Shown here: positions 1 through 64,000 of the stretch, in pieces
Layout of the letters: each line of letters begins with the position of its first letter
Position numbering within the stretch: the stretch's first letter is position 1
Source of the DNA: an uncultured Prevotella sp.
GTDB lineage: Bacteria; Bacteroidota; Bacteroidia; Bacteroidales; Bacteroidaceae
Direction of reading: 5' to 3'
Assembly: GCA_900770395.1 (NCBI GenBank)
Contig: CAAGKM010000030.1
Location: 423,210-487,209 of the forward strand
DNA length: 64,000 nucleotides
Translations under genes and position numbers: made by a program
Notes under the pieces: generated by a model
The model's database searches: none
What the model was told of the DNA's origin: nothing
Seen by the model: the letters and a program-made list of their open reading frames with translations, nothing else

Positions 1-607
1 GCTGCGCTCCCAATGCCCATGAGTCACCACTATCGACAGTCTCTGCCCATTGCGGAGTGCCCCAGTCCTCAGCATCAAAGCATACAAAGTCAACACCTAA
101 TGCAAGTGAGTCCTGAGCACCGATAAGCCTTGCCAGCTCAAGCATAATAGCCACGCCGCTTGCACCGTCGTTGGCAGCCATAACAGGAGTTTGATGGTTT
201 GCCTCATCTGGGTCATTGTCTGCCCACGGACGACTGTCCCAATGAGCACATAAAAGTATGCGGTCTGCAAGTTCAGGCTTGTAGCTTGCTATGATATTCG
301 TGCTGCGAAGCATTGTGCCGTCATAGCCTCTCAGATTGGCATTCTGTGTCTGCACCGCCATTCCAAAACTGCGGAACTTACTGGCAATCCACTCACCGCA
401 CTTATCATGTGCCGAACTGTTCATAACACGTGGCCCGAAGGCGCACTGCGTCTCACAATAAGCGTATGCGCTGTCAGCGACAAACGTAGGACCAACAGGT
501 TGCATGGCTGTATTTGTCTCGGTGGTGGCTTTCTTGCTGTTGCCGCATGACTGCACCATAAATGAAGTTGCAAAAACGCATGCGGCGCATATTGTTTTTA
601 AAGTCAT
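1..607 (-). CDS. M28-family lipoprotein, glutaminyl-cyclase-like (3' part; N-terminus of protein at 607, runs off window start)
   Basis: Reverse-strand translation from ATG (complement of 605-607) gives MTLKTICAACVFATSFMVQSCG lipoprotein signal followed by an M28/QC-like region (…ASYKPELADRILLCAHWDSRP…NDGASGVAIMLELAR…FVCFDAEDWG). Not in the ORF track because it is truncated by the window edge. Confidence 0.55.
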   Translation of the reverse strand, partial: MTLKTICAACVFATSFMVQSCGNSKKATTETNTAMQPVGPTFVADSAYAYCETQCAFGPRVMNSSAHDKCGEWIASKFRSFGMAVQTQNANLRGYDGTMLRSTNIIASYKPELADRILLCAHWDSRPWADNDPDEANHQTPVMAANDGASGVAIMLELARLIGAQDSLALGVDFVCFDAEDWGTPQWAETVDSGDSWALGAQ

Positions 608-634
608 TATTCTATTTTTTATTAAGTTCCACAC

Positions 635-2389
635 TCAGCACTTCCTTGCTGCCTGTACCTGCTCCATCACTCTGAGGAAGTTGCCTCCCCAGATTTTCTG
701 GATGTCGCTCTCGCTGTAACGTCGTGAGAGTAGCTGGCGTGTTAGGTTGATAATCTCAGATGAGTCGGCAATGCCGCGCACTCCGCCGTCACCGTCGAAG
801 TCGGTGCCAATGCCCACATGGTCAATTCCCATCACGCTGATGGCGTGCTCAAGATGCTCAATGGCATCGAGTATCGTAGCCTCGCCATCTTTTTTCAGGA
901 AACCGTTGTAGAGTGTTATCTGCGCCACACCGCCTTTTTGGGCAAGAGCACGCATTTGGTCGTCGGTAAGGTTGCGGGGATGGTCGCATAAAGTCCGTGC
1001 GCTGCTGTGGCTGCATACTATCGGCAGGCGGCTTATCTCAATAGCATCGTAGAAACTCTTCTCGGCGGCATGGCTTAAGTCAACCATGATACCGAGGCGG
1101 TTCATCTCCTGAATCACCTGCGCTCCGAACGGGCTCACACCATTGTGGGTATTACATCCACGGGCACTGTCGCAAAGAGCGTTGTCGCCATTGTGGCACA
1201 GTGTGATGTAGACTACTCCACGCTTGGCGAAATGCTCCACGTTATTTATATCACCGCCAAGGGCAAGACCGTTCTCAATGCCCAGCATTATCGACTTGCG
1301 TCCCATGCGTTTGTTGCTATAGAGGTTGTCGGGAGTACGCACAATGCTGATGTACTGGCTGTTGGCAGCCGCAATCTCCTCTATTTTGTCGAATATCAGG
1401 TCGGCATATTCTGTCGGACTGTCGACGGAAAATCCCACCTTTTGCGAGAATGTCTCGCCAATTTTAGGCTGCGGCAGGTATGCCACCATGATGGTAGAGT
1501 CCTGACGGCCGTCGGTCATCTTGTGAAGGTCAACGAGCACGTGTGGGTCACGCTGGTCAAACTTGATGTTTTGCGGAAAGAACATCGGAGTGTCGCAGTG
1601 AGTGTCGAGCGTGAGCACACGGTTGTGAACGTCACAAGCCTTATGGAACAGTTTTGCCTCGTGTACAAGCCACTCAAACAATGGTGTGCCATCGTCAAGG
1701 CATTCTGGATGCCACTGCACTCCGATTATCGATTTGAACTCGCTGCTCTCAATAGCCTCGGTGATGCCGTCGGGCGATTTTGCCACCACAGTGAAGCGTG
1801 GTCCCGTCTTGTCCACTGCCTGATGGTGGAACGAGTTCACGGCAATGCTGTTGCTATTATTATATAATGTGTAGAGCGTTGAGCCCTTTTCAAGGCTCAC
1901 CGTGTGGGTAGGCTCTGAGCGGTGGGCATCTTGCGAGTGTTTTATGTCGGCATTGATGTCCTGCTCCACATGACCGTCGAGAGCCATCGCCAGTGTCTGT
2001 ATGCCACGGCAGATGCCGAGCATAGGTATTTGCCGGTTATAAGCTAAGCGTGTGATGAGCAACTCGGGTAGGTCACGCTCACTGTTGATGCTGTGAAGGT
2101 GTGGAGATGGTTCCTCGCCACAGTAGAGTGGATTGTAGTCGCCACCGCCGCTGAGCAACAGACCGTCGATGTGCTCCAAGGTGTTGATTATAACGTCGGT
2201 GTCTGTAAGTGGCGGGATAATCACTGGCACTCCTCCAGCCTCCGCCACCTTTTTATAATATGTCTCCGCCAGCATGCACGACGCATTGTCGTAGTTGCCG
2301 CTGATACCAATCACCGGCTTACTGGGAGCTTCAGGATAACGGCTGTAGACACTGGTTAGATGCCGGCTCCAATCGTAACGGTTGCTCAT
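635..2389 (-). CDS. Two-domain peptidase: N-terminal class-I glutamine amidotransferase-like/C26 gamma-glutamyl hydrolase domain fused to a C-terminal M19 membrane-dipeptidase domain
   Basis: 584 aa ORF. N-terminal half has the GATase1/C26 pattern (GISGNYD…LLLSGGGDYNP…GICRGIQ…FHHQAV). C-terminal half has M19 renal-dipeptidase motifs (HVGIGTDFDGDGG, SHSSAR). Confidence 0.75.
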   Translation of the reverse strand: MSNRYDWSRHLTSVYSRYPEAPSKPVIGISGNYDNASCMLAETYYKKVAEAGGVPVIIPPLTDTDVIINTLEHIDGLLLSGGGDYNPLYCGEEPSPHLHSINSERDLPELLITRLAYNRQIPMLGICRGIQTLAMALDGHVEQDINADIKHSQDAHRSEPTHTVSLEKGSTLYTLYNNSNSIAVNSFHHQAVDKTGPRFTVVAKSPDGITEAIESSEFKSIIGVQWHPECLDDGTPLFEWLVHEAKLFHKACDVHNRVLTLDTHCDTPMFFPQNIKFDQRDPHVLVDLHKMTDGRQDSTIMVAYLPQPKIGETFSQKVGFSVDSPTEYADLIFDKIEEIAAANSQYISIVRTPDNLYSNKRMGRKSIMLGIENGLALGGDINNVEHFAKRGVVYITLCHNGDNALCDSARGCNTHNGVSPFGAQVIQEMNRLGIMVDLSHAAEKSFYDAIEISRLPIVCSHSSARTLCDHPRNLTDDQMRALAQKGGVAQITLYNGFLKKDGEATILDAIEHLEHAISVMGIDHVGIGTDFDGDGGVRGIADSSEIINLTRQLLSRRYSESDIQKIWGGNFLRVMEQVQAARKC

Positions 2390-2416
2390 AACTGTCTTTT
2401 GCTCTGGTTTGTCAGA

Positions 2417-2884
2417 TCACTCTTCAATATGCACAGGTATTTCCCTCTTAATGCTCTGCTCAAGTGATATGAGCGTCTCTGTTGATGCCACGCCAGGGAT
2501 GTGTTGAAGCTGACGGTTGAGCAGGTCCATGAGTTGTTCGTTGTCGCGTGCGTAGAGCTTCACCATCATGGTGTAGGGACCAGTTGTGAAATGACACTCC
2601 ACAATCTCGGGAATGAGCTGCATACGCTCCACAACCTCCTTGTACATACTTCCCTTCTCGAGAGTTATGCCAACATAGGTGCATGTGGAATACCCAAGAC
2701 TCTTGGGGTTTACATCAAAGCCGCTTCCCATTATCACGTTGGCGTCTATAAGATGCTGCACACGCTGGTGGATGGCTGCGCGTGAGACACCGCAGTCAGC
2801 TGCAACGTCCTTAAAAGGTATCCGGGCATTGCGTGAGAGAATGTTCAGGATTTTTTTGTCTAATTTGTCTATCTTTTCCATCAC
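2417..2884 (-). CDS. Lrp/AsnC family transcriptional regulator
   Basis: 155 aa with an N-terminal HTH (LDKKILNILSRNARIPFKDVAADCGVSRAAIHQRVQHL) and a C-terminal RAM/ACT-like domain. Confidence 0.85.
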   Translation of the reverse strand: MMEKIDKLDKKILNILSRNARIPFKDVAADCGVSRAAIHQRVQHLIDANVIMGSGFDVNPKSLGYSTCTYVGITLEKGSMYKEVVERMQLIPEIVECHFTTGPYTMMVKLYARDNEQLMDLLNRQLQHIPGVASTETLISLEQSIKREIPVHIEE

Positions 2885-2914
2885 TATTACTTTTTATGTT
2901 TTACAATTTGTCAG

Positions 2915-2922
2915 CAAAAGTA
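2915..2922 (-). promoter_or_regulatory. Bacteroidetes -7 box (TACTTTTG on minus strand) upstream of the AsnC gene
   Basis: Plus-strand CAAAAGTA is the complement of TAnnTTTG and lies 31 bp upstream of the minus-strand start at 2884. Confidence 0.4.
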
Positions 2923-3056
2923 CTGCTTTTTATTGAATTGTGCAATATTTTTAACAAAAATAAATGCGGTTTTGAATAAAATACGCAACATCCTATTCAA
3001 AACCGCATGGTTTGTTGAGCATTTTTGCATTTAAATGGCAAAAATACATGTGTAAT

Positions 3057-4001
3057 TTACTTATTTACCTTCACGCTTTTTGGGGCGGCTGGCTTCTTTG
3101 CTGCAGGCTCATTCTTCACCTCAGGCTTTTCCGCCTCAGGCTCGCAGATGTCCACAAGCTCCACATCGAACACAAGTGTTGAGTAAGGCTTGATATCGCG
3201 ACCCGCGCCACGCTCACCGTATGCGAGGTCGTAAGGAATATACAGCTGCCATTTGCTGCCCACAGGCATGAGGAGCAGAGCCTCTGTCCAACCCTTTATC
3301 ACATCAGTAACACCAAACTCGGCAGGCTTGTCGCCGTGACGCCTGCTGGCATCGAACACTTTACCGTTGATGAGGCGGCCCTCATAGTGTACCTTTACCT
3401 TGTCGGTTCTCTGCGGTGTCTTGCCCTCACCCTTTTGCAGCACCTTGTATTGCAGTCCGCTCGGAAGTACCATTACTCCATCTTTCTTGGCGTTCTCGGC
3501 AAGGAACTTCATCCCCGGAGCCTTTTGGTTCTCCGCTTTTTTCTTCATGAACACTGTGTTTGCCTTATCTGCGGTGAATGTTGTGTCGCCGCTGAGAGCG
3601 TCGCAGAAACCACGGAAGAACAGACCATCGCTGATTGAGTCGGGAGTGTCGGTGAACTCGCTCTTTACTCGTGCGAGCATCTGCTCCCTTACCTGGTTGG
3701 CAATCTGCAAGCCAGCCCAGTAAGCCTTCTGTTTCGGGTCACCGTTGGAGGCAATCACCTCGTTGAAGCCTTGCACGAAGTCTGCCATATAAGCAGTGTC
3801 AACACCCAGCTGCTGGGTCAGATAAGGCAGTAGTCCGGTGGTGAGGCTTGCTCCAGCCGTGTAGCTCAGAGTGTCCGCTGATGTGGCGAGCACCACTGCC
3901 GACTTCTCCTCTACGACTTTCTTCTGCTTCTTTTTTGCAGAAATCGTGGCAGACATAGAGCCTGCCACGATAACCATTGCTAATATAATTAATTTTTTCA
4001 T
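3057..4001 (-). CDS. FKBP-type peptidyl-prolyl cis-trans isomerase (FkpA-like) with a Lys/Pro-rich C-terminal tail
   Basis: FKBP_C signature (VHYEGRLINGKVFDAS…GVTDVIKGWTEAL…LYIPYDLAYG) and an N-terminal signal peptide. Confidence 0.85.
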   Translation of the reverse strand: MKKLIILAMVIVAGSMSATISAKKKQKKVVEEKSAVVLATSADTLSYTAGASLTTGLLPYLTQQLGVDTAYMADFVQGFNEVIASNGDPKQKAYWAGLQIANQVREQMLARVKSEFTDTPDSISDGLFFRGFCDALSGDTTFTADKANTVFMKKKAENQKAPGMKFLAENAKKDGVMVLPSGLQYKVLQKGEGKTPQRTDKVKVHYEGRLINGKVFDASRRHGDKPAEFGVTDVIKGWTEALLLMPVGSKWQLYIPYDLAYGERGAGRDIKPYSTLVFDVELVDICEPEAEKPEVKNEPAAKKPAAPKSVKVNK

Positions 4002-4867
4002 TATTTCACCTCGATAAGCTCAATTTTGAAAATCAGTGCAGAGAAAGGTTTGATGTTGCCGGCATTCTGTGCGCCGTAAGCCTTTTCCTGTGGAATGTAA
4101 ACCTCCCATACGCTTCCTGCAGGCATGTGTACGAGAGCCTCTGTCCAGCCCTTGATCACCTGGTTTGCGCGGAATGTAGTAGGCTCCTTGCGGCCGTAAG
4201 AACTGTCGAACACCTTACCGTCAACAGTCTTGCCCTCATAGTGTACCTTCACCATGGAAGTGTCAGCGGGAATGGCACCGTTGCCCTCCTTGATTACTTT
4301 GTACTGCACGCCGCCGGGGAGAGTCTTCACGCCCTCTTTCTTTGCGTTGGCAGCAAGGAAAGCCTCACCGGCCTTCTTGTTCTCACCATACTGTGCCTCC
4401 ATTGCCTTAGCTTTCACTGCCTCCATCTTGGTCTGGGCATACATCTGAGCCTCGCTCATTGTCATGAGTCCTTTCTTACCTGTCACGCCGCTGATAAAAC
4501 CAGCCATGAGGTTCTTCTTTGAGATAGACTGTGTTGAGTCGTCACCGTAAATCTGGCGGTTGATGCCCTCATACATCTGGTTGCCAACCTGCTGACCAAT
4601 CATGATGCCTGCGAAGTAGGCTGCCTTCTTCTTGTCGTCACCAGCGCTTGCGCCCTCGTTAAGACCCTTTACAAACTCCTTGATGTAAGTGGTGTCAACA
4701 CCCTGACGTGTAAGATACTCTGTGAGTCCCTCTGTCTGTGCCATACCGATAGCGTATGTCAGTGAGTCAACCTCGCTCTTCAGACTTGCCTTTGGGGTAC
4801 TCTTGCCGCAAGACGCCAATGTGGCGGCAGCAATGGCTGCAATAGCCAAAAATGATAATTTTTTCAT
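4001..4867 (-). CDS. FKBP-type peptidyl-prolyl cis-trans isomerase (exported, lipoprotein-like)
   Basis: Signal ending in …LASCG. FKBP_C signature (VHYEGKTVDGKVFDSS…IKGWTEAL…YIPQEKAYG). Its stop overlaps the downstream FKBP start. Confidence 0.85.
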   Translation of the reverse strand: MKKLSFLAIAAIAAATLASCGKSTPKASLKSEVDSLTYAIGMAQTEGLTEYLTRQGVDTTYIKEFVKGLNEGASAGDDKKKAAYFAGIMIGQQVGNQMYEGINRQIYGDDSTQSISKKNLMAGFISGVTGKKGLMTMSEAQMYAQTKMEAVKAKAMEAQYGENKKAGEAFLAANAKKEGVKTLPGGVQYKVIKEGNGAIPADTSMVKVHYEGKTVDGKVFDSSYGRKEPTTFRANQVIKGWTEALVHMPAGSVWEVYIPQEKAYGAQNAGNIKPFSALIFKIELIEVK

Positions 4868-4965
4868 TTCGTTGTTTTATAATTTATTTAATTTTTGTTT
4901 TTGTAAGAAAATTAGGAGTATTTAGGAAAACAAACCTTACCTCATGCTCCATTATTTCACACTCC

Positions 4966-5550
4966 TCACTTTACACTAATAAGTTCCACATCGAAGATAA
5001 GTGTGGCGTAAGGAGGAATGCTCGCACCTGCTCCGCCTGCTCCGTAGCCCAGCAGGTATGGGATGAAGAAACGGAACTTTGCGCCCTCTTTCATCAGCTG
5101 CAGACCCTCGGTCCATCCTGCTATCACCTGCTGTAAGCCGAATGTAGCGGGCTCGCCGCGCTTGTATGAACTGTCGAACACCGTGCCGTCGATAAGGCTT
5201 CCCTCATAGTGGCAGGTGACACTGTCGGTGGCTTTAGGCTGTTTGCCTGTACCCTCGGTCAGCACCTGATACTGCAGACCGCTGGCTGTAGTAACAACAC
5301 CTTTCTTCTTACCATTCTCTGCAAGGAATTTCTCACCAGCCTCACGGGCAGTCTTGCTCATCTCCTCTTCTTTCTGCTTAAAATATTGCTGCACTATCTG
5401 CTGACCCTCCACATGGCTCACAAACAGGTCGTTACCGGCAATAACATCTTTTATTGCCTGTGCGAAATCGTCAATCACCAATTCTTTGGCTCCCATGTGC
5501 GCCAGCTGCTGGCCTATGCCAAGTCCCATAGCGTAACTTAATTTATCCAT
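4966..5550 (-). CDS. FKBP-type peptidyl-prolyl cis-trans isomerase (no signal peptide)
   Basis: FKBP_C signature (CHYEGSLIDGTVFDSS…IAGWTEGL…FFIPYLLGYG). Confidence 0.85.
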   Translation of the reverse strand: MDKLSYAMGLGIGQQLAHMGAKELVIDDFAQAIKDVIAGNDLFVSHVEGQQIVQQYFKQKEEEMSKTAREAGEKFLAENGKKKGVVTTASGLQYQVLTEGTGKQPKATDSVTCHYEGSLIDGTVFDSSYKRGEPATFGLQQVIAGWTEGLQLMKEGAKFRFFIPYLLGYGAGGAGASIPPYATLIFDVELISVK

Positions 5551-5604
5551 TTGCGTTTCTTAAAAAATTGTTCAAAAATTACTTACTTTCGTTATAAAAA
5601 CGTG

Positions 5605-5612
5605 CAAAGATA
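5605..5612 (-). promoter_or_regulatory. -7 box (TATCTTTG on minus strand) for the FKBP gene run
   Basis: Plus-strand CAAAGATA lies about 55 bp upstream of the minus-strand start at 5550. Confidence 0.4.
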
Positions 5613-5655
5613 CTATTTTTTCTTGATTTTGTTGCACCATTTGAGAAAAAATTAG

Positions 5656-5663
5656 TATTTTTG
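5656..5663 (+). promoter_or_regulatory. -7 box TATTTTTG upstream of the sirtuin gene
   Basis: Matches the Bacteroides sigma-A -7 consensus TAnnTTTG, 43 bp before the ATG at 5706. Confidence 0.45.
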
Positions 5664-5705
5664 TGCAAATTTTTGACACGTTAAGAAATAAATACGAAAA
5701 TAATT

Positions 5706-6410
5706 ATGAAGAAACTTGTGATATTGACAGGTGCGGGGATGTCGGTTGAGAGCGGGCTGAAGACATTCCGCGACGCAGACGGACTATGGGAGAATCACCC
5801 AGTACAGAAGGTTGCTACACATGAGGGATGGAACGCCGATCCAACTCTTGTTACCAACTTCTACAACATGCTCCGTGGCAAATGTGTTGACACTAAACCG
5901 TGTGAGGGGCACCGCCTGCTGGCTGAGATGGAAAAGGATTATGACGTGAGGGTGATAACGCAGAACGTGGACAACCTGCACGAGGCAGCCGGTTCCACCA
6001 AGGTGCTCCACCTGCACGGCGAACTGATGAAGGTGTGCTCAAGCAAAGATACGGAAAATCCCGCCTGCTGGCAAACACTCACTGCTGACAATTATGAGGT
6101 AAAGCCAGGCACAAAGGCAGCCGACGGCTCACTGTTGCGCCCCTACATAGTGTTCTTTGGTGAGGCTGTGCCCAATATGGAACTTGCTATTGACTGGGTG
6201 GCTGATGCCGACATCTTCGTGATTATAGGCTCATCACTCGTGGTTTATCCCGCAGCAAGCTTGGCGCATTATGTCAAGGCAGGCACTCCTGTGTATCTCA
6301 TCGACCCGGCCCCGTCGGTTGGTATGAGCATCCAGGGTGTGACTCATATACAGAAAGGGGCATCTGAAGGCGTGAGGGAACTGATAAAGCTGCTTGGCAA
6401 GGAGAAATAA
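5706..6410 (+). CDS. cobB: NAD-dependent protein deacylase, Sir2 family
   Basis: GAGMSVESG NAD-binding motif, QNVDNLH, and a Zn-ribbon-like Cys region; 234 aa. Confidence 0.85.
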   Translation: MKKLVILTGAGMSVESGLKTFRDADGLWENHPVQKVATHEGWNADPTLVTNFYNMLRGKCVDTKPCEGHRLLAEMEKDYDVRVITQNVDNLHEAAGSTKVLHLHGELMKVCSSKDTENPACWQTLTADNYEVKPGTKAADGSLLRPYIVFFGEAVPNMELAIDWVADADIFVIIGSSLVVYPAASLAHYVKAGTPVYLIDPAPSVGMSIQGVTHIQKGASEGVRELIKLLGKEK

Positions 6411-6435
6411 AATATTAAAAGCCAAAAAAACTTTT

Positions 6436-8190
6436 ATGGGAAAGATTGTGAAAGAGATAACCGTCGCCCTTTTGATATTGTTGTGCACAGGAAGTGTATC
6501 AGCGGTGCCTGCCAGGCGCACAAAGATTACGGTGCGTCAGAGCGACGGCACGGAGCTTGTGGTGTCGCAGCGTGGTGATGAGCATTTTCATTATTATGTA
6601 ACAGACGACGGGCTGCCGTTATTGCGTGATGCCAACGGCGACTTCTGTCACGCCATAATCGAAGACGGTAAGATTGTATCTTCAGCAATATTGGCGCATG
6701 ATATCAGCCGGCGCACAGAGCAGGAAAGGGCATTTATTGCCAGCCGTGGCGACATCAGTGGCAGTATGAGTAGAATATGTCAGGCAAAGGTCAGCAGTCG
6801 TAACGCTGCAAGAGCCAGAAGAGTTCAGAAGGCAAGGACTAACGGCAAGACTGCCTATGAGGGCAATAAGCGGGGACTTGTGATTCTCGTGAACTTCAAG
6901 GACGTACAATTCAGAATCCCGTCGCCCAAAGAGCACTTTTTAAAAAAACTCAATACACATGGATATTCCGAGTATAACTGTCACGGCTCGGTGTCAGAAT
7001 ACTTCTCAGACCAAAGTAACGGTAAGTTCAACCTCACGTTCGATGTGGCTGGTCCTTACACCCTGTCGCAAAACATGGTGTATTATGGAGGGAACGATTC
7101 AAATGGCAATGACAAAAGACCGCGGGAAATGGTAGAAGAAGCCTGCCGGTTAGCAGCGAAAGATGATATAGACTATGCCAAATACGACTGGTATGGCGAC
7201 GGCAATGTGGACTTGGTATTTGTGGTATACGCAGGATATTGCGAGTCACAATGCGTAAGTATCCCTAACCCTAATACTATATGGCCCCACCAATGGGAAT
7301 TGAAACAAAAGCTTACGTTTAACGGTAAAACTGTCAGCACGTACGCCTGCACAGGTGAGCTTGCCGGCGAAAAAGGAATAACTCCCGACGGTATAGGTAC
7401 TTTCTGCCATGAGTTCAGCCACTGTCTCGGGTTGCCCGACTTTTATGACACTAATGGTGACGCTTTTGGAATGAACCGCTGGAGTCTGATGGACTACGGC
7501 AATTATCTCGGTGAGAATGAATGCGGTGGATGCCCATGCAACTACACAGCCTATGAGCGCTGGTGCTGTGGATGGAGCGAGCCAAAGGAGCTGACAACAG
7601 CTGCCGACATCAATGATATGAAATCACTCGACAGCGGCAATGCGGGATACATTATATATAATGACGCGCACCGCGATGAGTATTATATTCTCGACAACCG
7701 CCAGCGGGAGGGCTGGGACTCTTATCTGCCAGGACACGGACTGATGGTAACGCATGTTGACTACAATGAAAATATGTGGTACTATAATACAGTGAACAAT
7801 GACGCCTCGCATCAGCGTTGCACGATAATACATGCCGACGATACTGATGGAACAAAAAAAATATTGGATTTAGCTGGTGACCCGTTCCCTGGAGAGACAG
7901 TGAAAACTGAGCTTACTGACACTTCAAAACCTGCTGCAACCTTATTTAATGATAACGCAAACGGCACGAAATTCATGGGGAAGTCCATCACCGACATCAC
8001 TGAGAGCGGCACAGGCTTAATCTCCTTCAAATTTATGGGAGGTATAGGAGATGCAATAAATGATGTGACCATCAATGGCTCACATCCCTATGACAGAATT
8101 ATTCCTCATAATTACAGACAAATGTTGCCGCACGGAATTAGGCTTAAAAAACATGATGGAAAGACAATAAAATTCATAGAGAGTAAGTAA
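6436..8190 (+). CDS. M6-family (immune inhibitor A-like) zinc metalloprotease, secreted; possible T9SS-type C-terminus
   Basis: HEFSHCLGLPDFYD matches the M6 HEFGHxLGLPDxY zinc site. A signal peptide (MGKIVKEITVALLILLCTGSVSA) starts at the internal ATG at 6436; the track ORF begins at 6394, overlapping cobB. Confidence 0.7.
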   Translation: MGKIVKEITVALLILLCTGSVSAVPARRTKITVRQSDGTELVVSQRGDEHFHYYVTDDGLPLLRDANGDFCHAIIEDGKIVSSAILAHDISRRTEQERAFIASRGDISGSMSRICQAKVSSRNAARARRVQKARTNGKTAYEGNKRGLVILVNFKDVQFRIPSPKEHFLKKLNTHGYSEYNCHGSVSEYFSDQSNGKFNLTFDVAGPYTLSQNMVYYGGNDSNGNDKRPREMVEEACRLAAKDDIDYAKYDWYGDGNVDLVFVVYAGYCESQCVSIPNPNTIWPHQWELKQKLTFNGKTVSTYACTGELAGEKGITPDGIGTFCHEFSHCLGLPDFYDTNGDAFGMNRWSLMDYGNYLGENECGGCPCNYTAYERWCCGWSEPKELTTAADINDMKSLDSGNAGYIIYNDAHRDEYYILDNRQREGWDSYLPGHGLMVTHVDYNENMWYYNTVNNDASHQRCTIIHADDTDGTKKILDLAGDPFPGETVKTELTDTSKPAATLFNDNANGTKFMGKSITDITESGTGLISFKFMGGIGDAINDVTINGSHPYDRIIPHNYRQMLPHGIRLKKHDGKTIKFIESK

Positions 8191-8270
8191 TATTTAGTTA
8201 AAAACAGACAAAATAGTTAATCTTTATTAATTATGTAATGCGAGGTGCTGGTAAAATAAATTAAAATATG

Positions 8271-8278
8271 TACCTTTG
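8271..8278 (+). promoter_or_regulatory. -7 box TACCTTTG for the rplM operon
   Basis: Consensus TAnnTTTG, about 168 bp upstream of rplM, leaving a long 5' UTR. Confidence 0.5.
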
Positions 8279-8445
8279 CAGTCCGATTATTAGGGGAGAG
8301 ACTTAGAATCCCCACAGAATGTCGTGTTAATAGCCATAGTCTTTGGCCGGGCTTGGCGGTTAGTGAATCGGCGTTCGCGTGCTGTTCCAGCGGCACATAA
8401 TAAATTGGTAAAAATGTTTTTTAGTAGTAAAATTTAAAAGTTAAG

Positions 8446-8907
8446 ATGAACACTTTAAGTTACAAGACTATTTCCGTAAACAAGGAAACAGCAAAGAAGG
8501 AGTGGGTGGTTATCGACGCAACTGATCAGGTTGTGGGTCGCCTCTGCTCAAAGGTAGCAAAGTTGCTCCGTGGCAAGTACAAGCCAACTTTCACTCCACA
8601 CGTAGACTGTGGTGACAACGTAATTATCATCAACGCATCAAAGGTGGTATTCACAGGAAAGAAGGAGACAGACAAGGTCTACACTCGTTATACAGGTTAT
8701 CCTGGTGGTCAGCGTTTCAATACTCCAGCCGAGCTTCGCAAGCGCGAGGGCGGTGCAGAGCGTATCCTCCGCCATGCCGTTAAGGGTATGCTTCCAAAGG
8801 GTCCTCTTGGACGCAGCTTGATGAACAACCTCTACATCTATGAGGGTACAGAGCACAAGCAGGAGGCACAGAAGCCAAAGACAATTGATATTAACCAGTA
8901 TAAATAA
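8446..8907 (+). CDS. rplM: 50S ribosomal protein L13
   Basis: Unambiguous L13 sequence (WVVIDATDQVVGRLCSKVAKLLRGKYKPTFTPHVDCGDNVIIINA). Confidence 0.95.
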   Translation: MNTLSYKTISVNKETAKKEWVVIDATDQVVGRLCSKVAKLLRGKYKPTFTPHVDCGDNVIIINASKVVFTGKKETDKVYTRYTGYPGGQRFNTPAELRKREGGAERILRHAVKGMLPKGPLGRSLMNNLYIYEGTEHKQEAQKPKTIDINQYK

Positions 8908-8917
8908 TTGAGAAGAT

Positions 8918-9304
8918 ATGGAAATGATTAATGCAGTTGGTCGCCGTAAGGAGGCTGTTGCCCGTGTTTATGTGACAGAGGGTACAGGCAAGATCACTAT
9001 CAATAAGAAGGATTTGACAGAATATTTCCCATCACCAATCCTGCAGTACGTTGTTAAGCAGCCTCTGACATTGCTCGACGTTGCTGAGAAGTATGACATC
9101 AAGGTTAACCTTGACGGTGGTGGCTTCACCGGCCAGAGCCAGGCTCTCCGCCTCGCTATCGCCCGTGCATTGGTGAAGATTAACGCAGAGGACAAGACTG
9201 CTCTGAAGAAGCAGGGCTTCATGACACGTGACTCACGTGCTGTTGAGCGTAAGAAGCCAGGTCGTCCAAAGGCACGCCGCCGCTTCCAGTTCAGCAAGCG
9301 TTAA
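8918..9304 (+). CDS. rpsI: 30S ribosomal protein S9
   Basis: GRRKEAVARV… and a C-terminal …PGRPKARRRFQFSKR. Confidence 0.95.
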   Translation: MEMINAVGRRKEAVARVYVTEGTGKITINKKDLTEYFPSPILQYVVKQPLTLLDVAEKYDIKVNLDGGGFTGQSQALRLAIARALVKINAEDKTALKKQGFMTRDSRAVERKKPGRPKARRRFQFSKR

Positions 9305-9466
9305 TATTGCGCCAAACCGTTTAGTATCTAAACTGGGGAGACTCCCAACGCTGTTGGCGACTACTCCTTGGCTGATTCTGAACAAAGTGTCGCTCCCACA
9401 ACGAACAGCGGCACGAGAAAAAGAATTTAAAAGAAAGTAAACAACAAAATTAAAACATCAAAGACA

Positions 9467-10267
9467 ATGTCAAGAACAAATTTTGACGCGCTGCTTCAGG
9501 CAGGTTGCCACTTCGGTCACCTCAAGCGCAAATGGTGTCCTGCAATGGCTCCATACATCTATACAGAGCGTAACGGTATTCACATCATAGATCTGCACAA
9601 GACTGTGGCCAAGATTGACGAGGCTGCTGACGCCTTGAAGCAGATCGCTAAATCGGGCAAGAAAATCTTGTTCGTAGCTACTAAAAAACAGACCAAGGAC
9701 GTGATTGCCGAGAAAGCAGCAAGCGTAAACATGCCATACGTTACTGAGCGCTGGCCAGGCGGTATGCTCACCAACTTCCCGACAATCCGCAAAGCTGTGA
9801 AGAAGATGGCGAACATCGACAAGCTCATGAACGACGGTACATACAGCAACCTCTCTAAGCGTGAGTTGCTGCAGGTTACCCGTCAGCGTGCTAAGCTGGA
9901 GAAGAACCTCGGCTCTATCGCTGACCTCACCCGTCTGCCTTCTGCACTCTTCGTTGTTGACGTGGTTAAGGAGCAGAATGCTGTTAAGGAGGCTTGCCGC
10001 CTTGGTATTCCTGTGTTCGGTATCGTTGATACCAACAGCAATCCTAAGGACATCGACTTTGTAATCCCAGCCAACGACGACGCTAAGGACAGCGTGGAGA
10101 TTATTCTCAACGCATGCTGCGGCGCTATCGCAGAGGGTATTGAGGAGCGCAAGGTAGAGAAGGCTGACGAGACTGCTGCCGCAGCTCAGGGCGATGCCAA
10201 GCGTGTTCGCAAGGCACGTAAGGACGAGCCAAAGGCTGAGGAGGCAGAGGAGGCTGCTGCTGAGTAA
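9467..10267 (+). CDS. rpsB: 30S ribosomal protein S2
   Basis: LLQAGCHFGHLKRKWCPAMAPYIYTERNGIHIIDL; acidic Ala/Glu-rich C-tail. Confidence 0.95.
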   Translation: MSRTNFDALLQAGCHFGHLKRKWCPAMAPYIYTERNGIHIIDLHKTVAKIDEAADALKQIAKSGKKILFVATKKQTKDVIAEKAASVNMPYVTERWPGGMLTNFPTIRKAVKKMANIDKLMNDGTYSNLSKRELLQVTRQRAKLEKNLGSIADLTRLPSALFVVDVVKEQNAVKEACRLGIPVFGIVDTNSNPKDIDFVIPANDDAKDSVEIILNACCGAIAEGIEERKVEKADETAAAAQGDAKRVRKARKDEPKAEEAEEAAAE

Positions 10268-10288
10268 TACGCACAACATAAAGATTTC

Positions 10289-10326
10289 ATTCCGCTTTCG
10301 GAACAATTAGTTTCCGGAAGCGGAAT
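10289..10326 (+). promoter_or_regulatory. Intercistronic hairpin between rpsB and tsf (candidate attenuator or processing site)
   Basis: ATTCCGCTTTCGGAA (10289-10303) and TTCCGGAAGCGGAAT (10312-10326) are near-perfect reverse complements with one mismatch; each arm is itself a small palindrome. No strong T-tract follows. Confidence 0.4.
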
Positions 10327-10369
10327 ACATAAAAACATTTAAAGTTCAACACTTAAAACAATTAAAGAC

Positions 10370-11371
10370 ATGGCAATTTCAATTGACGATATAAAGAAGC
10401 TGCGCGCAATGACCGGCGCCGGTCTTGCTGACGTGAAGAAGGCTCTGACCGAGGCTGAGGGTGATTTCGACAAGGCTAAGGACCTGCTTCGTGAGCGTGG
10501 TCTTGCAATTGCGGCAAAGCGTTCTGACCGTGAGACATCTAACGGTTGTGTGCTTGTGAAGAAGGATGGCAGCTTTGCAGCTATGCTCGCACTGAAGTGT
10601 GAGACTGACTTCGTGGCTAACGGTGCTGACTTCATCGCACTGACACAGAGCATCCTCGACGCAGCCATTGCTGCTAAGGCTCAGACTCTCGATGAGGTTA
10701 AGGATCTGAAGCTCGCTGATGGGCAGACAGCGCAAGAGGCTGTGACACAGCGCTCAGGCATCACAGGTGAGAAGATGGAGCTTGACGGCTATAATGTGCT
10801 CGAGGGCGACAACATCGAGGTTTACGATCACATGGGCAAGCACACTCTGTGCACCATGGTACAGCTCAACAAGGACTTTGCTGAGGCAGGTCACAAGGTT
10901 GCAATGCAGGTGGCTGCCATGAAGCCGGTGGCTCTTGACGAGGCGTCTGTTCCACAGGCTGTTATCGACGAGGAGTACAACGTTGCTGTTCAGAAGACCA
11001 AGGAGGAGCAGGTGGAGAAGGCTGTAATCAACGCCATCAAGAAGGCAGGCATCAATCCTAACCTTGTAGACAGCGAGGACCACATCGAGTCAAACATCAA
11101 CAAGGGATGGATCACACGTGAAGAGGCTGACAAGGCTATCGCAATTAAGGAGGAGACTGCTGCCGCCAAGGCTGCTAACCTCAACGAGCAGATGATTCAG
11201 AACATCGCTAAGGGACGTATGGCTAAGTTCTTCAAGGACAACTGTCTTGTTGATCAGGAGTTCCAGTTCAACGAGGGTACAGAGAAGATCAGCGTTGCCG
11301 CTTATCTGAAGACCATCGACAAGGAGCTTGTAATCAAGGCTTACAAGCGTTTCACTCTGGCTGCTGAGTAA
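10370..11371 (+). CDS. tsf: Elongation factor Ts
   Basis: N-terminal UBA-like KKLRAMTGAGLADVKKAL and the rest of the protein matches EF-Ts. Confidence 0.95.
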   Translation: MAISIDDIKKLRAMTGAGLADVKKALTEAEGDFDKAKDLLRERGLAIAAKRSDRETSNGCVLVKKDGSFAAMLALKCETDFVANGADFIALTQSILDAAIAAKAQTLDEVKDLKLADGQTAQEAVTQRSGITGEKMELDGYNVLEGDNIEVYDHMGKHTLCTMVQLNKDFAEAGHKVAMQVAAMKPVALDEASVPQAVIDEEYNVAVQKTKEEQVEKAVINAIKKAGINPNLVDSEDHIESNINKGWITREEADKAIAIKEETAAAKAANLNEQMIQNIAKGRMAKFFKDNCLVDQEFQFNEGTEKISVAAYLKTIDKELVIKAYKRFTLAAE

Positions 11372-11439
11372 ATCATCGCAAAACAGTGTGAGAAAGGCAA
11401 GGGTGGATTAATCCGAGCCGCAAATAAAAATAACATATT

Positions 11440-11476
11440 GGGAGTTTAGGTTTTAACGCCTTTACTCCCTTTTTTC
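11440..11476 (+). terminator. Weak terminator-like hairpin plus T-tract after tsf
   Basis: GGGAGT…ACTCCC stem with a long loop followed by TTTTTT. It lies only about 15 bp before the next start codon, so it may be an attenuator rather than a full terminator. Confidence 0.35.
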
Positions 11477-11491
11477 TTAAAAAGGTGTAAA

Positions 11492-12109
11492 ATGAAGATA
11501 TTTGCCGTAGGAATGAACTACATCATGCACAATAAAGAGCTTGATGGTACGTTATATAAACCAGAGTCACCAGTGATTTTCACCAAAGCCGATTCGTCGC
11601 TGCTGAAGGACAAAAAGCCTTTCTTCGTCCCTGACGACCTCGGACAGATAGATTATGAGACAGAGTTGGTGGTGAGGATATGTCGCTTGGGCAAGAGCAT
11701 ACCAGAGCGCTTCGCCCACAGATACTACGATGCAGTGACCGTGGGCATCGACTTTACCGCACGAGAGCTGCAGCGCAAGCTGCGTGATGCTGGACAGCCG
11801 TGGGACCTGTGCAAGGGATTTGACGGAGCAGCCGCAATAGGCGACTGGATGAGCGTTGAAAAATTCCGCGACATACAATCGGTACGCTTCCGTCTCGACA
11901 TCAACGGCAACACTGTGCAGCAGGGATTCAGCGGCGACATGCTGTTTAAGGTGGACGAGCTGATAGCCTACATCAGCCGATATTTCACGCTGAAGACGGG
12001 TGACATCATCTATACGGGCACTCCAATGGGAATAGGACCGGTGAAGATTGACGACCATCTTGAGGGATATATCGAAGACTACAAGGTGCTGGAGTTCAAC
12101 TGCAAGTGA
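11492..12109 (+). CDS. Fumarylacetoacetate hydrolase (FAH) family protein
   Basis: 205 aa FAH-fold pattern (IFAVGMNY…ETELVVRI…GTPMGIG). Confidence 0.8.
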   Translation: MKIFAVGMNYIMHNKELDGTLYKPESPVIFTKADSSLLKDKKPFFVPDDLGQIDYETELVVRICRLGKSIPERFAHRYYDAVTVGIDFTARELQRKLRDAGQPWDLCKGFDGAAAIGDWMSVEKFRDIQSVRFRLDINGNTVQQGFSGDMLFKVDELIAYISRYFTLKTGDIIYTGTPMGIGPVKIDDHLEGYIEDYKVLEFNCK

Positions 12110-12189
12110 TGCAGGTGTGAAATGTAGGAGGAGTAAATGAGTAGGGGAATAAAGAGAAGTTAAGAATATTAGAGAATTTATTAAGGTGT

Positions 12190-15100
12190 ATGTGTAAATT
12201 TAGAGCAATACTGCTTGCCGTAATGGCATTTGTTGCCGCTAATGGCAGCGCACAGGAATTCTTCAACCTCACTGCCGATGAGGTGAGGATAGACTCTGTG
12301 CTGCCTGTGTTTACATACACCAAACAGCTTGGAGCAAATTTTTCCGACTCGGTGTATGAGGCGCGCATAGCCTATCCTGAGTACATAGAGATGTCGAAAG
12401 CCGACATTGAGCGGTATAAGCGCATCAGTGGCAAGCCTCTGCCGAAACTTCCCGTGGTCAACAGCTATGTGGCGGTGGATCGCAAGCAGGGCGTTCTTGA
12501 CGTGGCGTTTGTGCCATTGGTGAAACAAGGAGGAAAATATAAGAAATTGGCGAGCTTCAAGCTTGACATCATCGCAAAGGCGCGCCCTAAGCGTGCAAGA
12601 GCGGCAAGGGAAGGACAGGGTGATGTCGGGAATGCAGCCCAGCGCTATGCCGCCCACTCGGTGATGGCTATGGGCAAATGGGCGAAGATACGTGTGCCGT
12701 CGACAGGCATCTACAATCTCACTGCCGATGTCATACGCCGCGCAGGATTCAGCAATCCCGACAAGGTGAGGATTTACGGCTATGGCGGAAACCTGCAGCC
12801 CGAGGTGCTCACTGCCGACTATCTTGCTGAGACCGACGACCTGAAGGAGGTGCCCACTGTGCAGGTGGGAGGAAAGCGCCTGTTTTGGGCAAAGGGTCCC
12901 GTGTATTTCAACGGCGAGCCGATGAACACTACGGGAACAGGCATAGGCAACCGTGTGAGAAACACTTACTCGGACTACGGCTATTATCTTATAACCGAGG
13001 GCAGCGGTGAGCCGGCACATATAAGCAGTGAGGAACTTTTGGCAATAGCCGATGCCAGCGGTTACTATCACAACGCACTTTACGAGGTGGATGACTTTGC
13101 ATGGTTCCATGGCGGCCGCCATCTGTTTAACTCGCAGGCGATAACCGCCGGCAACCAGGCAACCTACACCATCAATATGCCTCAGGCGGCAGACGATAAA
13201 GGCAAAGACCTGAGTATGAAAGTGAAGGTTGTGCTCAGTGCCGATGCCGCAACATCGGCAAGCGTCACACTCAACGGCGGGCAGCTGTGCAACATGTCCA
13301 TAGGAAATCCGGCATTATACAGTGAGGCGACAGTGGTGTCAAGTGTAACCAGCACGCACAGCAGCAGCGAGACACTTGACTTCACTATAAAAAATAACAC
13401 AGCCGGAAATCTCCGCCTGGACTATATATGGGTGTATAGGGACGAGGCAATGTCGCTGCCCGACATAGCTGCCACAACATTCCCCTCACCAGAGTTTGTG
13501 TACGGCGTGACCAACCAGGACCTGCACTCACACACCTCCGCCGACATGATAATCATCATTCCGGCAAGCCAGAACATGAAGGCGCAGGCCGAGCGTCTGA
13601 AGGCGCTGCATGAGCAGAAGGACGGAATGACAGTGAGGATAGTGCCAGCCGACGAGATATTCAACGAGTTTTCGAGCGGCACGCCCGACGCCACAGCCTA
13701 CAAGCGATACTTGAAGATGCTCTACGACCGCGCAACCACGGCTGAGGAGGCGCCAGGGTATCTGCTGCTCATGGGCGACTGCGCATGGGACAACAGAATG
13801 AACTGCAAGGAGTGGAGCGCTTATTCGCCCGACAATTTCCTGCTGTCGTATGAGAGCGAGAACTCAGTGAGCCATACCGACAACTACGTCACCGATGATT
13901 TCTTCTGCCTGCTCGACGATAATGAGGCGATAGAGACCACAGGCACATATAAGTTTACCGGGAAGATGGACATCGCCGTGGGACGCATTCCCGCCAGTAA
14001 TGCCGACGAGGCAAAGATTGCCGTGGACAAGATCGTGGCGTATGCCAACAACGATAACCCGGGCATCTGGCAGAACACCATCGTGATAATGGGTGACGAC
14101 GGTGACAACAACAGCCACATGCAGCAGGCGGAGAATATAGCAAAGGACATTGAGACTGCTCACCCCTCATACGACGTGAGGAGGATAATGTGGGACGCAT
14201 ACAAGATGGAGGTGTCGTCGACCGGATACAGCTATCCCGAGGTGACCAATATCGTAAAGGACTATATCGCCAACGGAGCGCTGATAATGAACTACACCGG
14301 CCATGGATCGCCACACAGCATGTCGCATGAGTATGCCATCACTGCTCCTGACCTTGTAAAAGCCAAGAACAAGAACCTGCCTTTATGGGTTGCCGCATCA
14401 TGCGACATTACTCCATACGACAGCCGTGAGGATAATTTCGGCGAGGGAGCGCTGTTCAACAGCAATGGCGGGGCGGTGGCTTTCTTAGGCGCGGCGCGCA
14501 CCGTGTACTCATCATACAACCAGCACGTCAACCGCAACTTCATGCAGGAGATGCTCAACATCGATGGCGGAAAGGTGGGCATGGGTGAGGCTGTGCGCAG
14601 GAGCAAGAACCGACTGGTGGAGCGTCCCTCTGAGAATGTATCGTATCAGGACGCATCATCAAACAAGTTGCAGTATGCGCTGCTGGGTGACCCCGCCCTT
14701 TGTCTTGCCATACCGGCAGCCACGGCTGTTGTAGACAGCATAGACGGCAAACCTGTGACCGAGGGTCTGCGGACACTGAAAGCAGGCGAGGTGGTGACTG
14801 TGACGGGACACATCGAGAACGGCGGTGTGACGAGCGAGAGCTTCAACGGCAGCGTCACAACGGTGGTGCAGGACGTTGTCCAACACGTGGTGTGCAATCT
14901 CAGTCTTGCGGCAAAAAGAGCATCGGGAAGTGATGTGCAGCCGTTTGAGTTTGACATGCGCCAGAACAATATTTTCAAGGGCTCTGACAACGTGCGTAAC
15001 GGTCGTTTCAGCTTCTCGTTCGCAGTGCCCAAGGATATCAGCTACAGCGATGAGACAGGCAGGATTATACTCTATGCGGTGAGCGACGACAACACCGTGA

Positions 15101-15816
15101 CCGCCGCAGGATGGAGCGAGATGATAGCGTTCAACGGTTTTGACGAGGCAAAGACCGACTCGCTCGGACCCTCGGTGTTCTGCTACCTCAACGAGGAGCG
15201 TTTCACCAACGGCGACGTGGTGAACGCTGCTCCATATTTTGTGGCGCAGCTCTACGATGAGGACGGTATCAACGCCTCGGGCAGCGGCATAGGCCACAAC
15301 ATGCAGCTCGTGATTGACGGTGACATGAACAAGACGTACAATCTAAACGATTACTTCACCTACGACTTCGGAAGCTACCAGAGCGGCACGGTGGGATACA
15401 GCATACCTGCTCTTGAGCCAGGCAACCACACGCTGACATTCCGCGCATGGGACGTGCTCAACAACTCTACAACGGCGCAGCTCAACTTCCGTGTGGAGCA
15501 TGGTATGCAGCCCAAACTGATTGACATCAGCTGCACGCGCAATCCAGCGAGGGAGAGCACGCAGTTCTGCATCGTGAGCGACCGCATAGGCACCGACATC
15601 GACTTTGTGATAGACGTGTTCGACATCTCAGGCAGGCATCTGTGGAGCCATGCTGCAACGGCAAACCCGGGAATCGGTGGAGTGTTTGTTGACTGGGACC
15701 TGTCGATGAGCGGCGGCGGACGCCTGTCAACGGGAGTATATCTCTACCGTGTGAGGGTTAAGGCTGAGGGCAGCGCGTATGCCTCGAAGGCGAAGAAACT
15801 GGTAATAACACAATAA
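12190..15816 (+). CDS. porU: Type IX secretion system sortase PorU (C25/gingipain-like peptidase family)
   Basis: 1208 aa with a signal peptide and the C25-like catalytic region (…YTGHGSPHSMSHE…AASCDIT…). It sits directly upstream of porV, the conserved PorU-PorV arrangement. Confidence 0.85.
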   Translation: MCKFRAILLAVMAFVAANGSAQEFFNLTADEVRIDSVLPVFTYTKQLGANFSDSVYEARIAYPEYIEMSKADIERYKRISGKPLPKLPVVNSYVAVDRKQGVLDVAFVPLVKQGGKYKKLASFKLDIIAKARPKRARAAREGQGDVGNAAQRYAAHSVMAMGKWAKIRVPSTGIYNLTADVIRRAGFSNPDKVRIYGYGGNLQPEVLTADYLAETDDLKEVPTVQVGGKRLFWAKGPVYFNGEPMNTTGTGIGNRVRNTYSDYGYYLITEGSGEPAHISSEELLAIADASGYYHNALYEVDDFAWFHGGRHLFNSQAITAGNQATYTINMPQAADDKGKDLSMKVKVVLSADAATSASVTLNGGQLCNMSIGNPALYSEATVVSSVTSTHSSSETLDFTIKNNTAGNLRLDYIWVYRDEAMSLPDIAATTFPSPEFVYGVTNQDLHSHTSADMIIIIPASQNMKAQAERLKALHEQKDGMTVRIVPADEIFNEFSSGTPDATAYKRYLKMLYDRATTAEEAPGYLLLMGDCAWDNRMNCKEWSAYSPDNFLLSYESENSVSHTDNYVTDDFFCLLDDNEAIETTGTYKFTGKMDIAVGRIPASNADEAKIAVDKIVAYANNDNPGIWQNTIVIMGDDGDNNSHMQQAENIAKDIETAHPSYDVRRIMWDAYKMEVSSTGYSYPEVTNIVKDYIANGALIMNYTGHGSPHSMSHEYAITAPDLVKAKNKNLPLWVAASCDITPYDSREDNFGEGALFNSNGGAVAFLGAARTVYSSYNQHVNRNFMQEMLNIDGGKVGMGEAVRRSKNRLVERPSENVSYQDASSNKLQYALLGDPALCLAIPAATAVVDSIDGKPVTEGLRTLKAGEVVTVTGHIENGGVTSESFNGSVTTVVQDVVQHVVCNLSLAAKRASGSDVQPFEFDMRQNNIFKGSDNVRNGRFSFSFAVPKDISYSDETGRIILYAVSDDNTVTAAGWSEMIAFNGFDEAKTDSLGPSVFCYLNEERFTNGDVVNAAPYFVAQLYDEDGINASGSGIGHNMQLVIDGDMNKTYNLNDYFTYDFGSYQSGTVGYSIPALEPGNHTLTFRAWDVLNNSTTAQLNFRVEHGMQPKLIDISCTRNPARESTQFCIVSDRIGTDIDFVIDVFDISGRHLWSHAATANPGIGGVFVDWDLSMSGGGRLSTGVYLYRVRVKAEGSAYASKAKKLVITQ

Positions 15817-15855
15817 AGTAGGGAAATCTGACAATAACATAATAAAAAACGGAAT

Positions 15856-17028
15856 ATGACAATAAGAAATAAAATAGCAGTAGCGGCGCTCCTTGTGATT
15901 GTAAGCATTGCCGCAAAGGCTGAGGGTGACGGAAAACTTATAAAGTTTAATCCCGTGGACCATGCCGTAATCTCACAGGTGATAGCTCCTGATGCCCGTG
16001 CCGCCGGTATGGGTGATGTGGGTGTCGCCACCGACCCTGATGTCAACTCGCAGTTCTGGAACCCCGCCAAGTATCCGTTCTGCATCAGCCGTGCGGGACT
16101 GTCGCTCAACTACACTCCGTGGCTGCGCCAGCTGGTTAACGACATCGATCTGGCATACGTCTCGGGATATTACCGCATCGGCGACTACAGTGCCGTCTCG
16201 GGCTCTATCCGTTATTTCTCGCTCGGCGAGGTGTTCACCTCTGGTGACGACAATGCCATGTCTGTGAATCCCTACGAGATGTCGGTTGACGTGGCATACT
16301 CGCTTATGCTGAGCGAGAAGTTCTCACTCGCCGCCGGAATCCGCTGGATTTACTCTGATCTGCGCTACGACTACAGCGAGGACTCATCGCCGGCATCAGC
16401 CTTTGCCGCTGACATCGCGATGTACTACAACAACTACATCAACATCGGTCCACGCGAGTGTCAGTTGGGACTTGGTATGAACATCAGCAACATAGGCAGC
16501 AAGATTTCCTATTTCGGCGATGACCGCAGCCAGTTTCTGCCTGCCAACCTGCGCATTGGCGCCTCGCTGATGATACCTGTGGACGAGTACAACCGCTTCA
16601 CCATCGCAGCCGACGCCAACAAGCTGCTCGTGCCCACCGTGCCCGTGCAGAAGGAGGGCGAGAGCGCTTCGGAATATCAGGACCGTGTGGTGAGGGAGTA
16701 CAGCGACGTGAGTTCCATCTCGGGTATATTCAAGAGCTTCGGCGACGCTCCTGGCGGATTTAAGGAGGAGCTGCAGGAGATACAGTGGAGCGTGGGAGCT
16801 GAGTATGTGTATCACGACCAGTTCTCGCTGCGCGCGGGCTATCACCACCAGAGCGAGAACAAGGGCAACAATCAATACTTCACCGTGGGCGGAGGCTTCC
16901 GCATGAATGTGTTCTCGCTCGACGTGGGATATGTCATTGCCACAGCAAAGAGCAATCCTTTGGACCAGACGCTTCGCTTCTCGCTGTCGTTCGACATGGA
17001 CGGCATCAAGGATTTGTTCAAGAGATAA
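15856..17028 (+). CDS. porV: Type IX secretion outer-membrane beta-barrel protein PorV (LptO)
   Basis: 390 aa with a signal peptide and a FadL-like OM-channel pattern (NPAKYPF…); immediately follows porU. Confidence 0.85.
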   Translation: MTIRNKIAVAALLVIVSIAAKAEGDGKLIKFNPVDHAVISQVIAPDARAAGMGDVGVATDPDVNSQFWNPAKYPFCISRAGLSLNYTPWLRQLVNDIDLAYVSGYYRIGDYSAVSGSIRYFSLGEVFTSGDDNAMSVNPYEMSVDVAYSLMLSEKFSLAAGIRWIYSDLRYDYSEDSSPASAFAADIAMYYNNYINIGPRECQLGLGMNISNIGSKISYFGDDRSQFLPANLRIGASLMIPVDEYNRFTIAADANKLLVPTVPVQKEGESASEYQDRVVREYSDVSSISGIFKSFGDAPGGFKEELQEIQWSVGAEYVYHDQFSLRAGYHHQSENKGNNQYFTVGGGFRMNVFSLDVGYVIATAKSNPLDQTLRFSLSFDMDGIKDLFKR

Positions 17029-17091
17029 GGGGATAAGAATAGAATTATAGAAAGTAATAAGTTATATATAATATATAAACAGTAAGGAGAT

Positions 17092-17568
17092 ATGAGGATA
17101 CGTGTTGGTATGGGCTATGATGTCCATCAGTTGGTGGAGGGCCGCGACCTGTGGATGGGCGGCATAAGGATTAAACACTCTAAGGGACTATTGGGTCACA
17201 GCGACGCCGACGTGCTTATCCACGCTATTTGCGACGCTCTGCTCGGTGCAGCCAACATGCGTGATATCGGCTATCACTTCCCCGACACCTCGGCAGAGAC
17301 TGACGGTATGGACAGTAAGATAATCCTCCGAAAAACCATTGAGTTAATTGCTACAAAGGGCTACACACTTGTAAACATCGATGCCACCATCTGCGCCGAA
17401 CGTCCCAAAATGAATCCTCACATTCCGGCAATGAAAGAATGTATGGCTGGAGTCATAGGCTGCGAGACTGACGACATATCAATAAAGGCCACCACCACTG
17501 AGAAGCTCGGCTTCACCGGACGTGAGGAGGGGATATCTGCTTATGCCGTGGTGCTGATAAGCAAATAA
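17092..17568 (+). CDS. ispF: 2-C-methyl-D-erythritol 2,4-cyclodiphosphate synthase
   Basis: RIGMGYDVHQL…GHSDADVLIHAICDALLGA… is the canonical IspF sequence. Confidence 0.95.
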   Translation: MRIRVGMGYDVHQLVEGRDLWMGGIRIKHSKGLLGHSDADVLIHAICDALLGAANMRDIGYHFPDTSAETDGMDSKIILRKTIELIATKGYTLVNIDATICAERPKMNPHIPAMKECMAGVIGCETDDISIKATTTEKLGFTGREEGISAYAVVLISK

Positions 17569-17876
17569 TATGTCAAGGAATTGCTTACCACTGCTGAAAA
17601 TCAATACCATACCCGATTCATGAAACAAGTGAGGTACAAACTCCGTTAAATAGCAACCAAAACATAATGGAAAGACAGGGAAATGGGGTTAAAACAGCAG
17701 AATCACGCTATAACGGGATAATCTTTCAGCTTTTCGTTCTGTTCAAGCACTTTACGCATAATAACGTAATGGTTTTAGCGAGAATTGTATTAATTTTGCG
17801 GTACGGACAATAATCTCGTTTTGAACTTTCATGCTCTAATGGGACATTTGTCACATCGATTGTCGATTATTTGTTG

Positions 17877-17884
17877 TAACTTTG
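17877..17884 (+). promoter_or_regulatory. -7 box TAACTTTG upstream of the DKNYY gene
   Basis: TAnnTTTG, 34 bp before the ATG at 17918, in an AT-rich spacer. Confidence 0.4.
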
Positions 17885-17917
17885 CTTAATTACAGATAAT
17901 AGACTCAAATAAAACAG

Positions 17918-19078
17918 ATGAAGTCATATCAAATATACTCTATAATATCAGTTGTTGTTCTGGGATTACTGACACTCACGTCATGTTCAGTGGGATATAA
18001 AAATGACGGTAACGAAGTGACATGGCATACTTGGAACGAAGGCAACGGACATAATTCACGCAAGGTTGATGCCGACCCTGAAACATTTGAGGTATTGGAC
18101 GATGATTATGGTCGGGACAAAACGCACGCTTTCTATCGTGGTGATATAATAAAAGGTGCGGATGGTCAATCTTTTCGGGTGCTCGAAAAAGGCTATGCCG
18201 CTGATGCATCTAATGTATATGATTCCGGAAAGTTGCTTAAAGGGGCAGACCCCGCCTCTTTCAAAGTTCATTCTTATGAATTGACTGAGGATAAGAATGA
18301 CTTTTACAATAATGGCAAGGCCTTAAATGTAAGGGATAAAGCTTCATTTGAGATTCTGAAATATAGTTCAGGTGAAAATTCAAGTTGGGGAAAAGATAAG
18401 TACAACGGATATTACCTGAATGGTATGGTAATTCCAAACATCGATTACGCCACATTTCATCCCATAGATGCAAAGAGTCCAGTTCAATCAGGATGCTATG
18501 CTGCCGATAAATATAGAGTATTTTTTATGGAGAAAGAGATACCCGGCGCAGACCCGGCTACTTTCAGGGTTGTGGATTTCTATATCGGGCAGGATAAGAA
18601 CAGGGCTTACCAAAAGGGAGAACCGACACAGATAAAAGATTACACTAAACTTACTCAATTAGGAAGATTGATGTATTCTGACGGGACGCATATCTACGAT
18701 TTACATTTTAATATTCTTTCTGAAGCTGACGTCGCAACCTTCGAGCATATTTCCGACAACTGGTATAAAGATGCGTCACATGTATGGTGGAGCAATAAAT
18801 TGGTTAACGGTGCAGATCCAAAGACCTTCCAACCAGTGCCTGTCTCATCATATTATTCGGGAAATAAAGAAAGTATGGGATGTGATTTCAACTATGGGAA
18901 AGATAGCAGGCATGTTTTTTTGAACGATTCTATAATTTCCGGTGCCGATGCCGCAAGTTTTGAAAAAATAGATTTCCCCGATGGTGATAGCTGGACAGTA
19001 TTCGACCGTCATCGTGTGTATCAAGGCAAAGATTCTCCACAACTCAGAGAATACCTGAAAAAGAAATATGGCAAATGA
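17918..19078 (+). CDS. DKNYY-repeat lipoprotein (function unknown)
   Basis: Lipoprotein signal (…LTLTSCS). Internal repeats with DKTHAFY / EDKNDFYNNG / GKDKYNGYY / GQDKNRAYQKG and recurring GADPA(S/T)F motifs. The gene is AT-rich relative to its neighbours. Confidence 0.65.
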   Translation: MKSYQIYSIISVVVLGLLTLTSCSVGYKNDGNEVTWHTWNEGNGHNSRKVDADPETFEVLDDDYGRDKTHAFYRGDIIKGADGQSFRVLEKGYAADASNVYDSGKLLKGADPASFKVHSYELTEDKNDFYNNGKALNVRDKASFEILKYSSGENSSWGKDKYNGYYLNGMVIPNIDYATFHPIDAKSPVQSGCYAADKYRVFFMEKEIPGADPATFRVVDFYIGQDKNRAYQKGEPTQIKDYTKLTQLGRLMYSDGTHIYDLHFNILSEADVATFEHISDNWYKDASHVWWSNKLVNGADPKTFQPVPVSSYYSGNKESMGCDFNYGKDSRHVFLNDSIISGADAASFEKIDFPDGDSWTVFDRHRVYQGKDSPQLREYLKKKYGK

Positions 19079-19254
19079 TGGATCAAATTGGTAAATTCAT
19101 AGTTTTGGCTGTTGTTATGTTCTTATTCATGTTCAGCCTGATATTCTGCTTCGACTCGCCCGACACGTCGACCAATACCCTATTGGTCAGTGCAAACGTG
19201 ATGTTTTGGGGAGGTATTCTCTGGCTCATTAACAGGAAAGGAGGCAAGCGATGA
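19075..19254 (+). CDS. Small hydrophobic membrane protein (59 aa), hypothetical
   Basis: An ATG overlaps the DKNYY stop (ATGATGG). It encodes MMDQIGKFIVLAVVMFLFMFSLIFCFDSPDTSTNTLLVSANVMFWGGILWLINRKGGKR, with two predicted TM segments. Below the 60-aa track cutoff. Confidence 0.3.
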   Translation: MMDQIGKFIVLAVVMFLFMFSLIFCFDSPDTSTNTLLVSANVMFWGGILWLINRKGGKR

Positions 19255-19482
19255 AACATCCATACAAAGAATACGAGTCATCCAGATTTTGGGAAATCGT
19301 AAAATCTTCAATAGAAGAATTAGTTGAAAATAATTATATTTAAGTTTTGCGGAAAGAAAACAAAATCGAAACAAGTGAAAACAAAGCAACCAAAAGAAGA
19401 GTAATATATTGGTATTCAATTATAATTGATTGTACTTTTTGATTCCCTTGTAGAAATATAAATTTCCATAAATTACTTATGT

Positions 19483-19505
19483 TTGTTGCGTTTTTGTTAC
19501 GCGGA
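19483..19505. repeat. Left copy of an imperfect direct repeat (candidate attL core)
   Basis: TTTGTTGCGTTTTTGTTACGCGG matches the sequence at 36611-36633 at 19-20 of 23 positions, including an exact 9-mer TTTGTTGCG; about 75 bp upstream of the first integrase. Confidence 0.3.
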
Positions 19506-19520
19506 ACAAATTGTTTTTAG

Positions 19521-19528
19521 TACCTTTG
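19521..19528 (+). promoter_or_regulatory. -7 box TACCTTTG upstream of the first integrase
   Basis: TAnnTTTG, 52 bp before the ATG at 19580. Confidence 0.45.
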
Positions 19529-19579
19529 CAGACGAAAAACAACACCTCCGCCATGCGGCGAGGACAATTTATGTGATTT

Positions 19580-20764
19580 ATGGGAAGACCGAAGAAGACA
19601 ACCAAGGCAAAGGAGCCAGTGCGCATCCGGGAGCGCAAGCTCGCAAACGGCAACAGGAGCCTCTATCTTGACATCTACTCAAAAGGTGTGCGCAAGGTGG
19701 AGTCGCTCGGCGTGTACCTTGTCCCGGAGAACACGCCTCTTGACAGGATACAGAACGAGCACGCAAGGAGCGTCGCCGAGAAGATAAAGTCCGAGCGCAT
19801 CATCGCGCTGCAGAACTACGGCATAGCCAACCTTGACAAGGTGATGAAAGCCTCGATGCCCCTTCTCGCATATCTTGACAAATACGCCAGTGAGGGTAAC
19901 GGGCTGACCGAATCGACCATGAAGGGGCGTAAGTTCATGCGGCGCAAGGTAGAGGAATACCTGCGCTCGACAGGACGGCTCAACGTGTCCATGCTTGAGG
20001 TCGATGTGGATTTCTGCCGGGGCTTCATCAATTTTCTGCGCACGGCGAAGAACAGGCGGCTGAAAAGCGAGGACAGGACGATAAGCAACTGCACGGGACT
20101 TCAGACACAGGCGGTGTTCACGGCGGCGTTGAACACCGCCCTGCGTGACGGCATCATCGAGCGCAACCCCATGACCCTGCTGACATCCAAGGAACGCTTC
20201 CACCAGCAGGAGAGCACAAGGGTCTATCTCACCATCGATGAACTGAAAAGAATGATGGCCACCCCATGCGATGACGAAGAACTGAAAAAGGCTTTCCTGT
20301 TTGCCTGTTTTACGGGGTTGCGCCTAAGCGACATCCGCACGTTCACATGGAACAAGGTGCTTACGACACCCAACGACTCCACCCGTTATATAAGGGTCAG
20401 GATGCTCAAGACGCAGCAGGTCATCAACGTGCCTCTTTCCAAGGATGCCCTCGGCTATCTCCGTGAGACGGAAGACCGCAACGAGCCGATCTTCCGCCTG
20501 TCAAGAGCGGTCTCCGTCATAGAGCAAAGACTGGCTGAATGGGCGAAAGCGGCCGGAATAGAGAAACATGTCACCTTTCACGTGAGCAGGCACAGCTACG
20601 CTACGATGATGCTGACCATAGGAGTTGACATCTACACCGTCAGCAAGCTGCTCGGACACAAGAATGTGGCGACAACGCAGATATACGCGAAAATTATCGA
20701 CCAGAAGAAGATTGATGCCGTCAACATGATGGACAGGTTTTTCGACAAAGACAGGCAGGCATGA
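19580..20764 (+). CDS. Tyrosine-type site-specific recombinase/integrase (Bacteroides transposon-type)
   Basis: 394 aa with an N-terminal Arg/Lys-rich arm-binding region, a SAM-like domain, and a C-terminal catalytic domain with R…HxxR…Y (HVSRHSYATMML…LLGHKNVATTQIYAKI). Confidence 0.9.
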   Translation: MGRPKKTTKAKEPVRIRERKLANGNRSLYLDIYSKGVRKVESLGVYLVPENTPLDRIQNEHARSVAEKIKSERIIALQNYGIANLDKVMKASMPLLAYLDKYASEGNGLTESTMKGRKFMRRKVEEYLRSTGRLNVSMLEVDVDFCRGFINFLRTAKNRRLKSEDRTISNCTGLQTQAVFTAALNTALRDGIIERNPMTLLTSKERFHQQESTRVYLTIDELKRMMATPCDDEELKKAFLFACFTGLRLSDIRTFTWNKVLTTPNDSTRYIRVRMLKTQQVINVPLSKDALGYLRETEDRNEPIFRLSRAVSVIEQRLAEWAKAAGIEKHVTFHVSRHSYATMMLTIGVDIYTVSKLLGHKNVATTQIYAKIIDQKKIDAVNMMDRFFDKDRQA

Positions 20765-21906
20765 AGATAGAGATAAGGACACGCGAGCTGAAGAACGGCA
20801 ACAGGACAATTTACCTTGACTATTATGACAAAGGCAAGAGGTGGTACGAATATCCCAAGCTGTACCTTGTGCCGGATTCCGCCCCTTATGCGAAGGAACA
20901 GAACAGGAGCGCGATGGACAAGGCAATCGCCATCAGAGCCAGGCGGCTGCTCGGCGAGGCACCGGAAGAGGACGGCAACCGTCCGAAAGACAAGTCCGGC
21001 AAGATGCTTGTCAGCACATGGATGGACGGATATGCCCAAGCCATGCATGCAAACGCGGGGCTTTCCTCCACATACCTCAAGCATTTCGACACGCTCATCC
21101 GCATGGTGAACGGCTATCTCGCACACATCAAAAGCCCGCGTCTCACGATGGACTGCATAGACAGGGATTTTTACCGGGGATTCCTGCACTACATGACCGA
21201 TGTCTATGAGTGCCGGACTTCCGACGGCGGGACAAGACGGCTTGCAAAATCGACCATGCACCTGTTCCAGCTGAAGATGAACACGATGCTCAACCAGGCC
21301 GCAAGGGAGGGTGTCATCAAGTGTAACCCTTATCATCTGCTGTCAAGGAACGAGCGGATAAAAAAGCCGACAGACCGGCGCGACTTCCTGACCCGCGAGG
21401 AACTGCACAGGCTGATGGAGGTTGAGACGCGGAGCATCACAACCAAGACTGCGTTTTTGTTCAGTTGCTTCACCGGCCTGCGCTACAGTGACCTGAAACA
21501 GTTGAAGTGGGGCAACATCGAACAGTCACAGTCCGGGATGGTGATAAGGATAGAGGCGATGAAAAAGACGGAAAAGCCCGTGACCGTCCCTTTGGGCACT
21601 AATGCGATGGCATGGCTGCCCGAGCGCGGCGACAAGACACCCGATGATTTTGTCTTTGATTTAGGCACATGCGGAGGCTGCAACACCGTCCTGAAGAATC
21701 TGGCGAAAAAGGCAGGAATCAACAAAAGGGTCTCTTTCCATACCGGGAGGCACAGCTTCGCAACGCTCACCCTCGCCGCCACGAATGACATTGCAACGGT
21801 GAGCAGACTGCTTGGACACACCTCTGTCGCAACGACACAAATCTATGCGGAGGTGCTGATGGAGGACAAGATTGCAGCCGTAAACAAACTGCACGGTATC
21901 TTTTAA
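20761..21906 (+). CDS. Second tyrosine-type recombinase/integrase (paralog; start overlaps upstream stop, ATGA)
   Basis: 381 aa with the same architecture (FHTGRHSFATLTL…LLGHTSVATTQIYAEV). Confidence 0.9.
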   Translation: MKIEIRTRELKNGNRTIYLDYYDKGKRWYEYPKLYLVPDSAPYAKEQNRSAMDKAIAIRARRLLGEAPEEDGNRPKDKSGKMLVSTWMDGYAQAMHANAGLSSTYLKHFDTLIRMVNGYLAHIKSPRLTMDCIDRDFYRGFLHYMTDVYECRTSDGGTRRLAKSTMHLFQLKMNTMLNQAAREGVIKCNPYHLLSRNERIKKPTDRRDFLTREELHRLMEVETRSITTKTAFLFSCFTGLRYSDLKQLKWGNIEQSQSGMVIRIEAMKKTEKPVTVPLGTNAMAWLPERGDKTPDDFVFDLGTCGGCNTVLKNLAKKAGINKRVSFHTGRHSFATLTLAATNDIATVSRLLGHTSVATTQIYAEVLMEDKIAAVNKLHGIF

Positions 21907-21948
21907 TCCGTGTAACTCGACTATACCTCTTTTATAAAAGCGCATATT

Positions 21949-22881
21949 ATGAAACGACTGTCCGACAATTTTCTTACGATGCTTTTGCCGCTTACAGCAG
22001 TAGCCGCAACCGCATTCGGTATGGTTGCCGCCGTTGCTTTCCGCATGGAAGCGACCACGGCAGGGTTTGTATTTTCCACCTTGTCCATCATCGGATGGAT
22101 CGGGCTGGTTGCCGAATTTTTCCTCTTGTACGACATCATCATAGACAAGTGGTTTTCCAAAGACCGCTCCGTGCTGACCGCCTCATGGTTTGTAATCTCG
22201 CTGCTGCTTGCCTTTATTATCACTCCCGACAAGCATTCGGACTGGGGCACCTGCATCGTCATGGGCTCGCTCTTCGCCGTGCTTTTCCTGCTGCCCTGCA
22301 TCATCGGGATGGCTTACGGCAGACAGATAAAATCATGGCTGATGCAACGGTGGAACAGACTTGTTCCGAAGAAACAACAGAACCCGGATGATTCAGCCGG
22401 ACGGCAAATCGAAGCCGTGCTTTCCGCGTCCACGTTACCCACGACAATGAGACAGGAGGATGAAATCAGGCATTACGACAGCCTTGTCTCACAGGTAAAG
22501 CCTGAGCTTATAATGAAGCTGCCGGAAACCTTGCAGACCAATGACGCGCTGTTCCTGCTGGTACTGTTCCGAGAGGACGGCTATCTCGATACGGACTTCC
22601 TGCCGCTGATGAAAAAGGAGGATGACGAAATAAACCAGACGCTCTATGCCTATATCGCCAGTGCCCTGTGCGCAGCCCTCAAGATACGGAAAGGCAAATG
22701 GGTCATCTTCGAGAAGTTCTGGCCGCTCAACAACGGCGCACAATTGGCAAGCAACTTCAAGACCGCCTACCGGGACAACCCGTCCGAACACCAGAGGCAT
22801 ATCGCCAAGCTGTTGCGCAAGGCGACACGCCTGCGTCCTAAACTTGACACCTACGACCTTGAAGAGTTCAAGAAGGTCTGA
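21949..22881 (+). CDS. Hypothetical membrane protein (about 4 TM helices plus a 190-aa C-terminal cytoplasmic domain)
   Basis: Hydrophobic N-terminal 120 aa followed by a charged soluble domain; no family recognised by eye. Confidence 0.6.
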   Translation: MKRLSDNFLTMLLPLTAVAATAFGMVAAVAFRMEATTAGFVFSTLSIIGWIGLVAEFFLLYDIIIDKWFSKDRSVLTASWFVISLLLAFIITPDKHSDWGTCIVMGSLFAVLFLLPCIIGMAYGRQIKSWLMQRWNRLVPKKQQNPDDSAGRQIEAVLSASTLPTTMRQEDEIRHYDSLVSQVKPELIMKLPETLQTNDALFLLVLFREDGYLDTDFLPLMKKEDDEINQTLYAYIASALCAALKIRKGKWVIFEKFWPLNNGAQLASNFKTAYRDNPSEHQRHIAKLLRKATRLRPKLDTYDLEEFKKV

Positions 22882-23149
22882 GCGGCATCAACGGCATTAT
22901 CCGTATATAATAATTTCCTTGTCCCTGTTCACCCGTCACCGTAACCCGATGGCGGGATTTTTTATGCCCGTCCGTGAACAGGCCTGTTTCTTTCCGCACT
23001 TATAAGTTACCATGTGCGGACAATCCGGGATTATGGAGGGTTTAGAGTTCCATTATACTTCGTTTTAGCCCTATTTATAGTTGCATTTATGCCGTACAAA
23101 GTTCTCTGTTTGTGTCATTTATAGTAATTGCTTCGGGGAAATTCCGCCA

Positions 23150-23157
23150 TACCTTTG
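23150..23157 (+). promoter_or_regulatory. -7 box TACCTTTG upstream of the Xis-like gene
   Basis: TAnnTTTG, 52 bp before the ATG at 23209. Confidence 0.4.
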
Positions 23158-23208
23158 CACTGTCGCCACGACAAAGGCGAAGCAGATTATTCATTAAAAT
23201 ATACGCAC

Positions 23209-23442
23209 ATGACAGAGCAAAGAAAACTTTTAAGCACCAGGGAGGCGGCCGAGTATTGCGGCTTCAAACTTTCCTACTTCCGCAAGCTGATGATGCGCCG
23301 GGCTATCCCGATGTACAAGCCGACGGGCAAACTGTGCTTCTTCAAGAAAGAAGACTTGGACGCTTTCCTCACGGGTGTCCGTATCTCCTCACAGGAAGAA
23401 ATCGCGGAGGAAGCCAACCGCTATATGGCAGGTCGGAAGTAA
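23209..23442 (+). CDS. Small HTH DNA-binding protein, excisionase (Xis)/MerR-like
   Basis: 77 aa from the internal ATG: MTEQRKLLSTREAAEYCGFKLSYFRKLMMRRAIPMYKPTGKLCFFKKEDLDAFL, the typical Bacteroides mobilizable-element excisionase pattern. Confidence 0.55.
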   Translation: MTEQRKLLSTREAAEYCGFKLSYFRKLMMRRAIPMYKPTGKLCFFKKEDLDAFLTGVRISSQEEIAEEANRYMAGRK

Positions 23443-23479
23443 ACAACCTTTTTTATTTACATCAAAAAACAAATGTAGT

Positions 23480-23980
23480 ATGGAACAGAACAGGAACATG
23501 GAACAGGGCGGCACAGCTGCAGCCGTTCCGACAGAGAAGAAGAACGAGAACCGTAAACGTGAAGTAAGCGGTAAGGACGCACAAATCATCCGCGCATTCT
23601 TGGAGAATGTAGGCATCTACGAGGCGGACGCATTACGCGTGAGCATCGCCATTGCCGACGGCAAGGTGTCGGCAGACAACATTTCGGCGGATGACCGCCT
23701 TGCGCTCAACCGCTATCTCAACAGCGGCACGGACAACGACCGTATGACAGCGGACAATGCGCAGGGACATCGGCTGAACCGTGCATTCGGGTTGCTGGAG
23801 CGTGTGGCGGACTTCTGCGAAAAGCAGCAGTTGGTGACGGTAAACAAGGTGCTGCTCTCCGTGGCGGTAAACGCAGATGACATCAGCCATGCCGTATCAA
23901 GCCTTGCCAAGCGTCAGGCATCCGTACAGCCGGCACAGGGAAACGCTGCAAGCAACGGAGCCAACGGAACAGGCAAGTAA
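23480..23980 (+). CDS. Hypothetical protein (166 aa), mobile-element associated
   Basis: ORF from the internal ATG (MEQNRNMEQGG…); low-complexity termini and a central Asp/Ala-rich region. No family assigned. Confidence 0.5.
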   Translation: MEQNRNMEQGGTAAAVPTEKKNENRKREVSGKDAQIIRAFLENVGIYEADALRVSIAIADGKVSADNISADDRLALNRYLNSGTDNDRMTADNAQGHRLNRAFGLLERVADFCEKQQLVTVNKVLLSVAVNADDISHAVSSLAKRQASVQPAQGNAASNGANGTGK

Positions 23981-24251
23981 CCGTATGTGAAAGGTGGAAA
24001 AGGTGAGAAGAAAGCAATAGGTATCTGACATATGTTCATGCAGCCTCCCTTATTTCTTCCCTGCTTTCGGGATTAAACAATCCGGAGGACACCCTGAATG
24101 AGAGCCATACTTTTCTCACCTGACACACGATAACGGTAACATGAGGCCGTGCATGGCACAACGAGAAAGCTGACAGTTATTCCCATGCCGGTTCCTGCAC
24201 GGCTTCATTCTTCTCCAAGCGAAAGTAATATCACATTTATAAAGACAAAGT

Positions 24252-24680
24252 TTGATGAACAAGGAAACATACAGATTCAAGTACCCGGCAGGTGCCGCCT
24301 CGCTGTCATTAGTTTTTTCTCATAAGGCACTGCAATGGCTGCAAGGGACAACGACGGATGATGACGGCAGGGAAACAGTAAACTTCATACTGCTGGGCGA
24401 CCTGCTTGCGAGAATGGCACTTACAGACGGTAAGAGCAAGGAGTTCCGCAGACCGCTCACGCTTTCCGCAGGTCAGGCGCAGTATTCCGAGGAACAGCTT
24501 TCCGCACAGTGGAACATGGGCAGGAAGCGCATACGCAACCTGCTGGACGCACTCACGAAGATGGGGCTTATCGACACCCACCGCTCAAGGGTGGCATCCG
24601 TGATGACCTTCCCGTGCCTGCGTGGGTGGGAAACGGCTGACTGCTGCCGCATATCCAATCCTTTTATACCTCAGGTCTAA
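24252..24680 (+). CDS. Hypothetical protein with a possible winged-helix segment
   Basis: 142 aa; …GRKRIRNLLDALTKMGLIDTHRSR resembles a wHTH recognition helix plus wing. No family assigned. Confidence 0.5.
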   Translation: MMNKETYRFKYPAGAASLSLVFSHKALQWLQGTTTDDDGRETVNFILLGDLLARMALTDGKSKEFRRPLTLSAGQAQYSEEQLSAQWNMGRKRIRNLLDALTKMGLIDTHRSRVASVMTFPCLRGWETADCCRISNPFIPQV

Positions 24681-24793
24681 TTCTTTTATCCATGAACAGA
24701 GGGAAGAGTATGAGCTGAAGAACGGAGGAATAAGAGCCGGACATGAGCCGAAAGACAGCCAAGCTGACAATGACACAGAGGGCATAGCCGCCA

Positions 24794-24931
24794 TTTTGTT
24801 GTACCGCAATACAAAATCTGTCATGTCTCAATATGGGGCAAAAGTGACAGACGGAGTGCTGGAGTGGCATGAAGCGATAGCGTTGAGTTTCGAGGTATGC
24901 CGAGGTATTACCGCCTCCGGACGGTATTACC
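24794..24931. promoter_or_regulatory. Candidate oriT / relaxosome assembly region upstream of the mob genes
   Basis: 7-bp inverted repeat ATTTTGT…ACAAAAT (24794-24817) and direct repeats GGTATTACC at 24904-24912 and 24923-24931, in the 370-bp spacer before the MobA-like gene. Confidence 0.3.
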
Positions 24932-25051
24932 ACGACGCTCTCGCAACGCCCCGGAAGGTCGTTGTCCCAGCCGCTCGCAGGCTCGCACCTTCCCCTCTTT
25001 TAGACACCGTTTCACGATTATTTCAAGGACACCCATTATATCAGGACATAT

Positions 25052-25507
25052 ATGGAACACGAAGATACTTCCATTCAGGAAAATCAGGAATCCGGGCAGG
25101 AGAAGCCCGTTATACGGCGTGACAAGGTGGTAGTCACCAAAGTCACGGAGCAGGAGCTGTTGCGGATTAAAGGCACGGCGGAGCAGTGCGGCATGACACG
25201 CAGCGACTTCATACGGGCAAGGGCACTCGACTACAGACCGAGGAAGCGGCTTTCGGTTACGGAGGTGGACGGCCTCAGGCAGCTTGCAGCATGTCGGACG
25301 GACATGGTGAACTTCGCCAACGCCCTGCACGGGCTGAACGACAACGAGAAGATACGCCTTTTCCGGCATCAGCCCACCATGCTCGAATGGTACGAGAAAG
25401 TGGCGCATATCACAGACCGTGTCACGGACTTTTTGCAGTCCGCGCAGAAGGCGAACAGCTATCCTGCGGAAACAACAGATGAAGAAACAAAGGAGGACGA
25501 GATATGA
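25052..25507 (+). CDS. Relaxosome accessory protein (MobA/MobC-like, Bacteroides-type)
   Basis: 151 aa; …LLRIKGTAEQCGMTRSDFIRARAL… is a ribbon-helix-helix-like region. The stop overlaps the relaxase start (ATGA), as in Bacteroides mobA-mobB pairs. Confidence 0.65.
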   Translation: MEHEDTSIQENQESGQEKPVIRRDKVVVTKVTEQELLRIKGTAEQCGMTRSDFIRARALDYRPRKRLSVTEVDGLRQLAACRTDMVNFANALHGLNDNEKIRLFRHQPTMLEWYEKVAHITDRVTDFLQSAQKANSYPAETTDEETKEDEI

Positions 25508-26763
25508 TAGCCAATGCAAAATCCATCAGCCACGGCATACGGGCGATATTGTATGTGTCGGGCGAGTCGAGGAACAAGAAACATCCGGAGAAGATAACTC
25601 GCATCTGCGACAACTTCATGCCACAGGGCATGGACGCTTCGGGTATCTGGACGGAGATGAAGTTCGCCACGATGAACCGCCCCGACATCAAGAATGATGT
25701 CATCCGCATGGAGATAAGCCCGGCGATGGAGCACACCGGGGACTTCACCGTCGAGGATTGGCGGAAGCTGTGGTGTGACTTCGCGGCGGCTTACGACAAC
25801 CAGACGATACTTGACGATGACGGCAAGGTCATTTCCGTGCCGACCAACATATCGGGCAGCAAGTCCTCCGTGTGGCTACATCTTGAATCCGACAGCGGCA
25901 TACCCCACCTCCATGCCGTAGTGTGCCGGATTGACGAGAACGGGAACATCAACAACGACCACGCCATCCACATCAGGGCACAACGGGCTGCGGAAAAAGT
26001 TGCCCGACAAAGAGGATGGACGACCGCCATGCAGATACACGAAAGCAACATTCCCAAGGTTAGCGCCGACTGCATGGACGCCTTGCGCGAACTGTCCGAA
26101 TGGTCATGGGAAGGTTACAAGGAAAGGCTCGCCGCCAGAGGCTACGAGCTGCATCAGCGCAAGGATAATGAGAAGAACATACGCGGCTATGTGCTCTGCA
26201 AGGGGAACACGAGGTTCAAGGCTTCGGAACTTGGAAAGGGGCGCAACCTGACCGCATCCCATATCATACAGACATGGGAGAAGCTGCATCCCGAAAAGAC
26301 TGAGCAAGCGAGCTTGACACCAAAACAATCTGTTGTAACGACACCGAACTCACCTGCCACAAAAGAACACGCACCACTGTTACAGTCCGAAGTGCAGCAT
26401 AACAATCCAGCTTATGAGGATTACACAGAATGGCAGTCCGACCGCCTGCGCACGGAGTTCGAGCATGACGGCAGGAACTACGACCGCTATATCCCCGGAA
26501 AGGTGCTCGACTGCCTGAATGACGAGTTCGACCACCGGGAATTGGCGAACTGGCAGGCTTTGCAGAATCTGGCTGTGGCCTTTTTTACCCTTGTCGCCTC
26601 TCCTTATGGGGAGATGTCCGGCGGTGGCGGAGGCAGCTCGCAGTCCGACCTCAAATGGGGGCGCGACCCGGAAGAGGACGAGATTGAGTTTGCCCGTCGT
26701 TGTGCACGTGAGGCTTCGCACAGGATTGGCAGACAAATGAAATCAGGAATGAAACGCAAATGA
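25504..26763 (+). CDS. Relaxase/mobilization nuclease (MobB-like, MOBP-type)
   Basis: N-terminal MIANAKSISHGIRAILYV (the catalytic-Tyr region typical of MobA/VirD2-like relaxases) and the His triad …HLHAVVCRID. Confidence 0.85.
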   Translation: MIANAKSISHGIRAILYVSGESRNKKHPEKITRICDNFMPQGMDASGIWTEMKFATMNRPDIKNDVIRMEISPAMEHTGDFTVEDWRKLWCDFAAAYDNQTILDDDGKVISVPTNISGSKSSVWLHLESDSGIPHLHAVVCRIDENGNINNDHAIHIRAQRAAEKVARQRGWTTAMQIHESNIPKVSADCMDALRELSEWSWEGYKERLAARGYELHQRKDNEKNIRGYVLCKGNTRFKASELGKGRNLTASHIIQTWEKLHPEKTEQASLTPKQSVVTTPNSPATKEHAPLLQSEVQHNNPAYEDYTEWQSDRLRTEFEHDGRNYDRYIPGKVLDCLNDEFDHRELANWQALQNLAVAFFTLVASPYGEMSGGGGGSSQSDLKWGRDPEEDEIEFARRCAREASHRIGRQMKSGMKRK

Positions 26764-26781
26764 CAAACCTAAAAAACATCA

Positions 26782-27324
26782 GTGACAATGAAACAACCCG
26801 ATACGTCCGCCCTACGGGAGCGGCTTGCCAATTATACACCCGGACAGGAGCTGGAGCAGGACAAGCAGGAACTTGAAGGACTGCTTCAGGAAGTAAGTGA
26901 CCAAATTTTTGCCATGCGCAATTTGCTCAAGGAAATCAATGAACTCAAGGAAGAACTGCACGACATACACGGAAGCCTGATGCACACTGCCAAACGGGAG
27001 CGAGTGGCTTTTAATGCTTTGAACGCGGCCAAGGACAGTGCGGACAACATTGTGAATGGTATCTGCAACGCCATTGTAAAAGCGGAACGGCATACCGTCA
27101 TACAAGCCACAGTCGGCACTGACGAACTGGAAAAGGTAAGCCAATGTTCTGCAGCCCACATCAAGGCGGAGGAAGAACTTTTGGAAAGGCACAGAAACAA
27201 GTTAGCCAGACACCTCCGTGACAATGAAGGTGTCTGGTTGTCCGACCGCTGGCTCAAGATTCTGTTCGCAGTGCAGTTGCTTTGTTATCTTGCGGTGGCA
27301 TTGTGGGTAATGCTGAAAGGATAA
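26782..27324 (+). CDS. Coiled-coil protein with a C-terminal transmembrane anchor, hypothetical
   Basis: 180 aa with heptad-like Leu/Glu/Lys-rich coiled coil and a hydrophobic C-terminal helix (ILFAVQLLCYLAVALWVMLKG). Confidence 0.5.
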   Translation: MTMKQPDTSALRERLANYTPGQELEQDKQELEGLLQEVSDQIFAMRNLLKEINELKEELHDIHGSLMHTAKRERVAFNALNAAKDSADNIVNGICNAIVKAERHTVIQATVGTDELEKVSQCSAAHIKAEEELLERHRNKLARHLRDNEGVWLSDRWLKILFAVQLLCYLAVALWVMLKG

Positions 27325-27409
27325 ACTGATTGTTCGCAATCTCCTTTTCGAGGGGACAAGGCTATCTGTATATTTCGACAAACAACAGCTATATGTTGTT
27401 ATTCGACAA

Positions 27410-28081
27410 TCATATTTTGTTCCCCAACCGATAAGCCTTGTCTCCATAATCCGTGTTGCGCACCGAACCTGCCGTCCAGACACCGGGTGCGAAAACTTCG
27501 CCTACACTTTCCCAGCCGAGGTAATCCATCATTGTGCGATAGTGCTGGAGCATGGGCTCTGCATCGCTTTTAGCAGTGTTCGCGTATGTCATCAGATAGG
27601 CAGCTTTCTTGTAATGCCCCTTGATTTTCCCGTTGATGGCATAGAAACGGTCAATTACCTTTTTCATCTGCGCGGAAATACCAAAATAATACATAGGAGT
27701 AGCGAAAACCACCATATCCGCCTCAATAAGATGCGGACGGAGTTCGCTGAAATCATCATCGAAGATGCACGGTCCGTCCATACCGCAACGGTTGCACGCA
27801 CGGCACGGCTCCACCTGCTTGAAAGCACAGTCGAAACGATAGACCTCGTGACCTTTCTCTTGTGCCCCTTTTATGAACTGGTTCGCGAGAAAAGCGGAAT
27901 TTCCGTTACGGCGGGGGCTACCTGTGAGAACTACTATTTTCATTTTATCTTGTTTTGATTCATTAGAAACTGACGGGTTATCATCAACACTCATTGCCGC
28001 CAAGCTATGAATAGCACTGCCCGCAAGGAGTGTGCTGCTTACGGCAAATACAGATTTCTTTATAAAATCCCTTCTTTTCAT
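27410..28081 (-). CDS. Twin-arginine (TAT) signal flavoprotein, NADPH-dependent FMN reductase / iron-sulfur flavoprotein-like
   Basis: MKRRDFIKKSVFAVSSTLLAGSAIHSLAA is a TAT-type signal. Flavodoxin-like fold (KIVVLTGSPRRNGNS…) and a Cys cluster (CRACNRCGMDGPC). Confidence 0.7.
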   Translation of the reverse strand: MKRRDFIKKSVFAVSSTLLAGSAIHSLAAMSVDDNPSVSNESKQDKMKIVVLTGSPRRNGNSAFLANQFIKGAQEKGHEVYRFDCAFKQVEPCRACNRCGMDGPCIFDDDFSELRPHLIEADMVVFATPMYYFGISAQMKKVIDRFYAINGKIKGHYKKAAYLMTYANTAKSDAEPMLQHYRTMMDYLGWESVGEVFAPGVWTAGSVRNTDYGDKAYRLGNKI

Positions 28082-28111
28082 ACGTTTATCTTTTGCCCGA
28101 TAGAACTTTAT

Positions 28112-28966
28112 TTAATTTTCCGGCTGAAAATCCTTGATGATGTTTAATGCTTTCAGTGCGGCAGGGAAGCCGATATAAGGCATACACTGGATGACGGCAG
28201 CCGTCACTCTCTCCTTACTGTTGCCGGCCCTCAGATTGGCGCGAAGATGTGCGTGAAGCTGCGGCTCAGCTCCGATTACGGTCAGAACGCAGTAAGTCAG
28301 CAATTCGCGAGTCTGCGTATCGAGACCGCTTCGTGTCTGAAAATCGCCGAAATGAACCTCCGTCAGAAAGCGCGCAACCTTTTCACCCATGCCGCCGGGT
28401 ACGTCCTTCAATGCCTCTTTCATCCGGTCTCCGTAAAGCGGATATTGGATTTCATGCCCTTTCTCGTAACGGTTCCCTTCCGTAACGGTTGCCTGTGTTT
28501 CAAGCGGCACTTTAATTCCGCGCTCCGTGAAGGCTTCATTAACCGCAGTCATCGCATTAAGGACTTTTGGGAAGCCGATGATGGGAGCGCACTGGTAAAC
28601 TGCCTCGCGCAACTCTATGGGAGTGACCCCGACATTGAGGGCGGCTCCGGCATGTCCTTTCAGTTGGGGTAATTGCTGCATGGTGGCGAGGCATACGCAG
28701 GTAATCATCTCACGTGTCTTGATGTCCAAATCTCCTGTGCGGAACACCTCTCCGAAAATATATTTTTGGAGAATATCCATAATTTCCGGGTCTGTACCGC
28801 CTCCATTAAGTGCCTCACCGCCGAACAAAACCTTAAAGTTTTCCTTGCACAATTCTATCCTGTCCATCGTATTCTCTTTTTTTATGTCATTCTCTGCCGT
28901 TTGTGCTGTAGCCGAAGCAAATCCGAAGACGGAGAGAACTATGATTGCCAATATGTTTTTTCTCAT
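28112..28966 (-). CDS. Carboxymuconolactone decarboxylase (CMD/AhpD-like) family protein, tandem CMD domains, Sec signal
   Basis: Two AhpD-like repeats (…IGFPKVLNAMTAV… / …IGFPAALKALNII…) and an N-terminal signal (MRKNILAIIVLSVFGFASATAQ). Confidence 0.8.
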   Translation of the reverse strand: MRKNILAIIVLSVFGFASATAQTAENDIKKENTMDRIELCKENFKVLFGGEALNGGGTDPEIMDILQKYIFGEVFRTGDLDIKTREMITCVCLATMQQLPQLKGHAGAALNVGVTPIELREAVYQCAPIIGFPKVLNAMTAVNEAFTERGIKVPLETQATVTEGNRYEKGHEIQYPLYGDRMKEALKDVPGGMGEKVARFLTEVHFGDFQTRSGLDTQTRELLTYCVLTVIGAEPQLHAHLRANLRAGNSKERVTAAVIQCMPYIGFPAALKALNIIKDFQPEN

Positions 28967-28989
28967 TTCGATTGTAATTTTTTGGATTA

Positions 28990-29832
28990 TTATTCTGTTA
29001 CTGCCCGAACGGAATGACCGATATAGCGGCGGGTATTGCGGTTCCCGAATTGCTCTTTTGAATAGAAATAAAGATAATAAGCGAAATCAGAATCCGATGG
29101 ATATAATGTTCCCGTCCAATAGCAGCCGCGCTGTCTGACCTGATTGGATATTTTGTCACCTGTTCTCGATGCTCCTGCCGGGAAAAATATCGAGTTTCCG
29201 TTAGGACCTGTTGCCCTGCGTCCGTTTATACCATTCAACTCCGTCCATTCCCAAGTGCAGTTGTCAACCAATTCCTGCACCTCTTCCTGTGTAGGCATCC
29301 TCCAATTTTCGCCCCACTGCACGTAAGCAATATCGTATTCGGTGCCACAGATGTTTTCAGGAGGAGTATCTGAGGGATAATCATTGAAATCCGTAGTTTG
29401 TTTTTCTCCGGTCGGGTCTGCCCATCCATATAGTCCGCCGTATTCTTCAGGAGTTGCGGCTCCGATGTTCCAAGCAGCCCATTTTACGCTCAAACCTAAA
29501 TCCACGGCTTCGGCAATACTTACCGTATTGGCCTCAAATTGTGCTTGTAGGCTTACATCGTGAGCAGGCATTCTGAACGAGTATATAGATTCAGATGAAA
29601 CCATTTCTTCGGCTTCATACCATCCGGCAAATATATAGCCGTCATCTGCCGTAGCGGTCACGGTCACTTCTTCCTCCGGAATATAAGTTGACTTTTCCGT
29701 GGTTACCGTACCACCTTCTGTAGAGGAAATGGTAAGTGTGTAAGAAACCGGTTCATTAACATCATCACTACAAGAGCAGAGACAAAAAAGGACTACAAGT
29801 AATGCGAATATCGTTATCTTCAAATTTTTCAT
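28990..29832 (-). CDS. Lipoprotein with a Fibrobacter-succinogenes-major-paralogous (Fib_succ_major) domain
   Basis: Lipoprotein signal (…CLCSCSDD), …GENWRMPTQEEVQELV… and a C-terminal …YIGHSVRAVTE, matching the FISUMP pattern (GWRLPT…SVRCV). Confidence 0.65.
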   Translation of the reverse strand: MKNLKITIFALLVVLFCLCSCSDDVNEPVSYTLTISSTEGGTVTTEKSTYIPEEEVTVTATADDGYIFAGWYEAEEMVSSESIYSFRMPAHDVSLQAQFEANTVSIAEAVDLGLSVKWAAWNIGAATPEEYGGLYGWADPTGEKQTTDFNDYPSDTPPENICGTEYDIAYVQWGENWRMPTQEEVQELVDNCTWEWTELNGINGRRATGPNGNSIFFPAGASRTGDKISNQVRQRGCYWTGTLYPSDSDFAYYLYFYSKEQFGNRNTRRYIGHSVRAVTE

Positions 29833-29843
29833 CTTTGATTATT

Positions 29844-30857
29844 TTATTCATTAAACAACTCACGGGCATTCTCGGAAAAGAACCGCTCCGTGTATGGAGC
29901 CAACTCCTTGTCGGCGGCAAACTGTTCACGCATCCGTTTCAGATTCCCCTGCAACACATTGTCCGGCATATACGGATAATCCGAGCCGTAGAGAATATGT
30001 TCAGGAGTGGTGATGGTCAGCATCATCTTCACGATTTCAGGACTTGCACCTCCGGCAAGGTCATAATACAGACGCGAAAGGTTAGCCTCCCAGTCAATCT
30101 GCCCCATAAACCCTTTGGCAAGCATTGCCGGGTGAACGGCTTTCATACGGGGTATAGCCATAGGTAGAAATGATCCGCAATGCGGTACAACGACTTTGAC
30201 ATTGGGATTCTGCGCCAACACATTGCGAGAAATCATATTGATGACCGCACGGGTTGTTTCAGCCGGATATTCATAGACTGCAAGCGGAGCGGTGGCAATG
30301 ATACCGTCATTGACCGGAGTGGGCTTGTGCGGATGGATGATAATGACTGCATTTCTGTCGTTCAGCACCTTCATCAACGGGTCAAGCGCCTTGTCACCGA
30401 GATATTGCCCCCGGCTGTTTGTCGCCAGTTTCACTCCGTCCGCTCCCAATGTATCGAGCGCATAAACAGCTTCCTCTATGGCCGCATTGACATCCGGCAG
30501 GGGCAACGCAGCGCAGAACTTGAATTTCCCCGGATACTCCTTCTTCAAACGGGCGCAATACTCATTGTATTCACGGATAACCCGTCTGCTTTCCTCCGTA
30601 TCCCCAAACCACGGCTGAGGAGCGGGCATAGTCAGCACCGAACATTCTATCCCGGCATTCTGCATAAAAGCGATATGCGATTCCACATTCCAAGCCGGCA
30701 ACGGGAATGTCTCCTCCATTGCGGCATCGTGTTTTTCCAGCACAGCCATATATTCGGGCAGGATGTTATGGCAATGCACATCAATGGTCTGCCCGAATAC
30801 CGAAGGGCTGATGAAGAGAGCGGACATAGCCATTAGCAAAATCAGTTTTCTTCTCAT
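29844..30857 (-). CDS. Amidohydrolase-2 family (ACMSD-like metal-dependent hydrolase/decarboxylase), Sec signal
   Basis: Signal MRRKLILLMAMSALFISPSVFGQ. IDVHCHN… metal-binding start typical of the amidohydrolase_2 TIM barrel. Confidence 0.75.
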   Translation of the reverse strand: MRRKLILLMAMSALFISPSVFGQTIDVHCHNILPEYMAVLEKHDAAMEETFPLPAWNVESHIAFMQNAGIECSVLTMPAPQPWFGDTEESRRVIREYNEYCARLKKEYPGKFKFCAALPLPDVNAAIEEAVYALDTLGADGVKLATNSRGQYLGDKALDPLMKVLNDRNAVIIIHPHKPTPVNDGIIATAPLAVYEYPAETTRAVINMISRNVLAQNPNVKVVVPHCGSFLPMAIPRMKAVHPAMLAKGFMGQIDWEANLSRLYYDLAGGASPEIVKMMLTITTPEHILYGSDYPYMPDNVLQGNLKRMREQFAADKELAPYTERFFSENARELFNE

Positions 30858-30863
30858 ATCGGA

Positions 30864-31355
30864 TTATTTACCGCTGTTAATAGTTTCAAGCCACTCCGAA
30901 AACTGCCTTTCAGACAAAGGTCTGTTCAGCAATTTTCCGGAACACCAGTCTATTTCAGGATAGGCTTTGCGCAGATTTTTCTCACAGTTGGCAATGCCGC
31001 TGCCGCCCGAAGTGGCAAACGGTACCACTTTCTTACCTGCAAGGTTGTGGCTTTCAATGAACGTGTTGATGATAGTCGGTGCGATGTACCACCATACGGG
31101 GAAACCGATGAACACCACATCATACTTCTCCATACCGGACACCCGCCCAGCAATGGCAGGACGGGAAGTCACATCACGCATCTCCACGGAACTACGGCTC
31201 TGGCGATTATTCCAGTTCAAGTCTGCATCCGTGTAGGGTTGCTCCGGTACTATTTCATGTAAATCGGCGTTAGCCACGGCCGCCAGTTCACGGGCAGCCT
31301 CCCTTGTCGTACCGCTACAAGAGAAATAGGCGACCAATATTTTTTTACTACTCAT
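30864..31355 (-). CDS. Flavodoxin (Flavodoxin_4-like), cytoplasmic
   Basis: [20 protein letters not shown]…[11 protein letters not shown]…; the likely start is the internal MSSKK (the track ORF runs to 31394). Confidence 0.75.
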
Positions 31356-31372
31356 GTCGTTCTTCTTTATAA

Positions 31373-32317
31373 TTACACCATAGGCATTTCCCAAGAGCCT
31401 CTTGTATCGACTCCGGTACTCTCTGCCGCATTTTCCAGAGTGTTCATCTCCTCCTCAGTCAGCGTCACCTTTATAGCTTCCAACGCATCCTGAACCTGAA
31501 CAGGCTTAGTCACGCCGATAATCGGGGTCGTGCCTTTGCCAATCGCCCAAGCCAAGGCAACCTGTGCCGGTGTGATGCCGTATTTCTCGCCGACAGTACG
31601 CATAACGGCAATGAGTTTTTCAATCTGAGGCAACAACGGATTATAGGTGTCACCACGTTGGCTTCCGGCAGGCAGCGGGTGGGCGGTGTCATATTTTCCG
31701 CTTAACGCGCCTTGCTCCAGCACCATGTAAGCCCAGAAGTCAATGCCGTTTTCCTTGCAATAGTCAAGGATGCCGGCTTTCTCCGATGAACGGTAAAGGA
31801 GGCTGAAGTGATTCTGCACTGCGGAGATATGCACACCCTCTTTGGAAAGGATTTCTTCAGCACGCTTGATCTGTGTAAGGTTGTGGTTGGAGACGCCTAC
31901 ACGTCTTACCTTGCCGCTTTTCACGAGGTCGGCGAGGAACGGAGTCCATTTCTCCACATCAGCAGGATTGTGAATCCAGTAAATGTCGATATAGTCTGTG
32001 CCGAATCGTTCGAGGCTGCCGTTGAGCATATCTTCCACGGGATTGGCAGACTCACCGGCAATCTGAGGAGTGAACTTCGTTGAGATAAGCACATCCTCGC
32101 GATTGCACTCTTTGGTAAATGCGGCGAGTACGTTTTCCGAAGCGCCCATGCCGTACACCACGGCTGAATCCCACAGGTTCAGCCCTCCGGCCATTGCCGC
32201 ATCGAATACGGGCTTCAGTTCATTCACGCCGAGGTTGTTCCCGAATACCTGATCGCCTCCGGCGAATCCTGCGCCCCACGACCATGTGCCTAATGCTATT
32301 GACGGTTGATTTTTCAT
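31373..32317 (-). CDS. Aldo/keto reductase
   Basis: LGTWSWG…, conserved AKR catalytic tetrad context, [12 protein letters not shown]. Confidence 0.9.
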
Positions 32318-32363
32318 TTTTGTTTCTCCTTATTGATTTTATTGTTATTCTGATTTTGATTGT

Positions 32364-33002
32364 TTAACGTATGAAATTCGTCATAGTATGCTGTTCATGC
32401 ACCGGGAACTCTATGCCGTGTTCACGCCCTGTTGCGATGCACTTCAGCAACCATGCCATGTTTCTTGCAAGTGTGCGCATGGTCTGTAGCCCCTCAACAT
32501 CCCGGCGGATTTCATCCGGTGTATTCCCGTGGACTACGTTCCAGTATTGCGACGGTACGATAGGCATATTGCAGTCGGTCATATATTTGTTCATCTGATC
32601 AAGTGCAGCCGTTGCACCGCTACGGCGACAAGTTGCTATTGCAGCGGCAGGTTTCCCGGCAAAGTGGTCGCCATTGTACTCGTCAATCAGAAACACCCTG
32701 TCAAGGAACGAGGTCACGGCACCGCTTGCAGCCGCATAGTGTACGGGAGTGCCGAACACGAAACCGTCATACTCATCCATTATCTTCACGAACTCGTTGA
32801 CTTTGTCGTTTCGGAAGCAGCTACGCTTACCCACGCACGCCCCACAGCCGATACATCCGGCTAACGGCTGATTGCCAACCCAGAATATCGTCGATTCGAT
32901 TCCCTCGCTTTTGAGCGTGTCGGCAATTTCCGACAAAGCGGTGTGAACACATCCGTCCTTGTGAGGGCTTCCGTTTACCAATAATACTTTCAATGTGTTC
33001 AT
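32364..33002 (-). CDS. Flavodoxin-like NAD(P)H-dependent FMN reductase / iron-sulfur flavoprotein
   Basis: KVLLVNGSPHKDGCVHTAL… with a Cys cluster (CIGCGACVGKRSC) and FGTPVHYAAASG. Confidence 0.75.
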   Translation of the reverse strand: MNTLKVLLVNGSPHKDGCVHTALSEIADTLKSEGIESTIFWVGNQPLAGCIGCGACVGKRSCFRNDKVNEFVKIMDEYDGFVFGTPVHYAAASGAVTSFLDRVFLIDEYNGDHFAGKPAAAIATCRRSGATAALDQMNKYMTDCNMPIVPSQYWNVVHGNTPDEIRRDVEGLQTMRTLARNMAWLLKCIATGREHGIEFPVHEQHTMTNFIR

Positions 33003-33015
33003 ATTCTTGGCCTTG

Positions 33016-33204
33016 TCATTTGTTCATATCAGGCAGGAGGACACCTCCGACTCCCACGTTCTCAGGTTCGTTCTCCTTGATGAAGACGAAGATTACATTT
33101 TCGGGAAGCCCGGTAATGCGTGATGTCGATTCAGTGACTTCTTTGACCAACTGAGCTTTCTTCTCCTTGCTCATCTTGACCAGTTCCATTGTTATTGAAG
33201 GCAT
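33016..33204 (-). CDS. 4-oxalocrotonate tautomerase family protein
   Basis: 62 aa beginning MPSITMELVKMSKEKKAQLVKEVT (Pro1 catalytic residue). Confidence 0.7.
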   Translation of the reverse strand: MPSITMELVKMSKEKKAQLVKEVTESTSRITGLPENVIFVFIKENEPENVGVGGVLLPDMNK

Positions 33205-33238
33205 GATATTTTCTTTTTTTCAGGTTAAACGATTTGTG

Positions 33239-33802
33239 TTACAGGTTCTCTTCACGGAATTTCTTGCCGAATGAAGTGCATTTGCCTATCATCTCGCCGG
33301 TACGCAGGTAAGAATAGGTGGGCATCTCGAAGAGGACGGGCTTCAGTTTGTTGTAGTCCACCTTACCGGCCTCGTTGAGCATATCTTCCTCGACGTATGT
33401 GTTGGATATCTTGCAGATGAAGTTGTCGAAAGTCTCCGTTTCATAGTTCTCCACGGCTTCACACTCCATAATCAAAGGGCTGTCCTCTATTACGGGAGTG
33501 CCGGCTTCTCCGGGATGCCATGCGAAAACCTGCGACTTGTCAACTTTTGCACCGCTTGTAATACCTACATAGTCAGCACGGGGAAGCAGAGCTTCATCAA
33601 CAATGTTCACGGAAAGATGCCCGGTCATTCTAACACCAAGGTTCGTGTGATGTGCTTTGTGCAGACTGACAAGAATGCGATCGTGCCCGATGATGCCTAT
33701 ATGACCGGCAAGCAACCAGGTCGGCTTGTCATCTATCATTGTCCCCACAACAACTGCCGGTGTGGGATAAAGGGCTAATACAGATCCGATGTTCTTTTTC
33801 AT
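33239..33802 (-). CDS. Flavin reductase-like (FMN-binding split-barrel) protein
   Basis: …LALYPTPAVVVGT… and the split-barrel pattern. Probable start MKKNIG at 33802; the track ORF extends to 33841. Confidence 0.7.
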   Translation of the reverse strand: MKKNIGSVLALYPTPAVVVGTMIDDKPTWLLAGHIGIIGHDRILVSLHKAHHTNLGVRMTGHLSVNIVDEALLPRADYVGITSGAKVDKSQVFAWHPGEAGTPVIEDSPLIMECEAVENYETETFDNFICKISNTYVEEDMLNEAGKVDYNKLKPVLFEMPTYSYLRTGEMIGKCTSFGKKFREENL

Positions 33803-33921
33803 TTTTCTTGAAGTATTATGCTGTTTATAAATCTGTTGCAAAGATAGCGTGCTTGCTGCAAATAGACTGTATCCGTATTACGGACGATAGTAACTGCATT
33901 ACGGTATCTTCTGCGCGTGTG

Positions 33922-34410
33922 TTATTTTACCGCTTCGGAATATTCCTCATCCGTTACAGGATTGAGCCAGGTATTCTTGTTGGTCTGCGGATTACATTCG
34001 ATAGCCAGATGTGAGAACCAGCTGTCGGGAGTCGCCCCGTGCCAATGCACTACGTCAGGTGCTATTTCGACCACATCACCGGCTTTAAGCCGTCTTGCGG
34101 GCTTGCCCTTTTCCTGATAATAACCCTCGCCACCGACACATACAAGAATCTGTCCGCCTGTATGACTGTGCCAGTTGTTGCGGCATCTCGGCTCGAACGT
34201 CACATTCGATACAGGCACATTCAGTTCCTTCATAGAAGTCAGCGGGGCCAGCCATGAGCGGCCGCTGAAATATTGCTCGTATGCGACATTCGGTTTGCCT
34301 GTGGGGAATGCGCTGATTTCCGGTACTTCTGTTTCCATATTCTTATTGCTGTTACAGCCGGCAGCCAGTATAACAATCGCTGCGGAGGCCAATAGTTTTG
34401 AGATTCTCAT
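33922..34410 (-). CDS. Cupin-domain lipoprotein
   Basis: Lipoprotein signal (…ILAAGCNS); cupin motifs (HSHTGGQILVCVGGEG…HWHGA). Confidence 0.7.
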   Translation of the reverse strand: MRISKLLASAAIVILAAGCNSNKNMETEVPEISAFPTGKPNVAYEQYFSGRSWLAPLTSMKELNVPVSNVTFEPRCRNNWHSHTGGQILVCVGGEGYYQEKGKPARRLKAGDVVEIAPDVVHWHGATPDSWFSHLAIECNPQTNKNTWLNPVTDEEYSEAVK

Positions 34411-34435
34411 ATTGTGAGTTGATGTGTTAATTCAA

Positions 34436-35239
34436 TTAGCGGTTTATCATTATTTTCTTTGATACCGTATGTGTGCCGGAACTGACCTGCGCCAGATAGA
34501 TGCCTGATGTAAGTGCGGAGGTTTCAATTAAGTTTCGGGATGATTCCAACACCTTGCTGCCGGAAAGGTTGTAGAGCGCAACTCTATCAAACTCACCATC
34601 TATATAAATCGTGCCGGATGCGACATTGATATTCACGTCTTTGTCACTCACAACAGATTCTACGGCACTTGCAAGCGTATTGTAGTCAATCTGCTCCAAC
34701 CAGTTGGCAATTAAAGAATGACTGTTGGATGTTTGAGCGGAACGAATCCAAAGACTTGGTGTTACGAAGTCTCCATTCGGTATAAGACGGTGTGCATCGG
34801 CTTCCACTCCGCTTATCCCACTGCTCGCGCTCGAAACGATAAGTCCTATTTTCTTGCCTGCCATTTTTGCCCCGTTATGGAAAAGGAATGTCTGCATCGG
34901 CGCGGCCATATTGCTCCACCATAACGGTGCGGCCACAATTACCATATCATACTCATCGAAATTCACATCCACCGGCTTGATTCTGGGATAGGAAGCCGCA
35001 TCATCGGGATTGTTGCGGATCGCCGAGATTAACGCGCTGCCAATGGCATAATTGTTGGCGGCATAGTCCAGCCCTTCTTCCGAGGGTTCTATTCTGACCA
35101 TATCCGCTCCCGTCTGCGCCTGCAAATCGGTCGCGATGGTGTGGACATTGTTTGTAAAGCTGTAGTAAACTATCAGCGTTTTCGCGTTGATGGTGATTGC
35201 TGTAAGTGCAACGACCAATGTCAGGATTAACTTTTTCAT
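34436..35239 (-). CDS. Exported flavodoxin-like (Flavodoxin_4) protein with a T9SS C-terminal sorting domain
   Basis: Sec signal (MKKLILTLVVALTAITINA). Flavodoxin_4-like core (TLIVYYS…VIVAAPLWWSNM…), paralogous to 30864-31355. C-terminal about 75 aa (…VALYNLSGSKVLE…GIYLAQVSSGTHTVSKKIMINR) looks like a T9SS type-A CTD. Confidence 0.65.
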   Translation of the reverse strand: MKKLILTLVVALTAITINAKTLIVYYSFTNNVHTIATDLQAQTGADMVRIEPSEEGLDYAANNYAIGSALISAIRNNPDDAASYPRIKPVDVNFDEYDMVIVAAPLWWSNMAAPMQTFLFHNGAKMAGKKIGLIVSSASSGISGVEADAHRLIPNGDFVTPSLWIRSAQTSNSHSLIANWLEQIDYNTLASAVESVVSDKDVNINVASGTIYIDGEFDRVALYNLSGSKVLESSRNLIETSALTSGIYLAQVSSGTHTVSKKIMINR

Positions 35240-35481
35240 TTTCGTAAACCTTTTTAATGTTGATACTTATTTTTCTGGTGCAAAGGTAAGGGACTTTATT
35301 GGTAATGGCTGTATCTGCATTACGGACAAGAGTGATTATATTACGGAATGTTATCGTCATACACAAATCTCTTACAACCAAGCGTGTATGCCATATATGA
35401 AATTTGTACGAATCTTACGGATATTTGTAACTGTATTACGGATTTCATACTCTGCCATGCGTAATTCCCATCTAAAATAGC

Positions 35482-35489
35482 TACCTTTG
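35482..35489 (+). promoter_or_regulatory. -7 box TACCTTTG for the AraC regulator (divergent from the cargo operon)
   Basis: TAnnTTTG, 24 bp before the ATG at 35513. Confidence 0.45.
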
Positions 35490-35512
35490 CACAAAAAAAT
35501 TGAAATGCTTTT

Positions 35513-36412
35513 ATGAAAGAGGTAATAAAGGTCAGCACAATCGACCAATATAATAAGCTGTTCGGGCTGGAAACCTTGCATCCGTTGGTTTCCGTTGTCG
35601 ATTTGTCGAAAGCCCCGATATGGCCGGATCATTTTCGCTTCAATTATGGGGTATATTGCATCTATCTGAAAGATGCGAAATGCGGAACTATCCGATACGG
35701 ACGGCAGAACTACGATTATCAGGAAGGTAGCATTGTCGCCTTTGCTCCTGGACAAATCGCCAATGTCGATATGGAGCGGGGTATGAAACCGTCGGGTCTG
35801 GGCGTACTATTCCACCCGGATTTACTTCGTGGGACACCGCTTGGCAGAGAAATCGACAGGTATTCGTTCTTCTCATACGATGTGAACGAGGCACTGCACG
35901 TTTCGGAAAGAGAAAGGAAAATCCTCGTGGACTGTATTGACAAAATCGCTTATGAAATGGAACATTCGATAGACCAGCATAGCAAGCGGTTGATTGCAAC
36001 AAATATCGAATTGTTCCTTGACTACTGTATGCGGTTTTATGACCGCCAGTTCATCACGCGCTCAGAAGTTCACCACGATGTACTTGTGAAATTTGAGCGG
36101 CTGTTGGACGAGTATTTCAAAAACGAGCATTTACGCAAAAACGGTTTACCGCAAGTGCGATACTTTGCCGATAAAGTATGTCTTTCACCTAATTATTTCG
36201 GAGACCTTATAAAGAAAGAAACCGGCATGACCGCTCAGGAATATATTCAAAACAAGATAATCAATGTTTCCAAAGACTGGGTCGCAAACACTAATTTGAC
36301 CGTCAGTCAGATAGCATACGAACTTGGATTCCAGTACTCCCAACATTTCAGCCGTGTCTTTAAGAAAAGCGTGGGATGCACGCCTTTGGAGTATAGGAGA
36401 GCACAGGCATAG
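35513..36412 (+). CDS. AraC-family transcriptional regulator
   Basis: C-terminal double HTH (…QIAYELGFQYSQHFSRVFKKSVGCTPLEYRR) and an N-terminal cupin-like ligand domain. Confidence 0.9.
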   Translation: MKEVIKVSTIDQYNKLFGLETLHPLVSVVDLSKAPIWPDHFRFNYGVYCIYLKDAKCGTIRYGRQNYDYQEGSIVAFAPGQIANVDMERGMKPSGLGVLFHPDLLRGTPLGREIDRYSFFSYDVNEALHVSERERKILVDCIDKIAYEMEHSIDQHSKRLIATNIELFLDYCMRFYDRQFITRSEVHHDVLVKFERLLDEYFKNEHLRKNGLPQVRYFADKVCLSPNYFGDLIKKETGMTAQEYIQNKIINVSKDWVANTNLTVSQIAYELGFQYSQHFSRVFKKSVGCTPLEYRRAQA

Positions 36413-36420
36413 GGGAACTA

Positions 36421-36457
36421 AAGGAGGATGTGTTTTCATTTGCACATCCTCCTTTTA
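36421..36457 (+). terminator. Rho-independent terminator after the AraC gene
   Basis: Perfect 12-bp stem AAGGAGGATGTG / CACATCCTCCTT with a 10-nt loop, followed by TTTTAT. Confidence 0.55.
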
Positions 36458-36610
36458 TATCACATATTCATTCCCTTTGGTCGGTTCTCAACACTGTAAT
36501 TGTAGGTCTGCAGTTGTCTATAACATAATTAGATCCAACCATTTTAATTGCTATAAAGTTTTCAAGTCATTAATCTCGTTGTCACATCACAGTTTATATT
36601 TTCCTATTTT

Positions 36611-36633
36611 TTTGTTGCGAATTTGTTGCGCTA
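36611..36633. repeat. Right copy of the imperfect direct repeat (candidate attR core)
   Basis: TTTGTTGCGAATTTGTTGCGCTA; see 19483-19505. Confidence 0.3.
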
Positions 36634-36831
36634 CAATTCTTTAATTCTGTAATATAACTGAATATCAATACATTGTGATTTATACAAAATCAATGATATT
36701 GAACTTCAAACTCCGATAGAATATGTCGTAGGTTATATTTGTAAAAACATCTCATTAACAGATATGCCTGTTAAAGACATCTTACACGAGCTTTATTCCA
36801 ACAAAATCACAGAAGATGAAGCACCGGAATT

Positions 36832-37227
36832 ATGAAACTGACCGATAAACTATTCTGGAATTGGCGCACACTTATCGTAGTGTTGATTATCTCACTACTG
36901 ATTGCGATTGTCGTGTTTTTCAAAAGATGTATGATAACTGATACTGCTGATATAGAGCGTGTGGGAAATGAAATTATCGTAATGATTGATGATTTTCAAA
37001 AAATGAATAACAGGCTACCAATCGGACTTAATGAGATAGGAACTCCTTTCGAGGAAATTAATGAGACCTATGAATACAAGGGCTATATTTTCTATTACGA
37101 ACCGAGAAAAGACGGCTTTTATTGGCTGACCGTCACATTCGGTCCGGATGAGAATTATTGTTACAATTCTAAAAATAAGTCTTGGATATGGGGTTGTGAT
37201 TCTGATAGAGTAGACGCGTACAAATAG
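36832..37227 (+). CDS. Hypothetical N-terminally anchored protein (131 aa)
   Basis: AT-rich gene with an N-terminal TM helix (LIVVLIISLLIAIVVFF); its first 27 bp are duplicated at 37253. Confidence 0.4.
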   Translation: MKLTDKLFWNWRTLIVVLIISLLIAIVVFFKRCMITDTADIERVGNEIIVMIDDFQKMNNRLPIGLNEIGTPFEEINETYEYKGYIFYYEPRKDGFYWLTVTFGPDENYCYNSKNKSWIWGCDSDRVDAYK

Positions 37228-37662
37228 TATTTTCTTGAAAATGATTCTGGTGATGAGACTGACCGATAAACGATTTCGGATATATGAGAGTTGTAACGAG
37301 ATTATAGGCTGATTCCACCTCGTCCTTTCTCAATCTTTCAGTCATACCGACCTTCCGCGACATCGCTAACCTCATTGAGTGTGTGGCGATGTTTTATTTC
37401 ATCAAAGGACTGTCGGTGTTCCGCATAGTCACAGAGCCATGTGCCGACCGCTTTCTGCTGCTCGGTGGTCTCGCCGTAGCTCTGCATAACACTCTTGATG
37501 TCGGCGGCTTCGGAGGGAGAGAAAATTGACTTGTGCTGTGATTCCCCACCGCTCCTTACACACCTCGCAGAAATGTTGCAACTGTTCCATAGTGGTATCA
37601 TCCTTGAATAGATTCTTTTATGCAGGCACACTGTATAAAAAAGCGATATGCAGAGTCTGTAA

Positions 37663-39507
37663 TCACAGGCTCTGCATGTCGTTCAGTTTCTTGTAGTAAC
37701 CGTCTTTTTGCAGCAGTTCGTCGTGCGTTCCCTGCTCCACGATTTGCCCCTCGTGAATTACGTAGATTTCGTCGGCGCTCTTGATGGTCGACAGACGGTG
37801 GGCGATGGCGATGGTGGTGCGCGTCTTCATCAGCCGCTCCAGCGCGTCCTGCACAAGGCGCTCGCTCTCAGTGTCGAGTGCCGATGTGGCCTCGTCGAGT
37901 ATGAGTATCGGCGGATTCTTCAGTATAGCCCGTGCAATGCTTATCCGCTGGCGCTGTCCGCCGGAGAGCCGTCCGCCGCGGTCGCCCACGGTGGTGTCCA
38001 TGCCGTGCTCGCTCTCCATTATAAACTCGTAGGCGTTGGCTATCTTCGCCGCCTCGGCTATGCGCTGGTCGAGGTCAGTGCGGTCGGCATCCTCGGCCAC
38101 GCTGAATGCAATGTTGTTGCGGAAGCTGTCGTTGAACAGGATTGCCTCCTGGTTTACGTTGCCTATGAGCTGCCGCAGGTCGTTGATGCCAAGGTCTTTC
38201 ACGTTGATGCCGTCGATGAGCACCTCACCCTCCTGCACGTCGTAGTAGCGTGGTATGAGGTCTACGAGTGTCGACTTTCCTCCTCCGCTCTGTCCCACGA
38301 TGGCAATGGTCTTCCCCTTGGGGATGGTGAGGTTGATGTTGCGCAGAATCCATTTGTCGGCATAGCGGAACGACACATTGCGGAACTCTATCTCATGCTC
38401 AAACCTGCTGATATGCTTTGGGTTCTCAGGCTCGGCGATGGTGTTTTCGGCAAGCAGGATCTTGTCTACACGCTCCATCGATGCAAGTCCCTTGGGAATG
38501 TTGTAGCCCGCCTTTGAGAACTCCTTCAGCGGGTTGATGATGCTGTAGAGTATCACCATGTAATATATAAAGGTGGGGCCGGAGAGCCCGTAGCCGTCGA
38601 GCACGAGGATGCCGCCGAACCACAGCACTATGACTATCATCACCGTGCCGAGAAACTCGCTCATTGGGTGCGCCATCTGCTGGCGTATGTTCACACGCAT
38701 TATGCTGTTGCGGTAGTTGGTGTTGATGGTGTTGAAGCGGTCGTTCATCTTCTTCTCGGCACAGAATGCCTTGATGATGCGCAGTCCGCCAAGTGTCTCC
38801 TCCACCTGACTCATGGTGTCGCTCCACAAAGCCTGCGCCGTGATTGACTTTTGTTTCAATTTTCTGCCCACATAGCCCATGAACCATCCCATGACGGGCA
38901 CGATGAGAAGGGTGAACACTGTGAGCTGCCAGCTGATGAACAGCAGTGTGGCGAAATATGCTATAATCAATACGGGATTCTTGAACAGCATGTCGAGCGA
39001 TGACATTATGCTGTTCTCAATCTCCTGCACGTCGCCGCTCATGCGGGCAATGATGTCGCCCTTGCGCTCCTCGGAGAAGAAGCCGAGCGGCAAGGCGTTA
39101 ATCTTGCGGTAGAGCTGGTTGCGGATGTCGCGCACAATGCCCGTACGTATGGGAATGATTGTGGCTGATGACAGAAAGTATGCGCCGGTCTTCAGAAAAG
39201 TGGTGACGGCGAGGAACAGTCCTATGCAGAGCAGCGTTGTGGCGGGACCGATGTCGTTTATCATCTGCGACACATAGTAGTTCATGTTGTTTGTCGCCAC
39301 CACCTTCAGATCGTCACTGCCCCACTCCATCAGCTCTGTAGCCCGCTCAGCCTCACCTGTCTGAAAGAGTATCTGCAGTATCGGTATTATAGCAGCGAAC
39401 GAAAAGATGTTTAGTACTGCCGACAGGATGTTGAACACCACCGACCACACAAGGTATTTCTTGTATGGCGGTATGAAGCGGCGGAGCACGTTTAAGAATT
39501 CACGCAT
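37663..39507 (-). CDS. ABC transporter ATP-binding/permease fusion (MsbA-like exporter)
   Basis: Six-TM N-terminal domain plus an NBD with Walker A (GQSGGGKST), signature LSGGQRQR and Walker B (ILILDEATSALD). Start set at the internal MREFLNVL. Confidence 0.9.
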   Translation of the reverse strand: MREFLNVLRRFIPPYKKYLVWSVVFNILSAVLNIFSFAAIIPILQILFQTGEAERATELMEWGSDDLKVVATNNMNYYVSQMINDIGPATTLLCIGLFLAVTTFLKTGAYFLSSATIIPIRTGIVRDIRNQLYRKINALPLGFFSEERKGDIIARMSGDVQEIENSIMSSLDMLFKNPVLIIAYFATLLFISWQLTVFTLLIVPVMGWFMGYVGRKLKQKSITAQALWSDTMSQVEETLGGLRIIKAFCAEKKMNDRFNTINTNYRNSIMRVNIRQQMAHPMSEFLGTVMIVIVLWFGGILVLDGYGLSGPTFIYYMVILYSIINPLKEFSKAGYNIPKGLASMERVDKILLAENTIAEPENPKHISRFEHEIEFRNVSFRYADKWILRNINLTIPKGKTIAIVGQSGGGKSTLVDLIPRYYDVQEGEVLIDGINVKDLGINDLRQLIGNVNQEAILFNDSFRNNIAFSVAEDADRTDLDQRIAEAAKIANAYEFIMESEHGMDTTVGDRGGRLSGGQRQRISIARAILKNPPILILDEATSALDTESERLVQDALERLMKTRTTIAIAHRLSTIKSADEIYVIHEGQIVEQGTHDELLQKDGYYKKLNDMQSL

Positions 39508-39533
39508 GTTTTGTATGTGGTTGTTTGCTGTAA

Positions 39534-40859
39534 TTATTCTGTTATGGTCTCGCCAAACAAAGTGGCACTTGACGAGCCTGTGATTCTCACTCTTACGGTC
39601 TCGCCGACATGATGGCTGCCTTTGTCGAACACCACCATCTTGTTCTGCTCCGTGCGCCCGCACAGCTGTTCACGGCTGCGCTTGCTGAACCCCTCTACAA
39701 GCACGTCGAACACCTTGCCCTCATCCTTCTTGTTTGCCTTTGCCGACATCTCTGTCTGCAGCGCGATAAGCTCGTTGAGGCGGCGTATCTTCTCTGCCTC
39801 GTCCACATCGTCGGGCAGATGCTTTGAGGCGTATGTGCCCGGACGCTCAGAATATTTGAACATGAAGGCGGAGTCGTAGCCCACGGTGCGCATAAGGTCG
39901 AGCGACATCTGATGGTCTTCCTCTGTCTCGCTGTGATAGCCAACGAATATGTCGGTGCTCAGTCCGCAGTCGGGTATTATGCGGCGGATGGCTGCCACAC
40001 GGTCGAGATACCACTCGCGGGTGTACTTACGGTTCATCAACTTCAGTATTCTGTCGCTTCCGCTCTGCACCGGCAGATGTATGTGCCTGCACACATTAGG
40101 CATGTCGGCAATCACGTGCAACGTCTCATCGCTCATGTCTTTGGGGTGGCTGGTGGTGAAGCGCACTCTCATACCGGGTACAGCCTCTGCCACACGGCGC
40201 AGTAACTCGGGGAAACGTATCTCCTTGTTGTCGCTGCCTGTAAACTGATAGCTGTTCACGTTCTGTCCCAGCAGCGTCACCTCCTTAAAGCCCCGTGCCT
40301 CAAGGTCTTTCACTTCACGCAGAATGCTCTCGATGTCTCGGCTGCGCTCCCTGCCCCGAGTGTAAGGCACGATGCAGTAGTGACAGAAGTTGTTGCAGCC
40401 ACGCATGATGCTCACAAAGCCGCCGATGCGTGAGCCGTGAAGGCGCAGCGGCACGATGTCGCGGTAGGTTTCGGTGGTCGACAGCTCAATGTTTATTGCC
40501 TTATGTCCTGTCTCGGCCTGGGCAATGAGGTCGGGCAACGACAGATAGGCATCGGGACCAGCCACGAGGTCGGCGTGATGGTTGTTGAGCAGGTCTTCCT
40601 TGGCACGCTCAGCCATGCAGCCCAATACTCCCAGTATCATCTTGTGTCCCTTCTTGCGCTCTGCGTTCAGCGTGTCAAGGCGGTTGATGATTTTCTGCTC
40701 AGCATTGTCACGCACCGAGCAGGTGTTTAGAAACACCGCATCGGCGTCCTTTATGTCATCGCACACTTCATAGTCGGCCATCTTCATGACTGAAGCCACA
40801 ACCTCACTGTCTGCCACGTTCATCTGGCAGCCGTATGTCTCAATAAAAAGTTTTTTCAC
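39534..40859 (-). CDS. miaB: Radical-SAM methylthiotransferase, MiaB-like
   Basis: MTTase N-domain Cys triad, radical SAM CNNFCHYC, and a TRAM C-terminus. A GTG start is inferred because a -7 promoter box lies inside the track's upstream extension. Confidence 0.8.
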   Translation of the reverse strand: MKKLFIETYGCQMNVADSEVVASVMKMADYEVCDDIKDADAVFLNTCSVRDNAEQKIINRLDTLNAERKKGHKMILGVLGCMAERAKEDLLNNHHADLVAGPDAYLSLPDLIAQAETGHKAINIELSTTETYRDIVPLRLHGSRIGGFVSIMRGCNNFCHYCIVPYTRGRERSRDIESILREVKDLEARGFKEVTLLGQNVNSYQFTGSDNKEIRFPELLRRVAEAVPGMRVRFTTSHPKDMSDETLHVIADMPNVCRHIHLPVQSGSDRILKLMNRKYTREWYLDRVAAIRRIIPDCGLSTDIFVGYHSETEEDHQMSLDLMRTVGYDSAFMFKYSERPGTYASKHLPDDVDEAEKIRRLNELIALQTEMSAKANKKDEGKVFDVLVEGFSKRSREQLCGRTEQNKMVVFDKGSHHVGETVRVRITGSSSATLFGETITE

Positions 40860-40883
40860 GTTGTATTTTATGTATATTTTCTG

Positions 40884-40891
40884 CAAAGTTA
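40884..40891 (-). promoter_or_regulatory. -7 box (TAACTTTG on minus strand) for miaB
   Basis: Plus-strand CAAAGTTA, 25 bp upstream of the GTG at 40859. Confidence 0.45.
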
Positions 40892-40934
40892 CGAATAAAT
40901 GAGGGAAATACAAAATAAATCACAATTTTTTTCG

Positions 40935-40942
40935 TACCTTTG
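40935..40942 (+). promoter_or_regulatory. -7 box TACCTTTG for proA (divergent from miaB)
   Basis: TAnnTTTG, about 160 bp before proA. Confidence 0.4.
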
Positions 40943-41100
40943 CAGAAGATTTAGCTGCACTCGGGAAATTGAAAGAAAATCTTTCCTTTCCTCTCGTTTG
41001 CAAAAACTTTGCAGCTGAAAGGCATAGCTCCGGCAATTTAGAGCATGCTCTATTGCGTTTGGATAGCACTTTATAACAAAATAACAAATAAAACACAGAT

Positions 41101-42342
41101 ATGATAAAGATTTTTAAGCGTGCGAAGGCGGCTGGCAGAGCCTTGGCGATGATTGACGACGGGAAGAGAAACGAAATTCTCAGGGCAGTGGCTGGCGCCA
41201 TAACGGCAAGCAAGGAGCGGCTGTTGGAGGCAAACGCCAGGGACCTGGCGATGATGGACAGGGAGAATCCGCTGTACGACCGCCTGCAGCTTACTGACGC
41301 AAGATTAGAGGGCATTGCCGCTGATATGTGCAATGTGGCTTCGCTTCCCTCACCATTGGGACTGGTGACAAAGGAAAGGACATTATACAATGGACTGCGG
41401 CTGAAGAGGGTGAGCGTGCCGTTCGGGGTGATAGGAATGATTTATGAGGCACGCCCCAACGTGACGTTCGACGTGTTCTCGCTGTGCTTCAAGAGCGGAA
41501 ACGCCTGTGTGCTGAAAGGCGGCAAGGATGCCGACAACAGCAATCGCGAGGCTGTGGCGCTGATACATGAGGTGCTGAGCCGCTACGGCATAGACACGGC
41601 AGCCGTGGAGCTGATGCCTGCCACCCACGAGGCAACGGCTGAGATGCTCAACGCCGTGGGATATATTGACTTGTGCATTCCGCGTGGCGGCAGGCGGTTG
41701 ATTGACTTTGTGAGAGACAATGCTCGGGTGCCGGTGATAGAGACGGGAGCCGGTGTGGTGAACACGTATTTCGACAAGGAAGGCAACACCGCCATGGGAG
41801 CTGCGATAATCAACAATGCCAAGACCCGCCGAGTGAGCGTGTGCAACGCCCTCGACTGTCTGATTATCCACCGAGAGAGGATTGGAGCACTGCCGCAACT
41901 GTGCGCAAAGCTTGCTGAGAGAAATGTTGTGATATATGCTGACAATGAGGCATATAATATTTTGAGCTGCAATTATCCTGCGCAACTGCTTGAAAAAGCT
42001 GACGACAGCAGTTTCGGCACTGAGTTTATGGACTATAAGATGGCTGTAAAGACCGTCGGCAGTCTCGATGATGCGATAGAGCACATCAGCCGCTACGGCT
42101 CGGGGCACAGTGAGTGCATCATCACCGACGACAAGGCTGCCGCAAGGAAGTTCCAGCAGACGGTTGACGCAGCCTGCGTGTACTGGAACGCACCGACGAG
42201 CTTCACCGACGGGGCGCAGTTTGGCTTAGGCGCAGAGATAGGAATATCAACGCAGAAGCTCGGTCCAAGAGGGCCAATGGCATTGGAGGAAATTACCACC
42301 TATAAGTGGATTATCGAAGGCGAAGGGCAAACCAGAGCGTAA
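41101..42342 (+). CDS. proA: Glutamate-5-semialdehyde dehydrogenase (gamma-glutamyl phosphate reductase)
   Basis: Full-length ProA pattern (…[19 protein letters not shown]…, catalytic Cys region). Confidence 0.9.
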
Positions 42343-43258
42343 AGAACAGCAAGGCTCCGCTCACCCAGCCGCCAATCACGTCGATGGCATAATGCGCCTG
42401 AATATACACGGTGCTCAGGCACAGCAGCACGTAGAGCGGCAGCAGGCTGTAGAGCAGGCGGCGTGAGCCAGTCTTCCACGCAAGAAGCATAACAATGGTG
42501 CTAACACCCACATGACTGCTGGGGAACGCCGCCGTAGGCCGTTCTCCGGCATCATGTGCATTCTGCACCATGTCGTAGAAGAATCCCCCGTCCCATCCTG
42601 GCAGCGGCAGACATTCGCTGTGGCTCAGGAAATAGTCGTGGACATTTGGGAACACACCGGCGGCAATGTCCTCCAGTCCCACGGCAAGATAATAATACTG
42701 CGGTCCTGCTACGGGGATGGCTATATAAATAATGTAATACACGAAGAACGATACCATGATGACCGTTGCGGCGCGCTCCATCATGTCGTATTTGCGCAGC
42801 AGGCAGTATATCACCACCACGGCAATCATGGGATAATAGGCACTGTATCCCAAGTGCATCAGCTCGCTGAACACCTTCCACGAAAAGACGTTGTGGAAAT
42901 GCAATGCCGGCTGACAGCCGAAGAGACTTTGCTCCCAAGTGGCAAAGAGATGGTCGAGGTTGGGGAAGAGCCGGTTGAACTCATAGGTGTCGGGATACCA
43001 CCAGCTGAGCAGTGCCATCTGCACCACGATGCGCGCAAAGAGAGTGATGCGGCACGGCACAAGACGGTAGACGCCCCACATGGCGAGGGTGATAAAGAGA
43101 ATGCGCACACGCCCCCAGAGCATCGACTCGGGGTTCTGCAGCTTGGTGAACATGAAGAACATGAGCAGAGTGGTGAGTGCCATGTATGCCAGCATCACCC
43201 ACTCTAAGGTAATCAGTCCTCGGCGCGGCGTGCGCTCTATCTTGAAAAGGGCTGTCAT
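42311..43258 (-). CDS. PAP2-superfamily integral membrane protein
   Basis: Multi-TM protein with PSSH… and …HYAIDVIGG (PAP2 motifs 2 and 3). Confidence 0.6.
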
Positions 43259-43262
43259 TGCT

Positions 43263-44519
43263 TTAACTCTTTACAATCTTGAACAACTTGTCGCTCGGGC
43301 GCACTTTCGCCGGCACTGGTATCGACACACGCTGTCCCTTGAGGGCTGTATCTACGGGCTTGAGGTCGTAGCGTATCTCGCTGCAGTCGAGATAAATCAC
43401 TCCTGTTGTGGGGCCTGTGATGAGCAGCTTGTCGCCCACGCTGAACTCCGACGCCTCCACCTGAAACTCCGCCACGCCGAGCTTCGAGAAGTACTTTATT
43501 CCCTTGGCGCAATACACCTTTCGCTCCGTGGCTGCCGAACCGTAGTTCTTGTTCCACTCGCCGAGAGTCTGTCCCTGATAGTAGCCGTCCCAGAAGCCAC
43601 GGTTGAACACTGTTGCGAGACGCTCGTCCCAGGCATCCTTTTTCTCTTCGGTGAAAGTGCCGTCGAGCACCGATTGGATAGCCTCCTTGTAGCATTTCAC
43701 CACGGTGTAGACGTACTCTGGTCCGCGTGCCCTGCCCTCAATCTTGAACACCCTCACTCCGCTCTTCATCATGCGGTCGATGAAGCGCACGGTCTTCAGA
43801 TCCTTGGGGCTCATTATGTATTTATTGTCTATCTCCAGCTCGTTGCCCGTCTCCATGTCGGTCACTCGGTATGAGCGGCGGCATATCTGCACGCACTCTC
43901 CACGGTTGGCTGAGCGGTTGGCGTTCTGCAGGCTGAGGTAGCACTTACCGCTGATTGCCATGCACAATGCGCCGTGGCAGAACATCTCTATGCGTATCTG
44001 CTCTCCCGACGGACCGCAGATGTGCTGCTCCTCTATCTGACGGTAGATGTCTGCCACCTGGTCGAGGTTCAGCTCACGCGCCAGCACCACCACGTCGGCA
44101 AACTGTGCGTAGAACCTCAGCGCCTCGATGTTGCTGATGTTGAGCTGCGTGGAGAGATGTACCTCCTGACCGATAGAGTTGCAGTAGGTCATCACCGCCA
44201 CGTCGCTGGCAATCACGGCAGATATTCCGGCAGCCTTTGCCGCATCCACAATCTCGTGCATCAGCGGTATGTCCTCGCCGTAGATTATGGTGTTCACAGT
44301 GAGGTAAGTCTTTATGCCCTCGGCGTTGCATGTCTCCGCTATCTCGCGCAGGTCGTCGATGGTGAATGTGTTTGCCGAATGTGCGCGCATGTTGAGCTTC
44401 TCAATGCCGAAGTACACGCTGCCGGCACCAGCCTGTATGGCGGCGGCAAGACTCTCGCGGGAGCCCACGGGCGCCATTATCTCGTATTCGTTTGTCATAT
44501 TGTCCTGTTGGCTCATCAT
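43263..44519 (-). CDS. Peptidase U32 family protein (PrtC-like)
   Basis: U32 signature region (…EMFCHGALCMAISGKCYLS…) and overall collagenase-like pattern. Confidence 0.85.
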   Translation of the reverse strand: MMSQQDNMTNEYEIMAPVGSRESLAAAIQAGAGSVYFGIEKLNMRAHSANTFTIDDLREIAETCNAEGIKTYLTVNTIIYGEDIPLMHEIVDAAKAAGISAVIASDVAVMTYCNSIGQEVHLSTQLNISNIEALRFYAQFADVVVLARELNLDQVADIYRQIEEQHICGPSGEQIRIEMFCHGALCMAISGKCYLSLQNANRSANRGECVQICRRSYRVTDMETGNELEIDNKYIMSPKDLKTVRFIDRMMKSGVRVFKIEGRARGPEYVYTVVKCYKEAIQSVLDGTFTEEKKDAWDERLATVFNRGFWDGYYQGQTLGEWNKNYGSAATERKVYCAKGIKYFSKLGVAEFQVEASEFSVGDKLLITGPTTGVIYLDCSEIRYDLKPVDTALKGQRVSIPVPAKVRPSDKLFKIVKS

Positions 44520-45922
44520 CTCATCAGTTCTGCTATACGTTTGCTTATCTCGTTGTTCTCCATCACTCCGCTGAAGCGCTCTGCACCGGCACCTACGGCA
44601 AACACTGGCACGAAGCCGCTGGTGTGGCCTCCTGTGGTCCAGCCCACCACAGCCTTGCGGTTGAGTATCCTGATGGCTGTGGCTGCCATGAGATTGTCAA
44701 CATAATATTCGCTCTTCACTCCCTTCGCCTTGCCCTGCATTGTCCTGTCGTAGGCATCCTTCATCTCAGCCTCGTCTTTCTCGTCCATCCTCACGCTGGT
44801 CCACAGTCCCGTATATTCAGCCACCATCTGCCTCATCACGTCAAAGGTGAAGGCGTCCCTGTTCTCCTCTAACTTTGCCAGCAGCTTTTTGGTGAGTGTG
44901 TTCTGCGAGCACTTCTGGTTTCCGAGCACATCAAGATGAAGGTCATAATTGCCGTCACGCCCGAGGGTCACTCCTCCGGTCTCGTGGTCGGCGGATACTA
45001 CAATCAGGGTCTCATCGGGGTGCTGTTTGTAGAAACGGTATGCCACTGCGATGGCATTGTCGAAGTCGACGGTCTCGTGGATGGCTGTCGCAGCGTCGTT
45101 GGAGTGGCAGGCATAGTCAATCTGTCCGCCCTCCACCATTAGGAAGAATCCCTTTTCTTTACCTTTATTATATAGGAAGTCAACGGCAGCCTCGGTAATC
45201 TGCGGCAGTTGCAGGTCGGTGGCGTTGCGGTCGAGGGCGCAGGGCAGCTGGGTGCGGAACAGTTCTTCCCTGTCGTCGGTCTGGGTGAGCAGCACCTTCT
45301 GCTGCTTCCTGCCCTTCTCGAGATACTCATCATAGCCCTTGAGCGTGGTGTAGCCTGCTTTTGTCAGCATGTCGGCGATGGCGGGCTGCCTGCCGTCCTT
45401 GCCCTTTGGCTGGCGGAACCATGCTCCGCCGAAGAAGTCGAAACCGGATGCGGCAAGCTGCTTGCCTATCTCATAGTACATGCCACGCTCAGGCACGTGG
45501 GCGTAGAACACTGCCGGAGTGGCGTGGTCGATGCTCACGCTTGTGGTCACTCCCACAGCCATGCCGCGCTGCTTTGCCAGCTCGGCGATGGTCACGATGG
45601 GGCTCGCCTTAGCAGAGTCCATGGCTATCGTTCCGTTTGTTGTCTTCTCGCCGGTGCTCAGCGCCGTTCCTCCCGCAGCGCTGTCGGTGGTGCCGTGACT
45701 CTTGGAATAAGTATAGGAGTAACCCGTCACGGGGAATTGTGTCATGCACAGCGGCACACGGCAATTACTGCCGTTCATCGCCGCTCTGTAACGCTCGGTA
45801 AGGTTGATTTGGTTCACCCCCATGCCGTCGCCAATCATAAGAAACACATACTTCGCCCTCTGTGCCGCCGACGCCATGGTCATGCACAGGCACAGAAATA
45901 AGATATAAATTCTTGTCATCAT
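44516..45922 (-). CDS. Alkaline phosphatase (PhoA family), secreted
   Basis: Signal peptide, IGDGMG, and the active-site DSAAG(G)TA region. Confidence 0.9.
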   Translation of the reverse strand: MMTRIYILFLCLCMTMASAAQRAKYVFLMIGDGMGVNQINLTERYRAAMNGSNCRVPLCMTQFPVTGYSYTYSKSHGTTDSAAGGTALSTGEKTTNGTIAMDSAKASPIVTIAELAKQRGMAVGVTTSVSIDHATPAVFYAHVPERGMYYEIGKQLAASGFDFFGGAWFRQPKGKDGRQPAIADMLTKAGYTTLKGYDEYLEKGRKQQKVLLTQTDDREELFRTQLPCALDRNATDLQLPQITEAAVDFLYNKGKEKGFFLMVEGGQIDYACHSNDAATAIHETVDFDNAIAVAYRFYKQHPDETLIVVSADHETGGVTLGRDGNYDLHLDVLGNQKCSQNTLTKKLLAKLEENRDAFTFDVMRQMVAEYTGLWTSVRMDEKDEAEMKDAYDRTMQGKAKGVKSEYYVDNLMAATAIRILNRKAVVGWTTGGHTSGFVPVFAVGAGAERFSGVMENNEISKRIAELMR

Positions 45923-45947
45923 ACTGTATATCCCTTGATTTGAAGCG

Positions 45948-45955
45948 CAAAATTA
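45948..45955 (-). promoter_or_regulatory. -7 box (TAATTTTG on minus strand) for alkaline phosphatase
   Basis: Plus-strand CAAAATTA, 26 bp upstream of the minus-strand start. Confidence 0.4.
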
Positions 45956-46051
45956 ACACTTTTTTTGCAGAAGGCAATGCCTGCCACTCCCTTTTTAATG
46001 TTTTTTATTGATTAATAATGGCGAAACCGCACGTTTGCCCGATATTTTTAT

Positions 46052-46059
46052 TAACTTTG
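46052..46059 (+). promoter_or_regulatory. -7 box TAACTTTG upstream of the HU-like gene
   Basis: TAnnTTTG, followed about 40 bp downstream by the triple palindrome array. Confidence 0.4.
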
Positions 46060-46097
46060 CACCCGAGGGAAGGAGACGGACTGCCTGGAGTGATTAC

Positions 46098-46164
46098 CGT
46101 ACCCTATATATAGGTGGCAATCGTACCCTATATATAGGTGACAGTCATACCCTATATATAGGTT
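46098..46164. repeat. Three tandem copies (24-bp period) of a 19-bp unit containing the perfect 12-bp palindrome CCTATATATAGG
   Basis: CGTACCCTATATATAGGTG at 46098-46116, 46122-46140 and 46146-46164 (the third with 1-2 changes); palindromes at 46103-14, 46127-38 and 46151-62. Confidence 0.6.
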
Positions 46165-46219
46165 ACAACGACACTCCACCCACATCAATTGCGATGACAT
46201 GACCTAAACGATAACAGAT

Positions 46220-46639
46220 ATGATAGAACTTGAGATTAAAAGCAAGCGGCTGGCGCAGGGAAAGCGTAAGGGTAATATAGTTTACTTCGCCATGCCGAAG
46301 ACACAGGTGCGCATGACCTACAAGGAACTTGTAGACCGCATAGTGCGCGAGACATCGCTCACGGCGGGCGACGTGAGCAACGCAATAATAAGCATAGCGA
46401 ACGTGGTGTGCGATGTGATTGAGCTGGGCGGAAGCGTAGACCTTGCTGACCTCGGGCTGATTAGGGCAACCGTAAACACTAAAATGATGGACTCGCCCGG
46501 GGAAGTGACGGTGAAAGATGCCCTGCTCACGCCCAAGATTTCGTATACGCCCAAAAAGCGCATGCGCGAGTCACTGAAAAAAATAGAGGTGAGAATCGTC
46601 CGTGATGAAGCCGCGGCTAAGCCAAGCCCTGCGCCTTGA
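46220..46639 (+). CDS. HU-like DNA-binding protein (Bacteroidetes-specific HU family)
   Basis: 139 aa; …MTYKELVDRIVRETSLTAGDVSNAIISIANVVCDVIELGGSVDLADLGLI… shows HU/IHF fold spacing and a Lys-rich C-terminal tail. Confidence 0.75.
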   Translation: MIELEIKSKRLAQGKRKGNIVYFAMPKTQVRMTYKELVDRIVRETSLTAGDVSNAIISIANVVCDVIELGGSVDLADLGLIRATVNTKMMDSPGEVTVKDALLTPKISYTPKKRMRESLKKIEVRIVRDEAAAKPSPAP

Positions 46640-47213
46640 GCTCCTCCACTGCCGTTTCGAGAGCTGCATACCAGTCCTCACCGAAGCGCCGCGTAAGCGG
46701 TCCCTTCAGGAACTTATATACAGGAAGGTCAAGCTCCTGCCCTTTCTTTCGGGCATCGGCGCATACAGCCCAGCGGTGATAGTGCAGAGCTATGTCGCCC
46801 GAGCGCAGCGTTTTCTCCCTTATGGGATAGAGCGCGCAGCTTATGGGCTTGCAGAACCTCGCCTTGCCGCTGCGGTAAGCCTTCTCAAGAGCACACAGGC
46901 AGCAGCCGTTCTCATAGCAGGTGAACACGCAGTCCTTGCCGCCCACGATGCTGGTCACAAGCTCGCCGTCGACATCGGTGTAAGCCACGCCCTGCCTGTC
47001 GACGACCGCCTGCGCCGAGGCGCTCAGACCGCTCCACACCACGTCGAGCGAATCCTCAATCGCACTTATCTCATCCAAGGTCACAGGGGCACCGGCATCG
47101 CCCTCTACACAGCAAATGCCCTTGCAGGCATCAAGGTCGCAGCAAAAGCGCTCGGTGATGATGTCGAGCGGTATCAGTACATTGTCTATTTGTATTATCG
47201 GCAGGTGTTGCAT
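46617..47213 (-). CDS. Cys-rich conserved hypothetical protein (DUF3109-like)
   Basis: 198 aa with multiple CxxC/CC motifs (CCDLDACKGICC, CYENGCCLC). Confidence 0.5.
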   Translation of the reverse strand: MQHLPIIQIDNVLIPLDIITERFCCDLDACKGICCVEGDAGAPVTLDEISAIEDSLDVVWSGLSASAQAVVDRQGVAYTDVDGELVTSIVGGKDCVFTCYENGCCLCALEKAYRSGKARFCKPISCALYPIREKTLRSGDIALHYHRWAVCADARKKGQELDLPVYKFLKGPLTRRFGEDWYAALETAVEELKAQGLA

Positions 47214-47345
47214 TTCTATAACTTTTTATTCATATTTCGGGAGGTATCCTTCCACCAGACACCATCCTGTTGACGTTTTCGGGTGCAAAAGTAACGTTTT
47301 TTTTCTTTTCCACCAAATTTTTTTGGCATCATGATATTTTTTTCG

Positions 47346-47353
47346 TACTTTTG
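47346..47353 (+). promoter_or_regulatory. -7 box TACTTTTG upstream of the ECF sigma factor
   Basis: TAnnTTTG, 45 bp before the ATG at 47399. Confidence 0.45.
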
Positions 47354-47398
47354 CAACATTAATTTACCTGTACACAAACATACAGTAATCAAAACGGA

Positions 47399-47920
47399 AT
47401 GTCAAACAGCATGCAGAAAGAACATCGGCTTATGGAGCGTATGGAACAGCTATACAAACAGTTTCATACGCGGCTTTATCTGTATGCGCTGACAATCCTC
47501 GACAATGAAGACGATGCCAAAGACACCGTGAGCGACGTGATGCAGCAAATATGGGAACAATGGCATGCCGACGGCACGGAGACTGGTATTCCGGGAGCAG
47601 CATTCCTTTACACCGCCGTGCGCAACCGCAGCTTGGACAGGCTGCGCCACAGCAAGGTGACGGGACGATATGCCGAGGCAATGCGTGCCACCGAAGCGTT
47701 TGACGATGACGGGCAGGCTGAGGAATACGAGACACGGGTGGAGCGAATCAGGCATGCTATAAGCCAGCTGCCCGAACCGGGACAGACGGTGCTGCGCCAC
47801 ACCTACTTCAAGAAACTCACCTACAAACAGACCGCTGAAATATTGGGAATGAGCGAAAACATGGTGCACAAGCACATGATACGCATGTTCAGGCTATTAA
47901 GGGAAATAATGGCAAGATAA
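47399..47920 (+). CDS. RNA polymerase ECF-type sigma-70 factor
   Basis: Sigma-70 region 2 (…FLYTAVRNRSLDRLRH) and region 4 HTH (…YKQTAEILGMSENMVHKHM). Confidence 0.9.
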   Translation: MSNSMQKEHRLMERMEQLYKQFHTRLYLYALTILDNEDDAKDTVSDVMQQIWEQWHADGTETGIPGAAFLYTAVRNRSLDRLRHSKVTGRYAEAMRATEAFDDDGQAEEYETRVERIRHAISQLPEPGQTVLRHTYFKKLTYKQTAEILGMSENMVHKHMIRMFRLLREIMAR

Positions 47921-48024
47921 CGGCACAGGCAACATGCCATGCACGTATAAACAAAGTTAAAAAAGATTATAGGTAGCGCACAAAAAGCGCTATTCGGACG
48001 TAATAAAGAAAAAATAAACGACTA

Positions 48025-49125
48025 ATGGAATCAACCAACCATACCACCAAGCCACAACTGCCATACGATGATGAGCAGCTTGCCTTTGAAATACGCAGAG
48101 CATTGCTCGATGAGACTGCCGCCCCCGATGCCGGCGAGGCATTTGCGGAATTCAAGCGCCGCAACAGCCACATGAGCCGCAGGCTCAGACTTGCCGTAAG
48201 CCTGACAGCAGCCATAGCGGCTGCATGCATCGCCACATTAATAATAATAAGGAGCACGACATCCGGCGCCCCCTCTGCCGCAACTTCAGCAGTAAAGGCA
48301 CTGGCAGCGGCGGGCACAATAGTATATGAGGCACAGCCTGCCACAGACAGCCGGATAACCATGAACACCGGCAACGGTGAGGAAATAAAAGTGGGCAGCA
48401 GCGAGGCACGCGAAGCAGGAATAGACGTAAACAGCGAAGGAGAGATAATAATCACAGACCATACGCCGGCAAGCGAAAGCCACGAAATTGAGACACTGAC
48501 CCTGACCATCCCGCAGGGGAAACTGGCAAAGCTTATGCTCGACGACGGCACCACCGTGTGGCTCAGCGCCTACAGCAGGCTGATATTTCCCCAGCATTTC
48601 GCCCCCGCCATGCCGCGCGAGGTAATACTCTACGGCGAGGCATACTTCAAGGTGGCACACGATGAGGCACGCCCGTTCACGGTAAAGGCAGGAAGCATCA
48701 GCACACACGTATTGGGCACGCAATTCACCATACGCAACTTTGACGGCGAGCAGCCACAGGTGACACTGATAGAGGGCAAGGTGGAGGTAAGTGCCGGCAG
48801 CGACCGCAACATCACCCTCAGTCCCGACCAGACAGCATGGCTTGACGGCAACGGCACACTCAACAGGGAAGCCGCCGACATGGACGTGGCTACAAGCTGG
48901 ATGAGCGGGAACTTCTATTACGACGGTCAGACGCTGAAACACATAATGACAGACATCGGGCGATGGTACAACATGAGTGTAGTGTTTGAGAACAGTGCCC
49001 TCATTGGCACACAGCTGCATTTCAATGCCTGCAGAAACTGGAGCATAAAGCAGGTACTGGAGCAGCTGCAGCTAATTTGCACGGCGAAATTCGTCATAAA
49101 AGACAATGTTTTAATTGTAAAGTGA
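48025..49125 (+). CDS. FecR-family anti-sigma factor
   Basis: Single TM after a cytoplasmic N-domain; a FecR domain (…TVWLSAYSRLIFP…) with a C-terminal …LIGTQLHFNA… partner-switch region. Confidence 0.85.
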   Translation: MESTNHTTKPQLPYDDEQLAFEIRRALLDETAAPDAGEAFAEFKRRNSHMSRRLRLAVSLTAAIAAACIATLIIIRSTTSGAPSAATSAVKALAAAGTIVYEAQPATDSRITMNTGNGEEIKVGSSEAREAGIDVNSEGEIIITDHTPASESHEIETLTLTIPQGKLAKLMLDDGTTVWLSAYSRLIFPQHFAPAMPREVILYGEAYFKVAHDEARPFTVKAGSISTHVLGTQFTIRNFDGEQPQVTLIEGKVEVSAGSDRNITLSPDQTAWLDGNGTLNREAADMDVATSWMSGNFYYDGQTLKHIMTDIGRWYNMSVVFENSALIGTQLHFNACRNWSIKQVLEQLQLICTAKFVIKDNVLIVK

Positions 49126-49204
49126 AAGATAAAACAACGTTTTTCTTTTATTCTGTATTGATTTTAACTTTTATTAAAGGCACAATGTAGACACCGAGCA
49201 CGTT

Positions 49205-49247
49205 ATCACTAAGTAAACGTTGGAAAAAATTAATAAAACTTAGTGAT
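49205..49247. promoter_or_regulatory. Perfect 10-bp inverted repeat ending 3 nt before the susC-like start codon
   Basis: ATCACTAAGT (49205-49214) and ACTTAGTGAT (49238-49247) with a 23-nt A-rich spacer. Confidence 0.4.
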
Positions 49248-49250
49248 ATT

Positions 49251-52200
49251 ATGCAAATATTCAACACACGAAAGCATTTTACCGTGACCGCCGGCAAACG
49301 CTTAGGCGCCTTAGCCGTAATGCTGATTTTGTCATTGGCTGTAATAGCGCAGTCAAAGGGACACATCACTGTGGCGTTCAACAACGAGAAAGCCACGACA
49401 GCACTGCGAAAGGTGGAAAAGCTGTCAGGCAGAAAAATCCAGTACAATTATGACGATGTGAACTTCAAGGTTACACTGTCGCTGAAAAACAAAACGCCCG
49501 AGGATGTAATCAGGGCAATAGTGAAAGGACACCGCCTGAGAGTGCAGTCGAACGGCGAGTTTATTGTGATAATAAGGACCGACAACATCCCGACAGAGAC
49601 AACCGACGGCAAAACCGTGCAAGGCATCGTGATAGACATGCACGGCGAGCCTGTCATTGGAGCGGTGGTACGTGACCGAACACACAAGCAGAACACCGTG
49701 ACAGACGTTGAGGGAAAATTCGCACTGGAGGCACAGTCTGACCGCATATCGCTCAACGCGTCATACCTCGGCATGAAGGCTGCCACATGGAACGGCAACC
49801 GCGGCGACTACGCCGTGATTGTGATGGAAGACGCCACCAACACTCTTGAGGACGTGGTGGTGACGGGATACCAGCAGCTTGACAGGCGTAACCTCACATC
49901 GTCGGTGACATCAAAGGACATGGACGAGCTGAAGATTGCCGGAGTGAGCGACCTGTCGAAAATGCTTGAGGGACAGATTCCCGACCTGATAAGCACAGCT
50001 GCCAGCGGCGAGATCAATGCCACCAACCGCATAAGGATTAGAGGTACAAGTACACTTATCGGCAACCGTGAGCCGCTGTGGGTTCTCGACGGGATAATCC
50101 TGACCGACCCCATCAGCCTTACGAGCGACGTGCTCAACGACCCCGACTACGTGAACCGCATAGGTAACGCCATAGCAGGAATAAACCCTCAGGACATAAA
50201 GCGTATAGACGTGCTGAAGGATGCTGCCGCAACGGCACTCTACGGCACGCGTGCCGCCAACGGCGTGATTGTAATCACCACCAAGAGCGGCCGCGAGGGA
50301 AAGCCCATCATCTCATACGACACACAGCTCACACTGCGCAAGCGCCCTTACTACACCGACGGCAAGATAAACCTTATGAACTCGGCTGAGCGCATACAGT
50401 TTTCAAAATATCTTGCCGACCAGCACTACAAATATCCCAGCAGCATGGCATGGGTGGGATATGAATATGCCCTGTCGCAGTACTACGCAGGCAAGCTCAC
50501 CGAACAGGAGTTCAAGCAGGAGGTGAGAAACATGGAGCTCCGCAACACCGACTGGTTTGATGTGCTGTGCCACAACTCGTTCTCCCACGACCATTCGGTA
50601 AGCATATCAGGAGGCTCGGAGCGTGTGAGGTATTACACCTCTGTAGGATACACCGACCAGGACGATGTCATCGACAACACCACAAACCGTCGCTACACCA
50701 CCATGGCAAAGATTGACATGACGCTGAGCAGCAAGTTTCAGCTGCAGGTAAACCTCAACGGATATCTCAACAACCGCGAATATACCGCAGGAGAAGTGAA
50801 CCCAATCGACTATGCCTACAACACAAGCCGCACGATAGCCGCCTACAATCCCGACGGCAGCCTACACTACTACCAGCGGCCTGCAACCACCAGCTACAGC
50901 TACGGCTACAACATCTTGGGCGAGATGGAAAACAGCGGCACCACCCAGCAGACCAGTTCGGTGACCGCTACCGCCAACCTGCGCTACCAGCCCACGAACA
51001 ACCTGTTCTTCAACGCCATCTTCTCGGCAAACGTGAACAACGGAAGCATCGAGACCTATTACGGAGAAAACACATTCCACTCAAAACTGCTGCGAAGGGC
51101 TGGTTCCGACGGAACAGTATCCAGCGACAGCTACATGCCATACGGCGGTGAATACACAAGCCAAAAAAACAAAAACGTGGGATGGACGGCACGACTGCAG
51201 GGAAACTACAACAAATACATAGGATGGAAACACAACATCAACGTGGCGCTGGGATTCGAGGCTTCGTCGGCACACGTCACCGGCGACAGCTACACACAGC
51301 GCGGATACTACAAGGACCGCGGACGCTCGTTTGCAGTTAATATTCCCGAATCGTTCACAAACTACTGGTCGTGGATGAGATCCAATGTGCCGAAAATCAC
51401 CGACTCAAAGACCAATATGGTGAGTGCATACGCCACATTGTCCTATTCCTACGGAGGGCTGTTCACCGTGAATGCCAACGGCCGCTTCGACGGCAGCAAC
51501 CAGTTTGGCAGCCGCAGCAACGAGAAACTGCTGCCCATCTGGAGCGTATCGGGAAATGCCAACCTGCGCGACATCACGAAGATAAAGGCAAAATGGCTCG
51601 ACGACCTGCGCCTGAAGGCATCCTACGGCGAGCAGGGCAACATGCTCGACAACCAGACATCGGAGCTCATAATAAAAAAGGGCGGAATGAACTCGTTCTA
51701 TAACGAAATGGAATCTACCGTGGCATATTTTGCCAACCCTGACCTGAAATGGGAAAAGACACGCTCAATAAACACGGGCTTGGAGGCAAGCCTGTTTGAC
51801 AGCCGCCTGCAGCTTGAGGTGGAATACTACAACAAGCACACCACCGATGCCTTTATGAGCAAAACCATCAGCGACGTAAACGGATATACTTCATACATCA
51901 TCAACTCGGGAACAATCACCAACAGCGGCTTCAACTTCACGCTGACGGCAACCCCGATAAAACTGAAAGACTTCTACTGGATATTCTCAGGAAACCTGTC
52001 GAAGATATATAATAAGGTGAAAACCGCTCCGGGTGCCGAGACGTATCAGCGAAATGACTTTCTCACAGGAAACGCCGTTATAGAGGGACAGCCCGTGGGA
52101 ACATTCTATTCGTTCAAGTTCTTGGGACTGAGCCCCACAGACGGCGGACCGCTCATTGACGACATGGAGGAGCGTCAGGAGGAAATCAACAACGTGAGCA

Positions 52201-52802
52201 ACTATGAGCTCTACACCCGGGTGCTGACTCCATCAGGCCGCCGCGAGCCGGACATCACGGGCAGCATCAACAACACATTCACATACAAGCAATGGCGGCT
52301 CAGCTCCTCGCTTGTCTACAACCTGGGAGCAAAGACACGGTTGTTCCGCCTGTTCGACGGCTTCGCAACAACGGGCTCGGCATTTATGGCAGACCACAAC
52401 ATCAACCGCGACTTTCTCAACCGCTGGCAAAAGCCCGGTGACGAGCTGAATACAAACATACCGGCGGTGATTGGCAATGGCAACAAAGACTACTGGTACT
52501 ATAGCAGCCACTGGAACTCGCGTCTTGCCGACAATGCCTGGGAAATGTATGATTACAGCACGGCGAGAGTGGTAAGCGCCAATTATCTGAAACTGTCCAA
52601 CCTGTCGCTCACCTACGAGTTCAGCCGCAAACAGCTCGACCGCATGAAGCTTGACCGTCTGGCAATCATCCTGAGCGGATATAACCTGCACACATGGTGT
52701 GACAAATCACTGCGCGGACAAACCCCTACCCAAGGCGGTTTCACAGAGATACAGCTCTCCGACACCCCAAGCTACACTCTTGGCGTATCAATTAATTTCT
52801 AA
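49251..52802 (+). CDS. SusC/RagA-family TonB-dependent outer-membrane transporter with N-terminal STN signalling and carboxypeptidase-regulatory-like domains
   Basis: 1183 aa. The N-terminal extension is typical of anti-sigma-coupled SusC proteins; it has a TonB box region and a C-terminal …SYTLGVSINF terminal beta-strand. Confidence 0.9.
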   Translation: MQIFNTRKHFTVTAGKRLGALAVMLILSLAVIAQSKGHITVAFNNEKATTALRKVEKLSGRKIQYNYDDVNFKVTLSLKNKTPEDVIRAIVKGHRLRVQSNGEFIVIIRTDNIPTETTDGKTVQGIVIDMHGEPVIGAVVRDRTHKQNTVTDVEGKFALEAQSDRISLNASYLGMKAATWNGNRGDYAVIVMEDATNTLEDVVVTGYQQLDRRNLTSSVTSKDMDELKIAGVSDLSKMLEGQIPDLISTAASGEINATNRIRIRGTSTLIGNREPLWVLDGIILTDPISLTSDVLNDPDYVNRIGNAIAGINPQDIKRIDVLKDAAATALYGTRAANGVIVITTKSGREGKPIISYDTQLTLRKRPYYTDGKINLMNSAERIQFSKYLADQHYKYPSSMAWVGYEYALSQYYAGKLTEQEFKQEVRNMELRNTDWFDVLCHNSFSHDHSVSISGGSERVRYYTSVGYTDQDDVIDNTTNRRYTTMAKIDMTLSSKFQLQVNLNGYLNNREYTAGEVNPIDYAYNTSRTIAAYNPDGSLHYYQRPATTSYSYGYNILGEMENSGTTQQTSSVTATANLRYQPTNNLFFNAIFSANVNNGSIETYYGENTFHSKLLRRAGSDGTVSSDSYMPYGGEYTSQKNKNVGWTARLQGNYNKYIGWKHNINVALGFEASSAHVTGDSYTQRGYYKDRGRSFAVNIPESFTNYWSWMRSNVPKITDSKTNMVSAYATLSYSYGGLFTVNANGRFDGSNQFGSRSNEKLLPIWSVSGNANLRDITKIKAKWLDDLRLKASYGEQGNMLDNQTSELIIKKGGMNSFYNEMESTVAYFANPDLKWEKTRSINTGLEASLFDSRLQLEVEYYNKHTTDAFMSKTISDVNGYTSYIINSGTITNSGFNFTLTATPIKLKDFYWIFSGNLSKIYNKVKTAPGAETYQRNDFLTGNAVIEGQPVGTFYSFKFLGLSPTDGGPLIDDMEERQEEINNVSNYELYTRVLTPSGRREPDITGSINNTFTYKQWRLSSSLVYNLGAKTRLFRLFDGFATTGSAFMADHNINRDFLNRWQKPGDELNTNIPAVIGNGNKDYWYYSSHWNSRLADNAWEMYDYSTARVVSANYLKLSNLSLTYEFSRKQLDRMKLDRLAIILSGYNLHTWCDKSLRGQTPTQGGFTEIQLSDTPSYTLGVSINF

Positions 52803-52814
52803 AACAAAAGACGT

Positions 52815-54398
52815 ATGAAACTAAGATATATTATACTTGCTGTCTCGGCAATGACCATGAGCAGTTGCGGGGACTTTCTTGAGGAGTCGTCCCAAGACCA
52901 TGACTATGTACGCTCATGGAACGACCTTAACGAACTGCTTATAGGCGACTGCTACATGCCGTCGAACAACAGCAACACTTTCGATACCTTCGCAAATCCG
53001 GGAATGTTCCTACATCTTCTTGCCGACGAGCTGCAGGAGGTGACAGAAGGCGCGGGCATTGGCGGCGCCAGTTTCGACCAGCACGAGCCGCAATACGGAT
53101 ACATAGGCTGGCAACAGCGCTATGGAGTGGACGAGAACTACACAAAGTATTTTCAGGAAAACACTGCATGGACCACAATGTATAAATACATCAATGTGGC
53201 AAACAACATACTGGAAGCTGCCAAGGAACTGCCCACGGCACAGGATGAGGAGAAAGCAGGAGTTAGCTACGTGAACGGGCAGGCACACTTTCTGAGAGCA
53301 TTCTATCTGTTCTGGCTCACAAACACCTACGGTCAGCCCTACAGTCCACAGACAGCAGGCACCGAGCTTGGCGTGCCTGTAAAGACAACAAAGGAAGTGG
53401 AGGACATTATCTTCCAGCGCGCCACCGTGCAGGAGTGCTACGACCAGATTGTCGCCGACCTCCACTCTGCCGAGCAGGAGTTTGAGGCATCAACGATGAT
53501 TCCACGCAAGAGCGTATTCCGTGCCGACATCACATCGGTGCAAATGCTTCTCAGCCGCGTGTATCTCTATATGCAAGACTGGGACAAGGCTGCAGAATAT
53601 GCCCAAAAAGTAATAACAGCCAAACCCGCACTGCAGGATTTAAACAACACCACCGGCGATTTCGCCACGAAAGACAACCCCGAGACCATATTCAGCATGG
53701 GCGGCGATGACCTGCCCGCATTTCAGTGCAACTGTGTACAATGCCTGAAAGTGAGCGACGGCTTGTTCAATTCCTATAGCATCAACGATGCACGCCGCGA
53801 CCAGTGGTTTTGGGAATACGGCGCATTCCACGGACTGACAAAACAACCCTTTCCTTACGCACTCTACGGCTCAAAGGATATGACCGACAGAACTTCCTAC
53901 TGGAAATACTGGCAATATCCATCACTACAGCGCGAAATATCATCGCTGTTCTGGCTGCGCACAGGCGAGGCATACCTCATCCTTGCCGAAGCCGAAGCTT
54001 ACCGCGGCAACGAGGAGCCGGCACGCACAGCCCTGAACACGCTGCGCCGCGCACGCTTCTATAAGGGCACAGCCGACTGTGACGTAAAGTCGGAAGGCAG
54101 CAGGCTGATAAGCGACATACGCAACGAGCGCCGCATAGAGCTGATGGGCGAAGGACACCGCTGGTTTGACCTGCGCCGCTACCGTGTGTGCAGCGTGCAG
54201 CCGGAGAAGGTGGAGCTTACCCACACTTACACGTGCTACAAGGAACGCGGCTCACAGGAAATAGTGGAAACCCGGCTGTTCGTTCTTGAAAAAGACGACC
54301 CGGCATGGACTTGCCCAATACCACAGGATGTGATAGACTTCAACGTGGGAATGCCTAACAACGGCAACAGGCACAAGGAATATACAGTAGTAAAATAA
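52815..54398 (+). CDS. RagB/SusD-family outer-membrane lipoprotein
   Basis: Lipoprotein signal (MTMSSCG) and TPR-like SusD core (…RAFYLFWLTNTYG…, …RRIELMGEGHRWFDLRR…). Confidence 0.9.
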   Translation: MKLRYIILAVSAMTMSSCGDFLEESSQDHDYVRSWNDLNELLIGDCYMPSNNSNTFDTFANPGMFLHLLADELQEVTEGAGIGGASFDQHEPQYGYIGWQQRYGVDENYTKYFQENTAWTTMYKYINVANNILEAAKELPTAQDEEKAGVSYVNGQAHFLRAFYLFWLTNTYGQPYSPQTAGTELGVPVKTTKEVEDIIFQRATVQECYDQIVADLHSAEQEFEASTMIPRKSVFRADITSVQMLLSRVYLYMQDWDKAAEYAQKVITAKPALQDLNNTTGDFATKDNPETIFSMGGDDLPAFQCNCVQCLKVSDGLFNSYSINDARRDQWFWEYGAFHGLTKQPFPYALYGSKDMTDRTSYWKYWQYPSLQREISSLFWLRTGEAYLILAEAEAYRGNEEPARTALNTLRRARFYKGTADCDVKSEGSRLISDIRNERRIELMGEGHRWFDLRRYRVCSVQPEKVELTHTYTCYKERGSQEIVETRLFVLEKDDPAWTCPIPQDVIDFNVGMPNNGNRHKEYTVVK

Positions 54399-54420
54399 TC
54401 AAGGGAAAAAGACAAACAGC

Positions 54421-55335
54421 ATGAAAAAGATAAAACTTCTGCAACTCATGGCACTTATTGCTGCCATGGCAGGCATTTCAACAGCGTGCAGCGAGGAAGA
54501 CGAACCCGTTGCCGGTGAATATGACATAGCTTCAAATTACATGCCTGCAGCCGACGACAACAGCGAGACAGCACAGATGCGCCGTGCCTTTACAGAAAAA
54601 TACGGTTCGTTTCTGCTCTTCAACGACACTCTGCAGCATGTGTTCTTAGGCAAAGACATAAACGGTGACGACCGCTACTTTACTGAGCACATCGACATAG
54701 AATATCACATAGGGCAAACAAGCAGTTCTTCCGACAAGAACTACAGCTACACACTGCTCACCGACGTGAACACACAGCGTATGGCTGTGGAGTTTCTTGA
54801 GGAATACATACTGCCGCATCTCGGCACGAAGCTCAAGCCGTTCTCATGGCTGCTCGCGGCTACCATCACTCACAAGACAGACATAAACGCCATAGTACGT
54901 CCATACGCAGTGACAGGACAGAGATGCTATGCCTTGAAAATGAACGACCTGAAACCGTCAAGTACGGAAAGAGTGAAGCAACAGCTTGCAAACCGCCAGC
55001 TAACGGTTGTTGTGGCTGGACTTGTAAATACCTACAGTGAGGAGTTCAGTGATTTCATTGCTGTGAGTGAGTCAAAATACGGGCAAAACATGGGCACTAC
55101 AGTTGTCGAGGAGCAGCTTCAGCTACTGCGCAGCAACGGCTTCATTGGTTTCGGTGCCAGCAGCAAATCCAGCTATCCCAAACGCAACGAGGACATAAAC
55201 GCATTCGTAACAACGGTGGTGAACTACAACGATGAAGCATTAGAGCGTATGTATGGAAGCTATCCGCAAGTGATGCGCAAGATACAGATTCTGAAAAACG
55301 AACTTACGAGATTAGGCTACAAATTTGACATATAA
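54421..55335 (+). CDS. Hypothetical lipoprotein (PUL-associated, unknown family)
   Basis: Lipoprotein signal (…STACSEEDE); no recognisable catalytic motifs. Confidence 0.5.
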   Translation: MKKIKLLQLMALIAAMAGISTACSEEDEPVAGEYDIASNYMPAADDNSETAQMRRAFTEKYGSFLLFNDTLQHVFLGKDINGDDRYFTEHIDIEYHIGQTSSSSDKNYSYTLLTDVNTQRMAVEFLEEYILPHLGTKLKPFSWLLAATITHKTDINAIVRPYAVTGQRCYALKMNDLKPSSTERVKQQLANRQLTVVVAGLVNTYSEEFSDFIAVSESKYGQNMGTTVVEEQLQLLRSNGFIGFGASSKSSYPKRNEDINAFVTTVVNYNDEALERMYGSYPQVMRKIQILKNELTRLGYKFDI

Positions 55336-55353
55336 AAAGTAAATATTGTAAAT

Positions 55354-56070
55354 ATGATACGACACACTTTTTCTCTATTGTCGGCAGTTGCATTGGCGGT
55401 GCTTTGTCTCACTGCATGCGGCGATGACGAATATTCATCAGAAAACATCGACTTTACGCCTGTAAAAGCAACGGCACAAGGTACATTTACCGACTCACGT
55501 GACGGCGAGACATATAATTGGGTGCGCTACGGCAACACCGACTGGATGGCAGAGAACTTCAGACAGGAGATGAACGATGTAAACAAATGCCGCCTTTACA
55601 ATCTTCAGGAGGGAGAAGCTGAAAGCGACAAGCGACCACCGGTAGACCCTAACCGTTACGGCAGACTGTACACATATTATGGAGCCGTGGAAGCATGCCC
55701 TGAAGGATGGCGACTGCCCACGGATGACGACTGGAAACAGTTGGAAATTGCCATGGGCATGAGCCACGGAGATGCAGACCGGCGTGAGTGGCGCGGCAAC
55801 GTTGCAGGCAAGATGCTCTCATGCTATGACCGCACTACAGACCTGAACCTGCTGCTTGGCGGCTACTATACCTACCATACGATAATGTCTACTCCCGGAT
55901 TCCGCTTCCTTGGGTCGCAGGCATTCTACTGGACTGCCACTCAAGATACAGAAAAGGAAACAGGATATTATTTCTACCGTAAAATGGTGTATAACCGCGG
56001 CAGTGTGTACCGCGAAAGCATGGAAACAGGTCAGTACCTCAGTGTAAGATATGTACGCGATGCCAAGTGA
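55354..56070 (+). CDS. Fib_succ_major (FISUMP) domain lipoprotein
   Basis: Lipoprotein signal (…LTACGDD); …CPEGWRLPTDDDWKQLE… and a C-terminal …YLSVRYVRDAK. Confidence 0.7.
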   Translation: MIRHTFSLLSAVALAVLCLTACGDDEYSSENIDFTPVKATAQGTFTDSRDGETYNWVRYGNTDWMAENFRQEMNDVNKCRLYNLQEGEAESDKRPPVDPNRYGRLYTYYGAVEACPEGWRLPTDDDWKQLEIAMGMSHGDADRREWRGNVAGKMLSCYDRTTDLNLLLGGYYTYHTIMSTPGFRFLGSQAFYWTATQDTEKETGYYFYRKMVYNRGSVYRESMETGQYLSVRYVRDAK

Positions 56071-56083
56071 GTGCCCTCAAAGG

Positions 56084-56941
56084 ATGAACATCCCCGGCAG
56101 ACTGAGCCGGCTACTGGCTGCCGCAGTACTGACACTCACTGCAACCACCGCCGTGGCACAGAGTTCCGACATACATGCCTATCTGTTGAACATAGGCAAA
56201 GGCAACAAAGTCTATACTGCCTTCGGACACACAGCCTTGCGCATGACCTGCCCCGAGCGCAGTCTCGACTACTGTTTCACCTTTGAGATGGACATGCACC
56301 AAAGCAACTATGCAGATGTGTTGCTCCGCAAGGCAAAAGCAGGATTTGCAGTGGTGCCGACAACGAAATTCCTACACGAATACAGCGCTGAAGGGCGTGG
56401 AGTGACTGAATCGGAACTGAATCTCACCACAGAGCAGAAACAGGAAATGTGGCGGTTGCTTGACACAGAAGTGAGGCGTGGAGCTGTATGGACGTTCGAT
56501 TTTATCGACAACAACTGCACCACAATGGTGCTATACATCATTGAAAAGGCAATTGCTCCAGCCACAATAGAATTTACCCAAATGCCAGAGTGCATGCACG
56601 GCACACGAGCCGATGTGCTCAATCAGATATCGCAGGAATCGCCATGGGTGAGACTGGCGCTTGGAGCAGTGCTGCATGGAGAGCTAAGCCAGCCGGCGCA
56701 TCCCATGCAGATGGCTGCGCCAGAAATCATTGCGGAGATGCTGCCCACGGCAGTCATTGCCGACAGTGCACACAAACACAGGCTGCCGTTGGTAACAGGC
56801 TGCCGGACTTTGCTCAAAAATACAGTCGTGGCACGTCCTTGTCCCTTCAGACCATGGATGGCAACTGTCCTGACAGTCGTTGCGACAGTAACAGCGCTTG
56901 GCATAGTGATGATTAGAAAGAGAAAGAAACGTAGAGCCTGA
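56084..56941 (+). CDS. DUF4105-like exported protein with a C-terminal TM anchor
   Basis: Signal (MNIPGRLSRLLAAAVLTLTATTAVAQ), …YTAFGHTALRM… characteristic of the DUF4105/Lnb N-terminal domain, and a C-terminal hydrophobic helix plus a KRKKRR stop-transfer. Confidence 0.55.
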   Translation: MNIPGRLSRLLAAAVLTLTATTAVAQSSDIHAYLLNIGKGNKVYTAFGHTALRMTCPERSLDYCFTFEMDMHQSNYADVLLRKAKAGFAVVPTTKFLHEYSAEGRGVTESELNLTTEQKQEMWRLLDTEVRRGAVWTFDFIDNNCTTMVLYIIEKAIAPATIEFTQMPECMHGTRADVLNQISQESPWVRLALGAVLHGELSQPAHPMQMAAPEIIAEMLPTAVIADSAHKHRLPLVTGCRTLLKNTVVARPCPFRPWMATVLTVVATVTALGIVMIRKRKKRRA

Positions 56942-56989
56942 CAATAACAGACAATACAAAAAGTTTAACAACAATAAAAAATTAAGTTT

Positions 56990-58378
56990 ATGAAAAAGAT
57001 TTTTACTAAAGCTATGCGCGCAACCCGGTTGATGACCACAATGATTGCGCTGGTAGCATCAACAGGTGCGGCATTTGCCGGCGGCGACGGCTATTTTTCT
57101 TACTTTGCCGACCTCATTGCCTACCCTACAGGTGCAGGTACGGTGTATGCAGATGCATCATCCTCCACTGTGCCTGAATTTGACGGCGTGGAGTTCAAGG
57201 ACTTCACCGTACCGTCAGAACAGGTGGAGGTGAAGTATGTCACACAAGGTTCCGTAATGGGCTATAACGCAACAGCCATACCTGCCAAAGGATGGATATT
57301 TGCAGGATTCAGCGGAGCAAAGAAGAATGCTGAAGGCGATCCCGTGTTTAGCGACAGCATCTGTGTAACGGGTAATCCGGGATATCTAAGTGTGACAGCG
57401 ACAATGAAGAGCGATGATGAAGCGTCGGCACTCGCAAACTTCCCGCTTGTGTCGGACACTACCCACTATGCCCTTTTCACCCATATAGCAGTGAGCGTGG
57501 CAGAGGGACAGGAAGACTTCGGAACAGCAAAGATAAGCAAAGTGTGCAATGAGATAGGCGACAAGGTGACGCTGACAGCCACTCCATCGGAAAAAGATGC
57601 AACGGCTAAGTTTGAATACTGGCTTAATGCCACAACTGGCGAGAAGACCACTCAAAACCCGTTGGAGCTGACCGTTGCCGATACCGCACGTTATCAGGCT
57701 TTCTTCACCAGCGACAACGGTATAAGAATCAACTTCCCCGAAGAGGGCGGAAAAATTGCATTCCACGCCGACTGTGGATACAGCATGCCATACAGTATGC
57801 AAGCACTTAAATTTGAAAACCGTTCTGATCACGAGGAATGGGGAAGTGTAGTGGCTGGCGACTCATTGGAATATGATGCGACATCGGGAAAATGCTATCA
57901 GGAACCCGACACAATAAGATATACACTCTACCAAGGAGAGACTTATATCCTGTATGGCAAAGGCATAAAGACACTCACAAAATATGAAGATGCGACACTG
58001 GAGCAGAGCTACAACCAGTTGGCTTGGAGCGGAGAAGGAGGAAAGAAAGTAAGCGAGCTGGCTGTAACAAGCCATTACTACAGCGTGGATATAGACAAGA
58101 ATGAATTCAACCTCTTAGCTGCAGATGCTACAATTGCTCCCAACACCGCATATCTGGCTCTCACCAATGCAAGCTATGAGAAATATGGACTGAAAGAGGC
58201 TCCCGGCACCATCTACTGGATTAACCCGCAGACATCCACAGGCATAGACGAGATTACCGTAAACGGGGGGGTATCAAAAAAAGGCATATACACCATTGAC
58301 GGCAAGAAACTTGACCGCATAACAAAGACAGGTCTTTACATTGTGGACGGTGAGAAACGCTTCTACATGAAGAAATAA
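56990..58378 (+). CDS. Secreted hypothetical protein with a probable T9SS C-terminal sorting domain
   Basis: Signal peptide; the C-terminal about 60 aa (…GIYTIDGKKLDRITKTGLYIVDGEKRFYMKK) resembles a T9SS CTD. Confidence 0.5.
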   Translation: MKKIFTKAMRATRLMTTMIALVASTGAAFAGGDGYFSYFADLIAYPTGAGTVYADASSSTVPEFDGVEFKDFTVPSEQVEVKYVTQGSVMGYNATAIPAKGWIFAGFSGAKKNAEGDPVFSDSICVTGNPGYLSVTATMKSDDEASALANFPLVSDTTHYALFTHIAVSVAEGQEDFGTAKISKVCNEIGDKVTLTATPSEKDATAKFEYWLNATTGEKTTQNPLELTVADTARYQAFFTSDNGIRINFPEEGGKIAFHADCGYSMPYSMQALKFENRSDHEEWGSVVAGDSLEYDATSGKCYQEPDTIRYTLYQGETYILYGKGIKTLTKYEDATLEQSYNQLAWSGEGGKKVSELAVTSHYYSVDIDKNEFNLLAADATIAPNTAYLALTNASYEKYGLKEAPGTIYWINPQTSTGIDEITVNGGVSKKGIYTIDGKKLDRITKTGLYIVDGEKRFYMKK

Positions 58379-58385
58379 ACTCTCT

Positions 58386-59435
58386 ATGAAAAAATCATTT
58401 ATAACGTTCTTTCTAATATCTGGGCTGATTACGGTTTCAACCGCCGTAACAGCCCAGACTGAAGGATTCACGGTAAGAGGCATAGTAAATTTGCCCGACG
58501 GCTATGAGGCTGGCATCTGCTGCCATACCGATACGATGTACTCTGTGGAGGTTGCCCACGGAACGATAAAGAACGGACAGTTTACGCTGCATGGCAGACA
58601 CATGGAGCAACCGCAGCCCGGCACTCTAATGACCAACAACATGAAATTGGTAAGTGCCAAGGGATGGCCCGTAGACTCCATAAGATGGACATACACTGAC
58701 ATATTTCTGTCGAACGGCGAAATCACCGTGGACAAGAATTTCACCATCACTGGCGGGCAGGTGCAGACTGACTTCAACGAATGGCAGAAACTGAAAGCCG
58801 CCCATACTGACAAAGCTGTATCGGCAGAAGAGGCATTTATCGCCTCGCATCCGCAGAGCGTGATATCTGTGTGGCTTGCCAACGACATGCTAAAACGTGG
58901 ATACAACCTGACGAAAGAGCAGGTGGAGCAATTGGAGAGGACCATAACATCCGTGCCTCAGGACACTGCACGTCTGTCGGAATTCAAGAAGCGCATTGCC
59001 TTTGCCAAGAAGACCACCAAAGGCGGCAATCTTGTGGACTTGGAACTGGAAGACATTAACGGCAGCATCTGCCATCTCACCGACATTGTGCCTAAGAATA
59101 AATATGTGCTTATCGACTTCTGGGCGTCGTGGTGCGGCATCTGCATCGCCGCCATGCCTGAGATACAGCGCATAGCCGAACAGTACAAGGACAAGTTTGC
59201 AGTGATAGCCGTGTCAATCGACACTAAGCGTGAGGCATGGAAAGCCGCAATGGAGAAACATCCGGAGCCTTGGCCGCAATATGTCACCACAAAGAACGGC
59301 TATCAGGACTTGTTTCACAAATATCAGGTGGGCAACGGCGTACCTTATTATATTATGATAACTCCTGACGGCAAGGTGCTCAACTCACCTTCGCATCCTA
59401 AGGCTGTGAAGGAAATACTTGACAAATATAACTAA
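58386..59435 (+). CDS. TlpA-family thiol-disulfide oxidoreductase (DUF4369-like N-domain plus thioredoxin fold)
   Basis: WASWCGIC active site with a thioredoxin-like C-terminal half; signal peptide. Confidence 0.8.
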   Translation: MKKSFITFFLISGLITVSTAVTAQTEGFTVRGIVNLPDGYEAGICCHTDTMYSVEVAHGTIKNGQFTLHGRHMEQPQPGTLMTNNMKLVSAKGWPVDSIRWTYTDIFLSNGEITVDKNFTITGGQVQTDFNEWQKLKAAHTDKAVSAEEAFIASHPQSVISVWLANDMLKRGYNLTKEQVEQLERTITSVPQDTARLSEFKKRIAFAKKTTKGGNLVDLELEDINGSICHLTDIVPKNKYVLIDFWASWCGICIAAMPEIQRIAEQYKDKFAVIAVSIDTKREAWKAAMEKHPEPWPQYVTTKNGYQDLFHKYQVGNGVPYYIMITPDGKVLNSPSHPKAVKEILDKYN

Positions 59436-59463
59436 AATTTTACCTATAAACAAAAACAAAAAG

Positions 59464-60570
59464 ATGAAAAAATTTTTTCTTTCAATGGCTGCTGTATTAT
59501 CAATGACTGCAGCAACAGCACAGAACGGGTACAGAATAACCGGCACAGTAGACGACTGTGTGGTGCCTGGCGACACAATATACCTGTGCAACGTGCAGGG
59601 ATTCTTCAGCTTTGTGCCTGAGGACACCACAATAGTGCAGGCTGGCAACAAATTTGAATTTACGGGCAACTTCGACGGTCTGACCACTCGCTATGTACTG
59701 CCAATCCACAACGGTACGGCAGTGGCAACAGCAGAGGTGATGCTTGAGAATGCCGACATCGAGATGCAGATTTTCAAGGATGAAAAGAAAAACGTGATGA
59801 AGGGTGGTCCTGCCTACAAGCTCTACAAGGAGTATGAAGCAGGTAAGGAAGTGTATGAACGCCAAATAGAAAAGCCATGGGCTATTGTGATGGACAGTAC
59901 TACTACAAAAGAGGCAAAGGCTGTGGCACAAGCCACTGTTGACTCTCTCTCCACACTGCGCGATGCCTATACAAAGAAGTACATTGTTGAAAACGTCCCA
60001 TCGCCTGTGTGCGACATGCTGTTCATCTATCATCAGAAGCTCTTCACCGAGGCTGAGCAGGAAGATGTGCTGAAAAGAATGGGCGAAGGTCATCACTATT
60101 ATTACTACAATCTGCTTATGGCAGAGCGTGCAGCAACAGCAAGAACAGCCGTTGGACAGCAGTACACCGACCTGGCTATGCCTGGACCCGACGGAAAGAC
60201 TGTAAAGGCAAGCGACTATGTGGGCAAAAACCGCTATACCCTCATAGACTTCTGGGCTTCATGGTGCGGTCCGTGCCGTGCCGAAATGCCTAACGTGGTG
60301 AAGGCATACGACTTGTACCATGCAAAGGGATTTGAGGTTGTGGGCGTATCGTTCGATAACAACAAGGATGCATGGGTGAAGGCTCTCACTCAGCTCAAGA
60401 TGCCATGGCCGCAGATGAGCGACCTCAAGGGTTGGGACTGCGCTGCCGCACCACTCTACAACGTAAAGGGCATACCCGCCAACGTACTCGTTGACCAGAG
60501 CGGAAAGATTGTAGCAAAGAACCTGCGCGACAAAGACCTTCTTGACACACTGGAGAAACTGATGAAATAG
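59464..60570 (+). CDS. TlpA-family thiol-disulfide oxidoreductase (paralog)
   Basis: WASWCGPC active site; same architecture. Start set at the internal MKKFFLSMAAV signal. Confidence 0.8.
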   Translation: MKKFFLSMAAVLSMTAATAQNGYRITGTVDDCVVPGDTIYLCNVQGFFSFVPEDTTIVQAGNKFEFTGNFDGLTTRYVLPIHNGTAVATAEVMLENADIEMQIFKDEKKNVMKGGPAYKLYKEYEAGKEVYERQIEKPWAIVMDSTTTKEAKAVAQATVDSLSTLRDAYTKKYIVENVPSPVCDMLFIYHQKLFTEAEQEDVLKRMGEGHHYYYYNLLMAERAATARTAVGQQYTDLAMPGPDGKTVKASDYVGKNRYTLIDFWASWCGPCRAEMPNVVKAYDLYHAKGFEVVGVSFDNNKDAWVKALTQLKMPWPQMSDLKGWDCAAAPLYNVKGIPANVLVDQSGKIVAKNLRDKDLLDTLEKLMK

Positions 60571-60646
60571 ACCACAGCTTTTTTCATGAAATATCAAAAG
60601 AATGTGAAAAAAGCAATATGAATTTTGCAGTGTCACGGAATTTCAT

Positions 60647-60654
60647 TATTTTTG
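60647..60654 (+). promoter_or_regulatory. -7 box TATTTTTG upstream of the M20 peptidase gene
   Basis: TAnnTTTG, 23 bp before the ATG at 60677. Confidence 0.4.
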
Positions 60655-60676
60655 CAACACAAATAATGAAATTCCA

Positions 60677-61744
60677 ATGAGATATGCAGATTATGCCCAC
60701 GAAGCCGTGGAATTGCTGAAACGGCTTATCGCCACACCGTCTGTCAGCCGTGAAGAAAAAGCGGCTGCAGACTTATTGTATGAATATGCGGAAGGTAGCG
60801 GACTTTGCTGCCATCGTTATGGCAACAACATCTGGATAATGAACGAGGATGAGTTCTCGCCGCTATGTCCCACGATACTGCTAAATGCCCACATCGACAC
60901 TGTGCGGCCGTCGGCGTCGTGGACACGCAGTCCGTTTGTGCCGCAGATTGAGGGCGACCGCCTTTTCGGTCTTGGCAGCAATGACGACGGCGGCGGGCTG
61001 GTGGCGCTGCTTCAGGCATTCCGCATAATGACCGCGGAGTTTACACCGTTCTATAATCTTGTGTTCTTGGCATCGTGCGAGGAAGAGGTGTCGGGAGCCG
61101 GCGGCATAACAAGTGTGCTGCCTATGCTGCCGAAGATTGATTTTGCCATCGTGGGCGAGCCGACAAACATGCAGCCCGCCATTGCCGAGAAGGGACTGAT
61201 GGTCATCGACGGCGTGGCGCACGGCAAGGCAGGACACGCCGCACGCAACGAGGGAGTCAACGCCATCTATGAGGCGCTCGATGACTTCATGTGGATACGC
61301 GATTATAAATTTCCTAAAGTAAGTCCGTTGCTTGGCCCTGTGAAGATGACCCTCACTGTGGTTGGCGCAGGCAAGCAGCATAACGTCATTCCCGACGAGT
61401 GCAAGTTTGTGATTGACGTGCGCAGCAACGAGCTGTACAGAAATGAGGAGCTGTTTAATATTATACAGGCAAACGTGAAGAGCGAGCTGAAGGCACGCTC
61501 ATACCGTCTCAACTCATCGAGCATAAGCACCGACCACCCCATAGTGAGGCGCTGCATGAGCATGGGGTTGCATCCATTTGGCAGTCCTACGCTTAGCGAT
61601 CAGGCTTTGATGCCTTTCCCCTCTGTAAAACTTGGACCAGGCAAGTCACGCCGCTCACACACAGCCGACGAGTTTATACATATCTCAGAAATCAGTCAGG
61701 CAATATCAATGTATGTGCAACTGCTAAAAGGACTGGAGATTTAG
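60677..61744 (+). CDS. M20-family metallopeptidase (ArgE/DapE-like deacylase)
   Basis: …LNAHIDTV… metal-binding His/Asp and …GSNDDGGG…; an M20 dimerisation-domain pattern. Confidence 0.8.
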   Translation: MRYADYAHEAVELLKRLIATPSVSREEKAAADLLYEYAEGSGLCCHRYGNNIWIMNEDEFSPLCPTILLNAHIDTVRPSASWTRSPFVPQIEGDRLFGLGSNDDGGGLVALLQAFRIMTAEFTPFYNLVFLASCEEEVSGAGGITSVLPMLPKIDFAIVGEPTNMQPAIAEKGLMVIDGVAHGKAGHAARNEGVNAIYEALDDFMWIRDYKFPKVSPLLGPVKMTLTVVGAGKQHNVIPDECKFVIDVRSNELYRNEELFNIIQANVKSELKARSYRLNSSSISTDHPIVRRCMSMGLHPFGSPTLSDQALMPFPSVKLGPGKSRRSHTADEFIHISEISQAISMYVQLLKGLEI

Positions 61745-61764
61745 TGTTCAGTGTTTAGTTAATC

Positions 61765-62307
61765 ATGAGAAAACTTAGAACGATAGAGATGAACCGTCTC
61801 ACTGTGGACGAGTATAAAAAAGCGGAGAAGACACCGTTAGTGGTGGTGATGGACAATGTGCGGTCGATGCACAATGTGGGCAGCGTGTTCCGCACTGCCG
61901 ACGCCTTCCGCCTTGAGGCGGTGTATCTTTGCGGTATCACTGCCACTCCGCCCAGCAACGAGATTCACAAGACAGCCCTTGGTGCCGAGGAGAGCGTGGA
62001 CTGGACCTATTTCCCCACTGCCCTTGAGGCTGTGCGCAGCCTGCAGAATGCTGGCTACGAGGTGCTGGCGGTGGAGCAGGCTGAGGGCAGCACCAAACTG
62101 CATGAGTTTACGCCGGAACCGGGCAGGAAATATGCCGTTGTGATGGGCAACGAGGTGAAAGGAGTGGCGCAGGAAGTGATAGATGCCGCCGACGGATGCC
62201 TGGAGATTCCTCAGTTTGGCACCAAGCACTCCATGAATGTCAGCGTTACGGCTGGTATTATAATATACAAATTTGCGGAGATTTACATCCCCGCAAATTC
62301 ATATTAA
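61765..62307 (+). CDS. TrmH/SpoU-family RNA 2'-O-methyltransferase
   Basis: SPOUT motifs (…VVMDNVRSMHNVGSVFRTADAF…, …LEIPQFGTKHSMNVSVTAGIIIY). Confidence 0.85.
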   Translation: MRKLRTIEMNRLTVDEYKKAEKTPLVVVMDNVRSMHNVGSVFRTADAFRLEAVYLCGITATPPSNEIHKTALGAEESVDWTYFPTALEAVRSLQNAGYEVLAVEQAEGSTKLHEFTPEPGRKYAVVMGNEVKGVAQEVIDAADGCLEIPQFGTKHSMNVSVTAGIIIYKFAEIYIPANSY

Positions 62308-62317
62308 AAAATATTTT

Positions 62318-64000
62318 TTATTTCGCAATCTTCTTGCCGTTCACTATATATATGCCGTGTGGCAGCACGTCGATGGATGTGGCGTCAATGCGCTGTCCGC
62401 TCAGGGTGTATATGCCAGCGCGTTTTGTGGCAGGGGCGGCGGTAATGTCGCTGATGTCCGTCACAGTTCCCTTTATTCCGTATGTGGCGTAATAACCGCC
62501 GTTGGTGAATGGCATGTCGGCTGTCTGTTGTGAACCGTTGTTGCTGAAGATGATGCCTTCGTTGGTGCTTGCTTGTGCCACCTTGTTGCCGTTCCACGAC
62601 CATTTCCATACATTGTTTCCGTTGTCGGCCTTGCCTATCTTCTCGCACTTCACTCCCGGCCATTTGTTGGTGGTGTAGTTGCCGGTCTTGTCCCATCGCC
62701 AGCAGTACACGTTGGTCCATGTGCTCGGTGCCTCGAAGAAGGCGCATGTCTCGCCCTCGTCCATTTTGCAGAAGTCGGGTATCTTAAATTCCGGGTCTTC
62801 CACGTCCTTTATCTCGTCGAGTGCGCTGATGTCGGTGCTTGTTGGCACATAATACTTATATGCCGTGCCTTCCATGGCGAGTTTATATCCAGCGGTGCTT
62901 GCTGGAGCGGCATTGCCAAATGCCAGGAGCGCATTGCCTTTCGTTCCTTTTACGTTTAGGATGTATCCGCCAGTGGCGGTGGCTGCGCTCACAATCTCGC
63001 TCTGACTGTTGATGCCGAGCAGACGGCGCAGCGTGATGAGCTTCTTGATGGCGGTCTTGTACGACTTCCAGTGGGAGATAAATACGCAAGGTGTGCCGGG
63101 CATAGCCAGAATATAGGCATTGGCAGCTTCTACGTTGGCATAGAGCGGGTCGGCACCGTCCTTGCCGCTCGACCCTGTGTCGTGGTTGTCCACGAAGGTC
63201 ACGGCATAACGCTGGTAGTCCTTGTCGGCGGCAAGAGAACTTTGGTTGAGCGCATACCACGCCCCGTTGCCGAATGCTCCCCTGATGCTGTATCGCAGTG
63301 GAAAGTCGAATGCCGCCGACTGTATTACGCCGTCAACTTTTGTGCCGTTAATCCAGTTTTTCACTACGTTGATGTTGCCGTCCCAGCACTCGCCCACCGA
63401 GAACTGTGGCTTTGCCGAGGTGTTGTATTGTCCAACGTATTTCGCTGCAAATCCTTTCACGAAGTCGTAGCGGAAACCTGTATATCCGAGGTCGTTGAGC
63501 AGGAAGTCAAGATAGGTCTTGACATTGTTCTGCACATTGGCACTGGTGTGGTCGAGGTCACGGCAACCGTCAAAGTCCTCGCCGGTGTCGGCTGCTCCAG
63601 TGACTTTATATCCGGCTTTTTCTGTCTTGCCGCCGTCGTCGCCCTTGCAGATGTCGGCGAGCGTCCATGAGATTGTTTTGCCGTTCCATGTCTCGGTGGC
63701 AAAGTCGCACCAGTTGCTCACTCCAGCCTTATGGTTTATCACCACGTCCTCAATGATGCCTGTGCCTTTTGCCTTGAATGTCTTGATCATTGAGCGGAGC
63801 GCCTCCTCCGAACCGAATGCGCTCTTTTGGTCGAACCAGTAGATGGGGAAATATCCCATATTGCCTGACAACGTGTTACAATAAGCAGAGTTTGGCACCC
63901 ATATCAGGCTGAAATACCCGGACAATTCGTCGGCTTGTGATTCAAGGTTCGTCCACTGACTCTCATCAAAGCTGTCCCAGTAGAATCCTTGTAGCATCAC
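62318..64000 (-). CDS. GH13 alpha-amylase with a T9SS C-terminal sorting domain (N-terminus beyond the window edge)
   Basis: LQGFYWDS… start of the catalytic domain and …VVINHK…, …GFRYDFVKG… GH13 regions. C-terminal …GIYTLSGQRIDATSIDVLPHGIYIVNGKKIAK is CTD-like. The ORF is open at position 64000, so the signal peptide and true start lie outside. Confidence 0.85.
   Translation of the reverse strand: MMLQGFYWDSFDESQWTNLESQADELSGYFSLIWVPNSAYCNTLSGNMGYFPIYWFDQKSAFGSEEALRSMIKTFKAKGTGIIEDVVINHKAGVSNWCDFATETWNGKTISWTLADICKGDDGGKTEKAGYKVTGAADTGEDFDGCRDLDHTSANVQNNVKTYLDFLLNDLGYTGFRYDFVKGFAAKYVGQYNTSAKPQFSVGECWDGNINVVKNWINGTKVDGVIQSAAFDFPLRYSIRGAFGNGAWYALNQSSLAADKDYQRYAVTFVDNHDTGSSGKDGADPLYANVEAANAYILAMPGTPCVFISHWKSYKTAIKKLITLRRLLGINSQSEIVSAATATGGYILNVKGTKGNALLAFGNAAPASTAGYKLAMEGTAYKYYVPTSTDISALDEIKDVEDPEFKIPDFCKMDEGETCAFFEAPSTWTNVYCWRWDKTGNYTTNKWPGVKCEKIGKADNGNNVWKWSWNGNKVAQASTNEGIIFSNNGSQQTADMPFTNGGYYATYGIKGTVTDISDITAAPATKRAGIYTLSGQRIDATSIDVLPHGIYIVNGKKIAK

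Follow-up and report, generated by a model that had tools for sequence, protein, structure and literature searches.

The window, by which we mean the whole 64-kb stretch of DNA analysed here, carries a short tandem array of palindromes between a divergent alkaline phosphatase gene (44516-45922, minus strand) and a gene for a 139-aa protein of the HU-HIG family. Besides the alkaline phosphatase, the neighbours in the window are a peptidase U32, a PAP2 protein, a DUF3109 protein (a look-up of which returned the same allele only), an ECF sigma factor with FecR, and a TonB-dependent receptor; together with the closest homologs they point to a Prevotella-like gut bacterium. The features referred to throughout are these:

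45948-45955, minus strand: TAATTTTG, -7 box of the alkaline phosphatase gene, read from the sequence, about 140 nt from the array
46034-46037, plus strand: TTTG, candidate -33 element of the HU-HIG promoter, read from the sequence, 14 nt 5' of the -7 box
46052-46059, plus strand: TAACTTTG, match to the Bacteroidetes -7 box TAnnTTTG, read from the sequence and invariant in syntenic strains
46087-46092, no strand assigned: GGAGTG, complement of CACTCC at 46172-46177, with which it pairs in the leader RNA fold
46098-46169, no strand assigned: tandem array of three 24-bp units, from Tandem Repeats Finder (score 114) and a repeat search
46103-46114, no strand assigned: palindrome 1, CCTATATATAGG, proposed dimer binding site; exact match, with 0 of 12 positions variable in nine strains
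46127-46138, no strand assigned: palindrome 2, CCTATATATAGG, proposed dimer binding site; exact match and strain comparison
46151-46162, no strand assigned: palindrome 3, CCTATATATAGG, proposed dimer binding site; exact match and strain comparison
46220-46639, plus strand: HU-HIG family gene, 139 aa, proposed cognate binding protein, from its PF18291 profile match
46247-46267, plus strand: codons 10-16 (RLAQGKR), loop of the extra N-terminal beta-hairpin, from the structural model and the association with array type

The array reads CGTACCCTATATATAGGTGGCAAT / CGTACCCTATATATAGGTGACAGT / CATACCCTATATATAGGTTACAAC, three 24-nt units that each consist of the perfect 12-bp palindrome CCTATATATAGG and a 12-bp spacer. 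Tandem Repeats Finder reports it with period 24, 3.0 copies and 89% matches, its score being the highest of any repeat in the 64 kb, and a separate repeat search of the window returned the identical three units (family D1). The palindrome occurs exactly three times, at a period of exactly 24 bp, and has no further site at one mismatch or fewer in the 64 kb; its observed count at up to two mismatches was reached by none of 100 dinucleotide-preserving shuffles. The first-pass annotation had described three palindromes at 24-bp spacing, confined to this array within the window and placed about 40 bp after a -7 box and 55 bp before the ORF. Exact matches at 46103, 46127 and 46151 bear this out, and the distances measure 38 nt from the -7 box to the array start and 57 nt from the end of the last palindrome (46162) to the ATG (46220), the array itself ending about 50 nt before that codon. 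The array is possibly bracketed by a 6-bp inverted repeat (GGAGTG with CACTCC), a weak feature that chance alone could have produced.

The -7 box is unchanged in every syntenic strain, and the TTTG, which we take to be a -33 element from the general Bacteroidetes promoter consensus, is identical across all of them, including the divergent contig L007 described below. Transcription is predicted to start near 46066. A scan for sigma-70 promoters and terminators is uninformative for Bacteroidetes; a family-wide promoter-box search found exact -7 boxes 5' of the array at nine loci and at no locus between the array and the ATG. Closer to the gene, a conserved TTAAAA at -17 to -11 before the ATG looks like part of an A-rich translation start region. 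The earlier suggestion that the array overlaps the alkaline phosphatase region does not survive this map: because that gene has its own -7 box, which lies beyond the HU-HIG promoter as seen from the array, the array falls outside its control region. A functional link between the two likewise finds no support, most other loci having no such neighbour and the array lying 3' of the HU-HIG promoter.

The protein encoded next to the array matches the PF18291 profile at 53.9 bits (E = 2.4e-14; curated cutoff 26.2). In an AlphaFold2 model with a mean pLDDT of 84, strands at residues 2-10 and 20-26 form an extra N-terminal beta-hairpin that precedes the two HU helices, and the top solved-structure match of the model is the HU-HIG protein BVU_2165 (4FMR), followed by HU and IHF chains. 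In the hairpin loop G14 and G18 are invariant and R16 and K17 nearly so; we propose that the loop, codons 10-16, may be the specificity determinant. The beta-arms in this clade hold acidic residues (KMMDSPGEVTV), and model confidence is lower there. The clade comprises about 1,725 clusters at 50% identity. The only published analysis of the clade (Burroughs et al. 2017, PMC5499826) describes HU-HIG as a lineage-specific expansion that diverges rapidly and has no conserved operon partner, with 22 copies in one Bacteroides genome; it doubts that the members are sequence-specific transcription factors, proposes non-regulatory roles for them and, in the passages drawn on here, leaves upstream repeats unmentioned. 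Lineage expansion, fast divergence and the absence of an operon partner were likewise observed among the HU-HIG loci compared here.

Strain comparison and the family of upstream arrays

Nine same-species contigs (protein 97-99% identical) share the gene order of the window and keep the three units. Among these nine strains none of the 36 palindrome positions varies, as against five of the 36 other array positions, which make up the spacer (Fisher p = 0.054).

A tenth contig, L007, provides a natural experiment in which array and hairpin loop have both changed between near-identical flanks. Its flanks, promoter included, are approximately 98-100% identical to the window, and the sequence is replaced from 46085 to about 46275. 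The L007 array reads CCTATTATTGG - 12 nt - CCAATAATAGG - 12 nt - CCAATAATAGG, again three units, here with an odd-centred 11-mer as the palindrome and a period of 23, units 2 and 3 both being the reverse complement of unit 1. In the leader RNA fold of L007 the array is bracketed by another pair, CGUCGC and GUGACG. The L007 protein is 89% identical to that of the window, and the changes cluster at residues 12-20 (LAQGKRKGNI in the window, LGYGDRKGKT in L007) and 82-127, the hairpin loop reading LGYGDRKGK alongside its different array. The two divergent segments of the gene have a pS of about 0.4 and a pN of about 0.09, and the flanking genes a pS of 0.09-0.14 and a pN of about 0.01; to judge from these values, the segments look like old or imported alleles and not like a burst of mutation.

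A scan of one genome per species across Prevotella, Bacteroides, Phocaeicola, Parabacteroides, Alloprevotella, Hoylesella and Porphyromonas gave 80 loci whose proteins are 40-63% identical relatives, some genomes contributing several. By eye, the 220 nt 5' of the start codon hold tandem palindrome-bearing units in almost all of the scanned loci. Tandem Repeats Finder detected an upstream array at 62 of 78 loci, and in 60 of these 62 the period is 23 or 24 or double that (46/48); most loci at which it found no array show two to four more diverged units by eye. The arrays have 1.9-6.5 copies (median 3.7) and end 33-176 nt before the ATG (median 63). We define the class by a period of 23 or 24, at least two copies, and an end about 30-180 nt from the HU-HIG ATG, and the window array, with its even-centred 12-mer, period of 24 and 3.0 copies, fits it, as do 60 of the 78 loci.

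These arrays go with HU-HIG genes exclusively. The 400 nt 5' of the HU-HIG genes (32 kb in all) contain 55 arrays of period 23/24 and five of period 46/48, and the rest of the 431 kb of fetched DNA (about 400 kb) contains only four period-23/24 repeats, none similar to these arrays. Relatives as distant as 36-45% identity also have them. The unit cores differ from locus to locus, examples being ACCCCACGCGTGGGGT, ACCCCATGCATGGGGT, ACCCATACAAGGGT, CCAACCGTTGG, GTATCAGATAC, GTCACAGTGAC, GTCATAATGAC, GTGTTAAACAC, ACTCCTTATAGGAGT and ACTTTAAGTTAAAGT, and the array sequences of different loci are otherwise unrelated while the architecture is kept. The first-pass annotation had proposed a check of conservation in relatives and had named the absence of the repeats there as grounds to drop its reading; we find the opposite, in that most relatives have an array whose architecture is kept, although the palindrome sequence itself is not conserved. 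Searches of the literature on HU-HIG, PF18291, 4FMR, iterons and Bacteroides HU paralogs turned up no account of such arrays, and private 23/24-bp palindrome arrays 5' of HU-HIG genes in gut and oral Bacteroidales seem to be an undescribed rule.

Paralogs carry different array classes in 11 of the 14 genomes with at least two loci. Copy number also changes by whole units, as at another conserved locus, whose alleles (L091-93 with three units, L094-96 with four) are exactly one 23-nt unit apart. A search of 2.9 million viral contigs found relatives on a single one, with a 36% identical protein and two 23-nt units; with only this one distant relative in the viral collection, we reject a phage origin.

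The anatomy of the unit obeys a parity rule. Odd-centred palindromes occur with period 23 in 20 of 21 cases and even-centred palindromes with period 24 in 16 of 16, which leaves a constant 22 nt of each unit outside the centre. Within arrays, positions up to 6-7 nt from the dyad centre, the central bases included, are variable among copies in 0-12% of cases, as against mostly 20-34% for the spacers, which defines a conserved dyad core of about 14 bp, as constant at its centre as in its arms. Complementary dyad cells make up 77% of the total across 21 distinct even-centred cores, compared with 59% after shuffling (0 of 500 shuffles as high), and an earlier unbiased test of dyad covariation had the same outcome. 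Double changes reach the second-innermost dyad pair (T-A in 10 cores, C-G in 8, G-C in 1). In 55-90% of even-centred cores, whichever bases make them up, the steps at +-1 and +-3 relative to the centre are pyrimidine-purine (for example TATATATA, CACGCGTG and CATGCATG), and such an alternating pyrimidine-purine core is deformable.

It is conceivable that the arrays are functionless minisatellites or selfish repeats that expand by slippage and hitch-hike with a fast-evolving gene. The whole-unit copy changes in L091-L096 would fit this, as would the 23-nt repeat that a transposable element spreads in Porphyromonas gingivalis (PMC4596501). We nevertheless regard this as very unlikely, given an architecture that outlasts sequence divergence beyond recognition, the different evolutionary rates of core and spacer, and the uniqueness of the motif in the window. 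The same low probability covers a coding repeat, for which it could be said that 24 nt make eight codons and that an ORF at 46008-46202 spans the array and reads RTLYIG three times. That ORF begins 5' of the predicted promoter, and we exclude the peptide repeat because about half of the family arrays have a period of 23. Two other kinds of repeat were also considered. A CRISPR array is excluded by 12-nt spacers that are alike (GTGGCAATCGTA, GTGACAGTCATA) and by the presence of just three units. The motif might also be a dispersed palindrome of the REP/BIME type, with copies at many places in one genome; it is unique within the 64 kb, and the matches listed in a metagenome scan with the 16-mer TACCCTATATATAGGT, at least 120 unrelated single ones from marine, soil and gut samples, are at chance level, a 16-mer being too short for such a collection.

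The array might also act as RNA, through pairing within or between units in the 5' leader that affects mRNA stability or translation, perhaps with the protein binding its own mRNA. The predicted promoter places the window array inside the leader, full palindromy permits duplexes between units, and the inverted unit 1 of L007 preserves pairing. The leader also folds better than its shuffles (z-scores of -2.4 in the window and -4.5 in L007, with z < -2 in 54 of 62 arrays), as a set of palindromes is bound to do. Strand comparison points the other way: in 45 of 62 arrays it is the antisense strand that forms the more stable fold, and the frequent arm mismatches seen by eye (GGGT to GAGT or CAGT) would put C-A or C-C, not G-U, in the sense strand. 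There is no excess sense structure in L076 (6.5 copies, z = +3.5), L033 or L077, and L064 and L071 retain only an 8-bp core. Single-unit hairpins are very weak, with four A-U-rich pairs; the bases that a hairpin would hold in its loop show as much conservation as the arms and covary even in pairs that would enclose 0-2 nt; and a hairpin array has no need of a fixed 23/24 period or a parity rule. No Rfam family matches, the window region scoring at chance level only in Rfam 15 (E >= 1.9) and 20 related loci giving one tRNA only. On balance an RNA role is unlikely.

Hairpin loops and array cores

Loop and core covary across the family. The loop x-L-N-[VI]-G goes with the core CACGNGTG, CACG(C/A)GTG, in 12 of 12 loci, and one other locus with Asn12 has the core TACGCGTA; the association of Asn12 with the core has a Fisher p of 3.5e-13, uncorrected for relatedness. 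The loci with Asn12 are scattered on the protein tree and their leaders are unrelated. The loop QPVGE (QPVGK in one locus) is paired with CATGCATG in 10 of 10 loci, QPIG[KT] with CC[AT]TA[CT]A[AT]GG in 11 of 11, L[TS]IGN with GTATCAGATAC in 8 of 8, and [IV]TIG (STLG in one locus) with GTCACAGTGAC in 5 of 5, and two smaller groups, PLGD with GTCATAATGAC and KKQT[VI]GSK with GTGTTAAACAC, hold in 2 of 2 loci each. Two more Asn12-loop loci, fetched once this rule had been formulated, belong to a Hoylesella pleuritidis-like genome and to Prevotella intermedia (record AP014597); each has three 24-bp units with the predicted core ACCCCACGAGTGGGGT or ACCCCACTCGTGGGGT; their proteins resemble those of L066 and L067, which makes them not fully independent.

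The association is specific to one part of the protein. Array similarity correlates with hairpin residues 8-16 in a partial Mantel test that controls for the rest of the protein (r = 0.31, p <= 0.0005), and the same approach found no association of the beta-arms or the protein middle with the array. The single positions best associated with array type are 12, 25, 15 and 11. Since a mere 60-130 nt or so separate the array from the hairpin codons, recombination that passes both on as a block could yield such covariation without any function, and the pair L042 and L061, whose C-terminal halves are identical over the compared segment and whose hairpins and arrays differ, indicates that hairpin and array do move as a recombination block. 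That the pairing of loop and core appears both over the short term, between the window and L007, and after leaders and spacers have been erased argues for a functional tie without proving it.

We hold it to be most improbable that the array serves a different factor, for instance a global regulator or recombinase whose gene lies elsewhere, and nothing specific speaks for it. Cores differ among paralogs in one genome and among strains, and each array would therefore require its own partner. The HU-HIG gene is the only variable gene that is always linked to an array; the downstream neighbours of the family loci are unrelated, and inspection of the neighbouring genes found no conserved recombinase or regulator.

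Possible roles and known systems

Taken together, the comparisons make it reasonably probable that the adjacent HU-HIG protein has its cognate DNA site in the array and that the array's role is autoregulatory. One homodimer would occupy each two-fold symmetric core of about 12-14 bp, with the basic N-terminal hairpin loop (G-x-R-K-G after variable residues) reading the core bases and the alternating pyrimidine-purine centre providing the deformability for HU-type bending. The fixed 23/24-bp register may let neighbouring dimers touch, so that an array of some 70 bp could fold into one nucleoprotein complex. In the window, an occupied array between the predicted promoter and the start codon would block transcription, which would amount to cooperative negative autoregulation. 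Array and loop would diversify together, and paralogs in one genome would therefore be separate protein-site pairs that do not cross-react. The operator array for an HU-like dimer that the first-pass annotation had imagined thus gains comparative support from the arrays of relatives, the dyad core, the loop covariation and L007; binding, cooperativity, the sign of regulation and further targets are what we infer from these patterns.

Some observations count against this cognate-site reading. A period of 23/24 bp does not amount to an integral count of helical turns. The beta-arms hold acidic residues and are modelled with lower confidence, and the clade paper doubts that the proteins are sequence-specific (PMC5499826).

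The array stands right after an upstream stop codon in many loci, and a roadblock at the gene's own promoter may therefore not be the general mode of action. It is possible that the HU-HIG protein binds the array in an architectural role. The complex might then be a fixed nucleoprotein landmark, might close off the upstream gene at its end as an insulator or roadblock, might be a site of nucleation or tethering, or might act as a decoy that titrates the protein. HU-family proteins bend DNA, which would suit such a role. At about 34 loci a same-strand gene, typically for a surface protein (fimbrillin-like, collagen-repeat or GLUG), ends just before the array, which might there serve just as well as a roadblock or insulator, and in L091-L096 the array begins directly after the stop codon; the clade paper also proposes non-regulatory functions for the family (PMC5499826). 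Against this, the window has no same-strand gene upstream and has a conserved promoter just 5' of its array, and across loci the array is always 5' of the HU-HIG gene at a fairly constant gap (median 63 nt), as is typical of self-control. We consider an architectural role rather unlikely.

Self-regulation alone, the reading we prefer for the window, leaves many pairs per genome unexplained. It is tempting to speculate, and we regard this as a possibility that falls short of probable, that HU-HIG proteins, with several members per genome, make up with their arrays a large set of self-contained, non-cross-reacting recognition pairs, in which a few residues of the N-terminal hairpin on an HU scaffold would determine which deformable palindrome of about 14 bp is recognised, in which diversification would be driven by the avoidance of cross-talk or by conflict with mobile DNA, and of which the BrickBuilt repeat discussed below might be a captured array, spread by a transposable element. 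It would be a simple and readable recognition code in a fold held to be largely non-specific. More narrowly, these supposedly non-specific proteins probably read specific DNA. HU-HIG is among the largest unexplained gene expansions of the Bacteroidales, a dominant order in the human gut and mouth, and if each member has a private, co-evolving array, every protein would come with a concrete and testable ligand. There would then be dozens of natural protein-site pairs for the study of HU-fold specificity, and a supply of small, non-cross-reacting repressor-operator pairs for engineering Bacteroides and Prevotella.

The lambda-type operators of phages offer one near parallel. There, as in the arrays described here, several dyad sites (OR1-OR2-OR3, bound by cI and Cro) adjoin the gene of the binding protein, and the operator centres of lambda are 23 and 24 bp apart. 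Lambda dimers regulate themselves cooperatively, and their repressor/operator pairs diversify into non-cross-reacting, heteroimmune specificities, as we propose for the HU-HIG pairs. The differences are that lambda employs a helix-turn-helix repressor on a phage, whereas the present system has an HU fold, a chromosomal locus and up to 6.5 sites, and that the lambda array overlaps two divergent promoters, whereas the window array lies 3' of its predicted promoter.

Plasmid iterons and centromere repeats (Rep iterons, ParR-parC, Omega heptads) are also tandem repeats of about two helical turns beside the gene of their binding protein, and like the present arrays they vary between related elements, change in copy number and admit either orientation of the unit. 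Most iterons are asymmetric direct repeats, in contrast to the palindromic units here. The defining features of a plasmid iteron are absent from the window, which has no replication or partition genes, chromosomal housekeeping neighbours and a source scaffold of 661 kb, and we reject that identity.

Within the HU fold itself, IHF, Borrelia Hbb and phage SPO1 TF1 are established sequence-specific relatives of HU. Sharing the fold of HU-HIG, they set a precedent for sequence reading by it, achieved in part through the deformability of DNA. Their targets are single, asymmetric sites, none is served by a tandem array of its own, and HU-HIG proteins differ from them in the extra N-terminal hairpin and the less basic arms. 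The doubt about sequence specificity voiced by Burroughs et al. 2017 (PMC5499826) and the evidence from arrays and loop-core covariation point in opposite directions.

The nearest published repeat is BrickBuilt, a 23-nt minisatellite within a transposable element of Porphyromonas gingivalis that is present at 19 sites and has a leader segment, a tail segment and terminal inverted repeats (PMC4596501). Like the arrays described here, it belongs to the Bacteroidales, repeats a 23-nt unit in tandem and changes its copy number by whole units (PMC4596501); it differs in being one dispersed sequence, whereas our arrays are single-locus, locus-specific and tied to HU-HIG genes. Neither its terminal inverted repeat GAGACCTTTGCA nor its unit AGAYCATARTATCCTCTCRTRTG occurs in the window at one mismatch or fewer, and on this ground we reject the window array as a BrickBuilt element; the unit is also absent from all 217 fetched loci, and a search from a Porphyromonas relative had no P. 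gingivalis-labelled protein among its named matches. A common origin of BrickBuilt and the HU-HIG arrays is at most a lead, and if true it would suggest where the puzzling P. gingivalis minisatellite came from. BrickBuilt_14 adjoins a gene for a PF00216 DNA-binding protein (PMC4596501), and by our own reading the published consensus AGAYCATARTATCCTCTCRTRTG contains a 12-nt palindrome, TCTCATATGAGA, across its unit junctions (PMC4596501).

Mosaic divergence of the array and the HU-HIG gene

Comparison of the window with L007, a contig whose flanks are about 98% identical to it, shows that strain divergence is mosaic along the array and the HU-HIG gene. Values of pS reach about 0.4 in two segments, one comprising the array and codons 1-35 and the other codons 69-120, as against 0.09-0.14 in the intervening segment and in both flanking genes. 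In window coordinates, the diverged segments are:

46085-46275, first segment diverged from L007
46426-46575, second segment diverged from L007

This pattern suggests either old alleles maintained in balance or imported tracts.

The gene convergent with the HU-HIG gene overlaps its 3’ end by 23 nt (46617-46639), an overlap that is present in all syntenic strains:

46617-47213, minus strand, DUF3109 gene

Further along (47399-52802) lie, consecutively, genes for an ECF sigma factor, a FecR-type anti-sigma factor and a 1183-aa TonB-dependent receptor. This row is a trans-envelope signalling arrangement usual in Bacteroidetes and has no relation to the array finding.

Array strands, reading frame and start region

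Folding of the two array strands was compared for 62 arrays with a period of 23 or 24 (or 46/48), taken from the window, from L007 and from the 80 fetched loci that encode relatives of the window protein (L010-L089). In 45 of these arrays, the antisense strand was the more stable, with a mean difference of 5.2 kcal/mol, which we attribute to the C- and A-rich composition of the sense strand.

A TTG-initiated ORF (46008-46202) spans the array of the window, and its product would contain RTLYIGGN, RTLYIGDS and HTLYIGYN. Its start lies 5’ of the predicted promoter, and a coding role is ruled out by the family arrays with a period of 23.

In the 60 nt 5’ of the ATG at 74 distinct loci, two elements are conserved across the family (window counterpart, 46196-46219). 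Relative to the start codon, TTAAAA occupies positions -17 to -11, and TAAC[CA] positions of about -24 to -21. Both probably belong to an A-rich translation start region and not to a promoter.

Loci without a detected array and a second repeat

Few loci have no detectable array; L043, L034 and L041 are among them. L043 carries a tandem pair of HU-HIG genes (2-445 and 506-913) separated by about 60 nt, and Tandem Repeats Finder detected no tandem repeat within 450 nt 5’ of the second gene. A second, 22-nt tandem repeat (AAATATGACGTCTAAATCTGAC; 2.5-2.7 copies), unrelated to the array, occurs near HU-HIG genes in oral Prevotella loci:

L045, about 284-224 nt before the ATG
L068, about 351-293 nt before the ATG
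L052, 5186-5241

Genes flanking the arrays

Some 34 of the 80 loci have a surface-protein gene on the same strand that terminates immediately 5’ of the array. These genes are of fimbrillin-like, collagen-repeat and GLUG types, and one additionally has a sub-threshold Lcl_C match.

Genes 5’ of the array, on the strand of the HU-HIG gene
L014 865-2409, Mfa_like_1
L026 779-2350, Mfa_like_1
L028 130-1653, Mfa_like_1
L038 256-1803, Mfa_like_1
L080 816-2327, Mfa_like_1
L023 985-2367, collagen repeats
L050 839-2344, collagen repeats
L033 606-2366, GLUG

For HU-HIG genes, no conserved gene linkage is reported in the published family analysis (PMC5499826).

On the downstream side, the gene 3’ of HU-HIG in L026 likewise appears fimbrillin-like by eye. 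In Prevotella intermedia (L221-L223), a thiol-activated cytolysin family gene (PF01289; 1798-2850) lies 3’ of the HU-HIG gene. In four oral Prevotella loci (L052, L053, L058 and L063), the next gene begins about 40-80 nt 3’ of the HU-HIG gene, encodes 597-610 aa and contains YD/RHS-type motifs (YYGARYYEPRLSLWVSTDP); judged from these motifs, it may be a polymorphic toxin.
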